Origin: Polyangiaceae bacterium
GTDB lineage: Bacteria > Myxococcota_A > Polyangia > Polyangiales > Polyangiaceae
Length of the DNA: 64,000 nucleotides
Direction of reading: 5' to 3'
Assembly (NCBI GenBank): GCA_043755175.1
Contig: JAYUUB010000002.1
Location: 12,067-76,066 of the forward strand
Below the pieces are notes generated by a model. It made no database searches. It saw nothing but the letters and a program-made list of their open reading frames with translations, and was not told the DNA's origin. This document shows, in pieces, positions 1-64,000 of the stretch (position 1 is its first letter; each line of letters begins with the position of its first letter). The position numbers were made by a program, and so were the translations under genes.

Positions 1-508
1 TGAGGGTCACGGTGGCGATGGTGCGTCCGTGAAAGGAGTGCTCAAAGGCTATCAGGCGAAACTTCTCGGCCTTCCCTTGCGCTGAGTAATACCTCCGGGA
101 GAGCTTGAACATCGCCTCGTTTGCTTCTGCACCAGAATTGCAAAAGAAGGCGCGATCGTATCGTGCGCGACGGCACAGCTCGTCGGCGAGAAGAACGTTC
201 TCCTCGTTGTAGAAGTAGTTCGAGACGTGCATCACGCGAGCAGCCTGCTCGCCGATGGCGCGCACGAGACGCGGGTGGGCGTGGCCCAGCACGTTCACGG
301 CGACCCCCGCGGCGAAGTCCAAGTAGCTTCGACCCTCTTTGTCGACGAGGGTCGAGCCGTGCCCGTCGACGAAGAAGACGGGTGCAGGCCGGTAATTGCC
401 TAGCAAACGCTTCTGAGCGATCGCCAGGAGCTCGTCGCTCGACGGCGAATCGTCGGCTCGATGGGGCTCCGTGGAGAGAGAGGCGAGGGAGGGGTTCTCG
501 GGGCTCAT
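1..508 (-). CDS. argD: acetylornithine aminotransferase-like class III PLP aminotransferase, N-terminal part (3' end lies beyond the window)
   Basis: Absent from the ORF track because there is no stop in the window. My reverse-strand translation from ATG 508-506 reads MSPENPS...LLGNYRPAPVFFVDGHGSTLVDKEGRSYLDFAAGVAVNVLGHAHPRLVRAIGEQA...FFCNSGAEANEAMFKLSRRY...FEHSFHGRTIATV, which is typical of ArgD-type aminotransferases. Confidence 0.75.
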   Translation of the reverse strand, partial: MSPENPSLASLSTEPHRADDSPSSDELLAIAQKRLLGNYRPAPVFFVDGHGSTLVDKEGRSYLDFAAGVAVNVLGHAHPRLVRAIGEQAARVMHVSNYFYNEENVLLADELCRRARYDRAFFCNSGAEANEAMFKLSRRYYSAQGKAEKFRLIAFEHSFHGRTIATVTL

Positions 509-589
509 GGCTCGACACGACTACTAAGCCCGCGCCCGGGGAGCAAATCGGAGCGCAAAGTCGCCGAGACCCACCTCGGACCACGAGCA

Positions 590-617
590 TTGAATCGCTT
601 GCCCCAACGGCTATAGT
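590..617 (+). promoter_or_regulatory. candidate sigma70-type promoter of grpE (TTGAAT-N16-TATAGT)
   Basis: TTGAAT at 590-595, a 16-nt spacer, then TATAGT at 612-617. The grpE ATG at 626 lies only 8 nt past the -10 element, so the mRNA would have almost no leader. This is a hexamer match only. Confidence 0.25.
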
Positions 618-625
618 CCCGAGCC

Positions 626-1408
626 ATGACGGAGTCCGAGACCAACGATTCATCGACGAGCAGCGCAGCGAGCGAGAGCAAGACTGCGTCGACGCCGGCC
701 CCTCCCGGCGAAGCTTCCGCACCCAAGAGCGAAGCTTCACCGCCCAAGAGCGCTCCGAAGCCGCCCGTCGAATCCCTCGAGGTCATCGAGTTCGCCGAGC
801 CCGAGGTCGCTCCCGACCCGCTCGACGCGGCGAAGGCCGAAGCTGCGAAGTACCGTGAGCAGCTCCTGCGCACGGCGGCCGACTTCGAGAATTTCCGCAA
901 GCGTGCGCGCCGCGAGCAAGAAGATGCGACCCGAAGAGGCACCGAAAAGGCTCTGAAAGAGCTGCTTCCGGTCTTCGACAACCTCGAGCGCGCTACCACG
1001 AGCGCGGTCTCTGCACCCGACGTGACGTCGGTCGCCGACGGTCTCAAGATGATCGGCAGGCAATTCACCAGCACCCTCGACAAGCTGGGAATCAAGCGCA
1101 TCCCGACGGTCGGCCAGCCGTTCGACCCTGCGCTCCACGAAGCGATTCAGCACGTCGATTCGGCCGAGCACGCGCCAGGAGTCATCGCGATGGAGGTCCA
1201 AGCGGGCTACATGCTCGGCGACTACCTCATGCGTGCCGCGCTCGTCGCCGTTTCGAAGGGACCAGCCGAGGCACCTTCAGCTTCCGCCGAGGCAGCACCT
1301 TTTGGAGAAGCTGGCCACGCCGGGTCGGCCACCGAAACCGATGATCAGGAGACGCCGCCCGATGGTGTCCCGCCGGCGGTCGCAAAGGGCGAACCGCCCT
1401 CAGCCTAA
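626..1408 (+). CDS. grpE: nucleotide exchange factor GrpE
   Basis: 260-aa ORF with [24 protein letters not shown]...[11 protein letters not shown]...[12 protein letters not shown], the GrpE signature. It has a low-complexity acidic/Ser-rich N-terminus and sits directly upstream of dnaK. Confidence 0.95.
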
Positions 1409-1495
1409 GCTAATTTCCGACGAAATCGCTCGCCTTCGAAACGAGCTGGCCGTCGACCACCCCGCCGCGCTTTTCGTACGCGCGCGGACTCCGGG

Positions 1496-1537
1496 CTCGA
1501 GGGCAGGGTCTCGAGGGCAGGGTCTCGAGGGCAGGGT
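1496..1537. repeat. perfect 14-bp direct tandem repeat x3 (CTCGAGGGCAGGGT) in the grpE-dnaK spacer
   Basis: Three exact units at 1496-1509, 1510-1523 and 1524-1537, read directly from the sequence. The repeat is non-coding, about 100 nt upstream of the dnaK ATG. Confidence 0.9.
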
Positions 1538-1635
1538 CGCGTCGTCTCGACGCATCCCCTCGGAGCAACTCACCACGGTCGATGGTGCCGTGATGGTTTT
1601 GCGAACCTTCAACCATCCTGTATCCTGCGCGACAC

Positions 1636-3471
1636 ATGGGCAAAGTCATCGGCATCGATCTGGGAACCACCAACTCGTGCGTTGCGGTCGTCGAAGGCCT
1701 CACAGCCACGACGGTGCACGACGTGAAGGTCGTCCCGAACGCCGAAGGTGCGCGTACGACGCCGTCGGTCGTCGGCTTTCCCGCAACGGGTGAGCGTCTC
1801 GTCGGTCAGGTGGCGCGTCGTCAATCGGTCACCAATCCCGAGCACACCGTCTTCGCGATCAAGCGACTGATGGGTCGCAAGTTCGGAGCGAACGAAGTGC
1901 GAAAGCAAATCCAGCTCGCGCCCTACCGAATCGTCGAGGCTCCGAATGGCGATGCTTGGGTCGACATCCGGGGCCGAGCGATGTCGCCGCCCGAAATCAG
2001 CGCCGTCGTTCTCCAGCAAATGAAGGAGATCGCCGAAACTTACCTCGGCGAGCCCGTCACCGAAGCCGTGATCACGGTTCCCGCTTACTTCGACGATGCT
2101 CAGCGACAATCGACGAAAGACGCAGGTCGGATCGCCGGCCTCGACGTTCGCCGAATCATCAACGAGCCGACCGCAGCCGCGCTCGCCTACGGCCTCGACA
2201 AACGCGATGCCGAGGTGATCGCGGTCTACGATCTCGGTGGCGGCACGTTCGACATCTCGGTCCTGCAAATCGCCGGCGGCGTCTTCAGCGTGAAAGCGAC
2301 CGGCGGCGACACCCACCTCGGCGGCGAAGATTTCGATCAGCGCATCATCGACATGCTCGCCGACGAGTTCGCGATGGAGCACGGGCTCGACCTCCGCAAA
2401 GACCGCATGGCTCTTCAGCGCCTCAAAGAAGCGGCAGAGAAGGCGAAGCACGAGCTCTCGAGCTCGCTCGAAACAGCCGTGAACATTCCGTTCATCGCGG
2501 TCTCGCCGACCGGCGGTCCGCTCCATCTCGAGCGCAACATGAAGCGCAACGAGCTCGAGATGCTCTGCGGCGAGCTGGTCGATCGAACGATCACGGCCTG
2601 CAAAGCCGTCCTCGACGACGCCAAGATGGGCGTCGAGAACGTGAACACGGTCGTTCTCGTAGGAGGCATGACCCGCATGCCCGCCGTTCAGGCAGCGGTG
2701 AAAGCGTTCTTTGGTCGCGACCCGAGCAAAGAAGTGAACCCCGACGAGGTCGTCGCGGTGGGGGCTGCGCTCCAAGGTGCTGCGCTCACCGGGCAAGTCG
2801 ACGAGGTTCTCCTCCTCGACGTCACGCCGCTCTCGATCGGCGTCGAAACCGGCGGCGGCGTCGCGACCAAGCTCATCCTCCGCAATACGACGGTGCCGAC
2901 GGAGCGAAGCGAGATCTTCACGACCAGCGTCGACAACCAAAACTTCGTGCCGATTCACGTCATCCAAGGCGAACGCGAAATGGCCGCCGATTGTCGCTCG
3001 CTCGCGCGCTTCGAGCTGACCGGAATTCCGCCGGCACCTCGCGGCGTCCCGAAGATCCAGGTGACCTTCCGCATCGACGAGAACGGTATCGTTCGCGTCG
3101 AGGCGAAAGACCTCGGCACGCAGCGCGCCACCGAAATCAAGGTCACGCCGACGAGCGGTCTCTCGCAAGAAGAGGTCGACCGGTTCGTGCGAGAAGGCGA
3201 TCGCTTCAAGGAGACCGACCAGCTGCGACGCGATCTCGCGCAGCTCCGCAACCAAGCCGAGACCCTCGTCTACACGACCGAGCAGGCTCTCGAAGGTTAC
3301 GCAGACTTGCTCGATCCGCAGCTCTTGATCGAGGTGAAGAACGACGCAGTCCAGCTTCGACAGATGCTCGAGGGCGGCGGTGACCTGAACTCGCTGCGCG
3401 ACGCTTACACTCGTCTCGAGAGCGCGGCTTTCCGCATCGCCGAGTCGATGTACGGCTCGGCCGAAGGCTGA
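1636..3471 (+). CDS. dnaK: molecular chaperone DnaK (Hsp70)
   Basis: 611 aa starting [18 protein letters not shown], with [10 protein letters not shown] and [10 protein letters not shown], giving full-length Hsp70 colinearity. Confidence 0.98.
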
Positions 3472-3561
3472 AAGAACGCCACACGTCGGCTGGCCTCGGT
3501 GGCGATCGAGCGCCTCCCGGGGGGCGTCGTCTCTCGTGGGGGCTCGGATGGCGGAGGAGCA

Positions 3562-6500
3562 ATGTTGACCGAGTTTGGGCGCTACCTGTTGACCGAGCGA
3601 CTCGGGACGGGCTCCCTCACCGAGGCGTATCGAGCCAAGAGCTTCGGTGTCGAAGGCTTCGAAAAAGCCATCGTCGTCAAGCGTGTGCTCCCGAATCTCG
3701 CCGACTTGCCAGGCTTTCTCGAGGCGTTCGTCGAGCAGGCCAAAGCATCGCTCGCGCTCTCGCACGCGAACGTCGCGCAGGTGATCGACCTCGGCCGAAT
3801 CACGACCGAGCTCTCGGGCGAACGCGTCGCGCGCGACCACACCTTCATCGCGACCGAGCTCGTCGAAGGCACCGACATCGGCACGCTCCTGAGGCACGCG
3901 CGCGACAAGCAGGTCGAGGTGCCGATCGGCCTCGCGCTGTTCGTCGCGGCCGAGGTGGCGAAGGCGCTCGATCATGCACACAAGCGGCGAAGCGGGGGGG
4001 TCCTCCACGGCCCACTCACGCCGCAAAGTGTTTTGGTCTCTTGGGAGGGTGAGGTGAAGGTCAGCGACTTCGCGATTCACCGCGCGCTCGGCGCTGTTCG
4101 CTTCGAGCCCGACGAGGCGCGCTCGCTGCCGTACTTCTCTCCCGAAGCACTTCGTCACGAAGCACCTCGCCCGCAGAGCGACGTGTTCTCGCTCGGCGCG
4201 CTCCTCTTCGAGCTTCTGACCCGAGAGGTCGCCTTCGGCGGATCGGATGCCGAAAAGACGCGCGCACGAATCGCTGCTGCGACTCCGAGGAGCGTCTCAT
4301 CACTCCGCCCCGAGGCCTCGGGCGACATCGACGAGCTCGTTTCGAAGATGACGGCGGCCGAGGTCTCTCGACGATTTGGAGATGCAGCTCGATTGCATGA
4401 AGAGATCGTCGCGCTCGGCTACGAGCTCGGAGTGAGCTCGAGCCACGTCGAGATGGCCGCCTTCGTTTCGCGCCTCTGTCGTCGCGGCGAAGCGCCGACC
4501 CGGCTTTCGGAGGATCTCCCCGCGTCGTTCGTCGAAGCGACGCCGACCCCTTCGGCGGTCACGCGCGCAGAGAAACGCGAGGCCACGCTGCTCGTTGCCA
4601 CGGGGCTCGACACGACCGACGGTCGAAGCGAGCTTCTGCTGCACATCGAGCGAGCAGGAGGCGTCGTGCTCTCACGAGACGGTACCGAGGTTCGCGCCGT
4701 CTTCGGTCTTCGAGACGCCGATGGTCGCGACACCGAGGCCGCCGTCGGTGCGGCGCTCGACCTCCTTCGTGATGCGCCGGAGACGGGGATCGGCATCGAC
4801 CTCGCACGCGTGATGGTCGACGAGCAGGGCGTGGTCGTCGGCGACGTCGAGCTCGCCGCGTCGTTCGCGCTCGCAGCGCGTCTCGCGTCGAGTCAGAAGG
4901 GGTGCGTTCGCGTCTCGCGAGCCGCCGGCCGAGCCGTCGAGCGCGAGATCGAGCTCGAGGCCGAGTCGGGAGACGACGAGTCGCTGCGAGCGACGGCTCG
5001 ACGCGCTCGGTCGCTGCCCTCCTCGCGATTCGTCGGGAGGCGAGCGCAAGTCGAAGACTTGGGCAAGGCATTCGGAAGAGCCGTTCGAGGCGAGCTCACG
5101 ACCGCGTTCGTGGTGGGAGAGCGCGGGGTCGGGAAGACGAGGCTCCTCGCGGAGCTCGAGCGTCGACTCGCCAAGCTTCCGGCTGGCGCGCATTTCTTCC
5201 GAGCTGCGTGCCCTCGCGATTGGACCGGGTCTCCCACGCCGTTCGCAGCCGTCGCAGAGCTCACGCGGGCGCTGATTGGAACGGCCTCGATCGACGGCGC
5301 GGTGGGTGTGAGCGAAGTCGAGCCGAGAGGCGCGAAAGACGAAGGCGGAGAAATCGTCCGACGGCTTCGGTCTCTCGGGCTCGACGAGAACGACACGAGC
5401 GAGCTCGTCGCGCTCGCGTCAGCCACCAAGCGACTCGCCTCGGAAAAGAGCCCCGCGCGCGCGCTCGGTCGCGTCCTCGAGCGCCTCGCTCGCGATGGTA
5501 CGGTCGTGGTGGCGCTCGACGACGTCCAGTTCCTCGATTCAGCCAGCGCACGCGTGCTCGAGACCGTCTTCTCAGAAGCCGAGCCTCGGCGTGTGCTCCT
5601 CATCCTCGCGGGTCGCTCGCTCCCTCGGGGGGTCTTCAGTCGTACCGAGCCCACCCTGCTCGGACCTCTCGACGAGGCCGACGTTGCCGTGCTCACGGCC
5701 GGGCTCCTCGGCGCGCGCGTCCTGCCGCCAGAGCTCGTCGGCTATCTCAACGAACGCGCCGAAGGCAGCCCGCTGCTCGTCGAGCTCATCGTCAAAGAGC
5801 TCTCCGACGCGGCGCTCGTGACGGTGAGGCAGGGGATTGCGCAGGTCGATCTCGCGCACGCCTCCGTGCCGCGAACCCTTCGAGCGATCATCGAAGGACG
5901 CCTCGCCCGACTCGAGAGCTCGAGCGGTCCGAGCGACCCCGGACCGCGCGAAGTCCTCCGCGCGATGGCAGTCCTCGGCAGCGGCGCGACGAACGAAGAG
6001 ATCTCGGCGTTCGTCGACGTGTCGTTCGACCGCGTGAACGCCGTGCTCGCAGAGCCCGGCGTCAAGGCGCTGCTCAGTGTCGGACGGCTCTCCGGGACTC
6101 TCGCCGAGGTCGTGCTCGAGACCATTCCAGCAGAGGAGCGAGCGCGCTCGCACGCGAGAGCTGCCGAGCTCGTGGGTGCGGCCGGCGAGCCCACCGGCGA
6201 GCGTCTCGATCGCGTCGGTGCTCATCTCGCCGCGAGCGGCGACGCTTCGGGTGCAGCCTTCCAGTTCGCGCGCGCTGCAGCGCTCCACGCGAACCCGCTC
6301 GGAGTCGGCGTGGGACACCGCGTAGCGCGACCCGACCTCGCCGCACGCTCGGCCGCGCGTGCTCTCTCCACCGCCGACCTCGACGAGCTCGAGGCCTCGG
6401 ACCTTCGTGCATGGCTTTCGATCCTCGCTGAATCGGTGGTTCGTTCTCGAGCACGCGTGGGCTTCGTCGACATCGCCGCCAACGTCATCGAGCGAATCGA

Positions 6501-7383
6501 CGCCGTCGGTGATCCGAGCGCACGGGTTCTCGCTCGCCTCGATGTCGCACGCATCGCCGCTGCCGAGAGCTCGTTCGCGCAAGCCGAGGTCGTTCTCGCG
6601 CAGGCGCGTGACCTCTGCCACGACTCCGACCTTCTCGCACGCGCCCTCTCCGCAGAGGTCGAGCTCGCGGAGCGCACCGGCGAAATCACTCGAGGCCGTG
6701 ACGCTGCGCGGGCGCTCTCCGCCCTCGGGCCCGTTGGCGACGCGCGCGTTCTCCTCGACGCGGCGACGCTCTTCGCCGAGGCGCTCGATCTCGCCGAGGC
6801 GACGCGCGCGATCGATCTCGCCTACGAAATAGGGCTCGTCGACACCGCCGCGCTTCGCGCCAGCGTCGAAGCCCGTCGAGCACGCGTGCTCCTGATCGCC
6901 GGCGAGGCGACGTCGGCTCAACGTACGAGCCTGCTCGCCGCCGACCTCGCCGAGGCGCACGAGCTCTTCTTCGACGTCGCGAGCGCGAAGCTCACCTTGG
7001 CCGATGCCTACCTCGCCCTCGACCGTCCCGAGCGGGCGTGTGCAGCGTTCGTCGAGGCGCTCGAGGCTGCCGAAGGGGCCGGGCATGAGCGCCTCGTCGT
7101 TCTCGCTCGCGCCGGCTTGGCCTTCGTCGAGGGGCTGCGCGCCCATCTCGCCAAGTCTCAAGCGGCTCCTCTTCTCCTCTCGCGGATCGTGCAAGAAACC
7201 GAGGCTCGCGGCTTCATCGGCGACGCTTTGTACGTGCGCCTGCTTCTCGGCCGGCTCGAGCTGGCACGCGGCGACCTCGTCGCGGCGCGAAACGAGCTCG
7301 AGCGGGCCGAGAAGCAGGCGCTCTTCGTCGGTCATCGCGCGTTGGCTCGCGACTGCGCGAAAGAGCTCTTGCGCTGTGGTTGA
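3562..7383 (+). CDS. large signalling protein: N-terminal Ser/Thr-kinase-like (predicted pseudokinase) domain, P-loop STAND/AAA NTPase and a TPR-like C-terminal region
   Basis: The ORF runs 3499-7383. I prefer ATG 3562, which is preceded by GGAGGAG at 3553-3559. The kinase fold is recognisable (LGTGSLTEAY..AIVVKRV...SDFAI...FSPEAL), but the catalytic loop reads HGPLTPQS (about 4006-4029) instead of HRDLKPxN. Walker A is GERGVGKT and Walker B-like is VVVALDDVQFLD. The C-terminal half is long, Ala/Leu/Arg-rich and helical. Confidence 0.8.
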   Translation: MLTEFGRYLLTERLGTGSLTEAYRAKSFGVEGFEKAIVVKRVLPNLADLPGFLEAFVEQAKASLALSHANVAQVIDLGRITTELSGERVARDHTFIATELVEGTDIGTLLRHARDKQVEVPIGLALFVAAEVAKALDHAHKRRSGGVLHGPLTPQSVLVSWEGEVKVSDFAIHRALGAVRFEPDEARSLPYFSPEALRHEAPRPQSDVFSLGALLFELLTREVAFGGSDAEKTRARIAAATPRSVSSLRPEASGDIDELVSKMTAAEVSRRFGDAARLHEEIVALGYELGVSSSHVEMAAFVSRLCRRGEAPTRLSEDLPASFVEATPTPSAVTRAEKREATLLVATGLDTTDGRSELLLHIERAGGVVLSRDGTEVRAVFGLRDADGRDTEAAVGAALDLLRDAPETGIGIDLARVMVDEQGVVVGDVELAASFALAARLASSQKGCVRVSRAAGRAVEREIELEAESGDDESLRATARRARSLPSSRFVGRRAQVEDLGKAFGRAVRGELTTAFVVGERGVGKTRLLAELERRLAKLPAGAHFFRAACPRDWTGSPTPFAAVAELTRALIGTASIDGAVGVSEVEPRGAKDEGGEIVRRLRSLGLDENDTSELVALASATKRLASEKSPARALGRVLERLARDGTVVVALDDVQFLDSASARVLETVFSEAEPRRVLLILAGRSLPRGVFSRTEPTLLGPLDEADVAVLTAGLLGARVLPPELVGYLNERAEGSPLLVELIVKELSDAALVTVRQGIAQVDLAHASVPRTLRAIIEGRLARLESSSGPSDPGPREVLRAMAVLGSGATNEEISAFVDVSFDRVNAVLAEPGVKALLSVGRLSGTLAEVVLETIPAEERARSHARAAELVGAAGEPTGERLDRVGAHLAASGDASGAAFQFARAAALHANPLGVGVGHRVARPDLAARSAARALSTADLDELEASDLRAWLSILAESVVRSRARVGFVDIAANVIERIDAVGDPSARVLARLDVARIAAAESSFAQAEVVLAQARDLCHDSDLLARALSAEVELAERTGEITRGRDAARALSALGPVGDARVLLDAATLFAEALDLAEATRAIDLAYEIGLVDTAALRASVEARRARVLLIAGEATSAQRTSLLAADLAEAHELFFDVASAKLTLADAYLALDRPERACAAFVEALEAAEGAGHERLVVLARAGLAFVEGLRAHLAKSQAAPLLLSRIVQETEARGFIGDALYVRLLLGRLELARGDLVAARNELERAEKQALFVGHRALARDCAKELLRCG

Positions 7384-7386
7384 CCT

Positions 7387-7785
7387 GTGAGCTTGGCGAC
7401 GATGTCACTCGACGGACCCCCTGTTAACATGGCGATCGTGGATCCGACGCTCGAAGCGCTCTGGTTGTCGGTCGTCGAAGAATGGGGGGACGACGAACGG
7501 CATGGCAAGCTGCTCGCTTACGCCCAGCAGACGCGGCAGCTCGGCGACGTCGCGGGCCTCTACCGTCGGGTCAACGAAGACGGCTCGCCGTACCGCGTAT
7601 CTGCCGACCACTTGATCGACGCCAAGAAGCGATTGGCCGGCGTCGCAATGCTCGCCGTCATGGATCTCGATTCGACGAAGTCAGATGCGACTGATGTCCG
7701 AGGTCAACACATCGTACGGATCATCGGCTTCGTCGTCGTGCTCGGGCTCTTCGCGGCGCTCGGTTGGTTGCTTCTTCAACGATGA
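7387..7785 (+). CDS. small hypothetical protein with a C-terminal transmembrane helix
   Basis: The ORF starts 4 nt after the upstream stop. Candidate starts are GTG 7387, ATG 7402 and ATG 7429. The C-terminus IVRIIGFVVVLGLFAALGWLLLQR is a clear TM segment. I recognise no family. Confidence 0.5.
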   Translation: MSLATMSLDGPPVNMAIVDPTLEALWLSVVEEWGDDERHGKLLAYAQQTRQLGDVAGLYRRVNEDGSPYRVSADHLIDAKKRLAGVAMLAVMDLDSTKSDATDVRGQHIVRIIGFVVVLGLFAALGWLLLQR

Positions 7786-7901
7786 GCGTGCGACGAGCGA
7801 GCCGCGTCGTTCGGTACTCTCCGATCGCCGAAAACGCCTTTCCGCGCGGGGGCCGCGCTCGCCTCACGAGCCCAGTTCTACGAGGGCAGCGGCGCGGTGA
7901 C

Positions 7902-8393
7902 TCAGTGGTTGTGGTGTTTCTCGCGAACGACGAACACGGGGCATCCGGCGTGGCGGACGACCTTTTCCGCCACCGAGCCGAGCAAGAGCCGTTTGATACC
8001 CGTGCGCCCATGGGTCGCGAGCACGATGACGTCTGCGTCGACTTTCTTAGCCAACCCGACGATTTCTTCGCTCGGATCCCCGCTCACGTTGTGAATCTCG
8101 AGTCGCGGTGCCGCGCCATGGGCGTGGTGCAAAACGAACTCTGACAGGTGTCGGTCGCAGAACGCGCGGACCCCCGAAGGATCGTACCCGGTGAGATCCG
8201 GCGCATCGACCGCGGTGGGCTCGACGTTGGCGAGGTTCGGCTCGGCCACATGAACGACGTGCACGACGCCGGCTTCGGTCGGTCGGTCTTCGCCGTCGGC
8301 GCCGAGCACCGGCGACGCAGCGAGCGTCATCGCGCGCGAGAAGACGAGAACACTACCCTTGAACAGATCGATGGCGGCGACGACGACGGGCAT
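7902..8393 (-). CDS. universal stress protein (UspA family)
   Basis: The C-terminal motif DVIVLATHGRTGIKRLLLGSVAEKVVRHAGCPVFVV is the USP ATP-binding signature. I chose start ATG 8393 (MPVVVAAIDL...). The track ORF extends to 8642 with an Arg-rich, implausible N-terminus. Confidence 0.85.
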   Translation of the reverse strand: MPVVVAAIDLFKGSVLVFSRAMTLAASPVLGADGEDRPTEAGVVHVVHVAEPNLANVEPTAVDAPDLTGYDPSGVRAFCDRHLSEFVLHHAHGAAPRLEIHNVSGDPSEEIVGLAKKVDADVIVLATHGRTGIKRLLLGSVAEKVVRHAGCPVFVVREKHHNH

Positions 8394-8959
8394 GGGACTT
8401 TCGCTCACTGTGCGGGCGGCGAGACGACCCGACGCTGCGACCATACCATGAGCAATGGACAATGCGGCGAGCCCTCGATTGGTTGTTTCGTCGGCTCGTG
8501 GGTCTCTATTTTCAGAACATCGAAGAGGTGGGAAAACGTCCCGCCGCGACCACGCGCTCGCGGCTCTTCGTCGCACGTGTCGCCGACCAGCCCCCTCGGC
8601 AAGTCGTCGCGCTCGCGAGGTCGACATGCACTCGACGCTCAAGCTCGGGACGGGTCTCCTCGTCTACCCCGTTCGGGCAGCCATCCTCGCGGCGACGCTC
8701 TTCGCGCTCGTTCGGCGGCACTGGCTTTTGCCAACCTCGGCCGTGGTGTTCGTCGTCCGTTCGCCGCGCGCGACTGGCTCGAGCATCGAAGCAAGCTCTC
8801 GCGAAGCTCGATCCCGCGACGCTTGACCGAGCTCTCTCGCGCGAGCGGAAAGGCGCTCGATCGGATTCGCGAGGCAGACGCCGTCCTCTCGGAACGCGCT
8901 CCAGCCGAGGCGCCGGGCTGACTCCAGCCTGCTGGATCGAGGGAGTCGCCGAGCCCCGT

Positions 8960-9766
8960 CTAAGACCGAACGGCGATGGCGCTCAGCATGCGCCCGCTCA
9001 TCTGACCTTCACGACGGTACGAAAAGAAGGTTTCGGTGTCGCACAGGGTGCAACCGCGGACGTGATCGATGCGCTCGCGACGGACACCGAGCGCGACGAG
9101 GTTGTCTTCGAGGATGGCGCGCAGATCGACGTGCGCTTTCTGCGTCTCGCCCGAAGCGTTTTTCCCCCGCCTGACGGCGCGCTCGCCCAGCCGGGAGCTC
9201 AGAGCCAGCTCGGCGGCGACGTCGTCGCCGACCTCGAAGCAACAGACTTCGATGTGAGGACCGATCGCCGCGACGATCTCGACGTCTTGCCCAGTGAGCT
9301 CACGCATCGCGACGATCGCCGATTCGACGACACCTCGCACGGTGCCTCGCCATCCGGCATGGACGGCGCTGACCGCTCCCGTCCGTAGGTCGCCGAGCAA
9401 GAGCGTCGCGCAGTCGGCGCTCCGGACGCCGCAGACGACCTGGGGTGCCTTCGACAGAGTTGCGTCGCCCTGATGCAAGATGACCTCGGTCCGGTCTTCG
9501 TCGCCCTCGAGCACATGGACGGCGGTGCCGTGGACCTGGCTCAAGAAGTAGATGCGCTCGGGCTCGGCTCGAAGCTCTGCGCCTGCGATCTCGAGGTTGC
9601 CGCGCACGTGGTCGAGCGAGTCGCCGGTGCTGGCGGCGAAGTTGAGGCTCGACCACGGCGCCGGGCTCACCCCGCCTTTCCGGGTGAAAAACGCATGGTG
9701 AAAGCCCTCACGGTCAAGTAAATCGCTCCGAAGGGCCACGCGGTCGTAGCTCGGTTGGGTCCCCAC
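8960..9766 (-). CDS. pgeF: peptidoglycan editing factor PgeF / YfiH (DUF152, laccase-domain) protein
   Basis: 268 aa with FFTRKGGVS, QVHGTAV, ADCATLLL and AVHAGWRGTV, and a C-terminal GCTLCDTETFFSYRREG, all characteristic of YfiH/PgeF. Confidence 0.9.
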   Translation of the reverse strand: MGTQPSYDRVALRSDLLDREGFHHAFFTRKGGVSPAPWSSLNFAASTGDSLDHVRGNLEIAGAELRAEPERIYFLSQVHGTAVHVLEGDEDRTEVILHQGDATLSKAPQVVCGVRSADCATLLLGDLRTGAVSAVHAGWRGTVRGVVESAIVAMRELTGQDVEIVAAIGPHIEVCCFEVGDDVAAELALSSRLGERAVRRGKNASGETQKAHVDLRAILEDNLVALGVRRERIDHVRGCTLCDTETFFSYRREGQMSGRMLSAIAVRS

Positions 9767-9954
9767 CCCCTCTCGTTAGCCGACCGACACGGCCTGCGCC
9801 AGCTTTCGACTGAACACACGTCTCGACGGCCCGCAGATGTGCGCTTTTTTTCGGCCTTTTCGGCATGGTCTCAGTTACCCTCGCCGGCCAGACCGCCCGC
9901 TATCCCGTTGGGTGCGCAACGAACCAAGCGTCCAGCTCGGGTCAGCCGTCGACC

Positions 9955-11247
9955 ATGTCGTCCCCTCAGAAGCCGCCCGACCCTTACATTGGACGCGCCG
10001 TTCTCGGCGGTCAGTTCCTCATCGAGCAGAAGATCGGCTCCGGAGGAATGGGCGCGGTCTATCGGGCCTCGCAGCCCGCGATGAACCGACTCGTCGGGGT
10101 GAAGATTCTTCACCCGAAGCTGACGAACCGCAAAGATCTCGCCTCGCGCTTCCGACGCGAAGCGCGTGCGATGAGTCACTTGCAGCACCCGAACACGGTA
10201 CGCGTCTACCTGTACGGCGAGCTCGAAGACGGCTCGCTCTACATCGTGATGGAGTACCTCGAAGGTCGGAACCTGAATCAGAGCGTGCGCAAAGAAGGGC
10301 CTTTTCCCGTCGAGCGCGCGATCCCGATTCTCATCCAGTGCTGTGGCGCCCTCCAAGAAGCGCACTCACAAGGGATCATTCATCGCGATCTGAAGCCCGA
10401 GAACATCTTTCTCTCAACCAACGGCGGGCTAAAAGACTACCCGAAGGTTCTCGACTTCGGCCTCGCCAAGGTGACCGAACGCGAGCTTCGCCCCGGCTCC
10501 GTGATGCTCACCCAAGAGGGGATGGTGTTCGGCACGCCCGAGTTCATGTCACCCGAGCAGGCGCAGGGCAAAGTGCTCGACGCACGCAGCGACATCTACT
10601 CGCTCGCCACGATTCTCTACGAAGTGCTGACTGGCAAGCTGCCTTACGACGCCAAGACGCCGATGGAGTACATCCAGCTCCACGTCACCAAGCCGCCGAT
10701 GTCGCTCGACGATCGGATCCCCGGAAAGAAGTTCCCGGGAGGCCTGGCCGAAGTCATCGCAAAGGCATTGCAAAAGAATCCTGAGAACCGCTACAACTCG
10801 GCTTCCGAATTCGCCGACGCGCTGAAACCCTTCGCGATGGGTCGCACGTTCTCGGCGATCATGCCCGGCGGGTCGCCGGCCTCGCGTTCCATCGATCCGA
10901 CCCAGGTCGACCCGCAGAAGATTCCTGCGCCGGCGCCGAGCTCTGGGCGGAGGCCCGATGGCCCACCCGAGGTCGCGAAGACCATTCGGATGCAGGCTCA
11001 CCCGGCCGCGCTCAATCCGGGTGCCTACGCGCAACCAGGCAGCCATCGACAACCTCCTGCCAGCGGAGCGATGCCGAGCTCGGGGGTGCCGGCGAGCGAT
11101 CCGCGCGCGCCGCTCGGCATTCCTGTTTTGCCGGCCGTCGCCCAAAACCGCTCCGGAGTGAACCCCGTCGTTCTGGGGGTCGTCGCGGTCGTCTGTCTCC
11201 TGGTCGGAATCGCCATCACGCTCCTCGTGATGCGCGTGCTGACCTAG
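9955..11247 (+). CDS. Ser/Thr protein kinase with a C-terminal membrane anchor
   Basis: Canonical Hanks motifs: GSGGMGAVYRA, VGVKIL, HRDLKPENIFL, DFGLAK and SPEQ. A Pro-rich linker is followed by a terminal TM helix (VVLGVVAVVCLLVGIAITLLVM). Start ATG 9955 is preferred over track start 9865. Confidence 0.9.
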   Translation: MSSPQKPPDPYIGRAVLGGQFLIEQKIGSGGMGAVYRASQPAMNRLVGVKILHPKLTNRKDLASRFRREARAMSHLQHPNTVRVYLYGELEDGSLYIVMEYLEGRNLNQSVRKEGPFPVERAIPILIQCCGALQEAHSQGIIHRDLKPENIFLSTNGGLKDYPKVLDFGLAKVTERELRPGSVMLTQEGMVFGTPEFMSPEQAQGKVLDARSDIYSLATILYEVLTGKLPYDAKTPMEYIQLHVTKPPMSLDDRIPGKKFPGGLAEVIAKALQKNPENRYNSASEFADALKPFAMGRTFSAIMPGGSPASRSIDPTQVDPQKIPAPAPSSGRRPDGPPEVAKTIRMQAHPAALNPGAYAQPGSHRQPPASGAMPSSGVPASDPRAPLGIPVLPAVAQNRSGVNPVVLGVVAVVCLLVGIAITLLVMRVLT

Positions 11248-11325
11248 CCAACCAGGCTCCGCCTGACCCGCCGTCGAGCTGCGCGGTGACGATGCCAAGC
11301 CGGGTTTTTCGACAGCGAACGATGC

Positions 11326-13824
11326 GTGTGCCAAAAAGGAAGCGCGCTGCGTGCTGCGGCGTTCTCGAGGACAGCGATGGGTGATTCGGCCGGTTCGCGG
11401 AGGCTTTCTGGAGGAGGCTCCTCCACGCGAGCCGTCGTCTTCACCTGGGTGAAGCGTGTCGTGCTCATCGGCATCGCACTCGCCGGACTGTCGCTCGTCG
11501 CGGTCGCGCTGCTTTTACGTCACTACGAAGAGGGGCTCCCGTCGACCGACGAGCTTCGAAAGTATTCGCCTCCCCAGGTCACGCGAATTCTCGCGCGCGA
11601 CGGATCGCTCATCGCAGAAGACTTCGTCGAGAGGCGTACCGTCGTTCATCTCGGCGAGATCCCTCCGCAGGTGAAGCTCGCGTTCTTGGCGGCCGAAGAC
11701 GCGTCGTTCTACGAGCACCAGGGCCTCAACTACGCCGGAATGCTCCGGGCCATGTGGGTGAATCTTCGCGCGTCGGGGTCACGCCAAGGCGGCAGCACCA
11801 TCACCCAGCAAGTCGTCAAGAACGTCCTCCTCACCAACGAGCGCACGTACGAGCGCAAAATGAAGGAAGTTCTTCTCTCGCGGCGCATCGAGCAGGAGCT
11901 TTCGAAGGACGAGATCCTCGAGCTCTACCTCAACTACATCTATTTCGGTCACGGTCGATATGGCGTCGAAGAGGCGAGCAAATACTACTTCGGCAAGAGC
12001 GTTCGCGAGCTCACACTGGCCGAGGCCGCCGTTCTCGCGAGCATCCCGAAAGGCCCCGCACGCTATTCGCCGCGCGAGAACATGCCACGCGCGCTCAGTC
12101 GGCATCTGTTCGTGCTCGACCAGATGCAAGAAAAAGGATTTGCGAAGCCCGAGGCCATCGACGAGGCCAAGGCACAGAAGATCGTTCTCGCGCCCGAGCC
12201 CGAGCCCACCGGAGAGCTAGCCCCCGAGGTGGTCTCCGAGGTTCGACGGACGCTGCGCGAGTTGGTCGGCGACGAAGCCCAGAAGGGCGGCTACACGATC
12301 ACCACGACGATCGATCCGAAGCTCCAAGCCGAGGCACGCAAAGCACTGCGCGACAATCTTTCGAGCTACGACAAGCGTCGCCAGATCGTGGCGCCGCTGA
12401 AGAAAGCGAAGAAGCCGACGTTCTTCGAAGGAGATCCAGCGACCGAAAAGCACGCCGTCTATCTCGGTGAGGTCACGGGCGTCGACGATACGAAGAACGA
12501 GCTCTTCGTTCGCGTCGGAGCCGTTCGCGGATCGGTGAACCTGAGCACGGCGGCGCGTTACAATCCGGAGAAGCTCCCGGCCAGTAAGTTTGCGGAGGTC
12601 GGTGGGGCGGTGCGCGTCGCGATTCTTGGCCTCGGCGAGGCCGATCCAGACGGCAAACGAACCAAGGCGCAGCTCCGGCTCGATCTCGGACCCGAGGGAG
12701 CCATCGTGGCCATCGACGTCGGGAGCCGCGACATTCTCGCGCTGGCGGGAAGCTACGAGGGGCTTCGTTCCAATCTCGACCGGACGAGCCAGGCACACCG
12801 CCAGCCGGGCTCGACGTTCAAGCCTTTCGTCTACAGCTACGCCATACATTCGAAGAGCTTCACCGCTGCGTCGCTCTTGCCGACGTCCCCGACCGCGCTC
12901 ACGGGGCACGCTCCGAAGAACTACGACAAGAGCGAGGACGGAGCGCCGGTGCGTTTGCGAGAAGCGCTCGCGAAGAGCATCAACGTGTCGGCCCAGTGGA
13001 CCGCAGAGCGCGTCGGCCCGGCCAACATCGCGAGCTGGGCCCACGACATTGGAATCGAATCGAAGCTCGGCGCCACCCCGTCGATCGCTCTCGGCGCGTA
13101 CGAGGTCACACCGCGCGAGCTCGCCAACTCTTACGCGACGCTCGCGGCAGGGGGGATGGTCGAGGCCCCCCGTCTCATCGAGAAGATCGTCGGACCGAAC
13201 GGCATCGAGGTCGCGCTCCCCGTACGCGAGCCGAGGAAACGCGTGATGACCGAGGCCGAGGCGTTCGTGACGACCGATCTCCTTCGCAGCGTCATCGAGA
13301 GCGGCACCGGTCAAGCTGCCAAGGTCTTGCGGAGACCGATCGCCGGAAAGACAGGCACGTCGAACGAGGTCCGCGACGCTTGGTTCGCAGGCTACTCGAC
13401 CGAGATCGCTTGCGTCGTGTGGACCGGTTACGACGATCCAGCTCCGCTCGGCGCGGGCGAAGCGGGTGCGCGAACGAGCCTTCCGGCGTTCATCGCGTTC
13501 ATGCGTGCGGCGCACCAGGGGCTACCTGCAGCCGAGTTTCCAGTGCCACCTGGTATCGTTCACGCCAACGTCGATCCGAAGACGGGCCTCCTCGCCCGTT
13601 CCGATCAGGATGACGCCGTCAGCGAGGCGTTTCTCGCGGGGACCGAGCCCACCGATACGGCGAGCGAACCAGACGCGGGCTCACCACCGAGCGAGGCGGA
13701 CGCAGGCGTGGCCTCCGACAAACCCGATGCCGGCCCGCCGACCGTTCTCGACGAGGAGCCACCACCGGCTCCTCTCAAGCTTGACGGTCCAGCACCGACA
13801 GAGGGCGAAGCGCCACCGCCGTGA
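11326..13824 (+). CDS. class A penicillin-binding protein (PBP1A type, transglycosylase/transpeptidase)
   Basis: Glycosyltransferase motifs EDASFYEHQG and RQGGSTITQQ, and transpeptidase motifs STFKP and KTGTSN. It has an N-terminal TM helix and an Asp/Pro/Ala-rich tail. The start is uncertain (11326 or ATG 11377). Confidence 0.92.
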   Translation: MCQKGSALRAAAFSRTAMGDSAGSRRLSGGGSSTRAVVFTWVKRVVLIGIALAGLSLVAVALLLRHYEEGLPSTDELRKYSPPQVTRILARDGSLIAEDFVERRTVVHLGEIPPQVKLAFLAAEDASFYEHQGLNYAGMLRAMWVNLRASGSRQGGSTITQQVVKNVLLTNERTYERKMKEVLLSRRIEQELSKDEILELYLNYIYFGHGRYGVEEASKYYFGKSVRELTLAEAAVLASIPKGPARYSPRENMPRALSRHLFVLDQMQEKGFAKPEAIDEAKAQKIVLAPEPEPTGELAPEVVSEVRRTLRELVGDEAQKGGYTITTTIDPKLQAEARKALRDNLSSYDKRRQIVAPLKKAKKPTFFEGDPATEKHAVYLGEVTGVDDTKNELFVRVGAVRGSVNLSTAARYNPEKLPASKFAEVGGAVRVAILGLGEADPDGKRTKAQLRLDLGPEGAIVAIDVGSRDILALAGSYEGLRSNLDRTSQAHRQPGSTFKPFVYSYAIHSKSFTAASLLPTSPTALTGHAPKNYDKSEDGAPVRLREALAKSINVSAQWTAERVGPANIASWAHDIGIESKLGATPSIALGAYEVTPRELANSYATLAAGGMVEAPRLIEKIVGPNGIEVALPVREPRKRVMTEAEAFVTTDLLRSVIESGTGQAAKVLRRPIAGKTGTSNEVRDAWFAGYSTEIACVVWTGYDDPAPLGAGEAGARTSLPAFIAFMRAAHQGLPAAEFPVPPGIVHANVDPKTGLLARSDQDDAVSEAFLAGTEPTDTASEPDAGSPPSEADAGVASDKPDAGPPTVLDEEPPPAPLKLDGPAPTEGEAPPP

Positions 13825-13922
13825 GTCGGCGAGCGCGAGGTGCGGCCCGCGCTCCATCTCACGTGTTTCGACCGACGCTCCTTCCGGGCGGCCAGCAACG
13901 CGTCGAAGGCGTGTCGGAAGAC

Positions 13923-14745
13923 TTACGCGGCGTCTAGGTCCGACTTCGCCTCGGCTCGCCGAAGGACGTCTTCGACCCACGCGGCGAACGCCGAGCCCCC
14001 AGGGTCTCTCCGCCGCGATCGGAGAGCCCGCGCGCGGTCTCGCGTAGACCCGATGACACACCAAGAATCGGCCTTCGTTGTAGGCCGAAGCACCCACCCG
14101 GATCGCACGAACGATGGCGTCGACGATCTCGTCGCTCGAGCCGTTCGAAGGAAACGCATCGCCCGACGTGCGTGCTGGAACCGGGAGAATGGATCCGCGC
14201 GGCTCGGCTTGCGCCGACCCTGACCCCGATACGGCCGCTGGCGACATGGAGATGCTCGCGAGCGTCGCTCTGCCCGATCGCGAACGAATCGCGTCGAGGA
14301 TCGGTTGCAAAGGAGGCAGCGCGGTGAGGGGGTGGTGGCAGCTACACCCTGCTGCTCGAGGGGCGAGCCATCGCGGCGCCGAGCGTCTGCGCCGTCTCGC
14401 GCGCCGACGCAAAACGATCTTCCGGGCGCTTCGCGAGGAGACGCTGCATCACGCTCGTCGAGCGCCGCGCTCTCTCCCTTCGACTCGAGCGCTCGCGCGA
14501 GGGACGGTGAAGATTCGGTCCTGTGCTTCTTAGCGAGCCCCTGGATGCTCGGGGCTTCGAACGGAGGAACGCCGGCGAGCATCGTAGAGCATGATCCCGA
14601 GCACGAGGATTCGGTAGCGCTCGCCGAGGACCGAGCCGAGCAGCGGAACTGCGACGCCGGCGCGGGTCGTCACTCCGTCGCGTGGACAGGTTCTGATGGA
14701 GCGGAACGCAGCATCGCAGAGCTCGCGGAAGCGCACCCCCACATG
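13923..14745 (-). pseudogene. truncated, multiply frameshifted Ser/Thr kinase remnant (C-lobe plus C-terminal domain)
   Basis: Kinase subdomain IX-XI sequence is spread over three frames. LGIMLY ends at 14584. [20 protein letters not shown]...ALDE runs from 14582. [19 protein letters not shown] runs from about 14452 to a stop at 14342. A further coding-like block (SSDEIVDAIVRAIRVGASAYNEGRFLVCHRVYA) and the tail ...AWVEDVLRRAEAKSDLDAA end at 13923. An in-frame TAG lies just upstream of 14742, and there is no room for an N-lobe. Confidence 0.5.
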
Positions 14746-14874
14746 CTAGCGGCTCTTGGCACCCCGGGTCTGGCATCGTCGGCCGACCGAGTCGGTGAGG
14801 CACTTCGATCCGAATTCTTTCATGAGCCACTCGCCACCAGTCGAGCGTCTCGTCCGGGTCGGAAGGAGATTCCA

Positions 14875-15483
14875 ATGAACAAGAGTTACGTTCTCGCGAC
14901 CCTCATGAGCTTGGCTGCCGCCTGTGGCGGTTCTGAGCCTGCTGCTCAGAACGCCGAAGCCAGCGCCGAGCCGGCCATGTCGGCCTCCGCAATGCCTGAC
15001 ATGTCCGTCCCGCCGGCTTCGGCGAGCTCTGCCGAAGCCAAACCGGTCGAGGCCGCCAAGCCCGCCGAGAAGCCGGCCACGCCGGACCTCCTCGACACGG
15101 CCAAATCCGCTGGCAATTTCACTACACTTCTCGCGGCAGTCGATGCGGCCGGACTGACCGATACCTTGAAGGGCCCCGGCCCGTTCACGCTGTTTGCGCC
15201 CACCGACGAGGCTTTCAAGAAGATCCCCAAGGCGACGCTCGAGAAGCTCCTGAAAGACAAGGACAAGCTCGCCAAGGTGCTCAAGTTTCACGTCGTCGCC
15301 GGCAAGCTCATGGCTGCCGACGTCATCAAGCTGAAGGAGAGCGACACGGCTGCTGGCAGCAAAGTGAAGTTCAGCTCCAAGGGAGCTGACGTCATGATCG
15401 ACAAGGCGAAGATCACGAAGGCCGACATCGTCGCTGGCAACGGCGTGATCCACGTCATCGATACCGTCATCATGCCCAAGTGA
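14875..15483 (+). CDS. fasciclin (FAS1) domain lipoprotein
   Basis: ATG 14875 is preceded by GGAAGGAGA. The lipobox is [11 protein letters not shown]1 motifs are [11 protein letters not shown] and [13 protein letters not shown]. The 5' part of the long track ORF from 14305 is not credible. Confidence 0.9.
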
Positions 15484-15502
15484 AGGTGACGCGCGCGCTC
15501 GG

Positions 15503-15526
15503 CCGCGCCCTTTTTCGAGGGCGCGG
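15503..15526. terminator. GC-rich hairpin between convergent genes (candidate terminator)
   Basis: CCGCGCCCT-TTTTCG-AGGGCGCGG forms a perfect 9-bp stem 20 nt after the fasciclin stop. No clear U-tract follows. Confidence 0.4.
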
Positions 15527-15642
15527 AGCGCGGTAGCAGCGGCTCTTCCAGAACGACGAAGGCCTCGAGGAACCCCTCGAGGCCCGATTCGTTTGTTCGA
15601 AACGCGCCCGTCGGAGACGCGTTCACTCGCGCCGACGGGTGA

Positions 15643-16275
15643 CTACCGACCGCGACGGGACGCGGGCGCGTCGATGAGGCCTTCGACCGTTCCGGCGCCT
15701 TCACGCACGATCACCACTTGTCCCTCGCTGAGATCGACGACCGTGGTTGGAAGAATACCGCCAGCTCCGCCGTCGAGGACCAGATCGAGTCCTTTGAACT
15801 CGTCGCGGATCTCCGTCGGATCGACCATCGCTTCTTCACCGGGGCGCGCCGCCGTCGTGCTGATGATGGGTCTGCCGAGGGCTTGCGTGAGCGCGATGAT
15901 GACCGGATGGTTGGGCACGCGAATCCCCACCGTCTTCTGCTTGGTGAGCACCATCTTCGGCACCTCGCGCGTCGCCTGCAAGATGAAGCAGTACGGACCC
16001 GGGAGGTAGTGCCGCAACATCCGGTACGCCGAGTTGTCGACCACGGCATACTTGGCGATGTCGGAAAGGTCGTGGCAGATGAACGCGAGGTTCTTGTTCT
16101 TCTGCATGCCCTTGACCTGATAGAGACGCTCGATGGCGCTCTTGTTCATCAGGTCACAGCCCAGCCCGTAGACCGTGTCGGTCGGGTACGCGATGAGGCC
16201 GCCCTTTTCGAGGACCTCGACGGCGCGCTGGATCTTGCGTGGCTCGGGATGTTCGACGTTGATATCTAGAAGCAC
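15643..16275 (-). CDS. YrdC/Sua5-family protein, YciO-like (threonylcarbamoyl-AMP synthase family)
   Basis: 210 aa with GGLIAYPTDTVYGLGCD...NLAFICHDLSDIAKYAVVDNSAYRML...PGPYCFIL...GIRVPNHP...PTTVVDL. It is colinear with my recollection of E. coli YciO. Confidence 0.8.
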   Translation of the reverse strand: MLLDINVEHPEPRKIQRAVEVLEKGGLIAYPTDTVYGLGCDLMNKSAIERLYQVKGMQKNKNLAFICHDLSDIAKYAVVDNSAYRMLRHYLPGPYCFILQATREVPKMVLTKQKTVGIRVPNHPVIIALTQALGRPIISTTAARPGEEAMVDPTEIRDEFKGLDLVLDGGAGGILPTTVVDLSEGQVVIVREGAGTVEGLIDAPASRRGR

Positions 16276-16338
16276 GTTCTCAAGAGAGGCGTTGCGAAGG
16301 CGATCACGGTCAGCTCCTGTGCTCGCCCAGGCACGACC

Positions 16339-17259
16339 TCACTCCTTGATGGCCTCGCTGCCGCCGATGATCTCCATGAGCTCCTTGGTGATCGCAGCTT
16401 GGCGCGCCTTGTTGTAGTCGAGCGTGAGGCCCTCGATCATCTCGGAGGCGTTCTTGGTTGCCGACTCCATCGCGGTCATCTGAGCACCGAAGAACGACGC
16501 CATCGACTCGTAGAGCGCTCGGAGGAGAGAGATGTCGACGTACATCGGCGCGAGCACCTCGAGGATGGCGCGCTGATCGGGCTCGAAGATGAATTGCGAC
16601 GTGTCTTCGACCTCCCCCTCGGGGGGCGGTGGCACGGGCAGGAGTCGTTCGGCGCTCACCTGCTGGGTGAGAGCGCTCTTGAACTCGTTGTAGATGACGT
16701 AGATCGCATCGACCTGGCCCTTGAGGAACGGCTCGAGAACCTTGTCTCCGAGGGCTTTCGCGGTCTCTTGCCCGAGCTTGTCCCAGACTCCCGCGATGTA
16801 CTCGATGGGCGCGCCACGGCGCGTGAGGTAGTCGCGACCTTTTCGGCCGACGACGATCATGCGCACCTCTTGGCCTTCGGCCGTTCGCGTCTTCCACTCG
16901 CGCTCGGCGCGCTTGTTGATGTTCGCGTTGAACGCGCCGCAGAGACCGCGGTCGCTCGTCAGGACGACGAGTAGAACGCGCTTCTCGGGCCTCGCGACAA
17001 GCAGCGGGTGAAGGGTCTCTTCGAGCACCTCCCCCGGCAGCTGCGCCTCGCCCTGCGCGCCGCCTTCGCTCGCGCGAACGAGGCGATTCGTGAGCTCGGC
17101 GAGCACGGTCGTCGTCTTGACTGCGTACGGGCGGAGCTCGGTGATGCGCTGCTGCGCACGGTTCAGCCGTGCACCTGCGACCATCTTCATCGCGCGCGTG
17201 ATCTTCTGCGTCGACTTGACGCTGATGATGCGCTTGCGGATCGTCTTGAGAGAGGGCAC
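16339..17259 (-). CDS. atpG: F-type ATP synthase subunit gamma
   Basis: GTG start. The N-terminus PSLKTIRKRIISVKSTQKITRAMKMVAGARL and the C-terminus QAAITKELMEIIGGSEA are gamma signatures. Confidence 0.95.
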   Translation of the reverse strand: MPSLKTIRKRIISVKSTQKITRAMKMVAGARLNRAQQRITELRPYAVKTTTVLAELTNRLVRASEGGAQGEAQLPGEVLEETLHPLLVARPEKRVLLVVLTSDRGLCGAFNANINKRAEREWKTRTAEGQEVRMIVVGRKGRDYLTRRGAPIEYIAGVWDKLGQETAKALGDKVLEPFLKGQVDAIYVIYNEFKSALTQQVSAERLLPVPPPPEGEVEDTSQFIFEPDQRAILEVLAPMYVDISLLRALYESMASFFGAQMTAMESATKNASEMIEGLTLDYNKARQAAITKELMEIIGGSEAIKE

Positions 17260-17262
17260 GCG

Positions 17263-19017
<1,755 letters not shown>

Positions 19018-19102
19018 CTAACGGTTAGTCAACTGCGACTACACAAGAGTTACAAAACGGGCGGGCGGCTGGAGTCAGCGCGTCGCGAATCAGAGCGCCG
19101 GA

Positions 19103-19645
19103 TCAGGTGGCGGTCGAAGCATCGCGAAGACCCCTGAGGCGGGCCCTCGCGCTGCCGTCGATGACCCGATCGCCGATGCGTGTGACCACGCCGGCGATGA
19201 GGCTCGGATCGACCGAATGGGTGATGGTGACTTTGTTACCGGTCGCTTTCTCGAGCTCGGCTTTGAGGCGGTCGATGTACGTTTCCGTCAGGGGAGCGGC
19301 GCTCGTGACGACGGCGCGAACGACCTTCGCGTCGTGATCGACGAGACGGGCCAAGTGACGCGCGATGTCGGGGAGCGCACGGAGGCGACGGCGATGCGCG
19401 ACGAGCCTCAGCGTGCGCTGAGCCGTGTCGGACGCGCCGAGCTTCGTCGCGATTTCGACCAGAATGGCCTTCTTCGATGCGTCGGGTACGACCGGGCTCT
19501 CGAGCACGTTCTTCAGCTCGGCGCTCTCGGCGTAGGCCGCCGCGAAGTCACCGATCTGGGTCGAGAGCGCGGCGAGGTTGCCCTCTTCTTTTCCGAGATC
19601 GAAGATCGCCTTCGCGTAGCGTCGAGCGATGTTGTCGTAGCTCAC
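19103..19645 (-). CDS. atpH: F-type ATP synthase subunit delta (OSCP)
   Basis: 180 aa. The GTG start overlaps the atpF stop (GTGA at 19642-19645). ARRYAKAIFDLGKE...LIAGVVTRIGDRVIDGS is typical of delta. Confidence 0.9.
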   Translation of the reverse strand: MSYDNIARRYAKAIFDLGKEEGNLAALSTQIGDFAAAYAESAELKNVLESPVVPDASKKAILVEIATKLGASDTAQRTLRLVAHRRRLRALPDIARHLARLVDHDAKVVRAVVTSAAPLTETYIDRLKAELEKATGNKVTITHSVDPSLIAGVVTRIGDRVIDGSARARLRGLRDASTAT

Positions 19646-20688
19646 GAATTGTCTCCCTGAAGGGTTTGCGAAGCCTTCAACGCCGGGCCGATGCCGGTGA
19701 GGTACTCGTCGGCCAAGCGGTCGAGATCGCCCTGCTGTACGCGCTGCTTCACGAGCTCTTCGGCTGCGCGAATCGCGCCGTCGATGGCCTCGCTCAAGAG
19801 ATCGGCCTCGGCCTGCCGCAGCTCTTGGGCGACGCGGAAGGCGGCGTCCTTGCGCATGCGCGCCCGCTTTTCCTCTGCTTCGTCGAGGATGCGCTTCTTC
19901 TCCGCGGCGAACTGCGCGCGGTAGTCGTCTTCGAGCTCGGTCCGGCGCTGCTCGATGTTCGAGAGCTGCTTCTGGTACTTCTTCAGCCGCGCCTCGGCTT
20001 CGTCACGCAGCGTGGCGGCAGCCTCGATGTCTTGCATGATCGCTTTTTTGCGCTTGATGAGTCCGTCGCGGAGCGGCGTCCCTCCAAAGCGGAAGAGTAG
20101 GAGCACGACGATGCCGAAGTTGATGAGGTTCGCGAGGACCGGAGGCTCCTGGTTCTTCGCGTCGCACTCGTCGTTCTCGTTCTTGTAGCGCCAGAGGAGG
20201 CGGTCGAGGCCCGACGGGCTCTCGGCCTTCTCGTTGTTCACCCCGAGGAGGCCTTGGTACCAATTGACATGCGGCGGCGAATCCATCGGGCCGTGGCCGG
20301 GACACTCGTGCTCACCTGCGCCGGCGTGCTCGTGGGCTTCGGCGTGCGGCGCGCCCGGGATCGGGGGATGGCCCGGAGGCATGCCGCCCGGACCACCAGG
20401 GCCCGGCTGCCGAGGGCGCGACGGCTGCGGAAATCCGGGCGGCAGCTGCTGCCCCGGCTGCATCTGGATCGGGCGCGGCTGCACCTGCGACGGCTGGGGC
20501 TGGCCCGGCTGGGGCATCTGCACCGGAGGACGTTGGCCTGGCTGGGGCTGGCCTGGCTGGGGCTGGCCTGGCCGCGGCTGGCCTGGCTGCGGCTGCGGCT
20601 GCGGCTGCGGCTGAGCCGCGCCGACGTTCGCGAGGAGCGCGGCGATGGCGAGCGAGCCAGCGCCGACGAGGCGGGTAACGAGTCTCAC
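19642..20688 (-). CDS. atpF: F-type ATP synthase subunit b with a long N-terminal signal-peptide plus Pro/Gln-rich extension
   Basis: The C-terminal 170 aa are a standard b subunit (TM LANLINFGIVVLLLF, then the coiled coil KKAIMQDIEAAATLRDEAEARLKKYQ...). Before them come MRLVTRLVGAGSLAIAALLANVGAA (signal-like), about 90 aa of PQ/PGQ repeats and a His/Cys-containing segment. The GTG start overlaps the b' stop (GTGA at 20685-20688). Confidence 0.85.
   Translation of the reverse strand: MRLVTRLVGAGSLAIAALLANVGAAQPQPQPQPQPGQPRPGQPQPGQPQPGQRPPVQMPQPGQPQPSQVQPRPIQMQPGQQLPPGFPQPSRPRQPGPGGPGGMPPGHPPIPGAPHAEAHEHAGAGEHECPGHGPMDSPPHVNWYQGLLGVNNEKAESPSGLDRLLWRYKNENDECDAKNQEPPVLANLINFGIVVLLLFRFGGTPLRDGLIKRKKAIMQDIEAAATLRDEAEARLKKYQKQLSNIEQRRTELEDDYRAQFAAEKKRILDEAEEKRARMRKDAAFRVAQELRQAEADLLSEAIDGAIRAAEELVKQRVQQGDLDRLADEYLTGIGPALKASQTLQGDNS
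20534..20611. repeat. coding tandem repeat (15-bp units then 6-bp units) encoding the PQPQ/PGQPQ tract of AtpF
   Basis: TGGCCTGGCTGGGGC-type 15-mers at 20534, 20549, 20564 and 20579, followed by TGCGGC x3 to 20611. Confidence 0.85.
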
Positions 20689-21155
20689 GAGCGCACCTCT
20701 CGGCCGAGCAGCTTGGAAGCGATTTGTTCTGCGAGCGCGGGGCGTGCCGTATCGAGGTCGGCGCGCAACGTCGCGACCTCTTTGGCGATGTTCACGCGAC
20801 CCTCCTCGATGATTCGAGCGCTCTCGGCCTTGGCCTCTTCGAGGATCTGGGTCTCGAGCTTGTTCGTCTCGACTCGGAGCCGATCGCGCTCGACGGTCGC
20901 CGTGTGGCGCGCCTTTTCGATCTCGGTCTCGAAGCGATGGAGCAGCTGGTTCGCTTTTTCATCCATCGACCGCGCATCGGCGCGTGAGCCGTCCGTCCGT
21001 CGCTCTCGTTCCTCGAACAGCTTGAGGAGCGGATCGAAGAGGATCGGCTTCAGAAGGATGCAAAAGAGGGCGAACAGCGCGAGTTGCGCCAAGAACGACA
21101 TGTCGAAGTCGACGTTGACGTCGGCGCCCGAGGCAAAGAGGAGAGGAAGGCTCAT
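20685..21155 (-). CDS. F-type ATP synthase subunit b' (second b-type subunit)
   Basis: I chose start ATG 21155 (MSLPLLFASG...). It has one TM helix (FLAQLALFALFCILL) followed by a charged coiled coil, and sits directly upstream of atpF. Confidence 0.75.
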   Translation of the reverse strand: MSLPLLFASGADVNVDFDMSFLAQLALFALFCILLKPILFDPLLKLFEERERRTDGSRADARSMDEKANQLLHRFETEIEKARHTATVERDRLRVETNKLETQILEEAKAESARIIEEGRVNIAKEVATLRADLDTARPALAEQIASKLLGREVRS

Positions 21156-21371
21156 GAGCTCTGGTTTCCCTTGGGAAGGTCGCTCCGCGGGAATGGGTCG
21201 CGGGCCACCTAGCACCTTTTGACGCGAGCCGGAAGGGTTGCGCAGCGAGGAGGGTGCTTCGCGCGGAGGCTGTGGGGTGAACACACTTTCCAAGCAGCCC
21301 CGCTCGCAGGCGGGCACCCTGTTTTTTCGTCGGCTTGAGCAGCGCTAGCTTTCTAGCGGCTCGGGCTCGGC

Positions 21372-21767
21372 TCAACCGCGGGTCCAGTCTTCGACCCGCA
21401 ATTGGGGAAAGACCGCGAACTGGTGGGGTCTTTTCGAAACCAACACGAAGCCTTGAGAGGTGGCGATGGCCGCCATCATCACGTCGTCGGCCTCGTGATC
21501 TGCGGCCACGGTCGCGCGGAGCTTTGCGAACGACTGCGCCGCAGGGAGATCGAACGGGGCTACGCGCACGGCGGCGACCAACTGAATGACGTTCTGCATG
21601 AGTCGTGGCTGCCCGAACCGGCGCGCCGAGACGAGGAGTTGGCTCACCGAGACCACACTCGTCCACCGATCGCGGCTCGCGATCGTCGCGAGCTTTCTCA
21701 CGAACGGGCGAGACGGTGAGGCTCGAAGCACTTCGGCCAAGGTGGATGTGTCGAACAGGTAGGCCAC
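21372..21767 (-). CDS. vapC: PIN-domain toxin (VapC family)
   Basis: 131 aa with a GTG start. The N-terminal YLFDTS and the acidic residues (..AADHEADDVMMAAIA..) fit a PIN fold. It lies downstream of a small antitoxin-like ORF. Confidence 0.75.
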   Translation of the reverse strand: MAYLFDTSTLAEVLRASPSRPFVRKLATIASRDRWTSVVSVSQLLVSARRFGQPRLMQNVIQLVAAVRVAPFDLPAAQSFAKLRATVAADHEADDVMMAAIATSQGFVLVSKRPHQFAVFPQLRVEDWTRG

Positions 21768-21818
21768 GAGCGCGATTTCTGGGGAGGTCCGTTGTCTTCG
21801 GGAAAGGGCGGGCCTAGG

Positions 21819-22100
21819 TCAGCCGCGACGCCACAGCGAGGTCTTTCCGAGGTCTTGTCCCAACGAGTCGACGAACTCGTCATGCTGGCAAGTGCCTGCG
21901 AGCATGACGAGCGGGTCGCCGCCCCCTGCCGACGGATCGGGCGGATCGACCCGGTCGAGGTCGGCCATAGGGACGATCGCCGCGATGGCGTGACCCTCTC
22001 TGACGATCAACGTTCGCGAGAGCGATCGCTCCGCGGCGTCGACTGCGTCGAGGCAATACGCCGGGAGATCGGCGATGGGGATTCCGTACTTGTTGTTCAC
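21819..22100 (-). CDS. antitoxin (Phd/YefM- or VapB-like)
   Basis: 93 aa with a GTG start. The N-terminal block ...LDAVDAAERSLSRTLIVREGHAIAAIVPMADLDRV resembles Phd/YefM-type antitoxins. It ends 51 nt upstream of vapC. Confidence 0.6.
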   Translation of the reverse strand: MNNKYGIPIADLPAYCLDAVDAAERSLSRTLIVREGHAIAAIVPMADLDRVDPPDPSAGGGDPLVMLAGTCQHDEFVDSLGQDLGKTSLWRRG

Positions 22101-22173
22101 GCGGCGCTCACGATCTCAGACGCTAGTAGAAGCGGTCGCTCAATTCAAACTCTCCAGACAGCCCTTTTTCGTA

Positions 22174-22215
22174 GCGGTCTTGCCCGAGCGGTCTTGCCCG
22201 AGCGGTCTTGCCCGA
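22174..22215. repeat. perfect 14-bp direct tandem repeat x3 (GCGGTCTTGCCCGA) upstream of the antitoxin gene
   Basis: Exact units at 22174-22187, 22188-22201 and 22202-22215. The repeat lies 74-115 nt upstream of the antitoxin start on the minus strand and 26 nt downstream of the preceding gene's stop. Confidence 0.9.
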
Positions 22216-22240
22216 GTGTCGCGCCACGGGCGTCGGATGA

Positions 22241-23599
22241 TCAGATGACTGCCGCGAGCTCGAAGCGGAGGGCTGCGAGCCCAAGCTCCGGCGCTTGGTC
22301 GCTCGGGGCTCCCGCGACGGCTGCTTGGTGGTGCTCGCTGCGAAGCGCTTCGTGGGCGCGAGGGTTCTCGAACCAGTCTTCGTCGAACGCCTCGCGGAGG
22401 CGCCCCCGATCACGGATCCCTGCGAGAATCGCCAGGAACCTCGCGGGATCGTTCCACGACAGTCGCGGGACCAGGCCCACCAGGTTCGAGGGAATCGGCG
22501 CGCCCAGCGCGACGGCGCTCTCTTCTTCGGCGAGTGAGCCCGCCTTCGCCCTCGTCTCCAGCAGCACATCGGCGAGTAACACCCGGAGCGCTTCGACGCG
22601 TAGCGAGCGCGCGAGCGCGCGGCCCACCCGCTGGGCCTGATCCCGTGCCGCCGCGCGCCCGAGACCCAGCGCGACTTGTGCGAACGCAGGCTCGGCGGGG
22701 AGCATCCCGAAGAGCGTGGCGCGTGACGTCGCGAGCGGGTCGAAGGGCGATCGCGCGAACGCGAAAGCCTTGTCTTTAGGGAGATCGGCGTCGACCAGCG
22801 CTTCGCCGAAGAGCGCCAGCGCCTTGCAGAACGAGGTCGCTCCGAGAGCTTCCGGAAGCTCTGCCACGTCGAGATCGAGGCCGTGCACGAGCGTGGTTCC
22901 ACCGAAGAGATCGGCCAGCCATCGAGGTCGGAGCGCAGCGGGCCAGCCGTCGTGCGCGTCACGCCCCTGGGCATCGTGGAGCAGCTCTTCCCACGCGTTT
23001 CCATCGCGTCCGACGCCGTTCGGGAGGACGCCCTCGGTCAGCCGCAGCGTCTCGCGCGCGAGGCCTTGGATGCGAGACAGCGAGATGTTGCAGCCGGGAG
23101 GAAACTCGCTCGCCGAAGGCCAACCCAAGAGTCGGATCGCCTCGACGCGACGTTCGGCGAGAACGCGGACCGCATCCGAGGTTCGGCTCGCGGCCTCACC
23201 GAGCAGTGTCGCGAGCAGACGGCGCTTCTCGGGGCTCGAATGCTCGCGCAACATCGCGCGCATCAAATCGTGGGCCGACCACTCCGACTCGATTCGGCTC
23301 GAGCGGTGCTCGGTGGCGTGCCACGCGTCGGCCACGTCGGTCGTGTCGTCCCAGAGCACGCGAACGAGGGTGAGCGCACCCACCCATTCGCGCAGCGCTT
23401 CGACGAGCGGATCTTTCGGAAGCTCCGACAGCTCGATGAAGCCGGCTTTGCAGCTCACGTGTCTCAGGCGTGAGAGCGGGGCAGCGCCCTCGTCGAGATC
23501 GCCGCGCCGGAGCGCACGAGACGATTTCGTCACGCGCTTCGTCGCGGCGCGGACGTCGCGATCGAGGCGAAGCAGATCGATGCCGATGACGTTACCCAT
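22241..23599 (-). CDS. hypothetical 452-aa helical protein
   Basis: A long ORF with good codon character. Its ATG at 23599 overlaps the miaE stop by 8 nt (ATGGGTAA). I recognise no motifs and there is no HExxH. Confidence 0.6.
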   Translation of the reverse strand: MGNVIGIDLLRLDRDVRAATKRVTKSSRALRRGDLDEGAAPLSRLRHVSCKAGFIELSELPKDPLVEALREWVGALTLVRVLWDDTTDVADAWHATEHRSSRIESEWSAHDLMRAMLREHSSPEKRRLLATLLGEAASRTSDAVRVLAERRVEAIRLLGWPSASEFPPGCNISLSRIQGLARETLRLTEGVLPNGVGRDGNAWEELLHDAQGRDAHDGWPAALRPRWLADLFGGTTLVHGLDLDVAELPEALGATSFCKALALFGEALVDADLPKDKAFAFARSPFDPLATSRATLFGMLPAEPAFAQVALGLGRAAARDQAQRVGRALARSLRVEALRVLLADVLLETRAKAGSLAEEESAVALGAPIPSNLVGLVPRLSWNDPARFLAILAGIRDRGRLREAFDEDWFENPRAHEALRSEHHQAAVAGAPSDQAPELGLAALRFELAAVI

Positions 23600-24236
23600 G
23601 GATGGTCGCGTCGCTCTTCAGCCCTCTGACGACCTCGGCCTCGATGCGAGCGAGATCGGCGAGGCGCGCATGCACACGATCGGTATCGCCTGTCACTTGC
23701 TCGGCGAGCTCGATGAAGGTGCGATGATGCCTGGCTTCTGCGGCGAACAGCTCGTCGTAGAAATCGGCGAGTCGAAGGTAATCGTCTCGCTTGGCCACGT
23801 CGGACGACGAGGTCGCATCGTCACGTAGCGCCGCTGCGAGGAGCTTGAATCGCTCGCACGACCGCGCCTCGATGAGTGATCCGACGAGCAGCCGGTCACT
23901 GATGGCACCGGTCGCCGACTTGTCGCGTCCGGTGGCGTGGGCCCGGCGGCGAAGCTCGGCGACGTAAAAATCTTCGCTCGGCGGTTCGAGCTTGAGGCCG
24001 CGTCGCTCGATCTCGTCGAGCACGCATCTGAAATGCCGAATCTCTTCTTCTGCGAGATCGACGAGACCACGGACGACCGCGGGATGATCGAGGCAGCGCG
24101 CCGAGAGCGCGATCGCATTCGAAGCGGCCTTCATCTCGCAATGAGCGTGATCGACCAGGATGCGGGTTAACCCGTCGAGAGCGCGGCGAGCCCATGCGGG
24201 GTGGGTAGAGCAAGCAAGTCCGAGCATCGTCGACAC
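23592..24236 (-). CDS. miaE: tRNA-(ms2io6A)-hydroxylase MiaE (ferritin-like diiron)
   Basis: 214 aa with DHAHCEMKAA, EEEIRHF, IEARSCERF and FAAEARHH, which are the diiron ligand motifs of MiaE. Confidence 0.85.
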   Translation of the reverse strand: MSTMLGLACSTHPAWARRALDGLTRILVDHAHCEMKAASNAIALSARCLDHPAVVRGLVDLAEEEIRHFRCVLDEIERRGLKLEPPSEDFYVAELRRRAHATGRDKSATGAISDRLLVGSLIEARSCERFKLLAAALRDDATSSSDVAKRDDYLRLADFYDELFAAEARHHRTFIELAEQVTGDTDRVHARLADLARIEAEVVRGLKSDATIHG

Positions 24237-24336
24237 CCTAGCAGGCTGTTGAAGAAGTCTCGGCGAAGGATTTTCGAGATGCGGTGGGTTTTAGCGCCAG
24301 CGGGACGACTTTCGAGGGGCGAGCCGACGGCAGCGC

Positions 24337-25344
24337 TCAGAACTGTTCGGCGGTCTTGGTGAGCCCGCTCGATTCGAGGAAGTACGCCACACTGAAGAAG
24401 ATCATCGTCGCGTTCGGTCCGACCAGCGTGCGCCTGACGCTCGCCTCGATCGAGAACTCACGGGACGTGTAGCCGACGCCACCGGAGAGGGCGTGCGATT
24501 TTGCACCTTGATCGAACCTGTAACCCAGTCGCAACGGTATGTGATCAATGAGTAGGTACTCTCCCCCTGCCATCACGCGCGCGGTCGGGTTCTTGTACGA
24601 GTTGAGATCGGCGACGCCGTCTGCCTCGATGGTGAAGTCTTTGGTGGCCACTGCCACCCCGCCACCGATCTTGGTCGAGAGGTAGCTGTTGCTCGGGAAG
24701 GTGAGGTTCTGTCCCGAGAGTCCGATGTAGACGATGTCTCCGGCCTTGACGGTGAGACCGGCGTCGAAAGTCGGAATGTTCACGAGCGCGAACCGACCAC
24801 CGGAAGGGTCTCTGAGGCCGCCCGATACCTTGCTCTTGCCGAGCGGACCGTCACCGTTCTCGGTGAGCTTGAGGTATCGTCCTCCGAGACCGATGAAGAA
24901 ATTCTCACCAATCGGCAGGGCGAGCGCGAGGCGGACGTCGAGCCACGATCGATCGGGACCTTTGGGATCGAGGAAGCCACCGGAGACCGCGACGCCGCCG
25001 GCCACTTTGCTCGTCGTCGAGTCGACGATCGCGCCGCCGTAGACCTGTCGGCCGTACTCGGGGGTCAACTGACCCATCGCCTCGATGTGGTAAACGCGAG
25101 TCAGCGCCAGGTTGGCCGGGTTGAGAAACGGCGCGGTGGTCCCGTTTCCAGCAGCCCGAAGCGCCCCGCCCATGGCCGAGCTTCGGGTCGTCTCGACCTC
25201 TCCGTAGTTGTACCCGAAGCTCGAGGGAGCGTCTGCGGAGGCAATGGTGCTCTGGGCGCTCGCCGTCCCAGACCAAGCTGCCATCGCAATGAGCCCCGCC
25301 CCTCCACCGAGGATGCAGCGCGACAGAAGCTTCGAGCGACTCAT
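24337..25344 (-). CDS. putative outer-membrane beta-barrel protein
   Basis: Signal peptide (...LIAMAAWSGTASAQS), alternating beta-strand-like pattern, Gly/Tyr-rich composition and a C-terminal Phe (..KTAEQF). Confidence 0.6.
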   Translation of the reverse strand: MSRSKLLSRCILGGGAGLIAMAAWSGTASAQSTIASADAPSSFGYNYGEVETTRSSAMGGALRAAGNGTTAPFLNPANLALTRVYHIEAMGQLTPEYGRQVYGGAIVDSTTSKVAGGVAVSGGFLDPKGPDRSWLDVRLALALPIGENFFIGLGGRYLKLTENGDGPLGKSKVSGGLRDPSGGRFALVNIPTFDAGLTVKAGDIVYIGLSGQNLTFPSNSYLSTKIGGGVAVATKDFTIEADGVADLNSYKNPTARVMAGGEYLLIDHIPLRLGYRFDQGAKSHALSGGVGYTSREFSIEASVRRTLVGPNATMIFFSVAYFLESSGLTKTAEQF

Positions 25345-26013
25345 GGCGGGTGCCCTACCGGACCGCCCGGGACTGGGCCAACTTTAACAAAACCCCCGAG
25401 CGGACCTTTCGACCGCGGCCTCCAAAACCGAGGCAGAATTCCTCAGATTTTTCTCGAAATGTTCGATGTGCCCGATATGGCACAGAATTTTTACTATTGA
25501 CCTGGTCGACGGTCGTGACTCTCCGCGCCTCCGCCGGTGCCCCTCGACTGCCGCTGTATCTGTGCTGCAAAGGTCGCTGATGACCGGTTTGGCCGGCGTC
25601 GCCGCCCGCTCGGAAGCGAGGCAGCGCCCGGAAAGAGCTGGCAAGAAAAACTGGTTATGGTTTCGGGCGCTTGAATCGTATTGGCAAGTTCCCCATGGAC
25701 TCCCGTCGGGGGGCGGTGGTACCTCAAAAAGGTGTCGCCGAAGTCCTTTTGGGCAGAGCGGCACGGGGGGCTGGCGCCAGGAAAGCCAGCGACCGCGACG
25801 AAACAGTTGAGCATCGGCTCACCCGTTCTCTGAAGCGATCGAGCGCGTGTGCTCACGTGTCTTTCAGTCGGTAGTGGGCTGTCTCTCAGAGAGCGCCCTT
25901 TTAGAAAACACCTTTCAGAGAATCTCTTTCAAAAACCCTTCAGAAAGCCTCCTCCAGAGAGCCGGAGAAGGCACCGAAGGCCGTTGGTAAGCCTGTCCCA
26001 GGAGCTTGAGCTC

Positions 26014-26112
26014 CTGGAAGAAGCTGCCAACGCTAAATGAAGCTGCAGGGCTGGAAGAAGCTGCAGGGCTGGAAGAAGCTGCAACGCTGAAAGAAGCACT
26101 CTGGAGAAGCTT
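26014..26112. repeat. 18-bp-period tandem array (about 5 units, core GAAGAAGCTGCANNGCTG)
   Basis: The best units are 26054-26071 and 26072-26089. Degenerate units flank them at 26018-26035, 26036-26053 and 26090-26107. Confidence 0.8.
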
Positions 26113-26254
26113 TCCAGAACAGGTTGTTCATAAGTCGTTCAGCAGCGCCTGTTCAGCTCGTCTGTTAGCGGTGCCCTCGACACGTTGTCGTGCTCCTTCC
26201 CAAAGGTTCGGGCAGGTTACGCCGCAATTCGATTCGTGCATTATCCCGTAATAG

Positions 26255-26317
26255 GTTCAGCGACCTTCACGTTTAGTGACTTCGCGTTCAGTGACCTTCG
26301 CGTTCAGGAACCTTTGA
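26255..26317. repeat. 16-bp tandem array x4 (GTTCAGTGACCTTCGC-like)
   Basis: Units are gttcagcgaccttcac, gtttagtgacttcgc, gttcagtgaccttcgc and gttcaggaacctttga. Further isolated GTTCAGC motifs occur at about 26136 and 26150. Confidence 0.8.
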
Positions 26318-26490
26318 AGCGCGCTTTTCCTTTGATCGACCGTCTCGTCGCTGCAGTGAAATTTCGCTGCAAGTGGCAGGGCGGTTTCTTTTTCCGGACT
26401 TCTTTTCTCGGACTTGGATACTCCCCTCCCGACGGCCGACCTCGGCGAGTTTCCCCAATAGGAAACAGACCAGTTTTCTCGCGAGGCCTC

Positions 26491-26503
26491 TGTGGAAAAC
26501 CTG
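26491..26503. promoter_or_regulatory. DnaA-box-like element (TGTGGAAAA, complement TTTTCCACA) within the 13-mer TGTGGAAAACCTG
   Basis: It differs by one base from the TTATCCACA consensus and is identical over 13 nt to the copy at 26725. Confidence 0.55.
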
Positions 26504-26724
26504 TTCATGGGACCGAGAGCGTCTGACCTGAAAGCGCCTTGCAGGAGAGAAATGAGGCGGGTAATGGTTCTGGAGACAACACGGTCTGCCCATGGCATGA
26601 AAGGCCTAAGCTCTCGAAAAAGCTGGAGAAGACTCGACTGGAAAGGAGCGGTGTCGCTTCTTTCGGAATCGTCGGCCGCGCTCCGTACGCCGATTCGCTT
26701 CTAGCGGGCTCTGTCAGCCAGGGT

Positions 26725-26737
26725 TGTGGAAAACCTG
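26725..26737. promoter_or_regulatory. DnaA-box-like element, second copy of TGTGGAAAACCTG
   Basis: An exact 13-nt repeat of 26491-26503, about 185 nt upstream of the dnaA ATG. Confidence 0.55.
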
Positions 26738-26919
26738 GGGGATTCGGTTTTCGCGAGAGCCGGCTTCTCAAATCAGTCCGCGACCAGGACTCGGTTCTCC
26801 GAGGCTCGGTCGCAGTAGCACGACGTCCGCGTCGATGAGTGGTGAGCCCGCTCTCTTTGCCGGTTCGTTCGTTCGATTGTCGCAGTTCTTTTGGTGCACC
26901 GAGGTTGACCGAGTCCCCC

Positions 26920-28437
26920 ATGACGGTTCGACGAGATCCCGCCCCCGACGCGTTCCTGCTCGCCATCGAGCACACGCGTTCGCTATCGCCTGCCACGTTC
27001 GACCAATGGTTCGCGAGTGTCGCGTTCGACGACCTGACCGACGGCGTACTCACGCTTCGGGTGCAGAACGAGTTCGTCCAAGAGTGGGTGCGTGACAACT
27101 TTCTCCCGACGCTCGCGGGCAAGCTCCGAGAAATCACGGGTCACTCGATACAGATCGCCTGGGTTCTCGATTCGAAGCTCGAGCACCCGATCGCGGTGGG
27201 CGATGCATCGGCGCCGATTCGTCCGCGCGCGCTCGTCAGCCGCCAGCAGGTCGCCATGCCTCCTCCGATGCAGGCCGCGCTCGCGTCGCACGCGTACGGC
27301 TCATCGCCGTCGCTTCCCGGAAACGGCCACGGCGCGTGGTCTGACGACGCCGCCCCGCCCAGCTCGCGCAACCGCGCCGCAGCGCTCCCTGTCGGTGTCG
27401 GACCCATCACCCTCGAAGATCTCAACCCGAAGCAGACCTTCGCAAACTTTGTCGTGGGTCCATCGAATCAGCTCGCCCATGCCGCCGCCATCGCGGCCGC
27501 GGGTGGCGGCGGACGCCGCTACAACCCGCTCTTCATCTGCGGCGGCACGGGTCTCGGCAAGACCCACCTCATGCACGCGATCGCTCACCGGATGCGGAGC
27601 GAACGGCTGACCGCGCGCATCCTCTACATTTCGGCAGAGCGCTTCACGAACGAGTTCATCACGGCGATTCAACATCACAAGATGGATGAGTTCCGAACGC
27701 GGTACCGATCGGCTTGCGACCTTCTCCTCGTCGACGACATCCAGTTTCTCGCAGGTCGCGAGCAGACGCAGGAAGAGTTCTTCCACACGTTCAACGCCCT
27801 GCATGGGCAAGACAAACAAATCGTCGTCACGAGCGACAAGTATCCACAGAACCTCGAGCGAATGGAGGAGCGCCTCGTCTCTCGATTCTCGTGGGGCCTC
27901 GTCGCAGACATTCAGGTTCCCGAGCTCGAGACCCGGGTCGCGATCGTTCGCAACAAGGCCGCCATCGAGGGCATCTCGCTAGAAGACGATGTCGCGTTGT
28001 TCCTCGCCCAGATGATCCGTTCCAACGTGCGTGAGCTCGAAGGGACGCTCATCCGTCTCGCGGCGAAGTCGTCGCTCACCGGGCGCGCCGTCGACATGGC
28101 GTTCGCCAAGAGCGAGCTGGCGGCCACGAGCTCGGCGCGGCCCCAGATGATGAGCGTCGAAGACATCCAGCGCGCCGTCTGTCATCACTTCCACCTCCGC
28201 TCGAGCGAGCTCGTCTCGAAAGACCGACACAAGAGCGTTGCCTTCGCGCGGCACGTCGCGATGTATCTCTGCAAGCAGCGTCTGAAGTGCAGCTTTCCGG
28301 AGCTGGGTCGCGCTTTCGGAAACCGCGACCACACGACGGTCATGAGCGCGGTGCGAAAGATCGAAGCGCAACGCGACACCGATCCCGAGGTGAGAGCTCA
28401 TCTCGAAGCGCTCGAGCGAAAGCTCGCCGACGGCTGA
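26920..28437 (+). CDS. dnaA: chromosomal replication initiator DnaA
   Basis: N-terminal domain I (FDQWFASVAFDDLTDGVLTLRVQNEFVQEWVRDNF), AAA+ motifs (NPLFICGGTGLGKTHL, LLVDDIQFL) and the C-terminal DNA-binding helix (VAFARHVAMYLCK...LGRAFGNRDHTTVMSA). ATG 26920 is preferred over track start 26839. Confidence 0.97.
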   Translation: MTVRRDPAPDAFLLAIEHTRSLSPATFDQWFASVAFDDLTDGVLTLRVQNEFVQEWVRDNFLPTLAGKLREITGHSIQIAWVLDSKLEHPIAVGDASAPIRPRALVSRQQVAMPPPMQAALASHAYGSSPSLPGNGHGAWSDDAAPPSSRNRAAALPVGVGPITLEDLNPKQTFANFVVGPSNQLAHAAAIAAAGGGGRRYNPLFICGGTGLGKTHLMHAIAHRMRSERLTARILYISAERFTNEFITAIQHHKMDEFRTRYRSACDLLLVDDIQFLAGREQTQEEFFHTFNALHGQDKQIVVTSDKYPQNLERMEERLVSRFSWGLVADIQVPELETRVAIVRNKAAIEGISLEDDVALFLAQMIRSNVRELEGTLIRLAAKSSLTGRAVDMAFAKSELAATSSARPQMMSVEDIQRAVCHHFHLRSSELVSKDRHKSVAFARHVAMYLCKQRLKCSFPELGRAFGNRDHTTVMSAVRKIEAQRDTDPEVRAHLEALERKLADG

Positions 28438-28594
28438 GCCGGCTCGGAGCGCGTTCGGGCGCGAGCGCCTTGATGGGGAGCAGTCCGGTCAGAGCTCGCA
28501 GGAGCCAGGGCGGGCCGGAGCTCGGACCCGCCCCGCGCGACGTCCCCTCCTCGAGCTGGGCACGCGGAGGGGCTTCCGGCTCACGCGCTTCCGA

Positions 28595-29974
28595 CTAACT
28601 GACGCGCGTGGCGAGGTAGTCGATGAGATCGATCTTCGAAATGACGCCGACGATGGTTTCGCGATCCATGACGATCGCGATCTTCGCGTCGTTCAAGACG
28701 TTCTTGATGAGCTCGACGCGCGTCGTCGGTGTGACCGTGGCGTAGTCGCTCTCGACCATGTCTTGGATTTGGGTGTCTTGCGTCCGCCCGCTCACGAGAG
28801 CCTTCAACAGATCGCCCTCGTGAATGAGGCCGCGGAGCTTGCCCTCTTGGACGACCGGCATCTGGCTGATGCCGAACTCCTTCAGCTTGTTCACCACCTC
28901 GAGGATCGTGTCGGTGGTCTTCGCCGTCTCGACCTTGTGTGACGAGCCGCTCTTGTTGGCGAGAAGCTCGCGAACCGTGCCCATCGAAGGGCCTTCTTCT
29001 TCGAGGAATCCGTTCTCTCGCATCCAGTCGTCGTTGAATATCTTCGAAATGTACTTCGATGCGCCGTCGGCCAACATGACGAGGATGTTCTCCTTCTTGT
29101 TGGCCGCTTTCGCGTATTTGATTGCCCCCGAGACGGCCGCGCCGCCCGAGCCACCGACGAAGAGCCCTTCGAGGCGGACCAGATCGCGGGTCATCAGAAA
29201 GCACTCTTTGTCGTCGACGCGCACGACCTCGTCGATGATGTCGAGGTTGATGGTCGATGGAAAGAAGTCTTCGCCGATTCCTTCGACCTTGTAGCCGAAG
29301 GGTTTCGTGATGCGCTTGTCCTTGATGAAGTCGTAGTAGAGCGAGCCGACAGGATCGACGCCGACGAGCTTGATCTCGGGCTTGCGCTCCTTCAAGAACT
29401 TGCCGCTTCCGCTGATGGTCCCGCCCGTTCCGAGGCCGGCCACGAGCACGTCGAGCTCGGGCCCGCACTGCTCCCAGATCTCGGGCCCGGTCGACTTGTA
29501 GTGCGCCGCCGGGTTGTCGGGGTTGTGATACTGGTTCGCGTAGAACGCGTTCGGGGTCTCGTTCGCGATGCGCTTCGAGACCTGGTAGTAGCTGCGCGGA
29601 TCTTCGGGCTCGACAGCCGTCGGGCAGAGCACGACCTTCGCGCCGAGTGCGCGAAGCGTGCTCACCTTCTCCTGCGACATCTTGTCAGGCATGATGAAGA
29701 TGCACTTGTAACCGCGTACCGCAGCCATCATGGCGAGCGCCGCGCCGGTGTTGCCGCTCGTCGCTTCGACGATGGTTCCGCCGGGTTTGAGGCCTCGCCC
29801 TTCAGCCTCTTGGATCATGTTGCGAGCAACGCGATCTTTGTGGCTCCCCATGGGATTCAAGAACTCGCATTTGACGTAGATGTCGGCTGCGAGGCCCTCG
29901 GTCACCTTGTTGAGCTTCACGATCGGCGTGTTGCCGACGGCCTGGGTGATGTCGCTCTTCGCGCTCCGCATCAT
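28595..29974 (-). CDS. cystathionine beta-synthase-type enzyme (PLP Trp-synthase-beta fold plus tandem CBS domains)
   Basis: N-terminal GNTPIVKL...KCEFLNPMGSHKDR...TSGNTGAALA...GTGGTISG (CysK/CBS fold), and a C-terminal approx. 120 aa with two CBS-pair-like repeats. Confidence 0.85.
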   Translation of the reverse strand: MMRSAKSDITQAVGNTPIVKLNKVTEGLAADIYVKCEFLNPMGSHKDRVARNMIQEAEGRGLKPGGTIVEATSGNTGAALAMMAAVRGYKCIFIMPDKMSQEKVSTLRALGAKVVLCPTAVEPEDPRSYYQVSKRIANETPNAFYANQYHNPDNPAAHYKSTGPEIWEQCGPELDVLVAGLGTGGTISGSGKFLKERKPEIKLVGVDPVGSLYYDFIKDKRITKPFGYKVEGIGEDFFPSTINLDIIDEVVRVDDKECFLMTRDLVRLEGLFVGGSGGAAVSGAIKYAKAANKKENILVMLADGASKYISKIFNDDWMRENGFLEEEGPSMGTVRELLANKSGSSHKVETAKTTDTILEVVNKLKEFGISQMPVVQEGKLRGLIHEGDLLKALVSGRTQDTQIQDMVESDYATVTPTTRVELIKNVLNDAKIAIVMDRETIVGVISKIDLIDYLATRVS

Positions 29975-30090
29975 GCCTCGGTTCTAACCGCGAACACGGG
30001 GCAGCCACAAGCGGCTCTCGCGCTCGGCGGCGAACCGGGCCGCGCCGCGTCACCAGGCGGTGTGTCCGGGCGCGGCTTACGCGGGGAATC

Positions 30091-32244
30091 GTGCCCCGAA
30101 GGCCCGGGTGCGCTACGGTTCACGGCCGCCGCGACCCGAAAAAAAGTGTCTCCCACGCCGTGACCCACAGCACTCTTCCCAAGACCGGGCTCGTCTCGGC
30201 CTCCGCTCGCCGTTCGGTGCGGGTGGGCTGGGTCGGCACGCTCACTGGGCTCGTGCTCGGCGCTGCGGGGCAAGTCGCGATCGTGGCGTCGGGTCATGGC
30301 ACCAAGTGGGCCCCCGCGTTCGGACACCGCGTCTTCGGGACGCTTCTTCTGAGCGCCGCGTATGGGCTCGGGCTTTCGGTTCTCACGTTCGCGCTCTTGA
30401 TCGTGTCGGGTGGCCGAGCGAGGCGCGCGACCATCGTCCTGGTCTCGGCGGTCGGAGCCGTCGCGGTGCTCGTCCATGCGCTCGGCGTCGCCCTGCGGCT
30501 TTTAACCGGCTCGAACCTGACCACGACCGGGCTTCAGTATTTCTTCAACAGCGGAACCCACATCGCCAACGAGGTGCTGAACCGATTCGTGCCTCACCTC
30601 GTCGCGCTCGCGTTGGTCGGTTCCGTCGTCGGCTATGCATTGTCGAAAGGAGTTCGGTGGGCCTTTCGTACCGACGAACGCGCGCTCGGGCGGCGTGAGC
30701 TAGGGGCGATTTTCGCCATCGCGCTGCCGGCTTCTTGGTTCTGGCTCCTTCCGCTACCTCAAGCGTTCGCGGCGAGTGTCAGGCAGACCATGCCCGAGCT
30801 CGCGTTCGCAGCGTCGGTCGCCTCCGAGCGCGCGCACCTCGCCGAGCTCGGGGTCGACGCGAACGCCCTCTTGGCGCGCGCGCTCGCCACACCGCCGAAA
30901 TCGCGCGAGGCGAGCTGGAAAGCCGTCGCGAAGGCAACCGGTGTCAGGCCGAACGTGATCCTCGTCACGGTCGAGGCGATCAACATCCACCACCTCGGAT
31001 ACGAAGGTTACGAGCGCAACACCACGCCGAACCTCGACAGGCTCGCGCGTGAGGGGATTCGAACCGAGCGCGGGTACACGACCGCCACGCACTCGAACTA
31101 TGCGCAGATGGCGATCATCTCGTCGCTCTTCCCGAGGCGCGGCTCGTCGCTCGACATGTACACGAAGCTCGAATACCCGCGCGAGCTGCTCCACGACGTG
31201 ATGAACGAGCTCGGCTACACGACAGCGACCATCTCGAGCCAAGACGAGACGTGGCAAGGCATGAAGCGGTTCCAAGACACGGGAACTCCCACGTACTTCT
31301 TCCATTCTCCCGACGACAAAGGACCGCACCTCGACATCGGCACCGAGGAGGTGGTTCCCGACGAGGTCACGATCGATCACGTGCTCGACTTCATCGATCA
31401 CGAGACGAAGCGTCTGAAGCCGTTTTCGATCTACGTGAACCTCCAGTCGACCCACTTTCCGTACGCGATCCCCGAATCTGCCGCGCGCCCCTTCACGCCG
31501 TACGAGCCGAAGGGAGTTTTCAATTTCGTGAATTGGGGCGAGAGCGATCGGGAAGCTGTCACCAATCGCTACGACAACGCCCTCTTCTACATCGACACGC
31601 AGATGGGTCGGCTCGCCGACGGGCTCGCGGAGCGCGGGCTCGAAGACGACACGATTCTGGTCTTTGTCGCCGACCACGGGGAGATGTTCCGCGAGCACGA
31701 TCTCGTGACGCACGCTCGTTCACTCTACGAAGGCGAGGCGCGCGTCCCGATTCTCTTTCATTGGCCGGCCGGCGTGTCGCCGGGCATCGTCGAGACGCCA
31801 GTGTCGACGCTCGACATCTTGCCGACCATCCTCGACTTAATGGAGGTTCCTCCTCATCCGGCGATGCAAGGCGAGAGCGTTCTGTCGGACCGAGCCAACC
31901 CCGGCGCCGCGCTCTCTCGCGCGCACCCGGAAAGGCCCGCGGTGTTCCTCAACATTCAAGGCTGGAAGCACCTCGAGGCCGTCGTCTGTTTTCCGTACAA
32001 GATTATTTACGATCCTGTTGCAGATACAAGTCAATTGTTTGACTTGACCGGCGATCCAGGCGAGCTCACCGATCTGACGAGCTCGCTTCCCGCGATCTCG
32101 CGCGGCCTTCTCGACGTGCTCCACGCGCAGATTCGAGCTCAGCTCGAGTTCTACGGTGGTGAAACGGAGCTCGCTCGCTCCCACTTCGCGCCGCGTCTCC
32201 TTCGGTGCCCTCCGCTCGCGGCGCCCGTGGCTCCGACGCGCTGA
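30091..32244 (+). CDS. membrane-anchored sulfatase-like / alkaline-phosphatase-superfamily protein (LTA-synthase or phosphoethanolamine-transferase-like)
   Basis: Several N-terminal TM helices are followed by NVILVTVEAINIHHLGYEGYERNTTPNLDRLAREG and ...FVADHGEMF... There is no C/S-x-P-x-R formylglycine motif; the sequence reads TTATHSNYAQ. The start is uncertain. Confidence 0.7.
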   Translation: MPRRPGCATVHGRRDPKKSVSHAVTHSTLPKTGLVSASARRSVRVGWVGTLTGLVLGAAGQVAIVASGHGTKWAPAFGHRVFGTLLLSAAYGLGLSVLTFALLIVSGGRARRATIVLVSAVGAVAVLVHALGVALRLLTGSNLTTTGLQYFFNSGTHIANEVLNRFVPHLVALALVGSVVGYALSKGVRWAFRTDERALGRRELGAIFAIALPASWFWLLPLPQAFAASVRQTMPELAFAASVASERAHLAELGVDANALLARALATPPKSREASWKAVAKATGVRPNVILVTVEAINIHHLGYEGYERNTTPNLDRLAREGIRTERGYTTATHSNYAQMAIISSLFPRRGSSLDMYTKLEYPRELLHDVMNELGYTTATISSQDETWQGMKRFQDTGTPTYFFHSPDDKGPHLDIGTEEVVPDEVTIDHVLDFIDHETKRLKPFSIYVNLQSTHFPYAIPESAARPFTPYEPKGVFNFVNWGESDREAVTNRYDNALFYIDTQMGRLADGLAERGLEDDTILVFVADHGEMFREHDLVTHARSLYEGEARVPILFHWPAGVSPGIVETPVSTLDILPTILDLMEVPPHPAMQGESVLSDRANPGAALSRAHPERPAVFLNIQGWKHLEAVVCFPYKIIYDPVADTSQLFDLTGDPGELTDLTSSLPAISRGLLDVLHAQIRAQLEFYGGETELARSHFAPRLLRCPPLAAPVAPTR

Positions 32245-32254
32245 CGGATCCTAG

Positions 32255-33427
32255 ATGTGGGATGTCGCGATCGTCGGAGGCGGACCCGCTGGGTTGAGCG
32301 CAGCGCTCTTCTTGATCGCGGAGGCCCCGCGGCTCGTCGGTCGCGTGCTGGTGGTAGAGCGATCTCGGCACCCGCGCGACAAGATTTGCGCTGGTGCGAT
32401 CGGCGACCGCGCCGAGCGACTGCTCCGCGACATCGGCGTCGACGTCGAAGTCCCCTCGAGCCCAATTCGAGGCTTCGCGGTGACCGCCGCCTTCGCACAC
32501 CTGGTCGTGCGAGGAGAGAGGGCCGTCGGTCGCGTCGTGCGCCGTGACGCTTTCGACGGGCGACTGGCCGAGATTGCTCGATCACGCGGCGTCGCGTTTC
32601 GCGAAGACACCGTCGTCAGCGGTCTCGTCGCACACCGTGAGGGGGTGGAGCTCGAGGTCGATGGCGAACCCATCCGAGCGCGTGTGGTCGTCGGAGCCGA
32701 CGGCGTCGGAAGCATCGTCCGCCGCGCTCTGGGCGTGCCACGCGGCAAGCTCGTGGCGCAGGTCGCCGAGATCGACACCGAGCGAACGCGCGCCGACGTC
32801 GACGACGACATTCTTCATTTCGACCTCTCCGATCCCGAGCTCCGGGGCTACGCGTGGGACTTTCCCACGCCGATCGACCGCGCGACTCGAGCGTGCCGTG
32901 GGGTCTACGAGCTCCGCGCCGAGCGCGGCATCGAGCCGCGGGCCGAGCATGGTCAGAACGTCTCGGAGAGGCTCCTCGCTCGCGTCGGAGAGACGGCACG
33001 CTTGAGCTCGGTCAAGCGCTTCTCGGAGCGTGGGATCGAATGGCACGAGCCCATGTCGTGGCCGCGAATCCTCCTCGCCGGCGAGGCCGCAGGAATCGAT
33101 CCCGTGCTCGGCGAAGGGATCGCGCAAGCCATCTCGTATGGGCGCAGTGTCGCTCGGTACCTCGCACCGCGGCTCGCAGCCGACAGCCTTGCGTTCACCG
33201 ATTGGCGATCTTTCGTGCGACGTAGTCGGCTCGGTCTCGACCTCACTGCCCGCGTCGCGGCCATTCCGCTCGTGTACGGCCCAGGGCGGAGCCGCCTCGA
33301 GCGTTGGGTCACTCGGAGTCCGGCGCTCGCTCGGGCCGGACTCTCGTACTTCGCCGGCCAACGAGTGGCTCGGCTCGATCTAATGAGGGCGATCGTCGAC
33401 TTGGGGCGCGTCTTCGTCGATTGGTAG
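32255..33427 (+). CDS. FAD-dependent oxidoreductase (geranylgeranyl-reductase / monooxygenase-like)
   Basis: N-terminal dinucleotide-binding motif WDVAIVGGGPAGLSAALFL, and GADG...VRR and GEAAG motifs later in the sequence. Confidence 0.8.
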   Translation: MWDVAIVGGGPAGLSAALFLIAEAPRLVGRVLVVERSRHPRDKICAGAIGDRAERLLRDIGVDVEVPSSPIRGFAVTAAFAHLVVRGERAVGRVVRRDAFDGRLAEIARSRGVAFREDTVVSGLVAHREGVELEVDGEPIRARVVVGADGVGSIVRRALGVPRGKLVAQVAEIDTERTRADVDDDILHFDLSDPELRGYAWDFPTPIDRATRACRGVYELRAERGIEPRAEHGQNVSERLLARVGETARLSSVKRFSERGIEWHEPMSWPRILLAGEAAGIDPVLGEGIAQAISYGRSVARYLAPRLAADSLAFTDWRSFVRRSRLGLDLTARVAAIPLVYGPGRSRLERWVTRSPALARAGLSYFAGQRVARLDLMRAIVDLGRVFVDW

Positions 33428-33470
33428 CTCTGCCGTGCGGTCTGCTTCGCGCAGAGAGGGGCGGCTTCGA

Positions 33471-34154
33471 TCAGTTCGGCGCGTCGCTCGTGACCTGGAG
33501 GATCGCGTTCGTGAAGGTCGAGATCTCGAAGGTCGCGAAACCGTCTTCTGTCTTCGCGGGTGCGATGATCTTCCAGGTGAGGGTCTCTTTGCCCTTCGCG
33601 TCGGTCGCCGTCTCGCCGATCGCGAGGTTCGGCGATGCGATCTTCGCGGTCGGCAGCCGGAGCACGAAAGTCGGGCCTTTCGTCGTGATCGTCGAGAAGA
33701 TCTCGGCAGGAGGGATTTGGCCCTGGAGCCGATAGAGCGTGCCTGCGCCACCCTTGGCCTTCTTGGCCTTCTTGTCGATCATGAAAGTTATCAAGATCCC
33801 TCCGCCTTCGCTCAGCGCAAACTCGGGGATCCGCATGCTCGCGCCTTCGGTTCCGAGCTCGAGCTTCGCCGAGGGCGAGGCGCCAAAGGTGTTGGTGATC
33901 TTCTCGGCGTTCGAGAAGCTCACGCCCGGACGCCCGCTCGGCTTCGGTGTGGAGGGACCTTCGGCCGACGCAGACGGAGCGGGAGCGCCGGCGCTGGCCG
34001 TCGGCTCGGGCTCGGCAGTGTGAGCAGGAGCGGTCGCGGTGGCCTCGGGCTCCGCCTTCGGCTCGGGCGTCGGCGCCGAACAGCCTCCGAGCAGCCAAGA
34101 TGCCAACAGAACGATGCTTGCGGAGTGGAGTCGTTTTCGCGTTGTCATTGGCAT
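33471..34154 (-). CDS. hypothetical lipoprotein
   Basis: Start at ATG 34154 or 34148. The lipobox is LLASWLLGGC. A Pro/Glu/Ala-rich linker leads into a beta-rich domain. I recognise no family. Confidence 0.6.
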   Translation of the reverse strand: MPMTTRKRLHSASIVLLASWLLGGCSAPTPEPKAEPEATATAPAHTAEPEPTASAGAPAPSASAEGPSTPKPSGRPGVSFSNAEKITNTFGASPSAKLELGTEGASMRIPEFALSEGGGILITFMIDKKAKKAKGGAGTLYRLQGQIPPAEIFSTITTKGPTFVLRLPTAKIASPNLAIGETATDAKGKETLTWKIIAPAKTEDGFATFEISTFTNAILQVTSDAPN

Positions 34155-34339
34155 GCCTCTTTTTGATGGATCGCCCGAATGTACGGGGTTGGGCCGACGG
34201 GCCGCGGTCCAGCGTTTCGTCTGCTCGAGCCACACCCGAACGGCTTACGATTCTTCGGAGCTGGAGAAAGAGACCCGACCCACGTTTCGACGCGCGAATC
34301 GCGTCGAGTGGCTCAGGTCGCCTCGAAAGGGCCGCCAGC

Positions 34340-35050
34340 TCAACGGTTGCCCTTCACCACGTTCATGAGCGCAGAGAAGTCGTCGAGCGATGCCTTCGGG
34401 ATGTTGAGCGAGAAGCGTGATCGGAAGGGGCCTTCCGAGACGGTCCCTTGGTAGACGATGGGCGTCTGCCCTTTGTTGGGCAGGCCCTGGAACAGCTTTT
34501 CCATTTTCCCGCTCACGTCGAGCATGTCGTCTTCGCTGCCGCCGCCGCTGCCTCGAATGAAGAACACCGCCGCAAGCGCTCGAAAGCTTCCGAGCGTCAT
34601 GAACCCGCCCGATGCGACCTTGAGCGACTTGAGGCTTTGGGCGTCTGCGCGACCGTCGACGGTCTTGTCTTTCGGCGCACCGCTCTTGACCCCGAGCAGG
34701 CGCTCGACGAGCTCTTCGCGGTTTCCACCGAACGCGACCCAAGAGCTGTCTCCGTCGGCCATCACCAAAATGTAGAAGGTGACCGAGGCCGGAGCTTTGT
34801 CGCTCTTCGCGTCTTTGGCGTCTTTCTTCGGATCGCGTTTCGCGTCGGGCCTCTTGTCGTGCTTCTTTCCAAAGACGACGCCGATGTCCATTTCGAAGGC
34901 GCCCTTGCCGAGCTTCGCGGGCGGCGCCGGAGTCTTCACGGTCGGAACCACGTCGCTCAGGGCTTTCTTCAGCTCCTTCTGCATGCCGGGCTGGGCGTAC
35001 GCGCCGGCCGCGTCTTTCAGCCACTTCGCGACAGCATCAGCCTTCTGATT
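34340..35050 (-). CDS. C-terminal segment of the interrupted lipoprotein gene (or an independent ORF from ATG 34984)
   Basis: It is in the same frame as 35051-36307. The 22 codons between the TAG at 35053-35051 and ATG 34984 keep coding-like composition (17/22 G/C at third positions by my count). Confidence 0.5.
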   Translation of the reverse strand, partial: NQKADAVAKWLKDAAGAYAQPGMQKELKKALSDVVPTVKTPAPPAKLGKGAFEMDIGVVFGKKHDKRPDAKRDPKKDAKDAKSDKAPASVTFYILVMADGDSSWVAFGGNREELVERLLGVKSGAPKDKTVDGRADAQSLKSLKVASGGFMTLGSFRALAAVFFIRGSGGGSEDDMLDVSGKMEKLFQGLPNKGQTPIVYQGTVSEGPFRSRFSLNIPKASLDDFSALMNVVKGNR

Positions 35051-36307
35051 CTAGCCGATGAGGTTCCAACCCATCTGCGTGTCGAAGATGGCCCCGATCT
35101 TCTCGGACGCCGATTTCGGCGTCGAGGGCTTGGAGATCATGCGGTTACCGGTCGCCGAGACGATCTGTTCGCCCTTCAGCAGCGGGAAATCGAGCAGAGC
35201 GCTCAGCTTCTTGCGCTCGGCCTCGCTGCCGACCTTCAGCTTCGCGAGCCCCCCTTCGATGAGGTCTTTGCCGACACGCAGCATCGGGGCGTAGTCGTTC
35301 GGGTTGACGATTCTTCCGAAGGTGACCGAGTCGGCGTCGGCCGGCGCTTGGAAGAAGAGAGCTGGAAACGGTCCGCTCATGGCTGCTGCGGTTTCGCGCG
35401 CGATCCACGACGTCTTGCTCTTGTAGTCGACCGCGCCCTCGACGTTCACGCCTCCTTGCGGCGAGAGCGTCACGTTGAAGCTCACCTTGTCGACGTCGGC
35501 GAAGAGCGCGATGGCTTCGTCGGTGAGGCCGCGTGCGCCGGCCTCGATGGCTCGGTCGAACTGCGGCTCGCCGATCCCGAGCTCGCTTCGCGCGAGACGG
35601 GGCGCTTGTGGCGCGAGCTTGGCGAGGTCGGCTCCGAATCGCGCGTTGAGCGGCGACACCAACAGCTCGAGGGTGACGTCGCTCGCAGGCGAGGCTTGAG
35701 TCGAGAGGGTGCGTGTGAGGTAGCCGCCGAGCGCTTGAACGTCACGCTCGGACGGACCGCAGACCGCCCGCGCAGGTACCGGGCCCGACGCGACCGCGAC
35801 GACGCAGAAGGCCTTCGCGCGCTCTCCTCCGAACGCCCACATTCCGGGCGCGAGCTCGCGCGTCGCACCGAGCGCGATCTTGGCCTCGTCGAGCGACTTG
35901 AGCCCCACGGCGACCGCCATCATCGGCTCGGGGGGGCCATCGGTGGGCATGGCAGCCACGAAGTCGACCGGTGCGTCGAGCGCGACGACCGACGCGGCCT
36001 TCGAGGCGTCGACGTCGAGTCGAAGCCCACCGCGACCGGTGAGCTCTCGGAGTGTCGCCGTCGTCAGATCGCTCTGGGCGCCGCCGAAGCCGAGGGTCGC
36101 GATCGTCGCGGTCAGGCTTTTCGCACGGCCCGTGGCAAAAACGCCGGTGGGGGCGGGGACAGGGGAGAGATCGAACGCGGGAGCGGCGACCGCTGTCGCG
36201 GTGACGGCCGGCTTGGGTGCCGCCTGCTCGACGCGCGGAGGAGCAGAAGAACAGGCCGCGGTCGCCAGGATGACGGATAGCGAGATGAGGCGAAAAGTCG
36301 TTCGCAT
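35051..36307 (-). CDS. hypothetical lipoprotein, N-terminal segment ending at an in-frame TAG
   Basis: Start ATG 36307 (MRTTFRLISLSVILATAAC, lipobox). The ORF terminates at TAG 35053-35051, and the downstream ORF continues in frame. Confidence 0.6.
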   Translation of the reverse strand: MRTTFRLISLSVILATAACSSAPPRVEQAAPKPAVTATAVAAPAFDLSPVPAPTGVFATGRAKSLTATIATLGFGGAQSDLTTATLRELTGRGGLRLDVDASKAASVVALDAPVDFVAAMPTDGPPEPMMAVAVGLKSLDEAKIALGATRELAPGMWAFGGERAKAFCVVAVASGPVPARAVCGPSERDVQALGGYLTRTLSTQASPASDVTLELLVSPLNARFGADLAKLAPQAPRLARSELGIGEPQFDRAIEAGARGLTDEAIALFADVDKVSFNVTLSPQGGVNVEGAVDYKSKTSWIARETAAAMSGPFPALFFQAPADADSVTFGRIVNPNDYAPMLRVGKDLIEGGLAKLKVGSEAERKKLSALLDFPLLKGEQIVSATGNRMISKPSTPKSASEKIGAIFDTQMGWNLIG

Positions 36308-36381
36308 GGCCCGAGCCCATACACCCGATCGCCGGGCGTCGAAACGGGGAAGGGGCAGTGAAATGCCCTTCGCGCGAGGGG

Positions 36382-36957
36382 TCAGCCGCCCTTTCTGGCG
36401 ATGAACGGCACGATGCGATCGACGAACGCCTGTTTGTGGAAGCGGTCGAACTCGGACCAAGTCGTCAGCGTTCGAGGGTCTTTCACTCGGTCGAGAAACA
36501 CGATCCCGTCGAGGTGGTCGGTCTCGTGCTGAAAGGTCCCGGCCGTGAGACCGGTCACTTTTCGACGCTCTTCGTTTCCGTGTCGATCCCAGCTCGTGAC
36601 CTCGAGATCGGCGAACCGCTCGACCACGCCGCGAAGGTTGGGGACGCTGAGGCAGCCTTCGTAGTTCTCGAAGGTCTCGTCACCGACGGCCGTCAAAACC
36701 GGGTTGACCAAAATGGTCAGTGGCACATTCGGTTTGTAAGGGTAACGGGGATTGTCCTTCACTTCGATTGCACAAACCCGAACCGGCATGTGCACCTGCG
36801 GCGCCGCGAGGCCGGCTCCGTTCGCATCGCGCATGGTCTCGACGAGATCGTCGATGAAGGTTTGCATCGCGCCAGACGCGAGCTCTTCGCGCGTCACTTC
36901 GCGCGAGCGCTGACGGAGCACGGGGTGACCGAGTTGGGCGATCTCGAGGAGTGTCAC
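36382..36957 (-). CDS. def: peptide deformylase
   Basis: Motifs GAGLAAPQV, EGCLSVP and QHETDHLDG. The GTG start at 36957 overlaps the upstream stop (GTGA). The track ORF extends to 37293 but its N-terminus is Arg-rich junk. Confidence 0.9.
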   Translation of the reverse strand: MTLLEIAQLGHPVLRQRSREVTREELASGAMQTFIDDLVETMRDANGAGLAAPQVHMPVRVCAIEVKDNPRYPYKPNVPLTILVNPVLTAVGDETFENYEGCLSVPNLRGVVERFADLEVTSWDRHGNEERRKVTGLTAGTFQHETDHLDGIVFLDRVKDPRTLTTWSEFDRFHKQAFVDRIVPFIARKGG

Positions 36958-39137
36958 CCGCGACAAGGTAGCAGAGCGTCGGGCTCGTGCGCGCTCACGG
37001 CCCGCCCCTCGAATGCGGCGTCGAGAGCCGCGACGCGCGTCGGACCGTCGGGATCGAGCTTGGGGGTGAGATCGCGGATCATCGGATCGGAGGGGCCGAC
37101 GAACGCTCGAGGGATCGCCGCGAGGAGCAGAGCGAGAATGAAGAGCGGTCCGGCCCAAAGGAGGTCGTTTCGCCGCAGGTCGGGGAGAACGCCTCCGAAG
37201 GGCTCGAGATACTTGCTGGAACGCCAGGCGCGCGGTTGTGCGCCGAACACGACGCGCGCGGTGCGCGCTGCAGCGGCCACCGAAAGGAGCCAACCGAGCG
37301 TCCCGAGACCGGTCAGCCAGGGGTTGCGTCCGAGCGAGCCGAGCAGTCCGACCAGAGGCCCGATGACCCCCGGAAAGATGGGCGCTGCGAGCCCAATCGT
37401 GCCGAGCACCAGCGCCGCCGACAAGACTGGCGCGCTTCTACCGAGCCCCGACAAGCGCTCCAAATCGTGCGTTCCGACGTGAACCACCGCCATCTTCGTG
37501 GCGACGTAGAACAAGGACGCCACGACTGCGTGGGCGCTCACGAGACCGATGGCAGACTCGATGCCGTGTGGCGTCAGCGAGAACGCGAGAAGCAGAATGA
37601 GCCCACCGCGGGCCACCGCCAGGTGGGCTCCGAGTCGCACGATGTCACGCTCGACCAGCGCCCACGCCCCGCCGACCACGAGCAACGCGACGCCGATTGC
37701 TGGCAGGCTCTCTGCGCCCCACCGCGCCCCGTCGAGCTCGATCGAGAGACAGAGTCGCAAGATCGAGTAGCCCGAGAGCGCCGGAAGGAGCGCCCCGACG
37801 AGCACGGTCTTCGCCGGTGAAGATTCGGCGCCCTCGGAGGGGCTCCCGAGATCTTTGAGCCAGCCGTGAACGGGAACCAGTGGAAGAAACGCGGCGCACC
37901 CCAGGAACGAGAGGAGCCACGCCGCGCGATATCCGGGCAGGCCGATCATCGGTAGGAGATCGTTCACGAAGTGGGCGCGCGCAAGATCGGGAAAGGCATA
38001 GACCGCGGCGGCTTCGGAGCCATCGACGAGGTAGCAACCCCCCGTGTGGGTCGACATCCACCGAACGGCGACTGCGAGCGAGACGGTCGACGAGATGCCC
38101 ACGATGGCGAGCTTCGCGCTGGCCTTCTTCGACGAGTCCCAGGTGAGGTAGACCGCGCCGGCGATCGTGAATGCCCAACCGAGGAGGAGAAGCAGGCTCG
38201 TCTGCGCGACGAGGACGAGCACCGCTCCGCTCACGACGATCGCTGCGCCACCAATGGCTCGTCGCGCTCCGCCGAGGCGCGTGTCGGTCGTCAGGATCGC
38301 TGTGAGCCCGACGACCGTCGCCGCGAGCAACGCGGCGATCGAGAGCCCGTCGACCCCGAGGAACAGCTCGAGGCCGTTCCGACCGTCGAGGACCGAGCGC
38401 TCGATGAACTGGAGGCCGTCGTTGCCGTCGCGTTTTCCGAGCTCGCGATCGAAGCTCGCGAAGAGCCACGTGGCGAGGGCGCACTCGATGAACATGATCG
38501 CGCCGGCCGCGATTCGAAGGGTGCGATCGCCCAAAGACCGGACGAAACGCGATGAAAACGCGAGGAGTGCCACCAAGAACGGAATCATGACCAGGAGTGA
38601 GAGTGCGTGTCGCGCGAGCCCGAGGCGGCGTTGCGCGACGACCCCGATGAGCTTGGGCGCGTCGACCACCTTCGCGTCGGGTTGGGCTGCGTCGGAGTCG
38701 ACGACGAGCTCGGCGTAGAGCTCGCTCGCTCTCACGTCGGCCGAGTGCCACGTCACGAAGTACTTCCGCGATTGTCCTGGAGCGATCGACGAACGCGTGC
38801 CGCCTTCGGGCTGTGCGACGAGACCGCTCGGGCTGCGCGGATCGTCGTCGGCATCGAGAACGTAGACCCGATTGATCGTCAGAGGTCCCGGTCCGGAGTT
38901 GCGGACCTCGAACGCGCCAGTGTAGTCGCCGCCCTCACCGCGAAGGAGCCTCACGGGTTCGCCGATCGGGCTACGGACCTCGAGCTGGCCGCGCGGGCCC
39001 TTCGGGGGAACCGAGACCCGCTTCTCGACTTTGAAGCGCTCGGCCCCCATGTGCGCATGGGCGACGACGGGCGAGGCGACGAAGGCCATCAAGACGGCGA
39101 TGACGAAGAAAAGCGCACGCATGCCATTGTGCTTCAT
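36954..39137 (-). CDS. polytopic membrane protein: N-terminal secreted beta-rich domain plus a degenerate NuoM/ND4-like antiporter-type domain
   Basis: Signal peptide (ALFFVIAVLMAFVASPVVAHA) and an approx. 150-aa Ig-like segment (AFEVRNSGPGPLTINRVYV...IAPGQSRKYFVTW). By-eye NuoM-like blocks follow: LFLGVDGLSIAALLAATVVGL, LLLGWAFTIAG, LPLVPVHGWLKDLG and ERDIVRLGAHLAVARGG. Confidence 0.55.
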   Translation of the reverse strand: MKHNGMRALFFVIAVLMAFVASPVVAHAHMGAERFKVEKRVSVPPKGPRGQLEVRSPIGEPVRLLRGEGGDYTGAFEVRNSGPGPLTINRVYVLDADDDPRSPSGLVAQPEGGTRSSIAPGQSRKYFVTWHSADVRASELYAELVVDSDAAQPDAKVVDAPKLIGVVAQRRLGLARHALSLLVMIPFLVALLAFSSRFVRSLGDRTLRIAAGAIMFIECALATWLFASFDRELGKRDGNDGLQFIERSVLDGRNGLELFLGVDGLSIAALLAATVVGLTAILTTDTRLGGARRAIGGAAIVVSGAVLVLVAQTSLLLLLGWAFTIAGAVYLTWDSSKKASAKLAIVGISSTVSLAVAVRWMSTHTGGCYLVDGSEAAAVYAFPDLARAHFVNDLLPMIGLPGYRAAWLLSFLGCAAFLPLVPVHGWLKDLGSPSEGAESSPAKTVLVGALLPALSGYSILRLCLSIELDGARWGAESLPAIGVALLVVGGAWALVERDIVRLGAHLAVARGGLILLLAFSLTPHGIESAIGLVSAHAVVASLFYVATKMAVVHVGTHDLERLSGLGRSAPVLSAALVLGTIGLAAPIFPGVIGPLVGLLGSLGRNPWLTGLGTLGWLLSVAAAARTARVVFGAQPRAWRSSKYLEPFGGVLPDLRRNDLLWAGPLFILALLLAAIPRAFVGPSDPMIRDLTPKLDPDGPTRVAALDAAFEGRAVSAHEPDALLPCRG

Positions 39138-41455
39138 GCGTCGTCCTTCGGAGATGCGCTCGATCGTGACGCGAGCCGTGCGAGCAAGTCGAGTGGCGCG
39201 TCGAGGAGTTGCTCGAGCCCCAGGATCAACCGCGCGAGACTTCCAGGCGATCCGTCGTCTCGCACGCGGTTCTCACGCGGAGTCTTCGCTTCGCAGAACC
39301 ACTCGAGAGCACCGCGCCTGTCGCGTGCTGCCCAGTCGGCGGGCCTGCCCGACGAGTAGCGAGCGCGCGCCAGATGCCCGGCGATCGCAGCCGGAATCGC
39401 GAGCGCCGCAAACACGAGCACGCGCGCCGTGGTCGTTTGGCCGACGGGTTGTTCGAGCACGCCGAGCATGACGCCGACCAACGGGCCTGCGACGCACGCC
39501 GCGGTGGCGATCGCCGAGGCGGTTCGATCGGTCGGGGCCGACGAGCCCGGGGCCGCGAGGCTCGCGCCTCGAGCGCGCTGTGAGTCGGTCGAGCTCTTCT
39601 TGGCGCGTCCCTGGCCTTCGGCCGCGCTCTGCTTCGCCGTATTCTTGCCGGCCTGCGGAGTCGCAGCCAGTGGAGATTCGGTGAGATCGGTGGGAGATGC
39701 GACTGCATGCGAGACGCAAAAGTAAGCGCGATACACGGCGTGAGCGAGGGCTGCCCAAGCCGCCGCGGCGAGGAGCGCGATCGCCACACCGAGGGCGCCG
39801 CCACGCGCGAGAGCTGCGGCACCGATGGCTCCGACGCCGACGAAGACGCCGACAAAAGGAACGGGAGAGCCAGCTAGCGCCAAGACGGCGATCGCGAGCG
39901 ACGTTCCCTCGCCTACGCGAGAGCCTTCACCGAGGCCAGCGCCGATCTCGATCTGCGCGAGGGGCTCGAGCTCGTCGACGTCGTTGGTCGCACGTTCGAG
40001 AACGATCCCGATCGCCACGAGTGAAAACGCGGCGGCTACCGCGAGTGACATCGCACCGGCGGAAGCCGAAGAAGCGCTCGCGGCCAAGACGAGCGCGACG
40101 ACGGTGCGCGACGATTCGGCGACGAAGGTCGTGCTACGAAACGCACGGGCCGATCGCAGCGCAGCGAAGAGCGCGACGCCGAGAGCTAGCAGGGTCACCA
40201 CGCCCCCGAGGCTCGGGCTCGCAGCGAAGATCCCCGAGAGGCGTCCGCCGATGACCGCCGCGAGGATGGAGGTAAAGCCACCAGCGAACCCGACGACGCG
40301 CGGATCGTCGGTCATCGCTCCCGTGCGCCGCTCCCGCGCGGAGGAGCCGCCGAGCGCCATCACGAGCCCGAGACCTGCGAGCCCGAACGCGATGCAGGCG
40401 CCGTCGACGATGCGAAACGATCCGAGCTGCCTCTCGGCGAACGTGCTCGCGCTCGCATCGAGCTGACGGTCGATCTCGCGGAAGGTGATCGATGGACCCA
40501 CCGCTCGGACTTCGACCTCTTCGTTTGGCGGAAAGCGTACTTGCTGGATGAGCGCGATGTCCCTGGAATCGCCGCCGAGAATGGTGCCTCCGCCGGGGTC
40601 GATCGTCACCTTCTGAAGGCCGGCGGGAAGCTCGGCACGAACGAACGGCGCTATGGCGAACGGCTCGGTCCTCGGAGTGAGCTGCGAGTCGTTGGCGAGA
40701 CCGAGGTACACCTTCGCGCCCGGTCGTGTGAGCACCGTCAGGTAGCTCTTGTCGCCCACCTTCGGCGGGTGAACTCCGGCGACGTCTTTGGTCGCCGACT
40801 CGGTGGGCTCTTTGGAGCTCGCCTCGAACGGAGCTCGGTAGTCGGAAAGATATCGACGCCCGTCGAGGTAGCGCCCGCCCAACCCCCAGAACACCAACCC
40901 TGAACCGAGCGCGAGCATCAGCGCACCCGCGGTGATCGTACCCAAGGCTCGAGCGCCGGCCCGGGGCGATGTCGCACCGACGAGCACGGCGACGACGATT
41001 CCGAAGGCGGTCCAACCCGTGAGCAGGGTCGCGAATCCGTCGCCGAGCACCGACACCAGGAGCGCCGAGACCGCAAGGCCGATGCCCGCCTGTGAGGCCG
41101 GCGTGCGTCTGCGGAGCGAGGGAGTGAGCACCGAAAAGAGCCCGAGCACGAGGAGAGCGAACGCGAGCACCGCGCTCTTCGTGTCGAGCCAGAAGCCGAG
41201 GTTTGCGTCGAGCGATCCCACGCGCGCGAGGCGGAGCGCATGTGAAAACACGCGTTGGCCCGACAAGAGCGGTCGGCCGGCGATCGCCAGCGCGGCCATC
41301 GCAGCCACGATCGACGCTCCGACGACGCGGGCCGCGTTGGGGCCAGCCGTCTTCGACATGCCTGCGCCGCGCGCCGTGACGAGGCTCGCGAGTGCACCGA
41401 GCGCGACGAGCAGAGGGACCAGATAGAGCGGAATGGAGCTCAGGACCACGTTCAT
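39134..41455 (-). CDS. polytopic membrane protein: degenerate NuoL/ND5-like N-terminal region with an inserted PEGA-like soluble domain
   Basis: ATG 41455 overlaps the sigma-factor stop (ATGA). By-eye NuoL-like blocks are LGFWLDTKSAVLAFALLVLGLFSV and LLTGWTAFGIVVAVLVG (canonical GWEGVG). A soluble insert of about 150 aa carries SYLTVLTRPGAKVYLG...LTP...ELPAGLQKVTI. Further Ala/Gly-rich TM helices follow. Confidence 0.5.
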   Translation of the reverse strand: MNVVLSSIPLYLVPLLVALGALASLVTARGAGMSKTAGPNAARVVGASIVAAMAALAIAGRPLLSGQRVFSHALRLARVGSLDANLGFWLDTKSAVLAFALLVLGLFSVLTPSLRRRTPASQAGIGLAVSALLVSVLGDGFATLLTGWTAFGIVVAVLVGATSPRAGARALGTITAGALMLALGSGLVFWGLGGRYLDGRRYLSDYRAPFEASSKEPTESATKDVAGVHPPKVGDKSYLTVLTRPGAKVYLGLANDSQLTPRTEPFAIAPFVRAELPAGLQKVTIDPGGGTILGGDSRDIALIQQVRFPPNEEVEVRAVGPSITFREIDRQLDASASTFAERQLGSFRIVDGACIAFGLAGLGLVMALGGSSARERRTGAMTDDPRVVGFAGGFTSILAAVIGGRLSGIFAASPSLGGVVTLLALGVALFAALRSARAFRSTTFVAESSRTVVALVLAASASSASAGAMSLAVAAAFSLVAIGIVLERATNDVDELEPLAQIEIGAGLGEGSRVGEGTSLAIAVLALAGSPVPFVGVFVGVGAIGAAALARGGALGVAIALLAAAAWAALAHAVYRAYFCVSHAVASPTDLTESPLAATPQAGKNTAKQSAAEGQGRAKKSSTDSQRARGASLAAPGSSAPTDRTASAIATAACVAGPLVGVMLGVLEQPVGQTTTARVLVFAALAIPAAIAGHLARARYSSGRPADWAARDRRGALEWFCEAKTPRENRVRDDGSPGSLARLILGLEQLLDAPLDLLARLASRSSASPKDDA

Positions 41456-42138
41456 GCGAGCGACTTTTTCTCCATCTCCGCGCTTGAGGCTCGTGGCTCG
41501 TTCGCTTGGTCGGTCGGTGTCGAGCTCTCGCTTCGTTGTGCGCCGCCCCCCCATCCCCGGTCGGTGAGGCAACTCCGAAGCGCGTGGATCGCGCGAGCGG
41601 CTCGGGATTTGATCGTTCCGAGGGGCACGCCGTCCCGCTCTGCCATCTCCGGGTACGACAGCCCTTCGAAGAAAGCGATGATCAACGTGTCACGCTGCGC
41701 CTTCGGTAGAATATTCATCGCATCGCGCACGGCTTTGCGTTCGCGCTCGAGCGTGAGGCGCGTCTCGGGATCGTCGACGGCGATGCCGAGCGCCTCGACC
41801 TCTGGTCGAAGATCGTTGTCGGCGATTTGGGCGCGGCGGGTGCGCCTGCGCGTTCGATCGAGCGAGAGGTTGCGAACGGTGGTGAGGAGCCAGGCGGCGA
41901 CGGTGCCGCGCTCGGCCTGGTACTGATGCGCGCGCTCGACGACGGCCATGAACGCGTCGTGAACGATGTCTTCGGCCTCTTCGGCGTCACGGACGATCTT
42001 CAGCGCGAGCCCGAGCGCCGTCTTGGCATACCGATCGTACAGGTCTCCGACCGCCGTGGCGTCACCGCTACGAAGCCTCTCGAGCGCAGCGATGTCGGCA
42101 TCGTCTCGCTCAGCCCTGTTGTCGTCCCCAAGGACCAT
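41452..42138 (-). CDS. ECF-type RNA polymerase sigma-70 family factor
   Basis: Region 2 (DAEEAEDIVHDAFMAV...AWLLTTVRNLSLDRTRRR) and region 4 (LPKAQRDTLIIAFFEGLSYPEMAERDGVPLGTIKSRAARAIHALR). Start ATG 42138 is preferred. Confidence 0.9.
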   Translation of the reverse strand: MVLGDDNRAERDDADIAALERLRSGDATAVGDLYDRYAKTALGLALKIVRDAEEAEDIVHDAFMAVVERAHQYQAERGTVAAWLLTTVRNLSLDRTRRRTRRAQIADNDLRPEVEALGIAVDDPETRLTLERERKAVRDAMNILPKAQRDTLIIAFFEGLSYPEMAERDGVPLGTIKSRAARAIHALRSCLTDRGWGGGAQRSESSTPTDQANEPRASSAEMEKKSLA

Positions 42139-42220
42139 GGTCGGTCTGCCCCCGTGGCGCTCACACCACAAGGTCGCGGGTTATGCCGGGTTTCCTGGTC
42201 GGCGGCTAGCCCCGCGGGCT

Positions 42221-43015
42221 TTACGCATCGGGGGTCGTGCTCGTTTCGGTCATCGGCGCGACGAGAGCTTGCGGTTCCGACGGACCGTCGGTCGGGACGA
42301 CGCCGATCGCGCTCTTTCTGAGAGCGCGCCACACGGCGCCTCTTCCGTCACCCGTCACGGCCGAATAGCCGATGACGCCGCGGCCTACGTCTCTCTTCAA
42401 CCGGTCGAGCACCAACCGCTCTTGAGACCGCGGGACTTTGTCGAGCTTGGTCGCCACGAGCACCACCGAGAGCGGTCTCAGAGTCCGCTCGCGCGGAGCC
42501 AGGGCGAACTCGACCAGCTCGAGATCGTCTTCCTCGAGACCGCGGCGCGCATCGAAGAGAACCACGATCGTCGCCAAGGACGCACGTGTTCGAAGGTAGC
42601 CCTCGATGAGCTCTGCCCACTGCTTGCGCTCGTCTTTCGAACGTTTGGCGAAGCCGTAGCCCGGAAGATCGGCGAGGACCAAAGCGAGTCCGTCTCTCGC
42701 GCGAATTTCGAACAGATTCACCTGCCGCGTACATCCGGGGGTCGAGCTCGTTCGCACGAGCCCGCGTCGCTCGACGAGCGAGTTGATCAGGCTCGATTTG
42801 CCGACGTTCGAGCGGCCACAAAAAGCGATCTCGGTGTAGGTGGGCGGCGGCAGCGAGCCTCCACCGATGCCGACCGCAGCGATGAACTTGGCGTCGACGA
42901 TTTGCAGTCCTTCCTCGCCGACGACGATGGGCGTCGAGGCGCCGGGCTTCGCTCCTCCGCCACCCGACTGTGGGGCCGCCGTCTTCTTGGGGTGGTTGTG
43001 CTTCGCAGCGCTCAC
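42221..43015 (-). CDS. engB: ribosome-biogenesis GTPase EngB/YihA
   Basis: G1 GRSNVGKSSLINSL, G3 DLPGYG and G4 ATKLDK. The GTG start at 43015 overlaps the upstream stop (GTGA). It has basic/Gly-rich N-terminal and extra C-terminal extensions. Confidence 0.85.
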   Translation of the reverse strand: MSAAKHNHPKKTAAPQSGGGGAKPGASTPIVVGEEGLQIVDAKFIAAVGIGGGSLPPPTYTEIAFCGRSNVGKSSLINSLVERRGLVRTSSTPGCTRQVNLFEIRARDGLALVLADLPGYGFAKRSKDERKQWAELIEGYLRTRASLATIVVLFDARRGLEEDDLELVEFALAPRERTLRPLSVVLVATKLDKVPRSQERLVLDRLKRDVGRGVIGYSAVTGDGRGAVWRALRKSAIGVVPTDGPSEPQALVAPMTETSTTPDA

Positions 43016-43374
43016 TTGATCTCCTCTTCGGCGCGGGCCGTGACCTCGAAGTGAGGCTTGCAGCGTTCGCACTGACAGAGCGCTCGCAGATACCTGAACG
43101 AGTAGATACCCGTCGAATGGCTGTCGCCCCACGCGAAAGAGAGGCCGTAGTTTCCGACGCGCTCGATCTGGCGAAGCTCGAGAGGCAGCGAGCCCGTGAC
43201 GTCGACACGACGGATCGTCCCGCCGTGACCCTGGCAATGGGCGCATGGGCAGTAGCCGCGGAGGACATCGTGCGGCAGCACCGAGTGATGTCCGTCTGCC
43301 CAGGTGATCTCCATGACCATCGCACCGTGCGGGGCCTTGACGCCGGTGGGCGTGATGCTCGGCTCGTTCGCCAT
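43012..43374 (-). CDS. DUF971-family small protein (gamma-butyrobetaine-hydroxylase-like N-terminal domain)
   Basis: 120 aa with ITWADGHHSVLPHDVLRGYCPCAHCQGH...FAWGDSHSTGIYSFRYLRALC, the DUF971 pattern. Confidence 0.7.
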   Translation of the reverse strand: MANEPSITPTGVKAPHGAMVMEITWADGHHSVLPHDVLRGYCPCAHCQGHGGTIRRVDVTGSLPLELRQIERVGNYGLSFAWGDSHSTGIYSFRYLRALCQCERCKPHFEVTARAEEEIK

Positions 43375-43519
43375 GGCCGGGACCTTACCACGGGCCCTCG
43401 ATTCAGGCTTTGAAGCGCCACCGAAGACTTTCTGCGCCGCTCTCGGAACGCGTATACTTTCCTTGGGTGATCGAGGCGCTCTGCTGCGCTCGGCTTTTCA
43501 CGACGACTACGAGGTCACG

Positions 43520-44032
43520 ATGAGCAGCTCTGCGCGTCCGTCGGATTTGGCCTTTCTGTCGGTCGCGGCCGCGGTGACGGCCTGCGCGATGAGCTGCGCA
43601 CAAGGATCGAGCGACGTCATCGGAAGCGGTGGCTCCGGCGGCGCTTCGACCGGGCCTTCGACCACGGCGCAGAAGGGCGCGGCGACGACGGGGCCGTCGA
43701 CCACCGGCCCTTCGACGGGCGCGGTGACGAGCGGACCATCGACGACCGTCACGAGCGGTCCCTCGGGATCGACCGTGAGCTCGACGAGCGTGGTCTCTTC
43801 GTCGGCCGTGGCTTCATCGTCGAGCGGCGGCGGCACCTGTCACGATCCGTGCACCGTCGGCACGGCGCTGACACCCCTCGCGTGCCTCACGGCTCTCGCG
43901 ACGGAGCTTTGCGCGCAAGACGTCTGCGGTAACACCGGATTGGAGTACTGTTGCACGAGCAACTGGGATGCTGGCTGCGTGGCGGGCGCCGGCAACTCCA
44001 CCACGTGTCTCCTCGGCGGGTTCTTTTGCTGA
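43520..44032 (+). CDS. secreted or lipoprotein-like Ser/Thr/Gly-rich protein with a Cys-rich C-terminal module
   Basis: ATG 43520. N-terminus FLSVAAAVTACAMSC, then about 90 aa of GPSTT-type low complexity, then 10 Cys in the last approx. 65 aa (CHDPC...CAQDVCGNTGLEYCCTSNWDAGCV...C...C). Confidence 0.6.
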   Translation: MSSSARPSDLAFLSVAAAVTACAMSCAQGSSDVIGSGGSGGASTGPSTTAQKGAATTGPSTTGPSTGAVTSGPSTTVTSGPSGSTVSSTSVVSSSAVASSSSGGGTCHDPCTVGTALTPLACLTALATELCAQDVCGNTGLEYCCTSNWDAGCVAGAGNSTTCLLGGFFC

Positions 44033-44076
44033 GCCTTCACGAAAGCTCACATCGTCGACGGGGCGTTTTCTTCTGA

Positions 44077-45210
44077 ATGAGGCGTTTTCGCCTGATCTTG
44101 TTCGTGACGTCGGGCCTCGCTCAAGGCCCTTTCGTCGTCCTCGTCGCGTTCGTTCTGCGTGCGTTCTCGAACGCCTGGGTCTCGTGGACCGTCGCGGTGC
44201 TCCTGGGTGCGGTAGCCCTGTGGCTTCTTCGCGGACGGGTCGCCGTCGTCTTCGACGATCGGCCCGTCTCCGCTCCGCGCCGCCTCCTCGAGCGCGTTTA
44301 CTACACGCATTGGGGAGCATCGATCGCGGCGCTGCCACTCAGCTTCGTGCTCGTGCCGATCGGGCTCGTGGCGGGTACCGGCATCGCTTCGGGCGCCATC
44401 GCCGCGTATGCGCTCTCTCTCGGGGTCGCGATGTATGCCGTGTTCGTGCGGCCCGTTTGGGTGCGCGTTCGAGAGCTCGAGGTGGAAGTGACGGGCCTAC
44501 CCGACGCCTTCGACGGCTACCGAATCGCGCATCTCTCCGACCTCCACGTAGGCTCGCTCTGCCCCCCGGAACGAGCGCGACGTTGGGTACGGACGACCAA
44601 CGCGCTCGCCGTCGACGCGGTGGCCCTCACGGGCGACTACGTCACCAGCGGAACCCGATTTCACGAGGTCACTGCCCACGTCTTGGGTGAGCTCCGGGCG
44701 ACCGACGGAGTGTTTGCCGTGCTCGGCAACCACGACGACTACGGCAAAGGCGAGCCCCTCCGCACCGAGATGCGGTCCGTGGGGATCAAGCTTCTCTTGA
44801 ACGAGCGGACGACGGTCGAACGCGCCGGATCGCGTCTCACGATCGCGGGTGTCGACGACACGTACACGCGCCGAGCCGACGTCGACGTCACCATGGCCGA
44901 TCTGGGTTCATCCGAGGTCGTGATCGCGCTCGCTCACGATCCGTCGCTGTTCCCCAAGCTCGCAGATCGCGGCGCAGCCCTCGTCCTGTCAGGGCACACG
45001 CACTGGGGTCAGGTCGCGCTCCCGTTCTTCGAAGAGCGCGTGAATCTGGCGGCGCGCTTCTATCGCTACCACGCCGGCATTTACCGGCGCGAGGCGTCGG
45101 TCCTCTACATCCATCCTGGGCTCGGAACCACCGGCCCCCCGCTTCGGTTCGGGGTCGCTCCCGAGATCACCGTCCTCAAGCTTCGTGCGCTGCGGGCCGC
45201 TACTCGATGA
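44077..45210 (+). CDS. membrane-associated metallophosphoesterase (calcineurin-like)
   Basis: N-terminal TM helices followed by HLSDLHVG, LTGDYV, LGNHD and SGHTHWGQ motifs. Confidence 0.85.
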   Translation: MRRFRLILFVTSGLAQGPFVVLVAFVLRAFSNAWVSWTVAVLLGAVALWLLRGRVAVVFDDRPVSAPRRLLERVYYTHWGASIAALPLSFVLVPIGLVAGTGIASGAIAAYALSLGVAMYAVFVRPVWVRVRELEVEVTGLPDAFDGYRIAHLSDLHVGSLCPPERARRWVRTTNALAVDAVALTGDYVTSGTRFHEVTAHVLGELRATDGVFAVLGNHDDYGKGEPLRTEMRSVGIKLLLNERTTVERAGSRLTIAGVDDTYTRRADVDVTMADLGSSEVVIALAHDPSLFPKLADRGAALVLSGHTHWGQVALPFFEERVNLAARFYRYHAGIYRREASVLYIHPGLGTTGPPLRFGVAPEITVLKLRALRAATR

Positions 45211-46147
45211 ATGCGCCGAGCGATCGGAAACGTCTGTAGCGGTCTTCGGTGAGTGCGCTCGGGCTCATCGCGCAGAGCGAGTCGAGGTGCGCACCGAGGA
45301 CCGCGTCGAGGCGTCTCGCCGCGTCGTCGTGATCTTGGTGGGCTCCGCCCGGCGGCTCGTCGACGATCATGTCGACCACCTTCAAAGCGAGCAAGTCTTG
45401 CGCAGTCACGCGAAGCTGCTCCGCGGCCTCGTCTGCGCGGGACCCGTCTTTCCAAAGAATCGCAGCGCAGCCTTCGGGGGAGATGACCGAGTAGCAGCCG
45501 AACTCGAGGACGAGGACCCGGTTGGCGACTCCGAGCGCGAGAGCGCCTCCCGACCCACCCTCGCCGATGATGGTCGCGATGATGGGGACCTCGATGCGCG
45601 CGAGGACGGCGAGCGCCGCGCCAATCGCTTCGCTCTGTCCGCGCTCCTCGGCGCCGATCCCGGGATACGCTCCCGGGGTGTCGATGAAGGTCAGCACAGG
45701 GAGACCGAAGCGCGCGGCGAGCTCGTAGATACGAACCGCCTTTCGATACCCCTCGGGATGGGGCATTCCGAAGTTGCGCTTCATGTTTTCCTTCGTGCCA
45801 CGACCCTTTTGATGGCCTACGACCGCGACGCTTCGCCCGTGGTAGGTCGCCAGGCCAGCGACGATGGCTGCGTCTTCGGCGAAGCGGCGATCACCTTTCA
45901 TCTCGATGAAGTCGGTGAAGAGACGCTTGGTGTAGTCGAGCGTGTAGGGACGATTCGCGTGGCGCGAGAGCTGCACCTTCTGCATCGGAGTGAGATCTCG
46001 GAAGATCTCTTTGGCGAGTCGGCCGGTTTCGACCTCGAGCCGCGAGAGCTCGTCTCGAAGGCTCGGGTCTTCGACGACCAAGGTACGCAGCTCACGCATG
46101 CGCTCGACGAGATCGACGATCGGCTTCTCGAACGACAGTACAGCCAT
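45200..46147 (-). CDS. accA: acetyl-CoA carboxylase carboxyltransferase subunit alpha
   Basis: 315 aa with LSRHANRPYTLDY, GHQKGRGTKENMKRNFGMPHPEGYRKA and FIDTPGAYPGIGAEERGQSEAI. Confidence 0.95.
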   Translation of the reverse strand: MAVLSFEKPIVDLVERMRELRTLVVEDPSLRDELSRLEVETGRLAKEIFRDLTPMQKVQLSRHANRPYTLDYTKRLFTDFIEMKGDRRFAEDAAIVAGLATYHGRSVAVVGHQKGRGTKENMKRNFGMPHPEGYRKAVRIYELAARFGLPVLTFIDTPGAYPGIGAEERGQSEAIGAALAVLARIEVPIIATIIGEGGSGGALALGVANRVLVLEFGCYSVISPEGCAAILWKDGSRADEAAEQLRVTAQDLLALKVVDMIVDEPPGGAHQDHDDAARRLDAVLGAHLDSLCAMSPSALTEDRYRRFRSLGAFIE

Positions 46148-46436
46148 CGCGTCCTTCTTACTCCAGCTCCTCGGGGGGCGTCACGTCGCCTCGACGCGAA
46201 AACAGACTCTTCGCGTTTCGCACTGCGTCACTCGAGGAGGCGCGCTTGGGTGTTCGCTCGGCTTCCGGAGCGTGGCCCGTTCGCTCGTGCGTCAGCTCTC
46301 AGCGCACGCGTCTGCCTTTCTTTCTTCCGATGGAGCTGCGACCGCTCGCGAAACTTTGCGGCGATGGCCCTGGGATTCGGAGAGGCGTGGGCTCGGAAAG
46401 CCGTGGCTCGAAGAGGCGTGGTTCTCGACGAAGAGA

Positions 46437-48704
46437 TCAGGTCGAGATCGCGCTCGTCGGCTCGGCCAAGAACGCGTTCGCCGGGACCTGCACCTTGAGC
46501 GCGGGTCGGAGGACGTTGAAGATGCGCAGCGGCTTCTCTTTGCCCTTCACCTTGGCAGGGTGGAGCTCTTCGATGTCGAACCGGTTCTTCAGGCGCACGA
46601 GCGTGTTCTCGCTCACGATGACCTGTCCGGCGAGCGCGTGCGAGCAAAGGCGAGCCGAAGTGTTCGCGGTGTCGCCGATGACGGTGTAGCTGAGCGCCTT
46701 CGAGCTGCCGATGTAGCCCGCGACGAGCGGCCCGGTGTGAATGCCGATGCCCACCGCGAGCGGCGACTCGTCTTTTTCGAGGCGGCGACGGTTCAAGTGG
46801 CCGAGCGCCTCCCCCATCTCGAGCGCGCACTCGACCGAGCGGAAAGCGTCTTCGGGCGTCTGCAGCGGCGCGCCCCAGAGGGCCATGATGCCGTCGCCCA
46901 TGAACTTGTCGAGCGTGCCGTCGTACTTGAAGACCGTGTCGACCATCGTCTCGAAGTACACGTTCAACATCTCGACGAGCGCTTCTGGGCTGGTGCTCTC
47001 GCTCATCCGCGTGAAGCCACGGATGTCGCTGTTGAAGACGGTGCACTCTTCGACGCGTTGACCTCCAGGCTTCACTTCGAGTCGCCCGCTGATGACCTGC
47101 TCGGCGATGTTCGGCGAGAGCAGGCGGCTCAAGCGCTCGCGGCTCACGATCTCGGCCTCGACCTTCTTGCCGAGGATGTTGATCTCGATGAAGCGCGCGG
47201 CCTGGTTCGCCACGGTCTGAACGAGCTCGAGGTCTTTGGCTTGAAAACGCGCGAGCGTCTCGGAGTCGAGCCAGAGCACCCCGAGCACTTCGTTGTCGTG
47301 TTGGAGAAGGGGCGCGACGATCGCCGAGCTGATCCGGTTCAGGATCATGCTCTTTCCCTTCGACGCAGCGAAATCCATCGCGGCGTCGTGCGTGAGAACG
47401 GCGGCGCGCTCTTTCACCACGTGATCGAGGATGGTGGAGCTGATCGTGATGGGACCGGTGGTCCCGTCGCGTCGCTGCGAGGCCTGCGGCCGGAGCTCGC
47501 CGTTCTCGTCGCGCAAGAAGATGACCGCGCGATCGGCGGTGATGAACTTGAGGACGCTGGCGAGAATCTTCTCGAGGAGCTTGTTCGTGTCGCGTTCGAT
47601 GCCGATGGCATGCGAGAGCTCATGCGACAGACGAAGACGCTCGTAGTCGGCGCGCAGCTGGTTGATGTCGTTCGCGATGCGGTCGAAAGCGAGAAAGCCT
47701 TTTTCGACGGCGTCGATTTGGGTTCCAATCTGACGGGCCTGATCGCTGACGTCGATGCGGGTGCCCTGGGCGACGAACGACCCGACGACCGGTGCGCCAC
47801 GCGCCGTGACCTGCGGCTGTTGCTGCGGATACCCCGTGCCTTGGAGCATGTGCCGCGGAGCATCGAGCGGTGCCGTGCCACCGGGCCGCATCTGTTGCCC
47901 CATCTGGGACGAAGCGAGATGCGGCGCGACCATCTGCGGCGGCGCAGCCTGACCGTACTGATTCTGCGGCGCGTTCTGGTTGTAGGTCGAGGGAGGGTAG
48001 CTGGGCGATTGAGCGCCCGAGCTCGGCGGCGCACGCCCTGGAGCGGATCCTGGGTAGGCCTGGGTCGAGGGCGGCCCGACTCCCGACGGCTGCGGGTAGT
48101 TCTGCTGCTGCTGCGGCGGACGCCCAAATCCGATGTTCTGCGACTGAGCCATCGGCGAGGAGCCGCCAGGCGCCTGCATGGCCGATTGCATGCCGGGACC
48201 CTGCACACCAGGCGGCTGCATGGGCTGCATTCCAGGCGGCTGCATTCCAGGCGGCTGCATTGCAAGCGGCTGCATTCCAGGCGGCTGCATTCCAGGCGGC
48301 TGCATTCCAGGCTGCGGTGGCGCTCCTTGCTGGCCGGGCTGCCAGCGCTGGTAGCCTTGCCCCGCGGCCGCAATCAGCTGGGCATTCGGCTGGACCGCGG
48401 AAACGCCTTGCAGAGGGCTCGATCCGTCGTCGAAGCGGCCTCGAGTGGCGCCGAGCGCGATCTCGTCGCCGTGCTTCAGCGGAGCTTCGCCCCGGACCCG
48501 CTCGTTGTTGACGTAGGTCCCGTTGAGGCTCCCGAGGTCTCGCAGGACGAAGTGATCGACTCGTTGCTCGATGATGCAGTGCTCTTTCGAGACGATCTTG
48601 TCGAGCAGCTGGATCGTGTTGTTGGGATGCCGGCCCAACGAATTGACCGCGCGCAGATCCACGGCGTGGGTGCCTTCGGCCGTCGTCAGGAATAGGCGCG
48701 CCAT
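46437..48704 (-). CDS. FHA domain - Pro/Gln-rich repeat linker - GAF - class III adenylate cyclase
   Basis: FHA (LGRHPNNTIQL..VSKEHCII...DLGSLNGTYVN), a GMQPP repeat tract, a GAF-like region (LEKILASVLKFITADRAVIFLRDENGEL) and a cyclase domain (VFNSDIRGFT...DKFMGDGIMALWGAP...GDTANTSARL). ATG 48704 is preferred. Confidence 0.88.
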   Translation of the reverse strand: MARLFLTTAEGTHAVDLRAVNSLGRHPNNTIQLLDKIVSKEHCIIEQRVDHFVLRDLGSLNGTYVNNERVRGEAPLKHGDEIALGATRGRFDDGSSPLQGVSAVQPNAQLIAAAGQGYQRWQPGQQGAPPQPGMQPPGMQPPGMQPLAMQPPGMQPPGMQPMQPPGVQGPGMQSAMQAPGGSSPMAQSQNIGFGRPPQQQQNYPQPSGVGPPSTQAYPGSAPGRAPPSSGAQSPSYPPSTYNQNAPQNQYGQAAPPQMVAPHLASSQMGQQMRPGGTAPLDAPRHMLQGTGYPQQQPQVTARGAPVVGSFVAQGTRIDVSDQARQIGTQIDAVEKGFLAFDRIANDINQLRADYERLRLSHELSHAIGIERDTNKLLEKILASVLKFITADRAVIFLRDENGELRPQASQRRDGTTGPITISSTILDHVVKERAAVLTHDAAMDFAASKGKSMILNRISSAIVAPLLQHDNEVLGVLWLDSETLARFQAKDLELVQTVANQAARFIEINILGKKVEAEIVSRERLSRLLSPNIAEQVISGRLEVKPGGQRVEECTVFNSDIRGFTRMSESTSPEALVEMLNVYFETMVDTVFKYDGTLDKFMGDGIMALWGAPLQTPEDAFRSVECALEMGEALGHLNRRRLEKDESPLAVGIGIHTGPLVAGYIGSSKALSYTVIGDTANTSARLCSHALAGQVIVSENTLVRLKNRFDIEELHPAKVKGKEKPLRIFNVLRPALKVQVPANAFLAEPTSAIST
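48225..48314. repeat. coding 15-bp tandem repeat x6 (CTGCATTCCAGGCGG) encoding GMQPP pentapeptides
   Basis: Units at 48225, 48240, 48255 (variant), 48270, 48285 and 48300 (variant). Confidence 0.9.
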
Positions 48705-48975
48705 GGACCTCAAGAGCTTATCGGGGGTTTCGGTGAACCACAATCACTCGTCGCAGGCCAGAGGCACCGGAAGACGCTTCCATGCCTTCGCCGACTTCGC
48801 TCACCCAGCGTCACCCGGAGGGTCTTCGGGCGAGGCCCGCAGCGCCCCACCTCCCGCGACTCGAAGAACCGTCGCAGGCCCGTCGACATTCCCGCCCACC
48901 CTCGCCCGGAGGCTTTGGGATCGGGCCCGCTTTTGTTGCCCGGAACCCGAGAAAAGTAGCAATGACTCCGGCAGG

Positions 48976-49989
48976 ATGTCGATCACTGTTCTCATCCATG
49001 GGGCCACGCGCCCCACGGGCGACGCGAGCGGGAAATCCGTCGCCACGCTGACGTTCGATGCCCCGCGCATCGTTCTCGGTCGTGGGGAGGGGTGCGAAGT
49101 TCGACTTCCCGATCCGAGCGTCAGCCATCGACACGCATCGATCCGTCAGCGAGGGGCCGAGTACCTTCTCGTCGACGAGGGGAGCACGAACGGAACGCGG
49201 ATGGGACGGGTGCTTCTGTCGGCGCATTCCCCTCGCGCGATCCGATCCTCCCAGATCACGCGGATCGGTCGGGTCTGGTTGGAGCTTCGCGTCGAGCCGG
49301 CGGCACCCTCGACGGGATCGGCGGTCGCTGCCAAGGAAATCGCGCTCGATCTCGTTTCCGAAGCGCTTGCCGAGCAGGGGGAAGATGCTCGACCTCGCGT
49401 CGTCGTCGAAGAGGGACCCGACGCGGGCGCCGAGCTTCGGATCGACCCGGGTGTCAGGCATGTCGTCGGTCGTTCGAAAGACGCCCACTTCCCTCTTGAA
49501 GATGCTGAGCTGTCGCGTCGCCACCTCGAAATCGCGCGCAAGGGTGACGTCCTCGTCGTTCGCGATCTGGGCTCCAAAGGCGGCGGCCTCCTCGGCGATC
49601 GACCTCTCGGGACGACCGATCTGGTCTGGAAGCCTGCCGACCGCCTCACGATCGGTCAGACCGTGCTGCGCTACAGCTTCGATGCGGCCGAGGCGCTCCT
49701 GGAGATCGAGCGGAGCCCCGACGAAAAGCTCACCCCTGCCGACCTCGAGATCGGTGAAGAGCCGGAGATCGCTGCGCCCGACGATCCGGTGATCGACGAC
49801 TTCGACGAGCAAGCGTTGGCGACGGGCGTCTCCACCGCGCTCACCGCGCAGGAACCCGAAATCGAGCGTATGAACAGCACGAAACGACGTCGCGGCTCGT
49901 CTTGGGGCGTGACGGATTTCGCCGTGGTCTTGTTGGCGCTCGGCGTGGTTTCGCTCAGCGCCGTCGGCTACTTCGCGTTGCTGCATTGA
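48976..49989 (+). CDS. double-FHA-domain protein with a C-terminal TM anchor
   Basis: ATG 48976. FHA1 is LGRGEGCEVRLPDPSVSHRHASI...DEGSTNGTRM, FHA2 is VGRSKDAHFPLEDAELSRRHLEI...DLGSKGGG, and the C-terminal helix is FAVVLLALGVVSLSAVGYFALL. Confidence 0.8.
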   Translation: MSITVLIHGATRPTGDASGKSVATLTFDAPRIVLGRGEGCEVRLPDPSVSHRHASIRQRGAEYLLVDEGSTNGTRMGRVLLSAHSPRAIRSSQITRIGRVWLELRVEPAAPSTGSAVAAKEIALDLVSEALAEQGEDARPRVVVEEGPDAGAELRIDPGVRHVVGRSKDAHFPLEDAELSRRHLEIARKGDVLVVRDLGSKGGGLLGDRPLGTTDLVWKPADRLTIGQTVLRYSFDAAEALLEIERSPDEKLTPADLEIGEEPEIAAPDDPVIDDFDEQALATGVSTALTAQEPEIERMNSTKRRRGSSWGVTDFAVVLLALGVVSLSAVGYFALLH

Positions 49990-50000
49990 ACGTCGCACCC

Positions 50001-50026
50001 CGAGCCGCTCGAAAGCGAGCGGCTCG
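50001..50026. terminator. perfect 11-bp hairpin between convergent genes (candidate bidirectional terminator)
   Basis: CGAGCCGCTCG-AAAG-CGAGCGGCTCG, 12 nt after the FHA-FHA stop and 18 nt beyond the rnr stop. No U-tract follows. Confidence 0.45.
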
Positions 50027-50043
50027 CGACCGGCCGAACGAGC

Positions 50044-52392
50044 TCAGCGCTTCGGTCGTCGACCAGGCTTCTTGTGGGCTCTGCCTGCCGGGGTCGCCGA
50101 GCTCTTGCCCTTGGGGCTACCGCTCGGCATCGCCGGGTGATTCGCGGTTCGCCCGCTCTTCTTGGTCGCGCGCCTCGCGGGCGTGACGGCCTTGCCTTCA
50201 CGGTCTTCGCTTCCGCCGATGCGCCGTCCGTAGACGGTTCGCCGGAGGATCGCTACGTCTTCGATGATGACCGAGACGCTGTCGCCGATGTCGATGCGAT
50301 CGCCGGACCGAACACCGACCATGGCCAAGCCTTGCTCGTCGAGCTCGTAGACGTCGGTCCCGAGGGCTTCGCTGCGAACGAGCACCTCGACGTAAGGCTC
50401 GTCGATCGTGACGAAGACGCCGCTCCCGACGAAACCGGTCGCCGTACCCGTGTACAGATCGCCGATCTTGTCTTTCATGAAGAGGGCTCGATAGAGATCG
50501 ACCACTTCGCGCTCGACCTCCATGCCACGCCGCTCACGCTCCGACGCGGTCACCGCGGCGAGGCGCAACGTCTCGACGGCGGCTTCGGATCGGTCGACCT
50601 TCTCGTTGCGGAGCACCGCGCGAACCGCACGGTGAACGACGAGGTCGGGGTAGCGACGAATCGGCGAGGTGAAGTGGAGGTAGGCCTGCGATGCGAGGCC
50701 GAAGTGGCCGATGTTCGCCGTGTCGTACACGGCCTGCTTCATCGAGCGAACGAGCAGCGTATCGAGGATCGATCGACGCGGATGCGCGTGCGTCTTCCGG
50801 AGAAAGCTCGAGAGCTTTTTCGGATCGAGCGCATCTTCTGGATCGAACGGGACGTCGAGCCGCGCGCACATGGCCGCGAAGCGCTCGATCTTCTTCGGAT
50901 CGGGCGCGGCGTGGTTTCGGAAGATCGTCGGCACGCCGTGCTCGACGAGAAAGGCCGCCACGGTTTCGTTGGCGAGAAGCATCAGCTCTTCGACGATCTG
51001 GTAGGCCTTCGCCACGCCCGGATCCCGCGCTCGCTTCACGGCGTCGAGCGGTCCTTTCGTGACGGGATCGACGACGATCTTCGCTTCGGGGAGGTTGAAG
51101 TCGAGCGCACCTCGCTGCATGCGCTTCGCGCGAAGAAGGCTCGAGATGTCGCGGAGCACGCGCAGATCGTCGCGCATCGCTTCGGCCGCTTCGCTGACCT
51201 GAGGGACCGTCGTGAGACCAAGCGCGCGCGCGACCCCTTCGTAGGTGAGCTTCGCGCGAGAGCGCATGAAGCCTTCGATGACCTTCGATTGCGTGACGAT
51301 GCCCGTCGCATCGAGGGTCATCTCGATGCACAGACAGAGCCGAACGACGTCGGGAAGGAGCGAGCAGAGGTTCGACGAGAGAGCTCGTGGAAGCATCGGA
51401 ATCGCGCGATCGGGTAAGTAAATCGAGTTGCCACGGGCGAGCGCCGCGGTGTCGAGCGCGCTGCCCGGGGTCACGTAAGCCGACACGTCGGCGATCGCGA
51501 CCCACACCCGGTACGTCCCGTCTTCTTCGCGAACGGCCCACAACGCATCGTCGTGGTCGCGCGCGTCTTCGGGGTCGATCGTGGGCAGAGGAAGATGGGT
51601 GAGGTCGACGCGCCCTTCGAGCACGTGCGCTGCGACCTCGCGTCCGAACGCCTCGGCCTCTTGCACTGCCGCGACGTCGTGCGGCTCGACGATCGAGTGG
51701 ATGGCGAGGATCTTCCGCACTTCGACGTCGGGTGTGCCAGCCGGACCGAGCACTTCTTCGAGCACGCCTTCTGGATTTTCGCCGGGGCTCATCGGAAAGC
51801 GCGTGATCCGCGCGATCGCGACGTCGCCGTCGTTGCCGTCGCGAGGCGCATCGGGCATCGCCGCGAGGTTCGCCGCCGGAACGAGCACGACCGGACCGCG
51901 AATGCGCGAGTCGTCGGGCTCGATCCACGAGCTCTTCCCACGGCGCCTCAAGGTTCCTGAGATGCGTGCGGCGCGACGCTCGACAACCTCGGAGACGGCG
52001 CCTTCGGGGCCGCGGTGCGAGGTGGCGACGATGCGCACGACGACCTTGTCACCGTGGAGCGCGCCACCGACCGCTTCGGCCGGAATGAAGATGTCGGGTG
52101 CATCTCCCTCGGTCGCGACGAACGCGAAGCCGCGTGCATGCGCGTTCAAGAAGCCGGTGATGGCCTTGTCGCGCGACATCTTCGACTGCTTGTCGGAGAG
52201 CGCGAAACGCTGTCCGGGCAACGGAGTGACCGTGCCGTCGAAGACCAGGTCGTCGAGCACGCGGCCCAGCGCCGGAATCATCTGGGGGGCGATGGCGAGG
52301 CGGTCGGCCAGCTCCTGAAAGTGGAGGGGCCTCTTGAACCCGGTGAGCAGGTCGATGACCGACGCTCGTCGGGGTGTCTGTGAATCCGTCAT
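50044..52392 (-). CDS. rnr: ribonuclease R
   Basis: RNB-domain motifs (DPEDARDHDDALWA, FTSPIRRYPDLVVHR), a C-terminal S1-like segment and a basic tail. ATG 52392 is preferred. Confidence 0.93.
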   Translation of the reverse strand: MTDSQTPRRASVIDLLTGFKRPLHFQELADRLAIAPQMIPALGRVLDDLVFDGTVTPLPGQRFALSDKQSKMSRDKAITGFLNAHARGFAFVATEGDAPDIFIPAEAVGGALHGDKVVVRIVATSHRGPEGAVSEVVERRAARISGTLRRRGKSSWIEPDDSRIRGPVVLVPAANLAAMPDAPRDGNDGDVAIARITRFPMSPGENPEGVLEEVLGPAGTPDVEVRKILAIHSIVEPHDVAAVQEAEAFGREVAAHVLEGRVDLTHLPLPTIDPEDARDHDDALWAVREEDGTYRVWVAIADVSAYVTPGSALDTAALARGNSIYLPDRAIPMLPRALSSNLCSLLPDVVRLCLCIEMTLDATGIVTQSKVIEGFMRSRAKLTYEGVARALGLTTVPQVSEAAEAMRDDLRVLRDISSLLRAKRMQRGALDFNLPEAKIVVDPVTKGPLDAVKRARDPGVAKAYQIVEELMLLANETVAAFLVEHGVPTIFRNHAAPDPKKIERFAAMCARLDVPFDPEDALDPKKLSSFLRKTHAHPRRSILDTLLVRSMKQAVYDTANIGHFGLASQAYLHFTSPIRRYPDLVVHRAVRAVLRNEKVDRSEAAVETLRLAAVTASERERRGMEVEREVVDLYRALFMKDKIGDLYTGTATGFVGSGVFVTIDEPYVEVLVRSEALGTDVYELDEQGLAMVGVRSGDRIDIGDSVSVIIEDVAILRRTVYGRRIGGSEDREGKAVTPARRATKKSGRTANHPAMPSGSPKGKSSATPAGRAHKKPGRRPKR

Positions 52393-52550
52393 TCGTTTTT
52401 CGTCTTTTCTCTTTCTCAATCAATCGAACCCGGAGCACGGGCGTTCGCGCTTCGGGGTCCCTTCTAGTGGCAAGGGACGCAGCCCGGAGCGTTCACCTGA
52501 CGATGGCGCTCCCGTGCCGACTGCCCCGTGGTATGCGAGGCTCTCGGTCG

Positions 52551-53732
52551 ATGAATCCCGCCCGTCTCATTCTGCTGATTCGAGCCGCGCTGGTCGCGGC
52601 CGTGATGGCGGCTGCCGCTCTCATCATCGACTACCAGAACCCCGGCGATCCGGCGTTTTGCGGAGTCGAGTCGGCGTGCTTGCAGCTCCGTCGCTCGACC
52701 GTCGGCCAGGAGATTGCCGAGCGGCTCTATCCGCTGAACCTGCCGCAACTCGGGCTCCTGTCGTTCGTCGTGTTGCTAGCGTTGTCGTTCTTTCAGAGCT
52801 CTCGCGCCCGCGTTCAGGTGTTGGCTGCCGCGTGCACGCTGGGCGGGCTCGGCGCTGCTGGCCTCATCGTGGCGCAGGCGTCCGCTCGCATCTTCTGCCT
52901 CTACTGCATGATCGTCGATACGTCGACCCTCGTCGCCGCCGGCGCCTCGCTCGCGCTCCTGTCGAAGCTGAAGACCGAGGCCGATCTCGCGAGGCTCTTG
53001 ACCCCGTCGATGCGCTGGGACGTGACCTTGCGTTGGTTCACGGCCATCGCCGTCGCGGTGGGCGGTCCGTTCATCTGGGCACGCTACCCCGTCGTCCCCG
53101 CGCTGCCGGCGCCGATTCAGGCCTTCCAGACACCCGGCAAGCTGACCGTCGTGAGCTTCACCGATTTTCAGTGCCCTTACTGTCGCCTCACGCACCCGAT
53201 CCTCACCGCGCTTCGGAAACGCCCCGACGTCGATTTTCACCGGGTGATGGCCCCGCTCGAGTTTCACCTCGGCGCAGAGCCCGCTGCGCTCGGCTACCTC
53301 TGCACCCCCGAAGACCGACGTGACGAGCTCGCCGAGCTCCTCTACGCCGCCGACGAGACGCACCTCACGACCCCAGGCGTCGTCGAGATGGCGCGCACGC
53401 TCGGAGTCGATGGTGACGCGGTCCAGGCGTGCATCGACTCCCCCAAAGCCCACGAGAAGCTGGCTCTCGAGAAAAAGATTTTCCAAGACGCCGGTGGCGC
53501 CGGCCTGCCGACTACGTACATCGGTCGCAGCGTGATCGTCGGCTACGACGTCGAACGCTACAAACGCGTCATCGTGAGCGGCGACCCAGGCTCGTTCTCG
53601 CTCCCCGTGTGGGCGCTCTTCGTGCTGACGGGGCTTTCGATCCTGTGGGCCGTCGTCTCATCTCTCCGCGCGCTGAAGGGCCCCCCGAAAGGCGACGCGC
53701 TCCCACCCGATCCTGTTTCGACCGAGGCCTGA
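52551..53732 (+). CDS. VKOR (vitamin K epoxide reductase-like) - DsbA/thioredoxin-fold fusion protein
   Basis: The VKOR part has the loop Cys pair FCGVESAC and the active site FCLYCM within multiple TM helices. The DsbA-like part has FTDFQCPYCRL. A C-terminal TM helix follows. The start is ATG 52551 or 52533. Confidence 0.8.
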   Translation: MNPARLILLIRAALVAAVMAAAALIIDYQNPGDPAFCGVESACLQLRRSTVGQEIAERLYPLNLPQLGLLSFVVLLALSFFQSSRARVQVLAAACTLGGLGAAGLIVAQASARIFCLYCMIVDTSTLVAAGASLALLSKLKTEADLARLLTPSMRWDVTLRWFTAIAVAVGGPFIWARYPVVPALPAPIQAFQTPGKLTVVSFTDFQCPYCRLTHPILTALRKRPDVDFHRVMAPLEFHLGAEPAALGYLCTPEDRRDELAELLYAADETHLTTPGVVEMARTLGVDGDAVQACIDSPKAHEKLALEKKIFQDAGGAGLPTTYIGRSVIVGYDVERYKRVIVSGDPGSFSLPVWALFVLTGLSILWAVVSSLRALKGPPKGDALPPDPVSTEA

Positions 53733-53759
53733 ACCGGTCTCCGGAAGGAAATCTGCCAA

Positions 53760-54971
53760 GTGACTCAAGACTCCGACGACGACTTCGCCTCCGTTCCGCC
53801 GCCTCCTCCACATCCAGACGAAGAGCCAGCGCAGAACCTTTCACACCGTTCGACGCCGACGCTGCCGCTCTCGTTCTTCGAGCAGTTACCTAAGACCGAT
53901 TTGCATGTGCACCTCGATGGCTCTTTGAGGCTCGAGACGATTCTCGATCTCGCGAGAGACCGACACATCGAGCTGCCCTCGACCGATCCGAACGAGCTGC
54001 GCCGCGCGATGAACCTCGGACAGAATTGCGGGTCGCTCGTCGAGTACTTGAAGGCGTTCGACGTGACGCTCCGCGTTCTCCAGCACCAAGACGCGCTCTT
54101 TCGAGTCGCCTACGAGCTGGCCGAAGACGCCGCGCGCGAGAACGTCCGCTACATGGAGGTTCGCTACGCGCCGATGCTGCACACCCGCGAAGGCCTTCGA
54201 TTGACGAGCGTCGTCGAGGCCGTCCTCGGGGGGCTCCGCGCTGCGCAAGACGATCTCGGTATCGAGTCGAACGTCATCCTCTGCGGCATCCGCAACGTCT
54301 CGCCCGAGTCGTCGCTCGAGATGGCCGAGCTCGCCGTCGCTTACAAAGGACGAGGCGTCGTCGGCTTCGACCTCGCGGGTGCCGAGTACGATCACCCTGC
54401 GAAGCATCATCGCCGCGCGTTCCAGCTCGTGCGCGACAACAACATCAACGTCACGATTCACGCGGGCGAGGCGTACGGACCCGAGTCGATATCGCAAGCG
54501 ATTCACGTCTGCGGCGCCCATCGAATCGGCCACGGATGTCGCCTGCGCGAAGACGGCGATCTCCTTCACTACGTCAACGATCATCGCATTCCGCTCGAGT
54601 GCTGCCCGTCGAGCAACGTGCAGACCGGCGCCGTCGCGAACCTCGCGAGCCACCCGCTCAAGTTCTATTTCAACCTCGGGCTCCGCGTGACCGTCAACAC
54701 CGACAACCGGCTCGTGACCGACACCACCGTGTCGAAAGAGCTCTGGATCTGCCACACGCAAATGGGTCTCACCGTCCCCGACATCAAGAGCATCATCGTC
54801 GCCGGCTTCAAGAGCTCGTTCTTGCCGTTCCACATCAAGCAGTCGTACTTGCGACAGCTCTCGCAAGATCTTCCGCGCTTCTCGGACGACGGCACGATCG
54901 CCCCGCCGCAGGCCCCCTCGAGTGGACGACACGACGGCCGCGCCGGTCGGCGAGCCGACGCGCGCGGCTAG
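53760..54971 (+). CDS. add: adenosine deaminase
   Basis: LPKTDLHVHLDGSLR, HAGE, CPSSN and VTVNTDN motifs, with an acidic N-terminal extension. The exact start is uncertain. Confidence 0.9.
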   Translation: MTQDSDDDFASVPPPPPHPDEEPAQNLSHRSTPTLPLSFFEQLPKTDLHVHLDGSLRLETILDLARDRHIELPSTDPNELRRAMNLGQNCGSLVEYLKAFDVTLRVLQHQDALFRVAYELAEDAARENVRYMEVRYAPMLHTREGLRLTSVVEAVLGGLRAAQDDLGIESNVILCGIRNVSPESSLEMAELAVAYKGRGVVGFDLAGAEYDHPAKHHRRAFQLVRDNNINVTIHAGEAYGPESISQAIHVCGAHRIGHGCRLREDGDLLHYVNDHRIPLECCPSSNVQTGAVANLASHPLKFYFNLGLRVTVNTDNRLVTDTTVSKELWICHTQMGLTVPDIKSIIVAGFKSSFLPFHIKQSYLRQLSQDLPRFSDDGTIAPPQAPSSGRHDGRAGRRADARG

Positions 54972-55022
54972 CCTGAAAGGCTCGCTCGAAGAGCGCTCGC
55001 CACCGCCGACACCCGAACGACG

Positions 55023-55056
55023 AAGGGCTCCGATTTCTCGGAGCCCTTTTTCGATT
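55023..55056 (+). terminator. rho-independent terminator downstream of add
   Basis: AAGGGCTCCGA-TTTC-TCGGAGCCCTT forms a perfect 11-bp stem followed by TTTCGATTTCG. Confidence 0.7.
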
Positions 55057-55108
55057 TCGTAAGCTGTGAGAAGGCTAAGCACCGCTCTCGACGAGCGGAA
55101 AAAAACTT

Positions 55109-56104
55109 TCAGGCGGGCTTCTTCGGCTCCGGCTTCGCGTGTGATTTCGGCTCGGGCTTTCCGTGCGCCGGATTCGCTGCTTTGTCGTGCTCGGGCTTCG
55201 CGTGAGCCGGCTTGTCGTGAGTCGACTTTTCGGGCGTCGTCTTGTCGTGCTCGGGCTTCGCGTGATGCTCGGGTCCCTTCGACTGGGGCTTCGCGTGCTC
55301 GCTGTGTCCGGGCTTCGCGTGGTCACCCTCGTCGTCGGCCGTCTTGGCCTTCGATTCGCCCTTTGCGTCGCCCTTTTGCTTCTTGTCCGACTTCTCGCCC
55401 TTGTCGGCGGTCTGTCGCTCGGTGAGGTCGACCTTCTTTGGGGCCTTGTCCTCGTCTGCCTTGTGACAAGTGCAGTGATCGTCGTCGCCCTTCAGCGAGC
55501 TCGCCTTCGCCTCTTCGGCCTTGGGCTTGTCGGCTTTGCTCTTCTCCGGCTTCTCGCTCTTGGCCTTCTCTTCCAAGGCGACCTTCGGCTCTTTCGGCTC
55601 GCTCTTCGAGCTCGGCTTCTCGACGTCTGCCTTGGGTTTGTCGGCGTCTGCCTTGGGCTTTTCGCCTTCGATCCCCCAGGTCATGTCGGCGCGAACCCAG
55701 CCGCCGTCGCCGTGCGCGTCCACGACCTTGATCCAGTGATCTTTGTGCTCTTCGACCTTGAAGACCTCGCCATGCTCGACCTTGAAGAGCACTTCGGAGT
55801 CGGTCGACGCCTTCTCTCGAATGTTGGCGTGGTCGGTCGAGATGACGACCGTGGTCTGCTTGGCGAGCGAATGCTCCACCACCCAGGCCTTGTCGCCCTC
55901 GAAGTCGCGAACGAGCGCCCAGCCGTTCTTCCGCTCGATCACTTCGACCGGATAAAATTTGTCGGCGGAGTAGACGATGCTGCCCTTGTCGGAAGGCTGC
56001 TGTCGAAAGTTGGCGCTCTGAGTCTTCACACTCAAGATCTCGGCCGACGCGACCGAAGGAATGAGTGGAAGAGCAAGACTGAGGAGAAAAGGGCTGAGTT
56101 TCAC
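55109..56104 (-). CDS. secreted protein with two bacterial SH3-like domains and a Lys/His/Pro-rich repeat tail
   Basis: GTG 56104, signal peptide KLSPFLLSLALPLIPSVASA, two SH3b-like modules (ANFRQQPS...GWALV..; ANIREKAS...HWIKV...GWV), then KPKAD/EKP repeats and HAKPEHDK-type repeats. Confidence 0.7.
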   Translation of the reverse strand: MKLSPFLLSLALPLIPSVASAEILSVKTQSANFRQQPSDKGSIVYSADKFYPVEVIERKNGWALVRDFEGDKAWVVEHSLAKQTTVVISTDHANIREKASTDSEVLFKVEHGEVFKVEEHKDHWIKVVDAHGDGGWVRADMTWGIEGEKPKADADKPKADVEKPSSKSEPKEPKVALEEKAKSEKPEKSKADKPKAEEAKASSLKGDDDHCTCHKADEDKAPKKVDLTERQTADKGEKSDKKQKGDAKGESKAKTADDEGDHAKPGHSEHAKPQSKGPEHHAKPEHDKTTPEKSTHDKPAHAKPEHDKAANPAHGKPEPKSHAKPEPKKPA

Positions 56105-56394
56105 TTGAACCTCCGCGAGATGAAACGCACGTTTACCTACATGTGAGCGTCTCCCCAAATTCCTTGTGTCGATTTTTCGCCTCGGGGCCGAGTCGAGGGG
56201 TTGACGCGTCTCGCTTTCGCGAGAAAAACACGCATGCGCGTCGCAGCTCTCGGCGCTAGACCGGAAGGGTGGACATCGCGTGGAGCTCCGCTCGACGCCG
56301 ACCCACCTCGACGGTCCCCAGACACTCCTGGGTGACCGTTCCGGACGTCCTCACGAGGCGTATTTGTGCCTCACTCGATCAAGGAGACGACCAG

Positions 56395-57981
56395 ATGTCG
56401 GATCAGTTCTCGCTGGCTAATCACGGAATCACGGTGCCTCAGGTCACCCGCAACCCTTCTCCGGCGGAGCTGTACGAGCAGGGTCTCGTTCGTGAGCGCG
56501 GGACCGCGATCACGTCGACGGGCGCCCTCGTCGCGCTCTCGGGCGCCAAGACCGGACGGAGCCCAAAAGACAAGCGCATCGTCGCGCACCCCGACAGCGA
56601 GAAAAACGTCTGGTGGGGCCCGGTCAACATCAAGATGGACGACCACATCTTCTTGACCAACCGCGAGCGCGCGACCGACTACCTCAACACGCGCGAGCAT
56701 CTCTACGTGATCGACGGCTACGCGGGCTGGGACTTGAAGTACCGGCTGAAGGTGCGCGTCATCTGCGCCCGCGCCTACCACGCACTCTTCATGTGGAACA
56801 TGCTCATCCGCCCGACCGAGGCGGAGCTCGAGACGTTCGGCGAGCCCGACTTCACGATCTTCAACGCCGGTCAGTTCCCGGCCAACCGCTACACGTCGGG
56901 CATGACGTCGACCACGAGCGTCGCGCTGAGCTTCGAGCACAAAGAGTTCGTCATTCTCGGCACCGAGTATGCCGGCGAAATGAAGAAGGGCGTCTTCACG
57001 GTCATGAACTACCTGATGCCGCTCGCGGGCGTCATGAGCATGCACTGTTCGGCGACCGAGGGAGACAAGGGCGACACGAGCATTCTCTTCGGGCTCTCGG
57101 GCACCGGCAAGACCACCCTCTCCGCAGACCCGAAGCGCAAGCTCATCGGTGACGACGAACATGGCTGGAGCGACGACGGCGTCTTCAACATCGAAGGCGG
57201 CTGCTACGCGAAGGCGATCAACCTGAGCGCGGAGCTCGAGCCCGACATCTTCGGCGCCATCCGTTTCGGTTCGGTCCTCGAGAACGTCGTCTGCGGGTCG
57301 CACGATCGCGTGGTCGACTACACCAACACGTCGATCACCGACAACACGCGCGCAAGCTACCCGATCGAGTTCATCGAGAACGCGAAGCTCCCTTGCGTGG
57401 GCGGCCACCCGAGCCAGGTGATCTTCCTCACCTGTGACGCGTTCGGCGTCTTGCCGCCGGTATCGAAGCTCACACCCGAACAGGCGATGTACCACTTCAT
57501 CAGCGGCTATACCGCTAAGGTCGCAGGCACCGAGGTCGGCGTGACGGAGCCCGAGGCCACGTTCTCGGCATGCTTCGGTCAGCCCTTCATGGTCTGGCAT
57601 CCGACGAAGTACGCCGAGCTTCTTGCGGCGAAGCTGAAGAAGCACGACGCGCAGTGCTGGCTCGTGAACACGGGCTGGTCTGGCGGCGCTTACGGCGTCG
57701 GCGCTCGCATGAAGCTCAAATACACGCGCGCCATCGTCGACGCGATTCACGCAGGCGACCTCGACCGTGCCCCGACCACGCTCGATCCGATCTTTGGGCT
57801 CGCGGTGCCCAACGAGATCGCCAACGTTCCCACCGAGATTCTCACGCCGAAGAACACCTGGGCCGACAAGGCAGCGTACGAGGCCACGGCAAACAAGCTC
57901 GCGTCGCTCTTCAGCGAGAACTTCAAGAAGTACGCCGACCAGGCGAGCGAAGAAGTGCGCAAGGCCGGACCGCGAATGTAA
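56395..57981 (+). CDS. pckA: phosphoenolpyruvate carboxykinase (ATP)
   Basis: ATG 56395 is preceded by AAGGAGA. Motifs are GRSPKDK, the kinase-1a motif [11 protein letters not shown], and DDEHGW. Confidence 0.95.
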
Positions 57982-58011
57982 TTCGTTCGCAAAAGCATCG
58001 AATGTGCGTCA

Positions 58012-58051
58012 GCGCCGCGCCCCGAGCCGAAGAGGCTTCGGGGGGCGGCGC
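58012..58051. terminator. imperfect GC-rich hairpin between convergent pckA and the kinase gene
   Basis: GCGCCGC..CCCGAGCC-loop-GGCTTCGGG..GCGGCGC, giving 7 + 8 bp with a bulge. No U-tract follows. Confidence 0.3.
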
Positions 58052-58094
58052 TTCCATCGCCTGCCGAGGCGGGTAAGAGGCGAAGGGGCACGCC

Positions 58095-58943
58095 TTAGCA
58101 GGCGATTGCGGCATCGATGGCTTTCGCGAACGCGCGGGCCGTCTGCCATCGTCGATCGCGGCGCTTCTCGAGAGCGCGCGCGACGACCTCTGCCAGCGCG
58201 GGTCCGACGTCGGCGACCAGATCGAGTCGCGGCGGCGTGCGATCGAGATGCGCTTCCATGACGTGCGCGCGATCGCCCCCGACGAAGGGAGGTCGACCCG
58301 TGATGGCTTCGAAGAGGAGCACCCCGGCCGAGTAGACGTCGGTGCGTGGGTCGACGCGCTCGCCGAGAATGAGCTCGGGTGAAAGGTACGCCGGGCTCAG
58401 CTGCGAGGCAGCGCTCTCGGGAAGCGGCGTGGAGACGTCGTCGATTTTGGCTGAGCCGAGATCGAGCACGATGGCCCGCGTCGAGCTACGCGATTCGCGT
58501 TCTCCGTGGCCGATGAAGAGGTTCGAAGGCGTGAGGTCGCGGTGAATCACACCGACGCGATGCGCGGCGTCGAGGCCTCGCAGGGTGTCGCTCACGAAAG
58601 AGGCAGCGCGCCCGGGAGAGATTCTTCCGGTCGTGAACAGGTGCTCGCGCAGCGTGCATCCGACGAGGAGCGGCATGACGATGCACGGCATTCCGCTCGG
58701 CGTGCGCTGCAGCTTCAAGAGAGGGACCACGTTCTCGTGACGAATGCGCGCGAGCGCCGCCGCCTCGAGGAGGAATCGTACGCGGACGGTCGGATCGTCG
58801 GAGAGCGGCACCTTCAGCGCGAAACGACGACGCTCTGGCGTCACGGCTTCGAAGACCGTCGAGGTCATGCCGCCCCCTATTCGGCGCACGACTTTGTACG
58901 CGCACGCCTCGAGATCCATCGTCTCATCCACGCTCGACAGCAT
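58095..58943 (-). CDS. stand-alone Ser/Thr-kinase-domain protein with atypical catalytic motifs
   Basis: GGGMTSTVFEA, ALKVP, HRDLTPSNLF (Thr replaces the Lys of HRDLKPxN), DLGSAK (instead of DFG) and SPELILGERVDPRTDVYSAGVLLFE. There are no additional domains. Confidence 0.8.
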   Translation of the reverse strand: MLSSVDETMDLEACAYKVVRRIGGGMTSTVFEAVTPERRRFALKVPLSDDPTVRVRFLLEAAALARIRHENVVPLLKLQRTPSGMPCIVMPLLVGCTLREHLFTTGRISPGRAASFVSDTLRGLDAAHRVGVIHRDLTPSNLFIGHGERESRSSTRAIVLDLGSAKIDDVSTPLPESAASQLSPAYLSPELILGERVDPRTDVYSAGVLLFEAITGRPPFVGGDRAHVMEAHLDRTPPRLDLVADVGPALAEVVARALEKRRDRRWQTARAFAKAIDAAIAC

Positions 58944-59083
58944 TGGGCACCTCCGAGCGCGAGGCCGTGCCGGGCTCTCCATCGCTCCAAAGGTTGTCGG
59001 CGTGAGCGAGCGCGAGTTGCGTCGCGTGTCTCACATGGTCGACCGCTGTCGGACGGAACCCGCCCGTCGAGCAACGCGTCGGG

Positions 59084-60514
59084 TCAGTGGTAGAGAAACC
59101 AGAGAACGCCCGGCTTGATCTCCATGTGGAAATGATCCCGGTGCGCGACGTTGTAGTTCGGGGTCAGCGTGTACGTGAAGACGCCCGCGTCGTGGGCCTC
59201 GCACACGATCGAGCGAAGCTCACGTGCGTCGTCGCTCTCGGGAACGGGAGCGCCGGGCCCGCAGGTGCGGTCGCCAAGCTTGCCTTCGAATCCCGAGGCC
59301 ACGCTGAGGATCTTTCCGTTCTTCTTCTTCAGCGAGCCCACGTCGATCGCGAGGCCAGCCGGGTGGCGCGTTCCTGGTGGCGCCCACTTTCCGTGAAGCT
59401 GCTCGTCGTCGAACGCGGCGGCGGGCTTGGGCCCGTTCTTGGAGACACCGAAGCCCGCGCCTTTCATGGCTCCAGGCTTCGTGCTCTTCGTCGTCGCAGG
59501 CTTGGCGCTCCACCGCTTCGGCGCTGGCGCTTTTGCGACGAGAGGCAACGTCGTCGGCGCCTTCGCGAGCGGTGTTTGGGGGATGGTCTTGGCTCGATCG
59601 GCACCTTCGCCGCCTTCGACCAAGTGGGCACCCACCGCGGTGAGCGTGGGCTCGAGCTCGTCTGCGAGAATCTCGAGCGGCTCGAGATTGGAGTCGAGCT
59701 CCTTGTGGCGACTCTCGCCCGATCGGTTCGGTCCGCGCTGCGCGCCGCTGTGCGTTTTCGCGCCTTGGGTGCCCTTCTCGTCTAGAAACGCGCGCCTCTT
59801 GCTCGGCCGTCCGACGCGACTTTCGAGGGCGGCTCCGGCGTTCGCGCTCTCATCGGGCGAGGCTTCGTCGTGTGCAGCTTCAGAGCCAACGACAGCGGCG
59901 TTCTTGGCCGACGTGCTCGACGCCTTGTTGCCGTTAGCGACGCTGCCGTTGGCGACGCTGCCGTTGGCGACGCTGCCTTTGGCGATGCTGCCGTTGGCGA
60001 CGCTGCCGTTGGCGACGCTGCCTTTGGCGATGCTGCCCTTCGCGACGTTGCCCTTGGCGATTCCGCCGCCGTTCGCGACAGCGTCGGACTGGGGGACGTT
60101 CGGACGGTACATCGTGTAGTGCACCACCTCTTCGACGTCGTGACGCTCGAGGATCGCAGCGAAGTCGTCGAGAGCGAGCGCGAGGCGCGCGTCGCAGATC
60201 TCGAAGATGGAGCTCGCTCGTTCTTCGGGCGGGAGCGCGGAGCGGATCAGGACCCCGTGCAAGCGTCCGGTGAGTCGAATCGGCGCGCGGACACCCGAGA
60301 CCGGGCCGACGCGCGAGTAGAGAATGCTTCGTCGATCGAGCTCGGCGTAGGCCTCGTCGTCGGTCATGTTCGCGTAGCGATAGGCCGGCGTCTGCATCGC
60401 CGCAGCAGGATCGGGGATCTCGAGGTACGGAGACGTCGCGCGTGCGGGGCTTGCCACGGTGAGACAAGCGGCGAGCGTCGCGATTCCGGCGCACGATGCA
60501 GAAGCTCGCTTCAT
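59084..60514 (-). CDS. extensin-like C-terminal-domain family secreted protein with an internal pentapeptide-repeat insert
   Basis: Signal peptide/lipobox-like GIATLAAC. The C-terminus HPAGLAIDVGS...FTYTLTPNYNVAHRDHFHMEI matches the bacterial extensin-like (peptidase-like) domain pattern. In the middle sits G[SN][VI]A[KN] x about 9. Confidence 0.7.
   Translation of the reverse strand: MKRASASCAGIATLAACLTVASPARATSPYLEIPDPAAAMQTPAYRYANMTDDEAYAELDRRSILYSRVGPVSGVRAPIRLTGRLHGVLIRSALPPEERASSIFEICDARLALALDDFAAILERHDVEEVVHYTMYRPNVPQSDAVANGGGIAKGNVAKGSIAKGSVANGSVANGSIAKGSVANGSVANGSVANGNKASSTSAKNAAVVGSEAAHDEASPDESANAGAALESRVGRPSKRRAFLDEKGTQGAKTHSGAQRGPNRSGESRHKELDSNLEPLEILADELEPTLTAVGAHLVEGGEGADRAKTIPQTPLAKAPTTLPLVAKAPAPKRWSAKPATTKSTKPGAMKGAGFGVSKNGPKPAAAFDDEQLHGKWAPPGTRHPAGLAIDVGSLKKKNGKILSVASGFEGKLGDRTCGPGAPVPESDDARELRSIVCEAHDAGVFTYTLTPNYNVAHRDHFHMEIKPGVLWFLYH
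59927..60061. repeat. coding 15-bp tandem repeat x9 (GCTGCCGTTGGCGAC-like) encoding GSVAN/GSIAK pentapeptides
   Basis: Nine consecutive 15-mers read from the sequence, several of them identical (59942, 59957, 59987 and 60002). Confidence 0.9.
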
Positions 60515-60657
60515 CGTCGTGCCGACGACGCCCAAGAATTGGGCAAGCGAGGTCGTTGCGCGGAGCACCTGGCCACCTTAATCGGCTGCGTGACAAAGGC
60601 TAGAAAAAGCCTCGCCTGTGATCGTCCTCGGTTCGCAAAATCAGCTAAAAGGCCTGT

Positions 60658-61464
60658 GTGAGCGACGCGGGCGACGATTCCCCTGAACAGACGACGCACG
60701 AGGTCGCGGGCCCACCCGGCGGTCGTCCTTCGTCGCGTGAGGCCGGCGACGACCCCGACGAAGCGTCCGATCCTGAGCTCTCACTTCGACGCACCATCGT
60801 CGCGGTCGTGGCGACGACAGCCATCGTGACGGTCGCCTCGTACACCACGCCCGAGCCTTATGTCGCGACCGTGGTCGGCCTCCTCTTTCTGGCGGCGACC
60901 TACTTCCTCGTTCTGCGCCACAGCGCGAAGTTCGTCGCAGCGCACGGCCTCTCGCTCGGTGGACTCTTCGAGCCGACCGGTCTCTCGCTCGCGCGCATCG
61001 CCAAAGACGCGTTCTCCTCGCTCGCGTGGGCGCTCGGTGCGTTCGCGATCGTCGCGGTGCCTTTCGCGATCGCCTTTCCGGTTTACTTCCACGTCCATCG
61101 CGAATTTCATTGGCGGGCCGTCACTTCGTCGCTCGAGCTGTTGTCGGGTCAGGTGCTCGTCATCGCGCTTCCCGAAGAGGCGTTCTTTCGCGGCTTCTTG
61201 CAGACCGAGCTCGAGCCTCTCTTCGCGCGGCGAGTGCGCGTGCTCGGCGTCGATCTGTCTCTGGCCATTCCAGTCGCCTCGGTGATCTTCGCCCTGGGTC
61301 ACCTCTTCACGAATGCGCAGCCGAGTCGGTTGGCGGTGTTCTTTCCCTCCCTGTTGTTCGGCTTTCTGCGTACGCGGACCCGAGGGATCGGCGCATCGTT
61401 CATGTTCCACGCGCTATGCAACCTCCTTTCGGCCACGCTCGCGCACGGCTACAAGATCGGCTGA
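60658..61464 (+). CDS. CPBP-family intramembrane glutamic endopeptidase (CAAX protease / Abi-like)
   Basis: Motifs PEEAFFRGFL, FALGHLF and FHALCNLL within a multi-TM protein, plus an acidic N-terminal extension. Confidence 0.85.
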   Translation: MSDAGDDSPEQTTHEVAGPPGGRPSSREAGDDPDEASDPELSLRRTIVAVVATTAIVTVASYTTPEPYVATVVGLLFLAATYFLVLRHSAKFVAAHGLSLGGLFEPTGLSLARIAKDAFSSLAWALGAFAIVAVPFAIAFPVYFHVHREFHWRAVTSSLELLSGQVLVIALPEEAFFRGFLQTELEPLFARRVRVLGVDLSLAIPVASVIFALGHLFTNAQPSRLAVFFPSLLFGFLRTRTRGIGASFMFHALCNLLSATLAHGYKIG

Positions 61465-62120
61465 TGGGAGCGAGGCTCGCGCTCTTCGACTTGGATCGAA
61501 CGCTCGTCAGCAAGGAGACCGCGAGTCTCTACGTTCGCTATCAACGCGAGATCGGCGAGGCCACGACGCGTGACCTCATCCGCACGCTCGGATGGGTCGC
61601 GCAGTACACGCTCGGGATCCTCGACGCGAACAAGGTCGCCGAACGCGCGCTGCGCTCGCTCGCCGGAACCTCCGAGATCGCCATGTCGTCGCGTTGCGAT
61701 GATTGGTTCCGTCGTTCGGTGGAGCGATACGTCACCGATGGCGGACGTCGCGCCGTCGCAGAGCATCGCGCGCGTGGCGACGTCTGCGCAATCGTCACGG
61801 GAACGTCGCTCTATGCGTCGAGACCGCTCGCGCGCTTGCTCGACATTCCCTTCATCGTGTCGAGCGTCTTCGAAGTCGACGCCGATGGGATGTTCACCGG
61901 TCGACCGGTTCAGCCGCTCTGCATCGGAAAAGGAAAGCTTTCCCGGGCCGAACGTTTCGCCGAAGAGCGAGGTGCGAAGCTCGAAGAAGCGGTGTTCTAC
62001 ACCGACAGCGTCACCGACCTGCCGCTGCTCGAGCGCGTGGGCGAGCCCGTCGTCGTGAACCCCGATCCGCGGCTCCGCCGGATCGCAACGCGCCGCGAAT
62101 GGCGGGTCGAGCGCTGGTGA
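61464..62120 (+). CDS. HAD-IB family hydrolase (SerB-like)
   Basis: The ATG overlaps the upstream TGA by 1 nt (TGATG). Motifs are LFDLDRTL (DxDxT), IVTGT, GKGK and YTDSVTDLPLL. Confidence 0.8.
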   Translation: MGARLALFDLDRTLVSKETASLYVRYQREIGEATTRDLIRTLGWVAQYTLGILDANKVAERALRSLAGTSEIAMSSRCDDWFRRSVERYVTDGGRRAVAEHRARGDVCAIVTGTSLYASRPLARLLDIPFIVSSVFEVDADGMFTGRPVQPLCIGKGKLSRAERFAEERGAKLEEAVFYTDSVTDLPLLERVGEPVVVNPDPRLRRIATRREWRVERW

Positions 62121-62190
62121 GGAGCGGGAGCCTAAGGGTCGACCGCGAGGAGCGTGCGTAGTAGGACTGCGGCATTCGGAGGTCCTGACC

Positions 62191-62883
62191 ATGAGCGGTG
62201 GTGGTGGCGGGTGGGGCGACGGTGGTGGCTGGGGTGATGGCAAAGGAGGCGGCGGACCTCCCCCACCTCCTGGTGGCTATGGGCCTCCTCCCGCGCCTGG
62301 CGGATACGGCGCCCCTCAGGGCTACGGGGGCTCGACCCCCGGCGGCGGCTACGGAGCGCCCATCGGCGTCGACGCGCCCAATGCCTTCGGGAGCTACGGG
62401 ATGCCCGGGCCGAGCTACGGCCTCATGGCCCCGAACCAACCGATGATCCAGTACTCCGAGAAGGAGCAATCGACGGCGTTTCTACTGGCGATCTTCCTCG
62501 GCACGCTCGGCGTCGATCGTTTCTACCTGGGCCAGACCGGGCTCGGCATTCTCAAGCTGCTCACCTGTGGAGGCTTCGGAATCTGGGCCATCGTCGACGC
62601 GGTCCTCATCGGCTGCGGGATCATGAAAGACGCGAACGGCCTCTTGTTGAGGCGCAACGCGCCGATCGGCAATCCGCATCGCAGCCAAGCCGTGACGTTT
62701 CTCCTGAGCTACTTCGGCGGAACGTTCGGGGTCGATCGCTTTTACTTGGGGCAAACGGGTCTCGGGATCGCCAAGCTTCTCACGTGTGGCGGGCTCGGGA
62801 TCTGGGCCCTCGTCGACGTCGTCCTCATCGGGATGGGCAACATGACCGACAACGAAGGAAACTCACTCAAACAAGACATGTGA
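62191..62883 (+). CDS. tandem TM2-domain membrane protein with a Gly/Pro/Tyr-rich N-terminus
   Basis: Two copies of the TM2 pattern (FLLAIFLGTLGVDRFYLGQTGLGILKLLTCGGFGIWAIVD and FLLSYFGGTFGVDRFYLGQTGLGIAKLLTCGGLGIWALVD) follow about 85 aa of GGW/GGYGPPP low complexity. Confidence 0.85.
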   Translation: MSGGGGGWGDGGGWGDGKGGGGPPPPPGGYGPPPAPGGYGAPQGYGGSTPGGGYGAPIGVDAPNAFGSYGMPGPSYGLMAPNQPMIQYSEKEQSTAFLLAIFLGTLGVDRFYLGQTGLGILKLLTCGGFGIWAIVDAVLIGCGIMKDANGLLLRRNAPIGNPHRSQAVTFLLSYFGGTFGVDRFYLGQTGLGIAKLLTCGGLGIWALVDVVLIGMGNMTDNEGNSLKQDM

Positions 62884-63021
62884 GCCCGTCGTTGTGACGT
62901 CGATGTGTCGTCGCCCCTCCAGACCAGCACGGGCTCGAGCCCCCCGAAAACTCAAGGTGAAACGCGACCTCTGGGCTCCAAAGAGCTTGGCTGTGTCACC
63001 GGTTTGTCACATACTCGTACC

Positions 63022-64000
63022 GTGACGCTTGGACTTCTCCGCAACCATCCTCTCGAGCTCGACAAGCCGAAGGTTGGCAAGCGCCCGCGCATCGAGGTCC
63101 AGGCGTCGATCGAAGACGCACCGCCTTCGGAGTGGGGCTCGTTGCTCGGCGATCTCGCGCGCCCTTCTGGCGGCGCGCGCGGTGTCGAAGTCGACTGGCG
63201 CGTCCACGACAAGACGCACCTCGAGTTCGCGATCGACTACCCGTTCGATCCCGACCATCCGGCCTACACGTGGGAAGCCTTCTTCTTCGTCCCCGACAGC
63301 TTTCGGCTCGACGCGACGACCTACGACAAGAAGGACATGTACGAAGACCTTCTCAGCTACGTGCGCCTCGCCGTGCCCGAGCTGCCTTTCGAGCACCTCG
63401 GTCGACGCGAGGTCGACGACAGCGAGCCGCATGGGCGTGAAGTCAGAATCTTGAGCGAGCTCGAACGCGCCCTGAAAGGCGCTGAGAACAGCGAAGACGG
63501 CTCCGATGCATCGCGCGTCGCCATAAGGCGCGCTCGCGTGTTCGCCTGCCTCGTTCGAGCGTCGGGCCTCGACGCCCAGCGCACCTTCCTCGCACAAATC
63601 GACGGGCCAGAGGGTCTGATCAAGGCCGCACAGCACACCGCACGCTTCACGAAATCGGTCGGAGAAGTCGCTCGGAGCTACCGCGCCATTCTCGCGACGG
63701 CGGCGAAGCGATCGCTGCCTCACGAAGTGAACATCGCTCTGAAATGGGTCGACGAGGACATGTCGCTCGTCCTCGAGACGCTCATCGCGAACGCGAGCGT
63801 CCGGATTCACGAGAAGGCACAAGGGCCTTCGGGCAATGGGCCTGCCGAGCCTGCTTGGTCCGACATTGCCGCGCGTCTCGCGGCAGAAGCCGTCGCCGAG
63901 GCTCGGTATCGCGAAGAGCACGAATACCCGTCGGTCGGTCGCGGTGATGCGTCGCCGCGCGAGATGGAGCACATCGAATTTCGACGGCACATGCTCAAAC
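63022..64000 (+). CDS. hypothetical protein, N-terminal 326 codons (continues beyond the window)
   Basis: Absent from the ORF track because there is no stop in the window. My translation from GTG 63022 reads VTLGLLRNHPLELDKPKVGKRPRIEVQ...THLEFAIDYPFDPDHPAYTWEAFFFVPDSFRLDATTYDKKDMYEDLLSYVRLAVPELPFEHL...; it is stop-free with good codon character. I recognise no family, and the start is uncertain. Confidence 0.55.
   Translation, partial: MTLGLLRNHPLELDKPKVGKRPRIEVQASIEDAPPSEWGSLLGDLARPSGGARGVEVDWRVHDKTHLEFAIDYPFDPDHPAYTWEAFFFVPDSFRLDATTYDKKDMYEDLLSYVRLAVPELPFEHLGRREVDDSEPHGREVRILSELERALKGAENSEDGSDASRVAIRRARVFACLVRASGLDAQRTFLAQIDGPEGLIKAAQHTARFTKSVGEVARSYRAILATAAKRSLPHEVNIALKWVDEDMSLVLETLIANASVRIHEKAQGPSGNGPAEPAWSDIAARLAAEAVAEARYREEHEYPSVGRGDASPREMEHIEFRRHMLK

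Follow-up and report, generated by a model that had tools for sequence, protein, structure and literature searches.

The 64,000-nucleotide stretch of Polyangiaceae DNA analysed here (the window) carries a run of four reverse-strand genes, each joined to the next by a 4-nt overlap of stop and start codons; all features given below lie on that strand. The first gene encodes an ECF sigma factor of 228 aa (41452..42138; matches to Sigma70_r2, Sigma70_r4_2 and Sigma70_ECF), the second a NuoL-like protein of 773 aa with 15 predicted transmembrane (TM) helices (39134..41455), which is the target of this analysis, the third a degenerate NuoM-like protein of 727 aa (36954..39137), and the last a peptide deformylase (def, 36382..36957; PF01327, E = 4.4e-46). 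The sigma stop and the target start share the tetranucleotide ATGA, as they do in the related loci L004 and L006; the target stop and the NuoM-like start also overlap in ATGA, and the NuoM-like stop overlaps the GTG start of def in GTGA. The same arrangement of def recurs in L004, L006, L007 and L015, and sigma orthologues in the same position are 69-81% identical. A conserved motif, GGAAACCCGGCATAAC (42180..42195), lies 42 nt upstream of the sigma ATG, is kept in L001, L004, L006, L007 and L015, and occurs once in the 64-kb window. Its layout of a weak -35 element, 17 nt and CATAAC makes it a possible, weak promoter of the sigma-A type. The alternative of an ECF-type promoter under autoregulation was rejected, as no conserved ECF pair of -35 and -10 elements was found upstream of sigma.

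Upstream of the NuoL-like gene, both in the window and in relatives, lie accA and genes for a metallophosphoesterase, a DUF971 protein and an EngB-like GTPase. The same context is found in Sorangium, where it is followed by canonical nuoL, nuoM and nuoN, and in Minicystis, where it is followed by a sigma gene and then by canonical nuoLMN. Judged by gene order, the locus is the positional counterpart of the nuoLMN genes of these two genera. It lacks nuoN, and the 64-kb window holds no nuo genes besides the L/M pair and no mrp, mbh or dabA genes. No mention of the arrangement was found in the ECF reclassification paper or in complex I survey papers.

The open reading frame of the target is unbroken from the ATG at 41455 to the stop at 39134-39136, and the start codon is supported by orthologues that begin with the same MNV(V/E)LSP. 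Direct profile searches detected its ancestry only faintly: no Pfam family matched at E<=1, the thresholds of PF00662 and PF00361 not being passed, and TIGR01974 gave a weak match over residues 13-161 (E = 0.0055, 15.6 bits, against a cut-off of 407.5). A sequence search of the PDB with the target itself returned noise only, and the link to solved chains was made through the canonical NuoL of Sorangium (P0005), which matches the target with E = 3.8e-47 (33% identity over 61% of the target) and solved NuoL/NdhF chains with E from 2e-113 to 2.5e-94. The colinearity of the target with NuoL greatly exceeds what chance would produce. The AF2 model has high confidence (pLDDT 85.7, pTM 0.89), although its input alignment contained canonical NuoL sequences and was thereby biased towards a NuoL-like model; when used as a Foldseek query, its best 50 matches were all chain L, ND5 or NdhF of complex I (best E = 4e-12, probability 1.00). 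TM-scores, normalised to the target, were 0.57-0.69 against the solved chains of E. coli (7Z7S_L), T. thermophilus (4HE8_L) and M. smegmatis (8E9G_L), again at probability 1.00, while sequence identity to these chains was 12-15%. The target is therefore a protein of the NuoL/ND5 fold and a descendant of the complex I subunit NuoL, in agreement with the initial annotation, which had called it NuoL-like. It belongs to the same antiporter-like superfamily as the PF00361 modules MrpA/MrpD, MbhH and DabB, and P0005 also matches MrpA, MbhH and DabB2 chains.

The AF2 model, the Foldseek matches and the distribution of positive charge all agree with the fold and TM order of NuoL/ND5. TM1-TM6 occupy residues 1-192 (40880..41455), a region delimited by AF2 secondary structure, the invariant columns of alignments A1 and A5 and the weak TIGR01974 match. 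It includes the TM2-TM3 beta-hairpin (residues 68-90, 41186-41254; AF2 and alignment columns) with conserved R78, G80, S81 and D83, a feature that, like the discontinuous TM12, is common to the target and the solved NuoL chains. Residues 193-348 (40412..40879) form an inserted beta-sandwich within the TM6-TM7 loop; an amphipathic helix follows. TM7-TM13 span residues 349-582 (39710..40411). A Ser/Lys/Ala low-complexity loop between TM13 and TM14 (residues 583-640, 39536..39709) is cytoplasmic and predicted to be disordered (pLDDT about 47-56). TM14 and TM15 follow in residues 641-700 (39356..39535; AF2 helices 641-663 and 675-700, supported by the P0005 alignment), and a charged cytoplasmic tail with helices at 708-724 and 738-766 takes up residues 701-773 and the stop codon (39134..39355). 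Both the low-complexity segment and the charged tail had been pointed out in the initial annotation and are borne out by the AF2 model and the loop analysis. Cytoplasmic loops hold 29 Lys and Arg residues, compared with 4 in the short periplasmic loops; because of this count and of a TM order colinear with NuoL, the TM6-TM7 loop is placed in the periplasm, as had been proposed, and the N-terminus outside. Of helix HL only a short tail is left, and there is no TM16 (P0005 alignment and AF2): the target ends 73 residues past TM15, while P0005 runs on for about 130 residues, TM16 included. On this alignment, the charged tail is likely the remnant of the start of HL.

All eight ionisable residues of the NuoL proton path are replaced by non-ionisable ones in the target. 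Mapped by column on alignment A5 against P0005, the changes from E. coli NuoL to the target are E144 to T149, D178 to A178, K229 to L364, H254 to G392, H334 to A475, K342 to L479, K399 to V541 and D400 to G542. The loss was established on a family alignment of 73 sequences and reconfirmed on a second alignment that included new loci. The Thr at the TM5 Glu position, read in the initial annotation from codon 41011-41009, stands in the family alignment as Thr149 (codon ACC, 41009..41011) within LLTGWTAFG, so that the canonical GWEGVG has become GWTAFG. The TM7 and TM12 lysines map to L364 and V541, leaving no canonical Glu/Lys set. The WLPxAMxxPTPVSAL motif of TM7-8, which could not be found on first reading, is indeed missing, and a hydrophilic loop, SSARERRTGAMTDDPR, stands for TM7b and the motif. 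From this loss of residues we infer that the target is catalytically dead and does not pump. A buried chain of Glu and Lys is the defining feature of antiporter-like subunits (NuoL/M/N, MrpA/D), and MrpA/MrpD and their relatives retain this network and act as ion pathways, whereas its residues are lost from the target.

The NuoM-like neighbour, identified by TIGR01972 (E = 4.2e-36), PF00361 (E = 1.3e-17) and residue mapping, has lost all four of its key residues, the TM5 Glu, TM7 Lys, TM8 Lys and TM12 Glu, and on these replacements would be as dead as the target. Its residues 1-175 (38613..39137) comprise a signal peptide and a periplasmic Ig-like beta domain, located by alignment and by weak matches to DUF4232, CARDB and DUF1573, which it has in common with the canonical NuoM of Sorangium and that of locus L010. 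In P0026, P0033, P0042, P0082 and P0122 the two proteins are fused, with an N-terminus that matches the target and a C-terminus that matches the NuoM-like protein, and in L013 a single stop-to-stop reading frame of 1345 codons runs across both matches. Together with gene order, these fusions suggest, by the Rosetta-stone argument, that the L and M proteins interact.

One could suppose that the target still translocates ions along a non-canonical pathway, since it retains the antiporter-like fold and its TM helices still contain some charged residues, such as the conserved R405; charged and His residues in these helices number 10, compared with 14 in canonical NuoL. We regard this as very unlikely: hydrophobic or small residues are found at each of the eight canonical positions of L and of the four of M, and in place of TM7b, which is among the two broken helices on which the mechanism centres, the target has the hydrophilic loop.

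The insert between TM6 and TM7 is the best-conserved segment of the target. Its identity to P0002 and P0003 is 68% and 64%, rising to 76% and 69% in its core, as against 33-44% in the TM regions, 27-29% in the tail and 14-16% in the Ser/Lys/Ala loop. Over about 155 aa, AF2 predicts 8-9 strands plus helices with a pLDDT mostly of 86-97; the soluble segment that had been noticed after TM6, at 40420-40873, is thus folded and only slightly longer. The equivalent residues 226-395 of P0005 have no counterpart in any solved NuoL, where the TM6-TM7 loop is about 20 aa long. A search with the insert profile recovered 200 representative proteins at E<=1e-3, and the insert proved to be standard in the canonical NuoL of the Polyangiaceae (Sorangium, Minicystis, Byssovorax), so that orthologues with the same insert, for which a search had been proposed, do exist. 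More than 120 clusters of NuoL proteins of 850-1000 aa, from these three genera and from Polyangiaceae MAGs, carry PF00662 and PF00361 and span P0005 at or near full length; because most cover 100% of P0005, the insert is present in them. No second, insert-less NuoL of Sorangium was seen among the clusters that cover P0005. The insert also occurs in the metagenomic P0060, which is encoded in a nuoH-I-x-J-K-L-M-N array adjoining ATP synthase genes. This distribution indicates that the insert is inherited from a canonical, residue-complete Polyangiaceae NuoL.

Canonical NuoL of the family, represented by Sorangium cellulosum WP_061612243.1 (P0005, 863 aa), Minicystis rosea P0232 (883 aa) and P0060, has in common with the target the beta-sandwich insert with its motifs RYLSDYRARF and PGA(R/K)VYLG, the TM order, the position downstream of the DUF971 and EngB-like GTPase genes, and a NuoM partner that bears a periplasmic domain at its N-terminus. 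Unlike the target, it has the HAFFK and SKDE motifs, a long HL and TM16, passes PF00662 and PF00361, and is followed by nuoN. The solved NuoL chains, for their part, differ from the target in having the charged channel residues, HL and TM16 and in lacking the insert.

The initial annotation had likened the insert to a PEGA domain, and this part of its description stands only weakly. In favour are the P-G-A-x-V of the insert and a downstream (S/T)P-x-x-x-x-L-x-x-G-x-H-x-V-x-I, as well as PF08308 matches in 4 of 43 family members (best E = 3.3e-4), no other Pfam family being matched by several members; in a smaller set, one of eight members matched (E = 0.036). The target insert itself does not match PF08308, an hhalign comparison of the insert profile with one PEGA protein gave a probability of 1.2%, and the insert differs from PEGA by additional strands and C-terminal helices. 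A Foldseek search of the PDB with the insert model found no solved relative at E<=0.001, the best match being the pVHL beta-domain (E = 0.28, TM-score about 0.3), which left the insert without a fold family, and a homologue search with insert alignment A3 returned one irrelevant fragment only. Between the insert and the N-terminal domain of the NuoM-like protein, hhalign gave a probability of 1.9%, so that the two have no detectable homology. What the initial annotation had taken as grounds against its own reading was not encountered: canonical Glu/Lys residues are absent, similarity to antiporter-like subunits is clear, and the insert is predicted to be neither cytoplasmic nor disordered. Beyond the features described there, the present analysis adds the replacement of all eight functional positions, the inheritance of the insert from canonical NuoL, a putatively dead NuoM neighbour, and an ECF-sigma operon at the nuoLMN position.

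It might be argued that the target is a functionless, decaying relic, a pseudogenised nuoL that happens to be uninterrupted. The loss of every functional residue, the expanded low-complexity loop and a faster evolution than that of its neighbours (42-46% identity, compared with 54-81% for sigma, M and def) would fit such decay. We find this reading scarcely credible, as orthologues with unbroken frames of similar length occur in at least 10 loci from divergent lineages at 28-46% identity, identity in the insert amounts to 64-76%, AF2 models the protein with confidence, and both the translational coupling and the fusions of L with M have been kept. A GTDB scan with alignment A4 found one locus.

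Alternatively, the pair could serve as a structural, non-pumping distal module of complex I, or of a complex I-like assembly, that docks on nuoA-K products encoded elsewhere. In favour of this, the pair stands where Sorangium and Minicystis have nuoL and nuoM, and the target preserves the overall fold together with the TM2-TM3 beta-hairpin and a broken TM12. There are also intermediate forms: in the L protein of L017, E, D, K, H and K399 are still in place, and P0008 adjoins a gene for a PDZ-NuoH. Docking is nonetheless decidedly unlikely, because the locus is without nuoN, whose product links NuoM with NuoK/J/A in all solved complex I structures, no further nuo gene lies within 64 kb, the arm clamps HL and TM16 are truncated, the channel residues are gone from both subunits, and the TM regions evolve fast. 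A canonical nuoA-N set elsewhere in the genome would make the pair a paralogue or accessory subunit and not a remnant.

The coupling to an ECF sigma gene raises a different prospect. The gene that follows an ECF sigma factor is usually that of its anti-sigma factor, and the target, directly downstream of and coupled to sigma, sits where an anti-sigma factor would be expected. The pair might accordingly be a membrane-bound, anti-sigma-like regulator of the co-translated sigma factor, one that reads an envelope signal through its periplasmic domains and binds or frees sigma through a cytoplasmic element. Besides the ATGA overlap in the window, L004 and L006, it speaks for this reading that sigma lies immediately upstream of L in 11 of the 13 loci with the DUF971-GTPase context and that no gene with a recognisable anti-sigma domain is found at these loci. 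Even so, we hold it to be unlikely. An orthologous sigma gene precedes canonical nuoLMN in Minicystis rosea, across a spacer of 470 bp, so the association of sigma with nuoL predates the degeneration. A 79-aa reading frame in that spacer, weighed as a candidate anti-sigma gene, is probably a spurious call. The target begins directly with TM1, has no N-terminal cytoplasmic domain, and matches no anti-sigma domain family (zf-HC2 or RskA-type), whether searched whole or as the tail alone. The tail is conserved at 27-29%, compared with 69-81% for sigma, and aligns to the start of HL, while the motif upstream of sigma resembles a housekeeping promoter and not an autoregulated ECF promoter. The Lys-rich TM13-TM14 loop was likewise dropped as a candidate sigma-binding element, its length of 4 to 74 aa among relatives showing no correlation with sigma presence. 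A related proposal, that the pair is a new envelope sensor whose PEGA-like and Ig-like domains detect a signal and whose scaffold relays it to the coupled sigma factor, we judge to be unlikely; the antiporter-like scaffold, made for long-range conformational coupling, would here pass the signal across the membrane. Control of the sigma factor by the pair is, on the whole, possible but unsupported.

We consider it reasonably probable that the L/M pair, which would no longer pump, persists as the membrane platform on which its periplasmic domains are carried, and the target has probably been reused for a non-respiratory job. L and M would form a heterodimer that does not translocate ions and displays two periplasmic domains on the membrane, with the short C-terminal helix of the target, a shortened HL, clamping the single adjacent M subunit. 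These domains may bind, scaffold or sense an envelope partner that they already served on the ancestral complex I, and the pair would be co-expressed with the ECF sigma factor. Transporter-derived sensors that do not transport, such as UhpC, Snf3/Rgt2 and Ssy1, offer an analogy, in that a transporter fold was retained after transport was lost or reduced and was reused as a receptor or scaffold; they are not homologous to the target.

In the literature searched, we found no description of an L/M pair that lacks the whole Glu/Lys chain yet is maintained across many lineages. In the Polyangiaceae, complex I is decorated with as yet uncharacterised periplasmic domains, carried by NuoL, by NuoM and, in the form of a PDZ domain, by NuoH. 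The function of the periplasmic domains appears to be separable from proton pumping, and to be enough to preserve their carriers after pumping had ceased. With the antiporter-like fold naturally and completely inactivated, the pair helps to separate structural from catalytic constraints on this fold, and, should it also govern the neighbouring ECF sigma factor, would represent a new class of signal transducer.

The target gene lies on the minus strand; its reading frame opens at ATG 41455, closes with the stop at 39134-39136 and specifies a protein of 773 aa. Translation is unlikely to begin earlier, at TTG 41572, given that orthologues share the start MNV(V/E)LSP; the overlap of the ATG with the stop of the upstream gene also counts against it. 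Direct profile searches barely detected the protein: Pfam returned no match at E ≤ 1, TIGR01974 (NDH_I_L) scored 15.6 bits (E = 0.0055) against a cut-off of 407.5, and a PDB sequence search gave only noise. Homology is firm once bridged. The target matched the canonical NuoL of Sorangium cellulosum (P0005, 863 aa, with PF00662 and PF00361) at E = 3.8 × 10−47, and P0005 matched solved NuoL/NdhF chains at E = 2 × 10−113 to 2.5 × 10−94. With an AF2 model built from a 73-sequence family alignment (pLDDT 85.7, pTM 0.89), the top 50 Foldseek matches were all complex I chain L/ND5/NdhF (best E = 4 × 10−12, probability 1.00; TM-score 0.57-0.69, normalised to the target chain). Together, the bridge, the model and Foldseek bear out the NuoL-like identity proposed in the initial annotation. 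The model retains both the break in TM12 and the TM2-TM3 beta-hairpin. Past TM15, P0005 continues into the long C-terminal helix (HL) and TM16, whereas the target carries instead a 73-aa tail with two helices.

The residues of the ion channel are gone. Mapping the target onto P0005 in the 73-member alignment (E. coli NuoL numbering) placed E144 (TM5) at T149, D178 (TM6) at A178, K229 (TM7) at L364, H254 (TM8) at G392, H334 (TM10/11) at A475, K342 (TM11) at L479, K399 (TM12) at V541 and D400 (TM12) at G542, and the same eight replacements were recovered in a second alignment that included newly fetched loci. The initial annotation had read the GWEGVG glutamate as replaced by Thr and had found no canonical TM7-8 motif. 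Both readings hold: codon 41011-41009 is ACC, giving Thr149 within LLTGWTAFG, the mapped TM5 Glu, TM7 Lys and TM12 Lys positions are T149, L364 and V541, and a hydrophilic loop, SSARERRTGAMTDDPR, stands in place of the TM7-8 segment. Among 73 full-length representatives, the TM5 Glu is kept in 10, the TM7 Lys in 13, and the TM11 and TM12 Lys in 4 each, counts that do not reflect abundance because 50% identity clustering compresses the slowly evolving canonical proteins. A non-canonical ion pathway through the target is unlikely.

Between TM6 and TM7, residues 193-348 (nt 40412-40879, minus strand) form an extra domain. Solved NuoL chains have a loop of ~20 aa there, whereas the target and P0005 both carry a large insert, and no solved NuoL matches the P0005 counterpart (residues 226-395). 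The fold predicted for the insert is an 8-9-strand beta-sandwich followed by helices (pLDDT 80 and pTM 0.73 when modelled alone; pLDDT mostly 86-97 within the full model). The NuoL N-terminus is periplasmic. Because the TM order of the target is colinear with NuoL and K+R residues number 29 in cytoplasm-assigned loops vs 4 in the short periplasmic ones, the insert loop is periplasmic, so that a soluble domain after TM6 on that side, as first proposed, stands. Its proposed PEGA-like nature is only weakly indicated. PF08308, the only Pfam family matched by several insert sequences, recognised one insert in a set of 8 (E = 0.036) and four in a set of 43 (best E = 3.3 × 10−4), but gave no score for the target's own insert; hhalign against one PEGA protein returned 1.2% probability and aligned only the (S/T)P...G.H.V.I core. 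Foldseek with the insert found no significant solved relative.

Orthologues with the same insert do exist. An insert profile searched against 1.84 billion representative proteins gave 200 matches at E ≤ 1 × 10−3, nearly all in proteins of 550-900 aa that carry the insert at residues 180-240. A search with P0005 recovered >120 clusters of 850-1000-aa proteins from Sorangium, Minicystis, Byssovorax and Polyangiaceae MAGs, annotated as NuoL and carrying PF00662 and PF00361, which span all or almost all of P0005 (most 100%) and therefore include the insert. One insert-bearing NuoL, P0060, keeps all eight canonical residues and lies in an operon nuoH-nuoI-x-nuoJ-nuoK-nuoL-nuoM-nuoN beside ATP synthase genes; there, NuoM shares its N-terminal extension with the NuoM-like protein of the window, and NuoH is extended N-terminally too, with a PDZ domain. 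Since canonical NuoLs and the P0060 operon carry it, the insert decorates genuine complex I specifically in this lineage. The ancestral state has the canonical residues, which are universal in NuoL; the target derives from it by degeneration. On a metagenomic scaffold (L010:5107-16520, scaffold_8534_c1), a genuine complex I operon, nuoH-I-x-J-K-L-M-N, encodes a NuoH of 639 aa (N-terminal extension with PDZ), a NuoI of 335 aa, a NuoL of 911 aa that carries the TM6-7 insert and a NuoM of 743 aa whose N-terminus forms a beta domain; the PDZ-NuoH fusion was found in L005 too. No description of such extra-domain subunits was found in the literature searched.

The adjoining NuoM-like gene (36954-39137, minus strand, 727 aa; TIGR01972 4.2 × 10−36, PF00361 1.3 × 10−17) is equally dead. 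In place of its TM5 Glu stands Ala or Thr, according to the alignment used; the TM7 Lys is replaced by Phe, the TM8 Lys by Ala and the TM12 Glu by Pro, whereas all four positions are intact in the NuoM of Sorangium and L010. The N-terminus comprises a signal peptide and a ~175-aa beta domain with weak DUF4232, CARDB and DUF1573 matches, and this periplasmic domain has no detectable homology to the target insert. In five proteins (P0026, P0033, P0042, P0082, P0122), a target match at the N-terminus is joined to a C-terminal NuoM-like match that takes in the periplasmic domain, and in locus L013 a single 1345-codon stop-to-stop ORF spans both matches. Such fusions indicate that L and M would cooperate physically. 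The L::M polypeptides, NuoL-like then NuoM-like, are 1100-1500 aa long and comprise these five and the ones at L013:5802-9839 and L009:2362-6843; P0033 lies directly 3' of an ECF sigma gene. At L017:6604-8698, the NuoM-like match falls in two reading frames (6604-7083 and 7172-8698), reflecting either a frameshift or separate genes for the periplasmic and TM domains.

The target and its partner are co-translated with an ECF sigma factor and a peptide deformylase (def). The order is sigma (41452-42138), target, NuoM-like and def (36382-36957), with 4-nt overlaps at the junctions (ATGA, ATGA and GTGA, respectively), and accA and genes for a metallophosphoesterase, a DUF971 protein and an EngB-like GTPase lie upstream. 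Among loci sharing the DUF971-GTPase context, this arrangement, with sigma upstream, degenerate L and M and no nuoN, recurs in L004, L006, L007 (an uncultured Polyangiaceae MAG), L008, L009 (an L::M fusion), L012, L015 and L016. Sorangium (L003) has canonical nuoL-nuoM-nuoN and no sigma upstream, L013 has an L::M fusion and likewise no sigma, and L017 has sigma, lacks nuoN and encodes an L in which E, D, K, H and K399 are retained. The shared context makes the target the positional counterpart of Polyangiaceae nuoL. In Minicystis rosea (L019, CP016211), the orthologous sigma gene precedes canonical nuoL-nuoM-nuoN across a 470-bp spacer; the sigma neighbour therefore predates the degeneration of L/M. 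That the pair serves as an anti-sigma-like sensor is doubtful, the evidence leaning against it. That the pair still belongs to a complex I-like assembly is improbable; no further nuo genes occur in the 64-kb window.

Upstream of sigma, a motif at 42180-42195 (minus strand), GGAAACCCGGCATAAC, lies 42 nt from the ATG, and L004, L006, L007 and L015 share its core, CGGCATAAC. With a weak -35 (TAGCCG or TTGCTA), 17 nt and CATAAC, it resembles a putative sigma-A-type promoter; L017 and L019 have GATCAAAACGGTTGACG instead. The L019 spacer (9530-10000) holds a lower-GC stretch, GGTGCAAATCTCCCTCAATTTCGGGGAAATGATG, and may contain the nuoLMN promoter, and the 79-aa ORF called in it looks spurious. The def gene (minus strand) follows the pair in L004, L006, L007 and L015 and adjoins it on the opposite strand in L016; no functional reason for its GTGA coupling to the NuoM-like gene was found. 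Located 3' of def, a 655-aa lipoprotein-like gene (34340-36307, minus strand), a conserved neighbour in L004, L007 and L013, has TAG at codon 419 (35051-35053). The codon is TCG (Ser) in L001, an independently assembled copy of this sequence; since the two agree everywhere else over 17.4 kb, the TAG reflects either an assembly error or a nonsense polymorphism. At 43304-44032 (plus strand), a Ser/Thr/Gly-rich protein has a Cys-rich C-terminus (at least 8 Cys in the last 60 residues); on the opposite strand there, L001 has a 109-aa gene call with no Pfam match, which may be spurious.

Across orthologous loci, identity is 42-46% for the target, 54-59% for the NuoM-like protein, 57-74% for def and 69-81% for sigma. 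Within the target, identity to the related proteins P0002 and P0003 is 68% and 64% in the insert (76% and 69% in its beta core, 234-330), 42% and 44% in TM1-6, 41% and 33% in TM7-13, 14% and 16% in the low-complexity loop (583-640), and 27% and 29% in the tail (701-773). Selection is thus focused on the periplasmic domain, and a functionless relic is an unlikely description of the target.

Literature searches on NuoL/NuoM insertions in Myxococcota, on PDZ-NuoH and on antiporter-like proteins tied to ECF sigma factors found nothing relevant. Canonical long NuoL sequences already bear NuoL annotation in public databases; the degenerate proteins are nameless or just 'hypothetical protein'. With 29 residues, the C-terminal helix of the target could reach across roughly one adjacent subunit, consistent with an HL cut short once NuoN was lost. 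The target is a folded and conserved NuoL homologue that lacks ionisable channel residues, has HL/TM16 truncated and carries a conserved, inherited periplasmic domain; it is paired, and in some relatives fused, with its NuoM-like partner. We infer that the L/M pair would not move ions and may persist as a membrane platform for its own periplasmic domains, whose function was probably present already on the ancestral decorated complex I.
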